A DNA stretch of 12,257 nt from positions 1 to 12,257 of the forward strand of contig JAENWC010000392.1 in NCBI GenBank assembly GCA_016650235.1, read 5' to 3'. How positions within the stretch are numbered: the first letter of the stretch is position 1; the number at the start of each line of letters is the position of its first letter. The notes below the pieces were generated by a model. That model ran no database searches. It saw nothing but the letters and a program-made list of their open reading frames with translations, and was not told where the DNA came from. This document shows positions 1 to 12,257 of this stretch, piece after piece. The stretch is from Terriglobia bacterium (GTDB lineage Bacteria > Acidobacteriota > Terriglobia > Bryobacterales > Bryobacteraceae). Made by a program: the position numbers and the translations under genes.

Positions 1-1
1 C

Positions 2-1315
<1,314 letters not shown>

Positions 1316-1319
1316 GGGG

Positions 1320-1811
1320 ATGAAGGCACTGGCCGCGCCCATGCCTCTGCTCACATACAAAGACGCCCGGCCGTGGGCCAAGGCCGTCAACTCCAAGTTC
1401 GTGATTCCACCCGGGGCCGGCGCGCATGAGGTAAAGTCCACCATCACGCTGCGCGCGGATGCGAAGCTCATCAATCTGATGCCGCACATGCATCTGCGCG
1501 GCAAGGATTTCCTGTATCGAGCCACTTACCCCACCGGGGAAACCGAAACCCTGCTCAGCGTCCCGCGCTATGACTTCAACTGGCAGCTTTATTACTATGT
1601 CGACGGCGAGAAGCTGCTGCCCAAGAACACGCGTCTGGATTGCACGGCGCACTTTGACAACTCGGCCAACAACAAGGACAACCCGGACGCCTCCAAAGAG
1701 GTCCGTTGGGGCGACCAAAGCTGGGAGGAGATGATGATTGGCTGGTTTGACGTGGCCATCGACGCCAAGATGGAACCATCGGCTTTGTTGCGCCAGCCAA
1801 AATCAGAATAA
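1320..1811 (+). CDS. Truncated paralog of the upstream gene: ~20-aa cytochrome-domain fragment joined directly to the CuM half-domain; probable gene remnant
   Basis: GAGGAG sits 7 nt upstream of ATG 1320 (the last codons of ORF1). LLTYKDARPWAKAV matches ORF1 aa 43-56 (FFTYKETRPWAKAM). The sequence then jumps to NSKFVIPPGAGAH...PHMHLRGK...DFNWQ...FDNSANNK...EVRWGDQSWEEMMIG, which matches ORF1 aa ~280-400. There is no signal peptide, no CxxCH and no HH site. Confidence 0.5.
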   Translation: MKALAAPMPLLTYKDARPWAKAVNSKFVIPPGAGAHEVKSTITLRADAKLINLMPHMHLRGKDFLYRATYPTGETETLLSVPRYDFNWQLYYYVDGEKLLPKNTRLDCTAHFDNSANNKDNPDASKEVRWGDQSWEEMMIGWFDVAIDAKMEPSALLRQPKSE

Positions 1812-1822
1812 GGGCAATGGGG

Positions 1823-2485
1823 ATGAAGTTTGCCGCAGTTTGCGCCCTATGCGCCTTCTGCATTATTCCGGCCCGCGCGCACGAGACCATCTCGACCAAA
1901 CTCACCTGGACCCGCGAAATCTCGCGCATCCTGTATAAGCATTGCGGATCATGCCACAAGGAAGGCGGGCCGTCCTTTTCGCTGATGAGTTATGAAGAGG
2001 CGCGCCCGTGGGCGAAGGCTATCAAGGAAGAGGTTCTCGAACGGCGCATGCCTCCCTGGAGCGCGGTGAAAGGATTCGGCGAGTTTGCCCATGATGAGGC
2101 GCTGTCGATGGAAGATCTCCATCTGATCTCCGATTGGGTGGAGGGCGGGGCTCCGCAAGGCGATCCGAAGTATCTGCCGGACGCGCCCCGATACAAGGAT
2201 GCGCCGAAGCCCCGGCTGATACAGGGGCGCGTGGTGAGTGGTGAATACAAGCTGCGATCCGCGATGAGGGTTCGCGCGGTGCGTCCCGAAGGGCTGGCCG
2301 AGGGCGGGTGGCTGAAGGCGATCGCGGTGCTGCCGGACGGCCGGGTGGAGCCGCTCCTTTGGATCTACAACTATCAGCAGAAGTGGCCACGGAACTACAC
2401 CTTTCAGGACGCGATCGCGCTTCCGGCGGGCGCGGCGGTGCAGGTGGCACCGGCGGGAGCCAAGCTGGTTTTGTCATCACGGTAG
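1823..2485 (+). CDS. Secreted c-type cytochrome domain (CGSCH) followed by a degenerate, 3'-truncated CuH-like segment lacking His ligands; paralog of ORF1
   Basis: AAGGG lies 8 nt upstream of ATG 1823; the in-frame ATG at 1817 is also possible. The signal peptide is MKFAAVCALCAFCIIPARA|HE. CGSCH and YEEARPWAKAIKEEVLERRMPPW, plus LISDWVEGGA, align with the ORF1 N-domain. The C-terminal part (VRPEGLAEGGWLKAIAVLPDGRVEPLLWIYNY) aligns with ORF1 [31 protein letters not shown], but HH is replaced by LW. The ORF stops at TAG 2483-2485, only 2 nt from the convergent gene. Confidence 0.6.
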   Translation: MKFAAVCALCAFCIIPARAHETISTKLTWTREISRILYKHCGSCHKEGGPSFSLMSYEEARPWAKAIKEEVLERRMPPWSAVKGFGEFAHDEALSMEDLHLISDWVEGGAPQGDPKYLPDAPRYKDAPKPRLIQGRVVSGEYKLRSAMRVRAVRPEGLAEGGWLKAIAVLPDGRVEPLLWIYNYQQKWPRNYTFQDAIALPAGAAVQVAPAGAKLVLSSR

Positions 2486-2487
2486 TC

Positions 2488-3111
2488 TCAATTGGCCGGA
2501 ACGGGCGGGTTGGCTTCGTTTTGACGGCGTTGTGAGGCGAGGCTGAATGCGGCCGCTTCGGCTTCAAATTGGGATACGGAGTAATCGATAGTTGCGTTTG
2601 TGGCGAATTGGCTTCGTTTCGCCATTTTGTCGATGGGGACCAGCGGGGATATGTTTTCCGCGTTGAGATGGTTCGCGTTTTCCAGGACATAGCGGTCGGA
2701 CTGAAGAACGCGGAGTTCGCGCAGGGCGCGATAGTAGGACTTCTCGGCGCGTGCGAAGTAGCGGGCGTAACGGTCGCATTGGGAGGCGAGGCCCGAGTCG
2801 GAGAGCGGGTCGATGCCGGATTCGGCGATCTGGGCTTCGAGGCGGCGTATGCGTCGCATGTTCCAGGCGGCGTGGAGCAGGTTGTCGAACGCGGTGAGTT
2901 CGAGCTGGCCATTGGGTTTGATTTGTCCGGTGAGTGAGATCTGGAAATCGAGGAAGTCGTCCTGTTCGTGGGGAAGGATGACGAGGTCCTTGGATGTGAG
3001 GCCGTGGGTGCGTGCGTTTTGCGCGGAAGCTGCTTTGCCTTCCTGGGTGCATGGGCCAGTGGAGAGTTGGGCGTTGGCGCGATTGGCTTCGATTTGCGGT
3101 AGTGAAGACAT
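2488..3111 (-). CDS. Hypothetical protein, 207 aa, no family recognised
   Basis: ATG is at 3111..3109, preceded by AAAAGGAG 7 nt upstream (plus strand ctcctttt at 3121-3128). The composition is normal with a central predicted helical region. The overlapping longer minus ORFs are Pro/Arg/Ser-rich low-complexity frames. Codon usage (CTC, CAA, AAA; C- and A-ending codons) differs from neighbouring genes. Confidence 0.6.
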   Translation of the reverse strand: MSSLPQIEANRANAQLSTGPCTQEGKAASAQNARTHGLTSKDLVILPHEQDDFLDFQISLTGQIKPNGQLELTAFDNLLHAAWNMRRIRRLEAQIAESGIDPLSDSGLASQCDRYARYFARAEKSYYRALRELRVLQSDRYVLENANHLNAENISPLVPIDKMAKRSQFATNATIDYSVSQFEAEAAAFSLASQRRQNEANPPVPAN

Positions 3112-3593
3112 GGGATGAGACTCCTTTTATGAGCGATACGGGCCAAGGCAGGCTGGTGGGAGGCGGGGCGCGCGACGGACCATGCCTCCTTACTTTCAGT
3201 TTAGCGCACGGGGCCAAAAGCGGCGGTTTGGAATTTGGCTGGATGTTTAGTGTTATGAGTTGTTTACAGGGATTTTTTATGGTTGTGATCGGCACCGGCC
3301 TATTTCTGCTTTTTGACTCAGAAAGGCCCCCAGCGCCGCGGCTTCAACATCACGCTTACTACAAATCCGACTAGGGATTCAAGATATCGTTGATGCGCTC
3401 CTCCGTTAGCCGCGTATGAGTGTTAGCCTCAGCTAATGGGATGATCCGCCCAAGAGTATTCCGGATGAACGACACTCGGGAGTTGACAACAGCAGATCGG
3501 TAAACCAAACGGCGTTACTCGGCCTAGTTTGACAGTAGCCAATAGTAATGCGCATGCCTTGCCAGCCGTTACTGGAAGTTCTCCGGCGACCAG

Positions 3594-5621
3594 TTACCGA
3601 TTCTCTGCGGCAGGGCCCGACGCCGCCAAGGGATGCCCAACGTCTTTCCCGGTGAGCAATTGAGCAAGGAACGCAGAAAAGATACCACTGCTGCCGTCGG
3701 CTGCACCCGCGCCGACCAGAATGTCCGGGGTAATCTTGAGTCCGGCTGCGGCAATGGATTTCGCGACTTCGATTGCAGTCAGGTTTAACTGTCCAACTGC
3801 GGCGACCTGTTTCTGGAAGGCTTCCGCGGTCGCGCTTCCCACAGCGAGAACCTTTTTCCCTGAGGCTTGTCCCAGCATCTCGATGGCGCGGGCTTCGCCC
3901 TCGGCCCGGATAATGGTCTGTTGCCGGGTCTGTTCAGCTATTTGGACGCCGACCTGAGCGGCAACCAGATCGGGCTGCTTGTCGGCTGTAGCTCGTGTAT
4001 TGTCGGTCGCAATCCTTTTCTCTTCCGCTCTCTGCTGCTCCACATACATCTCTTGCTGTTGCGTTGCAATGACCCGTTTCGTTTGGATCTCCATCAAATT
4101 TTGTGGAAGAACGATCTGGGAAATGAGTACCGAGACGATCTCGACATGGTACTTTTCGAGCTCGGTGCGAGCCTGCTTTTCTATCTTGTGCTGTTCCAGG
4201 GTGCGGTCTTGCATGAATCGCATCGCCTCGGTCGAGGAGGCCTGATTGCGGAAGCACGAGTCAATCATCGGGTGGACAACGTGCTCAACCAGATTATGGA
4301 GCGATCCGATTTTAGAGACCATCAAGGGAGCCTGGTCGGGCCGAATCCGAATGATGACTTTCACGCTCACCTGCATTTCAAAACCATCACGGCTGATCAC
4401 CGTAAGCTCGTCGAACACCTGGGGTAACGCGCTTAGTCCGCTCTTGCTTAGCGTGACACCAGCAACTTCTTCGCCTCCGCCTTGTTCCGCCCAATCGATC
4501 GTAATGTTGGTCGTCGGGATGATGTAGGGGATATAAGCCCAGCGGTTAAGATAATAGGCACCCGGTCCGGCCACCTCGACCTGGATACCCCGGCAACCGG
4601 CCGGAACCACGTACCGCTCCTGACCGGAGCGCAGTCTATCCTCCGTGGTGAGCCAGTCCGGTTCGCCGCCTACGTTTGACACGAGTACGGCGACCTCTCC
4701 TCGGTTGACAACCATCACCTCATCTAGCTTCACATTGAACATCAACGGGTTGACATAATAGGTTCCGGGCTTCAGTAGATCAAACTGAGGCCCGCGCAGC
4801 CCCCTGCTAGCCAGAAAGGCCGGGGCGTCCTGAAAATCATTGTGATGCTCCACATGTGGAGCCACCAAGTCACCCGATGGCAAAGGTTGGCCGTCATTCG
4901 CCGTCACCAGACCAACTTGATTCGCCTCAATGACGGTTGCTTCCTTTACCTCTATTTGGAACAGGTCGGTATTGATCCGATACCGCCCGGGAAGAATGAC
5001 CTCGATCTGCGGGCCACGCTGGCCGCCATTCTTGAGAAAAGTCTCTCCGTCCTGGAATGAATTATGTCCCTCCGCTTTCTGAGCGAGCAGGCGGCCGGCC
5101 TGTATCACACTTCCATCCCGAGCGCTCGCGACGCCGACATGGCCTGGAGGAATGGTTGTTACCGGCACCAGTCGCACGTGGAACAAGTATGAGTTAATCC
5201 GGTACTTGCCAGGTGGAAGAACATCTACCTGGGGTCCCTTTTGGCCTCCATTGTGAAGGAAGGCTTCGCCATCCTGGAAGTTGCCGTGGCTGGCGACGTG
5301 GCGTGCGAAGATCTGGCCCGGCTGGAGGGGCAGACCATCAATGGACTCGACGAGTCCAACTTGCTCGTCTTGTACGACAATCATCTCCTCTCGCGACACT
5401 TTGTAGAGGAAGGGAGGCAGTACGTAAAGCCCGGGTTTTAGTGATCTCGCTTGAAACCCAATCTCTCCCCGCATGGCGACAACTCGCGCTTCCGGTAGCG
5501 AACGGCCTAGGTAACGGCGTTCTCTGATCCCAACCTCCGACCCTCTGACGCTAACCAGCATCCTCCCGCCAAACACAAGCAGTACCACCACTACTGCCAG
5601 AACGATCAGTTCCACATTCAT
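3594..5621 (-). CDS. Flotillin-like SPFH/Band 7 family protein with an N-terminal TM anchor, 4-5 tandem ~75-85-aa repeats, an SPFH core and a flotillin C-terminal helical region
   Basis: The start was re-called at the internal ATG 5621..5619 (MNVELIVLAVVVVLLVFGG, a TM helix) because AAGGAG sits 8 nt upstream; the longest-ORF start at 5660 has no RBS. Repeats share ...QVGLV..DG.PL..G..VA.HV..H..FQDxxxFLxNGGQxGPQxxVLPPGxYRINxxLFxV. The SPFH core is VISRDGFEMQVSVKVIIRI...EQQRAEEKRIA...IRAEGEARAIEML. The C-terminal tail contains KITPDILVGAG. Confidence 0.85.
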   Translation of the reverse strand: MNVELIVLAVVVVLLVFGGRMLVSVRGSEVGIRERRYLGRSLPEARVVAMRGEIGFQARSLKPGLYVLPPFLYKVSREEMIVVQDEQVGLVESIDGLPLQPGQIFARHVASHGNFQDGEAFLHNGGQKGPQVDVLPPGKYRINSYLFHVRLVPVTTIPPGHVGVASARDGSVIQAGRLLAQKAEGHNSFQDGETFLKNGGQRGPQIEVILPGRYRINTDLFQIEVKEATVIEANQVGLVTANDGQPLPSGDLVAPHVEHHNDFQDAPAFLASRGLRGPQFDLLKPGTYYVNPLMFNVKLDEVMVVNRGEVAVLVSNVGGEPDWLTTEDRLRSGQERYVVPAGCRGIQVEVAGPGAYYLNRWAYIPYIIPTTNITIDWAEQGGGEEVAGVTLSKSGLSALPQVFDELTVISRDGFEMQVSVKVIIRIRPDQAPLMVSKIGSLHNLVEHVVHPMIDSCFRNQASSTEAMRFMQDRTLEQHKIEKQARTELEKYHVEIVSVLISQIVLPQNLMEIQTKRVIATQQQEMYVEQQRAEEKRIATDNTRATADKQPDLVAAQVGVQIAEQTRQQTIIRAEGEARAIEMLGQASGKKVLAVGSATAEAFQKQVAAVGQLNLTAIEVAKSIAAAGLKITPDILVGAGAADGSSGIFSAFLAQLLTGKDVGHPLAASGPAAENR

Positions 5622-5629
5622 TGTGATTT

Positions 5630-5635
5630 CTCCTT
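5630..5635 (-). promoter_or_regulatory. Shine-Dalgarno AAGGAG for the flotillin gene (8-nt spacer to ATG 5621)
   Basis: The plus strand reads ctcctt at 5630-5635, which is AAGGAG on the minus strand. The context is GCAAAGGAGAAATCACAATG. Confidence 0.6.
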
Positions 5636-5676
5636 TGCTCGCCGATGATAGGCGCGCCATACTACGATTTCCGGTT

Positions 5677-6297
5677 TCATGCCTTCTTCGCGAACTCGCT
5701 GCGGTGGCGGCTGTAAAACAGGTAGATCAACAGTCCGAGCACCAACCAGACGACGAAACGCACCCAGGTGATGACCGCAAGTCCCATCATCAGACCGCCG
5801 CAGAGTGCGGTGGAGATCAGAGGGAACCACGGCACCAGAGGCACTTCAAACAAGCGCGGACGGTCGGGCTGGGTGCGGCGCAGGACGATCACGCCGAGCG
5901 AGACGAGCACGAATGCGAAGAGCGTGCCGATGTTGGAAAGGTCGCCGGCGTCGCTGATGGCAAATATTCCTCCGGGAATGCCAACAGCAAAGCCGGCGAT
6001 CCAGGTGGACAAATGTGGCGTCCTGAACTTGGGATGAATGGCGGAAAAGAACTTGGGGAAGAGATCATCGCGCGACATGGCGTGCCAGATGAGAGCCTGG
6101 CCGTATTGGAAGACCAGCAGTGAGGAGATCATTCCCGTGAGGGCGCCGATCCCCAGCGCGGCCAGCGACCATGGGTCGAGTGTCTTTTGCAGCCTGTGTC
6201 CCGGGGCCTCGGACCCGGAGATCAGCTTGTCGATGGATTTGCGGGAGAAAAGCTGATTCCAGAAGCTATGATTCTCCGATGTGTGGATCACTTTCAT
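5677..6297 (-). pseudogene. APC-superfamily (cationic amino-acid transporter-like) permease remnant: N-terminal ~55 aa fused in frame to C-terminal ~150 aa, central core missing
   Basis: The N-terminus FSRKSIDKL...LQKTLDPWSLAALGIGALTG matches the cytoplasmic N-tail and TM1 GxG motif of APC/CAT permeases. It continues directly into ISSLLVFQYGQALIWHAMSRDDLFPKFFSAIHPKFRTP...FEVPLVPWFPLIS...TWVRFVVWLVLGLLIYLFY, the characteristic last 3-4 TMs. Overall length is 206 aa, where an intact permease would have about 450. The RBS is intact (AAAGAGGAA 6 nt upstream of ATG 6297). Confidence 0.5.
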
Positions 6298-6321
6298 ATT
6301 TCCTCTTTGCGTTCCCAGGCT

Positions 6322-6348
6322 GGAATAGCGCTAATTTTCGCCTCCGAC
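6322..6348 (+). promoter_or_regulatory. Candidate ECF-type promoter (GGAAT - 18 nt - CGAC) upstream of the sigma factor gene
   Basis: GGAAT is at 6322-6326 and CGAC at 6345-6348. This resembles the generic ECF -35 GGAAC / -10 CGTC architecture. ECF sigma factors are commonly autoregulated. The match is by eye only. Confidence 0.2.
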
Positions 6349-6393
6349 CTATGACGCGCCATTTCTTTCTCTGCGGGGTCACCTCCAGATCGG

Positions 6394-6414
6394 CGGATGG
6401 GGGGCGGATGGGGG
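6394..6414 (+). repeat. Tandem 11-bp direct repeat CGGATGGGGGG / CGGATGGGGG in the sigma-factor leader
   Basis: Read directly at 6394-6404 and 6405-6414. The second copy contains the alternative in-frame ATG 6408. Confidence 0.5.
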
Positions 6415-6458
6415 AAATTAGCTTGCATATTAGGAAAGGGTGGCGTATAAAACAAACT

Positions 6459-7031
6459 ATGGCCCAGCCCGGAGACGTTACGAGCCTGTTGGCTGAAATT
6501 CATCGCGGAAACCGCCGCGCTGAGTCGGAGCTGATCCCATTGATTTACGACGAGTTGCACCGCCTTGCCGCATACTACATGCGGCGCGAGAGATCCGACC
6601 ATACGTTGCAGGCAACCGCCCTAGTGCATGAGGTTTACCTGCGGCTTTCGAAGCAGCGCGAAGTGACCTGGCAGAACAAGGCCCACTTCTTTGCGATTGC
6701 CGGAAGCTTGATGCGCCGCATTCTCGTGGATCATGCTCGTGCGCATAGCCGAAGCAAGCGCGGAGGCTTACAGCAGAAGATCTCCCTAGAGGAAGCGCTG
6801 CTCTTCTCAGAAGAGCAATCCGAAGAGCTAATGCTATTGGACACGGCACTGGCTCAACTCACTGAAGAGCACCCCCGGCAGAGTCAGATCGTGGAACTGC
6901 GGTTTTTCGGAGGGCTCACCGTGGAGGAAATCGCGGAGGTTTTGAAGGTTTCGCCCAAAACGGTAAAGCGCGACTGGAGCGTAGCTCGTGCTTGGCTTTA
7001 TCGCGAAATCCACAAACAGGAAGCTGGATGA
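6459..7031 (+). CDS. ECF-subfamily RNA polymerase sigma factor (sigma-70 regions 2 and 4)
   Basis: MAQPGDVTSLLAEI...LIPLIYDELHRLAAYYMRRERSDHTLQATALVHEVYLRL is region 2. ELRFFGGLTVEEIAEVLKVSPKTVKRDWSVARAWL is the region 4 HTH. The 190-aa length is typical. The track ORF beginning at 6171 overlaps the divergent gene and is not used. An alternative in-frame start exists at 6408. Confidence 0.9.
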   Translation: MAQPGDVTSLLAEIHRGNRRAESELIPLIYDELHRLAAYYMRRERSDHTLQATALVHEVYLRLSKQREVTWQNKAHFFAIAGSLMRRILVDHARAHSRSKRGGLQQKISLEEALLFSEEQSEELMLLDTALAQLTEEHPRQSQIVELRFFGGLTVEEIAEVLKVSPKTVKRDWSVARAWLYREIHKQEAG

Positions 7032-9901
7032 CGCCGGAAGGGCGAGAGAGGATCTCCGAACTATTCGAGGCGGCGCTCGAGCGAGAACCGAACGAGCGAG
7101 ACGAGTTCCTCGAGGAAAGTTGCAGCGATGAGGAGATTCGGACTGAAGTCAAGTCATTACTCGCCGAACACGAGAAGGCGGGAAATTTCATGAAAGAACC
7201 GGTGCTCGCATCGGAGCGTGCACTGTTTGCATCGGCCCAGTCCTTGGCACATCCCGCAATTGGCGAGGTTGCTTACCGCCAGCTCAGCGAGCGATACGAG
7301 ATCCTGGCTGAGGTTGGCCGCGGCGGAATGGCTATCGTCTATAAAGCCCGCGACCGCATCACTGGCGAAATTGTGGCCCTTAAGATTTTGAAACCGGAGG
7401 TGGCCTCCGACCAGGTCGCCATGGAGCGGTTTAAGAACGAACTACGTCTAGCCCGCAAGATAACGCACAAGAACGTGTGCCGCATCCACGAATTCAGTCT
7501 GATTGACGGTACGGCATACATTTCGATGGAGTTTGTCGAAGGGGAAAGCTTGCGCGAGATCTTGAGGCGTTTTGGCGGGCTGTCTCTTCGCAAGGGAATC
7601 GAAGTTGCTCTCCAGATTTGCGACGGACTTCAGGAAGCCCATAGCCAGAAAGTAGTCCACCGCGACCTCAAGCCGGGAAATATCATGATCGATCGATCGG
7701 GACACGCTAAAGTCATGGATTTTGGCATCGCTCGCTCCGTGGAGACAGGCGTTAACACTGGAACCGCAGTCATCGGGACACCAGCCTATATGGCTCCGGA
7801 ACAAGCACAGGGTAAGAACATCGATGATCGAACCGACATTTATTCCCTGGGACTAATTCTTTACGAAATCTTTACCGGGAAACCGGCTTTCACCGGTGAC
7901 ACCCCAGTTTCAGTTGCCCTCAAGCAAATCAACGAAATACCGCGCTGTCCTCGTGAGCTCGAACCCACGATTCCTCTCCAGATCGAGAAGGTAATTCTCC
8001 GATGCGTGGAGAAGGACCCAGCCAACCGCTATCAAACCTTGAGCGAATGGAAATCGTCATGGACCAAAGAATCTGCTGTAATCTCACCCGTCCTCCCCAG
8101 CCTTGTTCTGCATAAGAGGTGGCTGATTTACCTGGTCCTGGCCTCGTTGGCCCTGGTCGCCGCCATCACTGGCATTGTCGTCTGGAACCTGAAGCCCTCC
8201 GTAGCAGGCCAGCCGTCTGTGGCGCGCATTACGGTGGATCTTCCGCCGGGTGAACGGCTGGCCGGGTTGGGGCTGTCCGCTCTCACCGTTTCTCCGAAAG
8301 GCAGCGAACTCGCATATGTCGCTAAACGAAACGGTATCCAGCAACTCTTCCGTCGGGCACTCGATAGTCAAGAAAGTAAACCCGTCTCTGGCACGGAAGG
8401 TGCACTCAGCCCCTTCTACTCACCAGACGGTCAATCATTGGGTTTTTGTGCAGATGGAAAGCTGAAAACAGTCGCAGTTAACGGGGGTGCCCCAGTGGTA
8501 TTGGCGCCTGTGTTCTCTGGTTGTGGGGGAAGTTGGGGGAATGCCGGCCAAATCATTTTTTCTCCGAGTTGGACAGCCGGACTTATGCAAGTTTCGGCTC
8601 TGGGTGGCATGCCGAAAGCCCTCACAGCGCTTGATCGAGAACGGGGTGAAGGAGGCCACCGCTTTCCTCACCATTTGCCGGGTGGCAGGGCATTGCTTTT
8701 CACCGTCGGGACGGGTGGCAGTTGGGATGACGCGCGGATTGAAGTGCTACGGCCCGATACCGGCCAGAGAAAACTCCTGATTAATGGGGGTAGTGATGCC
8801 CGTTACGTCCACACAGGTCACATCGTTTTTGTGCGAGGGGCGACTCTTTTGGCGGTGCCGTTTGATCTGGCGCGGTTGGAGGTTACGGGTCCCCCAATGC
8901 AAATCCTCGAGGGGGTTATGCCCTCAGTTGATAAAACGGGAGCGGCACAGTTTGGTTTTTCCAATGCTGGTTGGTTGGTGTACGCACCAGGGAATTTACA
9001 CGCAGAGGAACGGCAACTCGTTTGGGTGGATCGTTCAGGCGCGGAACAAGCATTCCCGCTGCCGCCCCGTCCTTACACTGATATTAAACTCTCTCCGGAC
9101 GGCCACCGTCTGGCTCTAAGTATTGATGAAGGAAACAAGGCGGATATTTGGCTATACGAGGTTTCTCGCGCCGTACTCACGAGGCAATCATTTGCCGCCA
9201 CTAATAGTGCTTCTACTTGGACTCCAGACGGGAAGAAGATAGCGTATTATTCCGACAGAGACGGGCAATGGAATCTCTATTGGAGTGCAGCCGATGGGAG
9301 CGGGGTTGAAGAGCGGCTCACGTCAAGCGAATCCCCCCAAATTCCCTGGTCGTGGTCCCCGGATGGTCAGCTCCTGGCCTATTCAGAAAGTCACCCAACC
9401 ACAGGGATCGATATTTCGGTGCTATCTCTCAGAGATGGCCGGAAGGCACAACCTTTCCTTCGGACTCCGTTCAACGAAGATGCACCCGTGTTTTCGCCCG
9501 ATGGTCGCTGGCTTGCCTATCAATCCAATGAGTCCGGCCGCAATGAAGTTTACGTGCAGCCCTATCCCGGCCCCGGCGGGAAGTGGATGATTTCATCAGA
9601 AGGGGGAGTGAAGCCGCTGTGGGCATCGGATGGGCGGGAGCTGTTTTACCGTAATGGCGACAAGATGATGGTGGTTAAAGTGGCGACTCGGCCTGAATTT
9701 CGTGCTGCGAAACCGGAGATGCTTTTTGAGGGAGACTATAAGGATGATCCAACAGGCCCGCAGTACGACGTGACGCCCACTGGAAGGCGGTTCGTAATGA
9801 TGAAAGAAAGTGACCTCGTAGCCGCCGCTACAAAACTCAACGTCGTCCTGAACTGGTTCGAAGAGGTGAAACGGAAAGTGCCGGCGAAATATCCGAGATG
9901 A
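7028..9901 (+). CDS. Hanks-type Ser/Thr protein kinase with an ECF-associated N-terminal motif, one TM helix and a C-terminal TolB-like (PD40/WD40-like) beta-propeller
   Basis: ATG 7028 overlaps the sigma stop (ATGA) and AGGAAG lies 4 nt upstream. The N-terminus is RISELFEAALEREPNERDEFLEESCSDEEIRTEVKSLLAEHE. Kinase motifs are GRGGMAIVYKA, VALKIL, HRDLKPGNIM, DFGIAR and GTPAYMAPE. The TM helix is WLIYLVLASLALVAAITGIVVW. The periplasmic region has repeated SPDG/TPDG motifs (YSPDGQSL, LSPDGHRLA, WTPDGKKIAY, WSPDGQLLAY, FSPDGRWLAY). Confidence 0.9.
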   Translation: MTPEGRERISELFEAALEREPNERDEFLEESCSDEEIRTEVKSLLAEHEKAGNFMKEPVLASERALFASAQSLAHPAIGEVAYRQLSERYEILAEVGRGGMAIVYKARDRITGEIVALKILKPEVASDQVAMERFKNELRLARKITHKNVCRIHEFSLIDGTAYISMEFVEGESLREILRRFGGLSLRKGIEVALQICDGLQEAHSQKVVHRDLKPGNIMIDRSGHAKVMDFGIARSVETGVNTGTAVIGTPAYMAPEQAQGKNIDDRTDIYSLGLILYEIFTGKPAFTGDTPVSVALKQINEIPRCPRELEPTIPLQIEKVILRCVEKDPANRYQTLSEWKSSWTKESAVISPVLPSLVLHKRWLIYLVLASLALVAAITGIVVWNLKPSVAGQPSVARITVDLPPGERLAGLGLSALTVSPKGSELAYVAKRNGIQQLFRRALDSQESKPVSGTEGALSPFYSPDGQSLGFCADGKLKTVAVNGGAPVVLAPVFSGCGGSWGNAGQIIFSPSWTAGLMQVSALGGMPKALTALDRERGEGGHRFPHHLPGGRALLFTVGTGGSWDDARIEVLRPDTGQRKLLINGGSDARYVHTGHIVFVRGATLLAVPFDLARLEVTGPPMQILEGVMPSVDKTGAAQFGFSNAGWLVYAPGNLHAEERQLVWVDRSGAEQAFPLPPRPYTDIKLSPDGHRLALSIDEGNKADIWLYEVSRAVLTRQSFAATNSASTWTPDGKKIAYYSDRDGQWNLYWSAADGSGVEERLTSSESPQIPWSWSPDGQLLAYSESHPTTGIDISVLSLRDGRKAQPFLRTPFNEDAPVFSPDGRWLAYQSNESGRNEVYVQPYPGPGGKWMISSEGGVKPLWASDGRELFYRNGDKMMVVKVATRPEFRAAKPEMLFEGDYKDDPTGPQYDVTPTGRRFVMMKESDLVAAATKLNVVLNWFEEVKRKVPAKYPR

Positions 9902-9937
9902 CCGTCGAAAGTAGCCTCTTTAACCGCTACTCGACGG
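9902..9937 (+). terminator. Hairpin immediately after the kinase stop; possible intrinsic terminator with a weak U-tract
   Basis: The stem is CCGTCGA-aa-GTAGC, the loop is ctctttaacc, and the return arm is GCTAC-TCGACGG (12 bp with a 2-nt bulge). It is followed by ATAGTTTG. Confidence 0.35.
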
Positions 9938-10180
9938 ATAGTTTGCCACCGCAGTAGAAACGGTCTCTCGGGTCTGAGGGTTGCTCAGTGGACCCTTACG
10001 ACGCATCCGGACGCTATCTTCCGAGTTCTGGTCCAGTCGGCTTCTGGGAAGTTGCGGATCACTTGGCTTGTTTGGCGACCTATAGAAGTGCGGCAATTCG
10101 ATCAAATTCTCGAACACCGTAATGGGAGGTGCCGGGAAGCCACCTGTTAAGTGAACAACAGTGGTGTTAGCCTGTAGAGC

Positions 10181-11599
10181 ATGACTCGCATCGGTCCCAC
10201 CTTCACCCGGCGATCCTTGCTGGCGGCCCCAGCTTTGCTGCTGGCCCAGAAATCGGCGCCGGAGCGGCCGAACATTCTCTTCATCGCCTCCGATGACATG
10301 AACAACAATCTCGGCTGCTACGGCCACCCTGTGGTCAAGTCGCCCAATCTCGATCGCCTTGCGGCGGAGGGCGTGCGCTTTGACCGCGCCTATTGCCAGT
10401 ACCCCGTATGCGGCCCTTCCCGCGCGTCGTTGCTGACCGGCCTGCGGCCCGATTCCACGAGAATTTTCGAGAACAATATCGCGGTTCGCGAGAAGATGCC
10501 GGATGTGGTTACGCTGCCGCAGTTGTTCAAGAACAATGGATGGCATTCGGTGCGCGCGGGCAAGATGTATCACATGGACGTGCCGGGGTCGGTGGGCACC
10601 AACAAGTGGGACGATCCACCGAGTTGGGATGTGTCGATCAGCCCGCCGGGCAAGGAACAGCACACAGTTGGTGAAGGACGGAACATCACGGAAGGCAGAA
10701 GGGCGCGTTGGGAGTGGGTGTCCTTCCAGGGCGAGGGCAAGGATCAGGCCGACGACCGCGCCTCGGAAATCGCGATGGAAACGATGGCCGCGAAGAACGG
10801 CAAGCCGTGGTTCCTGGGACTTGGGTATCTGCGCCCGCACGTGCCTCACGTGGCCCCTGCGCGATTCTTCGATCTCTATCCGCTGAGCCAGATTCAAACC
10901 GTAGTGAATCCACCCGGTGACCTGGATGATATTCCATTGGCCAGCGAGATCACCATCAACACGCGGGCCAAAGACATGGGCATGAACGAAGCGGAAAAGA
11001 AGGAGGCGATTCGCGCCTACTACGCCTCCATCTCGTACATGGACTGGCAGGTCGGCCGCGTGATTGGGGAACTGGAAAAGCGCAATCTCAGGCGCAACAC
11101 GGTCATTGTCTTTTGGGGCGACCATGGCTGGCATCTGGGCGAGCATCACCGCTGGCACAAGCGCAGCCTGTTTGAGGAGTCCATGCGCGCCCCGCTCATC
11201 ATTTCCGCGCAGGGACGCAAGGGCAACGGAAAATCGTCCCAATCATTGGTGGAGTTTGTCGATATTTATCCAACCGTGGCGGAACTCGGCGGATTGCGCC
11301 CGCCGCCTAATCTGGAAGGGCAAAGCATGGTTCCCTTGCTCGACAATCCGGGGCGGGCCTTTAAGAAGGCCGCCTTCAGCGTTGTGACAGCGCCGGACGG
11401 GATCATGGGACGGGCGGCCGTAACCGATCGGCACCGCTATATTCGCTGGACGGGGCCGCATCCGGACGAAGAACTCTTTGACCATAAGAACGACCCAAGG
11501 GAGTTCACCAATCTAGCGCGAATGCGGGAACACGCGGCCTTGCTGCAGCGTATGCGGGCGGTGATGGATGCCGGGTGGCGCGGCGCGAAGGCCACCTGA
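10181..11599 (+). CDS. Tat-exported type I sulfatase, iduronate-2-sulfatase-like
   Basis: FTRRSLLAAPALL is a twin-arginine motif. FIASDDMNNNLGCYG is the metal-binding site. CGPSRASLLTG is the CxPxR formylglycine signature. GWHSVRAGKMYH, LGYLRPHVPH and VIVFWGDHGWHLGEH are further sulfatase motifs. The long antisense ORF 9920..11242 is rejected. Confidence 0.9.
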   Translation: MTRIGPTFTRRSLLAAPALLLAQKSAPERPNILFIASDDMNNNLGCYGHPVVKSPNLDRLAAEGVRFDRAYCQYPVCGPSRASLLTGLRPDSTRIFENNIAVREKMPDVVTLPQLFKNNGWHSVRAGKMYHMDVPGSVGTNKWDDPPSWDVSISPPGKEQHTVGEGRNITEGRRARWEWVSFQGEGKDQADDRASEIAMETMAAKNGKPWFLGLGYLRPHVPHVAPARFFDLYPLSQIQTVVNPPGDLDDIPLASEITINTRAKDMGMNEAEKKEAIRAYYASISYMDWQVGRVIGELEKRNLRRNTVIVFWGDHGWHLGEHHRWHKRSLFEESMRAPLIISAQGRKGNGKSSQSLVEFVDIYPTVAELGGLRPPPNLEGQSMVPLLDNPGRAFKKAAFSVVTAPDGIMGRAAVTDRHRYIRWTGPHPDEELFDHKNDPREFTNLARMREHAALLQRMRAVMDAGWRGAKAT

Positions 11600-11748
11600 T
11601 TCACCGGCTACAGTCACCCTTTTTCAGCGAGCCATCGTGCATGGACGGCGCGGTGCGAGCCTTCGCGCAGGGTTGGGGTTTTGAAGCTTCCGTTTCCGGC
11701 GCTGGGATCGGTGAGGGCGCCCTCGCGCCAGTTAATCGCAGACGGAGC

Positions 11749-11964
11749 TTACCGCGGCTTCCGCTGTTCGCGCTGCCGAGCCATCTCGTCGAAGATTTCG
11801 TCGACCGTCTTCCTGCCGAGTACCGCCTCTGCCAAGTTCCGGTGGGCTTTCATGTCGAAAATGGGCTCGCGCAACAGGTCGCGTTTGACGTCTGGATAGC
11901 CTGGACGGTCGCGCGGCACGATACGGTCAAACTCTTCTTCGAAGCCCGCCCAACTGCGTTTCAT
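11749..11964 (-). CDS. Small hypothetical protein, 71 aa (charged, probably helical); function unknown, with a weak resemblance to AbrB/VapB-type antitoxin C-termini
   Basis: ATG is at 11964..11962 and TAA at 11751..11749. The composition is protein-like (MKRSWAGFEEEFDRIVPRDRPGYPDVKRDLLREPIFDMKAHRNLAEAVLGRKTVDEIFDEMARQREQRKPR). The third codon position is GC-rich. No SD is present and it overlaps the plus ORF 11575..12003, so the call is tentative. Confidence 0.35.
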   Translation of the reverse strand: MKRSWAGFEEEFDRIVPRDRPGYPDVKRDLLREPIFDMKAHRNLAEAVLGRKTVDEIFDEMARQREQRKPR

Positions 11965-12048
11965 GAATGCATCGAAGATTCGGGAATACGCAGAGGGGAA
12001 TGAGGGTGAAGACCAACCATGTACAGATTCTTGGCAACACCGCTCTAT

Positions 12049-12077
12049 TATGATGCAGATCAGGGGGTTGCATCATA
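12049..12077. repeat. Perfect 9-bp inverted repeat TATGATGCA - 11 nt - TGCATCATA (operator-like)
   Basis: Read directly at 12049-12057 and 12069-12077. It lies in an AT-rich stretch between the candidate promoter and the small ORF. Confidence 0.5.
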
Positions 12078-12091
12078 TAAGTGAATCGAAT

Positions 12092-12120
12092 ATGATATGG
12101 TTGAATTATAAATTTGCCAA
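12092..12120 (-). promoter_or_regulatory. Sigma70-like promoter on the minus strand: -35 TTGGCA, 17-nt spacer, -10 TATCAT
   Basis: The -35 is the complement of 12115-12120 (plus tgccaa). The -10 is the complement of 12092-12097 (plus atgata). The spacer is 12098-12114, 17 nt. It points toward the 9-bp IR and the small ORF at 11964. Confidence 0.3.
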
Positions 12121-12123
12121 ATT
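12111..12123. repeat. Palindrome AATTTG-C-CAAATT overlapping the candidate -35
   Basis: Read directly. Confidence 0.4.
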
Positions 12124-12257
12124 CATCTTCTCCAGGCATACTGGTGCAGTAGCCTCGGTGCGCGGAGTAACAGGCCGCCACCGGGGCACAATCAGGAACT
12201 GCGCGGCAGAGTCAAATGCTCCACGCCGCAGTTCCAAACCACTTGCCTGAACATGGA

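Follow-up and report, generated by a model that had tools for sequence, protein, structure and literature searches.

A probable mosaic gene remnant and an intact monoheme cytochrome gene in a Terriglobia operon for PHM-like cytochrome fusions

The window (the whole stretch of DNA analysed here, 12,257 nt) carries three related reading frames in succession near its left end. ORF1 and ORF3 are intact, and ORF2 is a singleton mosaic that is probably a recent, non-functional remnant of a rearrangement, a reading to which we assign a probability of roughly 0.7. Only one of the two short frames that the first-pass annotation had taken for decayed copies, ORF2, is really decayed. For annotation purposes ORF2 (MBK5294101.1) is best treated as a probable remnant and not as a new protein family, and ORF3 (MBK5294102.1) as a bona fide conserved gene and not as a pseudogene.

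The operon and its PHM/DBH-like proteins

The left end of the window lies inside a conserved operon of the Bryobacterales/Terriglobia, in which one to three genes of ~430–460 aa are followed by one gene of ~220 aa. ORF1, the 'A' paralog (coordinates 2 to 1318, forward strand), is cut by the left contig end with the loss of ~3–4 codons, and is 90% identical in amino acid sequence to the A gene of the related locus L001. It encodes a signal peptide, a CxxCH cytochrome c domain, a CuH half with ligands H179, H180 and H254, and a CuM half with ligands H320, H322 and M402, and both sets of ligands are invariant in alignments of 31 and 41 sequences. Scans for Rfam families, tRNAs, promoters and terminators gave nothing relevant, and the small ORFs in the unannotated stretches have no Pfam match.

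An AlphaFold model of ORF1 (pLDDT 82.7) resembles PHM and dopamine beta-hydroxylase (DBH) in Foldseek searches (1PHM, 1SDW, 4ZEL; E ~1e-13, TM to target ~0.66); the matches to PHM span ~290–318 alignment columns with E values of 6e-14 to 1e-10 and TM to target of 0.54–0.69. The two-domain beta-sandwich catalytic core of these copper type II ascorbate-dependent monooxygenases (PF01082/PF03712) is present in the ORF1 model, and ORF2 corresponds to its second domain only. The PHM/DBH ligand pattern, HH...H at CuH and HxH...M at CuM, is likewise the invariant pattern of the ORF1-type bacterial family. The Pfam model Cu2_monoox_C scores ORF1 at 17.2 bits and ORF2 at 13 bits, below the gathering cut-off of 23; the N-terminal model Cu2_monoox matches neither, and a PDB search with the family profile retrieves neither PHM nor DBH at E<=1. 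With these scores below threshold, the ORF1-type proteins are PHM-like by fold and ligands and are not members of the Pfam families.

Several features set these proteins apart from PHM and DBH. The ORF1-type proteins are bacterial and exported and carry a c-type cytochrome domain fused at the N-terminus, and the heme is the presumed electron donor, the role that ascorbate has in PHM and DBH. ORF2 differs further in having no CuH, and ORF3 in having no copper ligand at all and in missing the last third of the CuM domain. The predicted operon products are exported proteins in which a c-type cytochrome domain is joined with a two-copper monooxygenase fold of the PHM/DBH kind. The CxxCH motif, an invariant M-P-P-W motif and signal peptides are found in ORF1 and ORF3, with Pfam Cytochrome_CBB3 scores of just 16.6 and 19.1 bits, short of the cut-off of 27. 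Weak matches to PccH (PDB 4RLR) and the cytochrome domain of hydrazine synthase alpha (5C2V), with E of 0.03–0.05 over ~40 residues, justify no functional inference.

The cytochrome–PHM-like family comprises >8000 proteins, often mislabelled 'thiol-disulfide isomerase'. A literature search found no paper on this bacterial family and no experimental characterisation of the ORF3 family, and the cytochrome–PHM-like family appears uncharacterised. It is this system, in which a fusion of a c-type cytochrome with a PHM/DBH-like two-copper protein travels with a ligand-less partner bearing an invariant N-terminal histidine, that deserves experimental attention, and not the ORF2 remnant.

ORF3 and the conserved C family

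ORF3 (coordinates 1823 to 2485, forward strand) encodes 220 aa from the NCBI start at ATG 1823, or 222 aa from 1817. The product has a signal peptide, an invariant His at the predicted mature N-terminus, a CxxCH cytochrome c domain and a ~90-aa beta domain. It is indistinguishable from other members of the 'C' family, an uncharacterised group of ~220-aa exported monoheme cytochromes c from Acidobacteriota that NCBI names 'cytochrome c' or 'hypothetical protein', and it has each of the family traits (~210–260 aa, signal peptide, CxxCH, MPPW and a C-terminal beta domain). The search gave 2692 ORF3 homologs, and the best 120 of the 2692 are 209–259 aa long with ~90–100% query coverage; ORF3, which had been described as ending prematurely, is at 220–222 aa full length for its own family. 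All 31 of the invariant family columns in a 38-sequence alignment are present in ORF3.

Values of omega for ORF3 are 0.12–0.20 against L001 and 0.146 against the related locus L003, with 0.16–0.24 for the cytochrome domain and 0.165 for the beta domain. ORF3 is an intact, widely conserved C-family gene under purifying selection in both domains. Such a large stand-alone family of constant length, with omega of 0.12–0.24, is what the first-pass annotation itself had named as evidence against decay, and the alternative that it offered for ORF3, a stand-alone cytochrome, was essentially right.

The retention of the signal peptide and CxxCH domain was correctly recognised at the outset, and the ORF1 and ORF3 cytochrome domains are homologous (BLAST E=4e-30, hhalign E=1.9e-40). 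The second domain had been placed on the CuH region with the HH pair replaced. In profile–profile comparison it maps instead to ORF1 residues 288–376, in CuM (E=1.9e-12, probability 97.7%), whereas its placement on CuH is noise (E=0.61) and is rejected. The beta domain corresponds to the first two thirds of CuM without copper ligands; the CuM ligands are replaced or absent throughout the C family, ORF3 included, and it is HxH and not HH that is replaced. The ORF3 architecture did arise by domain loss, which took place long ago and family-wide, and not at the present locus. ORF3 is presumably a redox or metal-handling partner of the enzymes encoded upstream.

The gene order around C is also conserved. 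A B-type gene lies directly before C in the five closest relatives by C identity (L001, 80%; L168, 74%; L169, 71%; L003, 70%; L171, 69%), with A upstream of B wherever there is sufficient upstream sequence. The gene in this slot is a full-length B-type gene of ~424 aa in these relatives, and is ORF2 in the window. Among the 70 genome loci with enough upstream DNA, a full-length paralog adjoins C in 63, a frameshift-split paralog in three and none in four, and a compact ~160-aa form beside C occurs in 0 of 70; the neighbour of ORF3 in the window is the ORF2 remnant rather than a full-length paralog. Synonymous divergence (dS) is 0.59–0.96 for A and 0.70–1.03 for C, and this agreement fits orthology of both flanks.

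Composition and junctions of ORF2

ORF2 (coordinates 1320 to 1811, forward strand; 163 aa) begins 1 nt downstream of the ORF1 stop codon (1316–1318). The good Shine-Dalgarno sequence reported earlier is present as GAGGAG at 1306 to 1311 (forward strand), within the 3′ end of ORF1 and 8 nt ahead of the ATG, and the stop/start spacing suggests that ORF1 and ORF2 may be translationally coupled. The full-length B gene of L001 is preceded by an equivalent arrangement.

Residues 22–161 of ORF2 align without gaps to ORF1 residues 286–425, with 97 of 140 positions identical (69%, E=6e-70); homology to the CuM half over ~140 aa had been noted correctly, and its identity underestimated at about 60%. The N-terminal match to the ORF1 cytochrome domain, noted as 14 aa, is real and extends to 19 aa, as residues 5–23 (AAPMPLLTYKDARPWAKAV) match ORF1 46–64 at 12 of 19 positions (E=1e-5). 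At the DNA level, 1332–1384 is 74% identical to 137–189, and the CuM region is ~67–70% identical. Between the two pieces ~221 residues are absent, close to the earlier count of ~230, and comprise the remaining cytochrome domain and the entire CuH; ORF2 is also without the first ~45 residues, which hold the signal peptide and CxxCH. There is no trace of the missing segments elsewhere in the window. The maximum Kyte-Doolittle hydrophobicity of the ORF2 N-terminus (10-aa window) is 1.48, compared with 2.2–3.1 for the real signal peptides of the family, in agreement with the previous judgement that there is no signal peptide. The CuM ligands H56, H58 and M138 are present, and the CxxCH and CuH histidines are gone. 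At 163 aa, against ~430–460 aa for its homologs, ORF2 is shorter than all of them with essential modules lost, and its description as an internal-deletion type of derivative of a full-length family member is supported, with the addition that it is unique in public data.

The parent of ORF2 was not ORF1. A neighbor-joining tree places ORF2 in the widely distributed D2 clade and ORF1 in the A clade. The CuM domain of ORF2 is 76.6% identical in amino acid sequence to the D2 gene of locus L025, 71% to that of L088, 69% to A in the window and 55–59% to B of L001. The cytochrome fragment is 75–82% identical in nucleotide sequence to D2-type genes and 68% to L001 B, and carries the diagnostic AAPM where B-type genes have IGPM. 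In-situ deletion of the syntenic ortholog is accordingly rejected, as the retained pieces are D2-type rather than B-type. Recent gene conversion from ORF1, considered because ORF2 is slightly nearer the window A gene than are other D2 genes, is likewise rejected, with a longest identical run of 17 nt and no high-identity tract, as is a foreign origin by composition, since the GC3 of ORF2 (0.78) equals that of its neighbours (0.78 for A, 0.75 for C).

Identity between ORF1 and ORF2 is 74%, 82% and 44% at codon positions 1, 2 and 3, with dS ~1.9; the low third-position identity and the separate clades mean that the duplication is ancient and that ORF2 is no decayed copy of ORF1. The proposal of progressive decay, in which both short frames are tandem duplicates of ORF1 and ORF3 is ligand-less and prematurely terminated, draws on the homologous cytochrome segment common to all three ORFs and on the CuM homology of both short frames to ORF1. 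It is highly improbable given the saturated synonymous sites between ORF1 and ORF2, the position of ORF2 in another ancient clade, and an ORF3 that is full length in a >2600-protein family with a fixed operon position and omega ~0.15, and whose second domain is CuM and not CuH. The ancient clades, the saturated synonymous sites and the intact ORF3 speak against a duplication series sampled at successive steps of domain loss, an idea that is refuted for ORF3; ORF1, the ORF2 parent and ORF3 represent ancient paralog clades in conserved arrays and not a recent series.

ORF2 is a patchwork of B- and D2-type segments. Codons 1–5 (MKALA, 1320 to 1334, forward) are orthologous to the start of the B-type gene; the sequence ATGAAGGCACTGGCC is the same in L001 and collinear with the L001 A–B junction, and ORF2 and L001 B diverge directly after it. 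The D2-type cytochrome-domain fragment (1332 to 1388, forward) corresponds to residues ~46–64 of a full-length protein and is followed by the D2-type CuM domain with its native C-terminus (PKSE) and stop (1389 to 1811, forward). Between this stop and ORF3 are a last-codon remnant of the B-type gene, GGGCAATGG, and a spacer (1812 to 1822, forward), the L001 equivalent being GGG CAA TAG. At junction J0 the B-type start and the D2 fragment overlap by the codon GCC. Junction J1 lies at 1386–1391 (GCC GTC AAC in the window), where the L025 D2 gene has GCG ATC AAG on the 5′ side and GCC GTC AAC on the 3′ side, and the piece 3′ of it begins almost exactly at a domain boundary. Junction J2, where the D2 stop gives way to the B-gene end, is seen in alignment with the B–C junctions of L001, L171 and L168. 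Every junction is in frame, and microhomology at J0 (GCC) and J1 is plausible, as judged from ~70%-identical relatives and not from the true parents.

From this composition we infer a rearrangement in which the B-type gene in the slot would have been reduced to its first five codons and its last codons, with its interior replaced by two non-contiguous, in-frame D2 pieces, namely 19 cytochrome codons followed by an entire CuM domain that brings its own stop. It most likely proceeded through short direct repeats, perhaps with a D2 paralog as donor in template switching or gene conversion, together with or before microhomology-mediated deletions, and would have removed the signal peptide, the heme site and the CuH site. 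As it lacks export, heme and the electron-transfer copper, the ORF2 product cannot perform PHM-type chemistry, and it is probably a leftover, still translatable because the operon coupling signals were inherited. ORF2 would then be a modest example of microhomology-mediated domain shuffling in tandem paralog arrays.

A variant of the remnant reading supposes an ancestral A-D2-B-C array that suffered three deletions here, two within D2 and one taking nearly all of B, while relatives lost D2 independently, L001 through joining the D2 start in frame to B. Other Bryobacterales arrays most often have the order D2-B-C, the MKALA start common to L001 B and ORF2 could be a D2 start, and the B end directly follows the D2 gene's own stop. 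The variant is nonetheless doubtful, as it needs five events or more, where replacement from an ectopic paralog needs one to three, and no array with an A-clade gene contains a D2 gene, the orders being A-C or A-B-C.

Uniqueness and condition of ORF2

ORF2 has been seen once. A search of 5.8 billion proteins gave none that is >71% identical to ORF2 and none with its junctions, and neither a metagenome scan nor an exhaustive search of 1.84 billion representatives found a second protein with its architecture. Exact-sequence look-ups of ORF2 and of ORF3 from the 1817 start had no match; homology searches returned the identical 163-aa ORF2 record (P0001) and, for the 1823 start, the 220-aa ORF3 product (P0121). 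The ORF2 search listed proteins of <285 aa only, which raised the question of a CuM-only family in its own right. Such a family is rejected, as four short look-alikes on long contigs, checked as a subset of the 145–200-aa representatives of the exhaustive search, are three frameshift-split genes on long-read contigs (P0027, P0034 and P0014) and one gene split by an 80-N scaffold gap (P0003).

The sequence itself is undamaged. There are no stops or frameshifts, one of 28 columns conserved at >=98% is changed, as it is in 7% of functional members, and Tajima relative-rate tests against D2 sisters are non-significant. This condition weakens the remnant reading yet is compatible with a very recent event, and the absence of decay would place the event recently. 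In being a singleton, truncated relative to every homolog and missing essential modules, with junctions at short shared sequences and a second internally deleted gene nearby, ORF2 resembles the bacterial gene remnants left by deletion or template switching. It departs from typical ones in having only in-frame junctions and no frameshifts, stops or rate acceleration, and from simple in-situ deletion remnants in being a mosaic of two paralog types.

The in-frame junctions, the intact HxH...M ligands and family motifs, the intact Shine-Dalgarno and stop/start coupling, and the start at a domain boundary are also expected of a selected mini-protein. Such a protein would consist of a CuM-type copper-binding domain on its own, translationally coupled to ORF1 and either cytoplasmic or poorly exported, and its role might be that of a copper buffer, a chaperone or a regulatory subunit; its deletion endpoint is a domain boundary used in the conserved C family as well, and its rate is not accelerated. 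We regard this as quite unlikely. The databases searched contain no ortholog or analog of the architecture, those short homologs examined proved to be split genes, a 19-aa cytochrome helix fragment is kept without evident role, and the near-invariant Gly of LPKG has become Asn. The CuH site and the electron donor that PHM-type catalysis requires are absent, and the family is otherwise always exported.

Outside the operon, the same contig carries an internally deleted APC/BcaP-type amino-acid permease gene (coordinates 5677 to 6297, reverse strand). Residues 16–56 of its product correspond to residues 3–43 of GkApcT (5OQT) and residues 42–203 to 300–461, an in-frame internal deletion of ~255 residues, and the NCBIfam BcaP profile is matched at positions 305–459 of 460 only. 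With three in ORF2 and one in the permease, four deletion-type junctions in 12 kb are unusually dense and could have a technical cause. Both genes might be library or assembly artefacts (chimeric reads or template jumping) with the real slot gene full-length, and the concentration of junctions on a single 12-kb MAG contig, the lack of mutational decay in ORF2 and its failure to turn up a second time in the searches all point that way. However, the positions joined at the junctions are non-homologous, with no more than ~3–8 nt in common, where a De Bruijn assembler requires an exact overlap of k>=21; the reading frame is kept at each junction of the patchwork, and the GC3 of the D2 pieces equals that of the flanking genes. 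An artefact is therefore unlikely, and the remnant reading is preferred.

That such variants are natural is further indicated by P0463, a 224-aa protein with a cytochrome domain and a partial CuM that is found on two separately assembled contigs (JGI Ga0376077_0005065 and Logan SRR11829739). It represents an independent in-frame deletion in the same superfamily, in which, as in ORF2, CuH is removed and the cytochrome domain is joined to the CuM region, and it is a precedent for an internal deletion of the ORF2 type. P0463 differs from ORF2 in keeping the signal peptide and CxxCH, in lacking the first ~25 CuM residues, and in being solitary on its two contigs where ORF2 lies in an array and is seen once. 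It is a long shot that a single multi-template-switch event set two segments of a distant paralog in frame into the operon slot and so produced ORF2 as a translationally coupled, ligand-intact CuM-only mini-protein, kept for some use of which copper handling on behalf of ORF1 and ORF3 is one example; if so, ORF2 would capture in progress the route by which the C family once arose, with its cytochrome and half-CuM architecture, and by which, independently, the P0463 form arose.

Structure and origin of ORF2

The window spans one whole contig, 12,257 nt long, from a MAG of the Acidobacteriia/Terriglobia and begins with ORF1 (coordinates 2–1318, + strand), which continues past the contig end, followed by ORF2 (1320–1811, +; 163 aa, MBK5294101.1, JJE04_20790) and ORF3 (1817/1823–2485, +; 222/220 aa, MBK5294102.1, JJE04_20795). 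The best-supported reading is that this is an A-(B)-C operon, lettered by paralog type, in which the middle gene was lost by a rearrangement involving a D2 paralog, and we regard it as very probable that ORF2 is derived and truncated.

The first-pass annotation described ORF2 as two joined ORF1-like blocks with the middle missing, and this holds both in BLASTP and at the DNA level, where the same two blocks are visible. Residues 22–161 align without gaps to ORF1 286–425 (97/140 identical, E = 6e-70), so that the CuM copper-site domain match over ~140 aa stands and the proposed ~60% identity was too low; residues 5–23 correspond to ORF1 46–64 (12/19 identical, E = 1e-5). The first ~45 residues and everything between the blocks are absent, and tBLASTn with full-length relatives as queries found no displaced fragments of these parts anywhere in the window. 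ORF2 retains the CuM ligands, HxH (H56, H58) and Met (M138), and has GAGGAG 8 nt 5′ of its ATG; its N-terminus is much less hydrophobic than the genuine signal peptides of the family.

In all five of the closest relatives a B-type gene lies immediately 5′ of C, with A upstream of B wherever the sequence reaches (L001, L003 and L171; in L168 and L169 the contig stops inside B). Where complete, B is a full-length gene of ~422–425 aa. A neighbor-joining tree of 135 CuM domains contains four clades, B (position −1), A, D2 (usually position −2) and D1/3, and places ORF2 within D2 beside L025_1344 and L061_1613. The amino acid identity of its CuM domain is 76.6% to the L025 D2 and 71% to the L088 D2, 69% to A of the window, and 55–59% to the L001 B. 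The 19-aa N-terminal fragment is likewise D-type, having AAPM and 75–82% nucleotide identity to D2 genes versus 68% to the L001 B, and the C-terminus ends ..KSE* as in D2 genes. The stretch from the upstream spacer through nt 15 of ORF2 is identical to and collinear with the L001 B gene start, and the 9 nt 3′ of the ORF2 stop (GGGCAATGG) correspond to the final B codons (GGG CAA TAG). These matches therefore give the layout B start, D2 residues ~46–64, D2 CuM domain with its stop, and B end.

GCC is common to both sides of junction J0. At J1 the relatives have A-[IV]-K on the 5′ side and A-V-N on the 3′ side, with codons GCx (A/G)TC AA, sequences compatible with a microhomology of up to 8 nt, which would explain the in-frame outcome. 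Starting from a conserved A-(B)-C operon, a microhomology-mediated rearrangement with a D2 paralog would thus have destroyed the middle gene and left ORF2 as a translatable, probably non-functional remnant; we have low confidence in the exact order of events.

Age and state of ORF2

Most differences between ORF1 and ORF2 fall at third codon positions, where identity is 44%, compared with 74% at first and 82% at second positions; dS is ~1.9, and the paralogs are therefore ancient. No decay is seen in ORF2: among 28 near-invariant columns a single one is altered (the Gly of LPKG is Asn), relative-rate tests give no significant difference, and its GC3 equals that of neighbouring genes. This leaves three readings: a recent rearrangement, an artefactual sequence, or a domain still under selection. 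Protein-wide, metagenome and representative searches found no database protein more than 71% identical to ORF2 or sharing its junctions, and short ORF2 homologs on long contigs, considered as stand-alone forms, proved to be split full-length genes. The 224-aa protein P0463 is an internal-deletion derivative of the same superfamily, independent of ORF2, in which the CuM region (PHTHLRGK...) follows in frame after a signal peptide and a complete cytochrome domain; CuH, the other copper-site domain, is missing and only part of CuM is retained. Its gene lies outside any array and was found on two contigs that had been assembled separately (L174, 4001–4675; L175, 150–824), so such deletions arise naturally in the superfamily. 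We consider the ORF2 rearrangement likely to be real rather than technical and, slightly less firmly, ORF2 to be non-functional.

ORF3 and the cytochrome-PHM-like family

ORF3 is almost certainly an ordinary intact member of a conserved partner family (C), and not the decayed copy initially proposed. Its cytochrome domain is homologous to that of ORF1 (hhalign E = 1.9e-40), and the second domain, previously assigned to CuH, instead matches CuM (ORF1 288–376, E = 1.9e-12 versus E = 0.61 for CuH). Nor does it end prematurely, as the best 120 of 2692 homologs returned are 209–259 aa long and cover ~90–100% of ORF3. All invariant columns of a 38-member C alignment are present, and ORF3 shares 80% amino acid identity with its L001 ortholog with a dN/dS of 0.12–0.20 (0.165 for the beta domain alone). 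Among 80 genome loci with C, 70 have sufficient upstream DNA to judge, and full-length paralog ends adjoin C in 63 of these, with three frameshift-split and four having none. It follows that the half-CuM architecture without copper ligands is old and shared by the whole family.

Directly downstream of the predicted signal-peptidase cleavage site (AxA↓H), a His is found in all 38 aligned C members; no His is invariant apart from this one and that of CxxCH. In ORF3 this is His20 of the 220-aa form (1877–1882), with which the predicted mature protein would begin; it would resemble N-terminal-His copper sites (histidine brace), at a position where the model is of low confidence. The Lake Tanganyika contig with an Acidobacteriota-type A-B-C operon in L003 also occurs as L008 (VFZE01000019.1), deposited in a MAG labelled Acidimicrobiia, perhaps through an error of binning or taxonomy.

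ORF1-family proteins have only sub-threshold matches in Pfam and NCBIfam, and a sequence profile of the family found no PHM in the PDB. In Foldseek the ORF1 AlphaFold model (pLDDT 82.7) aligns with PHM and DBH across ~300 columns (E~1e-13), and the invariant columns H179/H180/H254 and H320/H322/M402 correspond to their copper ligands at CuH and CuM, respectively. A cytochrome domain with CxxCH and an invariant MPPW makes up the first ~110 residues. By predicted fold and ligands the family joins a cytochrome c to a PHM/DBH-like two-copper monooxygenase. Homology searching returned at least 8000 proteins of ~430–450 aa, and the CuM-type domain is present in 6098 50%-identity clusters; our literature search found no paper on this bacterial family. 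NCBI records name family members (homologs P0241–P0360 among them) 'cytochrome c' or, frequently, 'thiol-disulfide isomerase', the latter probably because longer relatives (600–1250 aa, e.g. P0361) bear redoxin-like N-terminal modules.

Other genes of the contig

A second internally deleted in-frame gene is present on this 12-kb contig, a BcaP/APC-type amino-acid permease (5677–6297, − strand; 206 aa) missing ~255 internal residues. Residues 16–56 match GkApcT (5OQT) 3–43 and residues 42–203 match 300–461, and the junction falls within similar motifs, LGIGA..G and SLGAIAG. The 207-aa ORF at 2488–3111 (−) has no Pfam or NCBIfam match and a weak homolog near the L001 operon (4044–4484; 31% over 147 aa), and is likely to be a genuine conserved hypothetical gene.

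The remaining genes look intact: a sulfatase, a 688-aa SPFH/Band 7 protein (3594–5660, −), a TIGR02999-type ECF sigma factor (6459–7031, +) and a 969-aa Ser/Thr kinase with a TolB-like beta-propeller (6992–9901, +). Three ~95-aa tandem repeats precede the Band 7 domain, with the motif H-[GN]-[NSD]-FQD..FL..GG.[KR]GPQ...PG.Y.[IV]N. The sigma factor gene overlaps the kinase gene start by ~40 nt, and the true start of the sigma ORF, listed as 286 aa, is probably internal, near residue 97.

Follow-up and report, generated by a model that had tools for sequence, protein, structure and literature searches.

A membrane-anchored bacterial SPFH protein with five beta modules in series and a domain order like that of the major vault protein

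Results

In the window, i.e., the whole 12,257-nt stretch of DNA analyzed, positions 3594 to 5621 correspond exactly to one coding sequence, which is read on the minus strand, like all features described below. According to the list of open reading frames and the translation, it encodes an SPFH-domain protein of 675 aa in which an N-terminal beta module is amplified. An earlier note on this DNA had delimited the same interval without giving the strand. The gene starts with the ATG at 5621-5619 and ends with the stop codon at 3594-3596, and a Shine-Dalgarno-like AAAGGAG can be read at 5630-5636, 8 nt upstream of the ATG. A longer open reading frame starting at 5660 is unlikely to be used, because the N termini of homologues agree with the ATG at 5621, which is also favored by the position of the Shine-Dalgarno-like sequence. 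An NCBI entry identical to the product is listed as hypothetical protein (P0001, locus tag JJE04_20805). No promoter or terminator signal near the gene exceeded shuffle expectation, and searches of the window for Rfam families and tRNAs were negative.

We show that the gene product spans the membrane once and belongs to the SPFH (Band 7) superfamily. It follows the layout common to this superfamily, in which the anchor precedes the SPFH domain and a long helix comes after it. The N-terminal transmembrane (TM) helix (5559-5618, aa 2 to 21), proposed earlier as the anchor, was borne out by a mean Kyte-Doolittle hydropathy of 2.9 across aa 3 to 19 and by a model helix at aa 2 to 21 with pLDDT above 80. 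Band_7 (PF01145) matched aa 344 to 533 with 73.3 bits against a cutoff of 23.6 (E = 3e-20), and the alpha/beta SPFH fold is present, with its SPFH2-type core at 4104-4415 (aa 403 to 506). This core is preceded by a Gly/Glu-rich insertion loop within the SPFH domain (4416-4487, aa 379 to 402; pLDDT about 30), which varies among homologues and where the consensus is undefined. It is followed by a single model helix of 70 residues (3894-4103, aa 507 to 576), in agreement with the long helical region noted before; weak HflC and prohibitin profile matches are located in this helix, which is the equivalent of CC1 or of the cap-helix wall in SPFH cages. The Ala/Gly-rich C-terminal region (3597-3893, aa 577 to 675), modeled in the monomer with low confidence (pLDDT below 50), is conserved among homologues to about aa 656 and presumably represents a roof or cap segment.

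Downstream of the TM helix, we show five beta modules in series: one minimal, three of 74 aa with a short helix insertion, and one integral to the SPFH domain. A PGxY motif is found five times, at residues 63, 137, 211, 285, and 353, with a spacing of 74 aa three times and then 68 aa. The strong copies are unit 2 (5148-5369, aa 85 to 158), unit 3 (4926-5147, aa 159 to 232), and unit 4 (4704-4925, aa 233 to 306). Their pairwise Smith-Waterman scores were 154 to 187, compared to 22 to 25 +/- 4 to 5 for shuffled sequences (z = 29 to 34, and 30 to 34 for unit 2 against units 3 and 4), and none of 300 shuffles reached an observed score, so the internal periodicity asked for in the earlier note is significant. 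That note had estimated a unit length of 75 to 85 aa and about half identity among copies 2 to 4; the repetition and the similarity stood, while the strong units measure 74 aa and their global protein identity is slightly lower, at 38 to 46%. F37, G42, G45, Q47, G54, and N59 are invariant within the units.

The flanking copies are indeed degenerate, as previously supposed. Unit 1 (5370-5558, aa 22 to 84), a minimal copy of 57 to 63 aa depending on the choice of boundaries, lacks the 17-aa FQD/helix insertion found in the 74-aa copies and was aligned to the repeat profile by hhalign with a probability of 96.5% (aa 20 to 84; E = 8e-10). Unit 5 (4488-4703, aa 307 to 378) aligned to repeat columns 34 to 68 with a probability of 65% (E = 6e-5) and to units 2 to 4 with Smith-Waterman z values of 6 to 10. 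This last copy is itself the N-terminal, SPFH1-type beta part of the SPFH domain and begins the Band_7 domain, which supports the view that the repeated unit is a copy of the first SPFH beta module. In relatives, position 2 to 3 of the Band_7 profile likewise starts directly after the last strong unit. Cryo-EM groups refer to the module opening SPFH domains as SPFH1, and ECOD assigns it to an "MVP repeat" class.

At the DNA level the units share only about 50% identity and the gene contains no long repeats; therefore, the duplications must be old. The scarcity of DNA-level repeats, limited to two short chance-like pairs, rules out a recent duplication or an assembly artifact. Relatives kept out of profile building carry the same units (E = 1e-29). 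No Pfam or NCBIfam model currently exists for the repeat module. When the 74-aa repeat profile was used in a word-indexed search for homologues, it retrieved no more than eight short fragments and was uninformative; in PDB sequences, its only match was a chance match to PsaE (E = 0.4).

The designation "flotillin homolog" used in the earlier note holds at the superfamily level only, because profiles specific for flotillin and HflC were not matched. The 675-aa protein gave no match to the flotillin profiles (NCBIfam FloT NF058507 and the Pfam flotillin C-terminal model) and scored 25.3 bits against a cutoff of 134.4 with the HflC equivalog profile; a Rhizobium relative named "flotillin family protein" by NCBI reached 21 bits with FloT against a cutoff of 700. 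No profile-level link to the major vault protein (MVP) was detected either. Pfam Vault and MVP_shoulder were absent from the protein at E <= 1, from isolated units at E <= 10, and from giant relatives at E <= 0.05, and profiles of the full-length alignment and of the repeat unit retrieved no MVP chain from PDB sequences at E <= 10.

The AlphaFold2 model of the full-length monomer reproduced the proposed order of TM helix, beta-repeat stack, SPFH domain, and long helix, with pLDDT values of 75 to 90 over the repeats and the SPFH core and of 81 to 88 for the beta strands of unit 1. The repeats appear in it as separate modules of an extended rod, not as parts of a single SPFH domain. It has the MVP-type fold and order of tandem five-stranded beta modules, SPFH-like shoulder, and cap helix. 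Full-length MVP provided the best Foldseek matches of the full-length model (E = 1e-12 to 1e-9), in line with the suggested parallel in domain order; MVP R1-R7 alone gave E = 5e-6 and a TM score of 0.46, and the inter-module geometry superposed on R1-R7 at 3.9 A. Identity in structural alignments with MVP was 9 to 12%. A model of the repeats only (aa 85 to 306) was of low confidence (pLDDT 61), and Foldseek with this model against the PDB returned nothing below E = 2.9, with MVP at E = 3.8; we do not take this as speaking against the fold. In the full-length model, the predicted fold of the module stack matches that of the MVP repeat barrel.

The protein belongs to a large, uncharacterized bacterial family, comprising 2041 cluster representatives at 50% identity. 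Members were found in 345 species genomes of many phyla, including Chloroflexota, Acidobacteriota, Bacillota, Desulfobacterota, Bacteroidota, Pseudomonadota, and Cyanobacteriota, and also on plasmids and in phages. Homologues of variable repeat number, for which the earlier note had proposed a search, do exist: copy number ranges from about 1 to about 13 at a constant period of 73 to 74 aa, with 3 strong units in proteins of about 675 aa, 5 in those of about 840 aa, and 7 to 13 in those of 1200 to 1800 aa. Among the relatives in cultured hosts, Ralstonia pickettii WP_012435685.1 has three strong units and Rhizobium phaseoli WP_064830263.1 has two, the Sporomusa silvacetica DSM 10669 homologue falls into the length class of the 675-aa protein, and GMSM_41710 of Geomonas sp. 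Red276 has five units. Units at equivalent positions in different proteins are orthologous (e.g., unit 2 with unit 2 of relatives), and this, together with the constant period and the varying copy number, fits a modular, stackable wall element. One TM-less relative, P0124, has 12 to 13 units and is encoded 95 nt from the upstream gene. The TM-less relatives with 12 to 13 units are cyanobacterial. Genes next to the cyanobacterial giants include GUN4, caspase, and VWA genes.

The gene neighborhood is not conserved and hints at neither a client nor a function. Clustering by blastp of 80 loci and the window revealed no neighbor family in more than 8 loci, and recurrent neighbors, inspected by eye, were of mixed kinds (one protein with an HD-type domain at its C terminus, a Ser/Thr kinase, an MBL-fold protein, a TetR-like regulator, and a GNAT-like protein). 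The arrangement of two adjacent paralogous genes characteristic of HflK/HflC was not seen: of the 80 loci, 74 have a single family gene per locus (with 75 family members among them). An adjacent NfeD-type partner gene (YqiJ/YuaF) has been described for the flotillin subfamily (FloT, YqiK, and flotillin-1 and -2; PMC2636767). The window contains no such gene, and among the 80 loci no neighbor family was common to more than 8. PADLOC defense models gave no match.

Judged by the positive-inside rule and the architectures of relatives, the repeats and the SPFH domain are probably cytoplasmic (N-out/C-in). The 675-aa protein lacks K/R ahead of the TM helix but has three such residues within the 15 that follow it, and among 120 homologues, K/R residues were more numerous on the C-terminal side of the TM helix in 42, equal in 66, and fewer in 4, with an N-terminal tail devoid of K/R in almost all. 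Some relatives have a cleavable-looking signal peptide followed by about 60 to 180 aa and then the TM helix, and one carries a PG_binding_1 domain between two TM helices. We infer cytoplasmic repeats because these signal peptides or the peptidoglycan-binding domain lie upstream of the TM helix. E. coli QmcA is said to be a precedent for N-out/C-in SPFH proteins, from work that Chiba and colleagues reportedly presented in 2006.

Discussion

Vault half shells are 39-fold and enclose vault RNA, TEP1, and PARP4; a context of this RNA or of these two proteins is absent here, in a bacterial host. MVP repeats comprise about 55 aa, whereas the strong units of the present protein comprise 74 aa with a helix insertion; it has five modules compared to nine in MVP, and its 70-residue helix is shorter than the MVP cap helix of about 150 residues. 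The likeness to MVP (PDB 4V60, 9Z4W, and 3GF5 for R1-R7) lies in domain order and predicted fold. MVP protomers are soluble, and the two half vaults are joined through their free N-terminal repeats, whereas the 675-aa protein has a TM anchor at this place. In the SPFH cages HflK/C (7VHP, 7WI3), QmcA-YbbJ (8Z5G), prohibitin, stomatin, erlin, and flotillin there is one SPFH1 module, as opposed to five in series here. HflK/C, PHB1/2, and Flot1/2 are moreover paired paralogues, whereas neither a paralogue pair nor an NfeD partner gene is present at this locus. According to the literature, every SPFH protein of solved structure assembles into a ring cage and has its anchor ahead of the SPFH domain (PMC13100048, PMC12624060), and MVP modules form a closed barrel by lateral packing (PDB 4V60; PMC13100048, PMC11348225).

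While the architecture is shown by the data presented above, assembly and function can be approached by inference. With moderate confidence, we propose as the best explanation a membrane-capped "half vault" cage, the wall of which would be lengthened by the extra beta modules, along the lines of the taller barrel envisaged in the earlier note. The protomer would insert N-out/C-in, with everything after the TM helix in the cytoplasm, and protomers would join side by side into a ring, as other SPFH proteins do; ring formation, subunit number, and lateral repeat contacts are assumed here by analogy. The helices might converge into a roof and the TM helices might fence a membrane patch, while four extra beta-module rings would lengthen the wall by about 2 to 3 nm per module, going by the vault analogy, such that lumen height would be set by repeat number, which differs between family members (1 to about 13). 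A likely role, as for other SPFH cages, would be to enclose or scaffold a microdomain of the membrane together with the cytoplasmic portions of putative clients.

The repeats might instead serve as a rigid stalk, spacer, or binding platform without lateral contacts, holding an ordinary-sized SPFH ring off the membrane. Oligomerization would then still proceed via the SPFH and helical parts, and repeat number would set a distance instead of lumen height. The extended rod of the monomer model would suit such an arrangement, as would the instability of the repeats when modeled alone and the nature of the invariant unit residues, which resemble fold-determining turns and form no obvious interface. 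However, MVP, the one solved case with the same module order, packs its modules laterally (PDB 4V60; PMC13100048, PMC11348225), every SPFH cage of solved structure has its SPFH1 modules joined in an unbroken ring, and 24 to 44 unconnected rods on TM helices would be unusual. We therefore consider a stalk rather unlikely.

Prokaryotic "MVP homologues" were reported earlier from Myxococcales, Cytophagales, and Oscillatoriales (Daly 2013, PMC3762200; Sokolskyi 2019, bioRxiv 10.1101/872010), and an MVP with five repeats from Asgard archaea (PMC12962969). Like the present protein, they combine several MVP-type repeats with a Band-7-like shoulder and a coiled coil. They have been described as few and were recognized by BLAST/Pfam similarity to MVP (25 to 50% identity), whereas the present family is without such similarity, TM-anchored, and very widespread. 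Herpetosiphon A9AUD4, annotated as "band 7 protein" and threaded as MVP (Daly et al. 2013, PMC3762200), could be a member of the present family. It is tempting to speculate that the family is a bacterial membrane-anchored counterpart of vaults, forming half-vault cages on the cytoplasmic face, and that eukaryotic and Asgard MVP descended from it or share its amplified ancestor, via loss of the TM helix and N-to-N dimerization of the halves; the TM-less cyanobacterial relatives with 12 to 13 units might then assemble into free vault-like particles. We regard this scenario as a whole as unlikely.

A related view, which we deem quite unlikely, takes the protein for a very divergent true member of the MVP lineage, with one ancestral amplification shared with the eukaryotic, Asgard, and "bacterial MVP" proteins. 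Vault-like particles might then form, e.g., from two membrane-free halves in TM-less relatives such as P0124. Agreeing with this view are the rank of MVP as best full-length structural match, the superposition of module geometry on R1-R7, and the length of unit 1, which is near that of an MVP repeat; the existence of the TM-less P0124 and the threading of the Herpetosiphon protein as MVP also fit. Against it, sequence profiles provide no link to MVP, the TM anchor sits where MVP dimerizes half vaults, and the 70-residue helix is like that of HflK/C or prohibitin. Furthermore, the repeats resemble the protein's own SPFH N-terminal module and further copies were gained in the course of the family's own history (3 to 5 to 13); therefore, independent amplification is at least as likely.

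The same architecture might also be oriented oppositely, with the cage on the outer (periplasmic or extracellular) face, as in HflK/C, which likewise has one N-terminal TM helix. Consistent with this, more than half of the 120 homologues show no charge bias within 15 residues of the TM helix. However, the N-terminal tail devoid of K/R and the QmcA precedent point the other way, and relatives that have a signal peptide and a second TM helix, or in which a peptidoglycan-binding domain precedes the last TM helix, require the C-terminal part to be cytoplasmic. This orientation thus appears very unlikely.

Although relatives bear database names such as "flotillin family protein," "YqiK," and "HflC," there is practically no chance that the protein is an ordinary single-SPFH flotillin or YqiK whose "repeats" reflect chance resemblance or belong to a single domain, a reading refuted by the repeat statistics (z about 30), the fixed period with varying copy number, the separate modules in the model, and the units of independent relatives (E = 1e-29). 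The unmatched FloT, HflC, and Pfam Flot profiles also speak against it.

The prokaryotic roots of vaults have been traced in the literature to "only a few Bacteria" and to a small number of Asgard archaea (PMC12962969). With its canonical SPFH anchor and variable stack of MVP-like modules, the family offers a concrete intermediate architecture between a membrane-bound SPFH cage and a free vault. It is thereby relevant to vault and SPFH evolution and bears on the question whether vault architecture was invented in Asgard archaea or eukaryotes at all. The natural series from 1 to about 13 modules of 73 to 74 aa should be useful for testing the control of SPFH cage height. Cultivable hosts with family members include Ralstonia pickettii (on a plasmid), Rhizobium, and Sporomusa silvacetica.

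Repeated beta modules in the SPFH protein

A single open reading frame fills positions 3594-5621 on the minus strand, and its translation yields 675 amino acids, the product length given in the earlier note. The start codon (ATG at 5621) is preceded by AAAGGAG at 5636-5630; an alternative in-frame ATG at 5660, which would add 13 residues, was ruled out because homologs start at the equivalent of 5621. NCBI holds the identical product as a hypothetical protein of an Acidobacteriia MAG (locus tag JJE04_20805). Band_7/SPFH is its sole Pfam match (aa 344-533, E = 3e-20, 73 bits), NCBIfam returned just sub-threshold HflC matches in the helical part, and by its sequence we classify the protein as a member of the SPFH superfamily.

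The motif PGxY recurs at residues 63, 137, 211, 285, and 353, spaced by 74, 74, 74, and then 68 residues. The strong copies, units 2 (aa 85-158), 3 (aa 159-232), and 4 (aa 233-306), share 38-46% identity and reach pairwise Smith-Waterman scores of 154-187, compared to 22-25 +/- 4-5 for shuffled sequences (z = 29-34; 0 of 300 shuffles as high). Unit 1 (aa 20-84) lacks the 17-residue HNxFQDGExFL segment, making it a minimal copy of about 57-63 aa, according to the choice of boundaries; it matched a repeat profile of 422 units taken from homologs with an hhalign probability of 96.5% (E = 8e-10). Unit 5 (aa 307-378), aligning to columns 34-68 of this profile (hhalign probability 65%, E = 6e-5) and to units 2-4 at z = 6-10, forms the beta portion at the N terminus of the protein's own Band_7 domain, and in long relatives the Band_7 alignment opens at profile position 2-3, straight after the last strong unit. 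Thus, the repeated element is a copy of the first SPFH beta module, which bears out the origin proposed in the earlier note. DNA identity between units is only about 50%, and a search for a long direct DNA repeat within the gene found none, indicating that the duplications are old and not an assembly artifact. The repeat is real, and no Pfam or NCBIfam model covers the module.

Homologs and copy number variation

A word-indexed search retrieved 2607 homologous proteins at E <= 1e-5, and exhaustive scanning of 50%-identity cluster representatives with HMMER retrieved 2041 (E <= 1e-3), 341 of them reaching E <= 1e-30. Protein lengths fall in clusters, and a repeat HMM detected three strong units in the class of about 675 aa, five in that of about 840 aa, and 7-13 in proteins of 1200-1800 aa, with a period constant at 73-74 aa across the family. 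Units at equal positions in different proteins correspond as orthologs (0.68-0.74 on the diagonal vs about 0.4 off it), and the two additional units of the 840-aa class resemble the first strong unit. Entries of about 590 aa, devoid of the TM helix and first unit, look like truncated gene calls.

Scanning one genome per species for the pattern identified 345 genomes with a member. The best 80 of these 345 are mostly Chloroflexota, at 64-70% identity, and also include, at 53-56%, Acidobacteriota, Bacillota (Sporomusa silvacetica DSM 10669, Pelosinus), Syntrophales/Desulfobacterota, Bacteroidota/Ignavibacteria, Elusimicrobia, and Spirochaetes. The contig is labeled Acidobacteriia, yet the closest named homologs are those of Chloroflexota, and Acidobacteriota copies reach only about 55-56%; this suggests either horizontal gene transfer or contig mis-binning.

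Predicted structure and possible assembly

The full-length AlphaFold2 model, based on 78 aligned sequences, has a mean pLDDT of 70, with 75-90 over aa 1-310 and the SPFH core. It places a TM helix (aa 2-21) ahead of five small beta modules in succession, the three long ones each containing a short helix, followed by the alpha/beta SPFH core, a single 70-residue helix (aa 507-576), and an Ala/Gly-rich C-terminal tail of low confidence. Foldseek against the PDB ranked full-length MVP chains first (9Z4W, 9R86, 9MXV, 6BP7, and 4V60; E = 1e-12 to 1e-9; alignments of about 650 columns), followed by prohibitin, HflK/C, stomatin, erlin, and flotillin on the C-terminal half of the model. The MVP R1-R7 fragment, which lacks the shoulder domain, matched by itself (3GF5_B, E = 5e-6, TM 0.46). 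Units 2-4 modeled alone gave a poor model (pLDDT 61) for which Foldseek found nothing significant (MVP at E = 3.8). The analysis demonstrates the domain architecture, its fold-level match to MVP, and modular copy number variation. The earlier note had read the order as beta-repeat stack, SPFH domain, and long helix and had called for homologs with variable repeat number; both were recovered. Its observation is confirmed, and its interpretation is supported wherever it could be tested.

Solved SPFH complexes all have their anchor upstream of the SPFH domain and a roof made by the helices (PMC13100048, PMC12624060). From established knowledge of such complexes, protomers would be expected to pack laterally into a ring, with their TM helices fencing a patch of membrane and the extra beta-module rings lengthening the wall by roughly 2-3 nm per module, as estimated by analogy with the vault barrel. 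The result would be a "half vault" that sits on the cytoplasmic face and is closed by the membrane. Its lumen height would be set by repeat number, and its presumed function is microdomain or client sequestration, as in other SPFH cages. We hold the architecture to be highly probable, and the full proposal, which joins to it the ring cage, membrane closure, cytoplasmic location, and sequestration, to be moderately so. That the repeats form a stalk without mutual contacts is unlikely.

A true but highly diverged MVP lineage is likewise unlikely; the Foldseek ranking would speak for it. The Pfam Vault, MVP_shoulder, and flotillin models did not match the full protein at E <= 1, its isolated units at E <= 10, or the giant relatives at E <= 0.05, and neither the whole-family profile nor the repeat profile found an MVP chain among PDB sequences. 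Published work already interprets the vault as an SPFH protein whose SPFH1 modules have been multiplied (PMC11348225), and ECOD counts the module at the N terminus of ordinary archaeal SPFH proteins as one MVP repeat (PMC13607799). Prokaryotic homologs of MVP have been reported from a small number of gliding bacteria and cyanobacteria (PMC3762200; bioRxiv 10.1101/872010), and a five-repeat MVP has been described from Asgard archaea (PMC12962969). A Herpetosiphon (Chloroflexota) "band 7 protein" among the candidates of Daly (2013, PMC3762200) may already be a member of the present family. We therefore regard our finding as a variation on a known theme and not as categorically new. The principle behind it, MVP as amplified SPFH1, is already recognized; SPFH and vault specialists would be surprised by a membrane-anchored bacterial protein that is widespread and bears a vault-like stack of repeats, which is directly testable. 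In the searchable literature, we found no description of a TM-anchored multi-repeat bacterial SPFH family.

An orientation opposite to the proposed one is also unlikely. Lys and Arg are missing from the N-terminal tail in nearly all homologs, and the protein carries three within 15 residues after the TM helix; among 120 homologs, 42 have more of them in the C-terminal flank, 66 have the same number on both sides, and 4 have fewer. Several distant relatives begin with a signal-peptide-like start followed by 60-180 residues and a TM helix, and one has a PG_binding_1 domain between two TM helices. From these arrangements, we infer that repeats, SPFH domain, and helix lie in the cytoplasm. E. coli QmcA, reportedly an N-out/C-in SPFH protein according to Chiba et al. 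in 2006, offers a precedent.

An ordinary single-domain flotillin is refuted. The earlier designation as a flotillin homolog holds at the level of the SPFH superfamily and fails specifically, given the missing Pfam flotillin match and a FloT score far below cut-off (21 bits vs 700) in a Rhizobium relative named as a flotillin family protein. The HflC equivalog model gave 25 bits vs a cut-off of 134.

Genomic context

When all open reading frames of 80 related loci were clustered, no neighbor family exceeded 8 loci and tandem paralogs were absent; PADLOC gave no match. The short-class gene thus appears to stand alone, and its product is probably homo-oligomeric. Directly upstream, a 206-aa open reading frame (5677-6297, minus strand) matches just the C-terminal third of an amino acid permease (AA_permease_2 profile positions 264-399 and AA_permease_C); the frames upstream of it had no Pfam match and overlap a sigma factor gene, and it is apparently what remains of a truncated gene. 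This ECF sigma factor gene (PF07638; 6171-7031, plus strand; domain at residues 101-280) shares 40 nt with the beginning of the next gene (6992-9901, plus strand), which encodes a 969-aa Ser/Thr protein kinase bearing PD40 beta-propeller repeats at its C terminus; the two are likely co-transcribed. Downstream, the unannotated 300-nt spacer at 3296-3593 had no Rfam match, and the overlapping minus-strand frames 2022-3146, 2488-3111, and 2564-3295 had no Pfam or PADLOC match; plus-strand GC skew is +0.24 to +0.26 at 2000-3500. Sulfatase and cytochrome-c-like proteins are encoded farther out.

The giant relatives come from filamentous cyanobacteria (Symploca, Iningainema, and Okeania) and combine 7-13 units with a C-terminal VWA domain. 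At the loci of P0124, P0137, and P0122 (L083, 3190-13382; L084, 4148-8996; L085, 1854-10075, respectively), a GUN4-domain protein gene lies directly upstream, in one case fused to a Peptidase_C14 caspase. Two of the three have a separate VWA protein downstream, then a PP2C phosphatase or another caspase; L084 has the upstream GUN4 gene only. A further relative, P0230, carries a CHAT protease domain at its C terminus. The giant loci resemble systems of the conflict or programmed-cell-death type, and this GUN4/VWA/caspase gene order is absent around the gene studied here. P0124 (1793 aa; L083, 4001-9382; 12-13 units), 95 nt from its upstream gene, has no TM helix and could be a soluble form that is free of the membrane.

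Plasmid-borne members include WP_012435685.1 (691 aa) of Ralstonia pickettii and R. insidiosa, with three strong units at E = 1e-29 by a profile built without it, and a Rhizobium "flotillin family protein" with two; copies also occur in Streptomyces and Clostridium. Plasmid contexts differ: on R. pickettii pRp12D0 the gene adjoins a PRTRC (ParB/ThiF) cluster, and on Rhizobium phaseoli pRphaR650d it precedes an SbcCD-like pair made up of a DNA-repair exonuclease and a 1157-aa AAA ATPase. A 642-kb uncultured phage (LR756502.1, 343979-345571) encodes a relative with 34% identity over aa 118-642, and Vibrio phages MW824375.1, MG592609.1, and NC_048827.1 encode shorter SPFH relatives.
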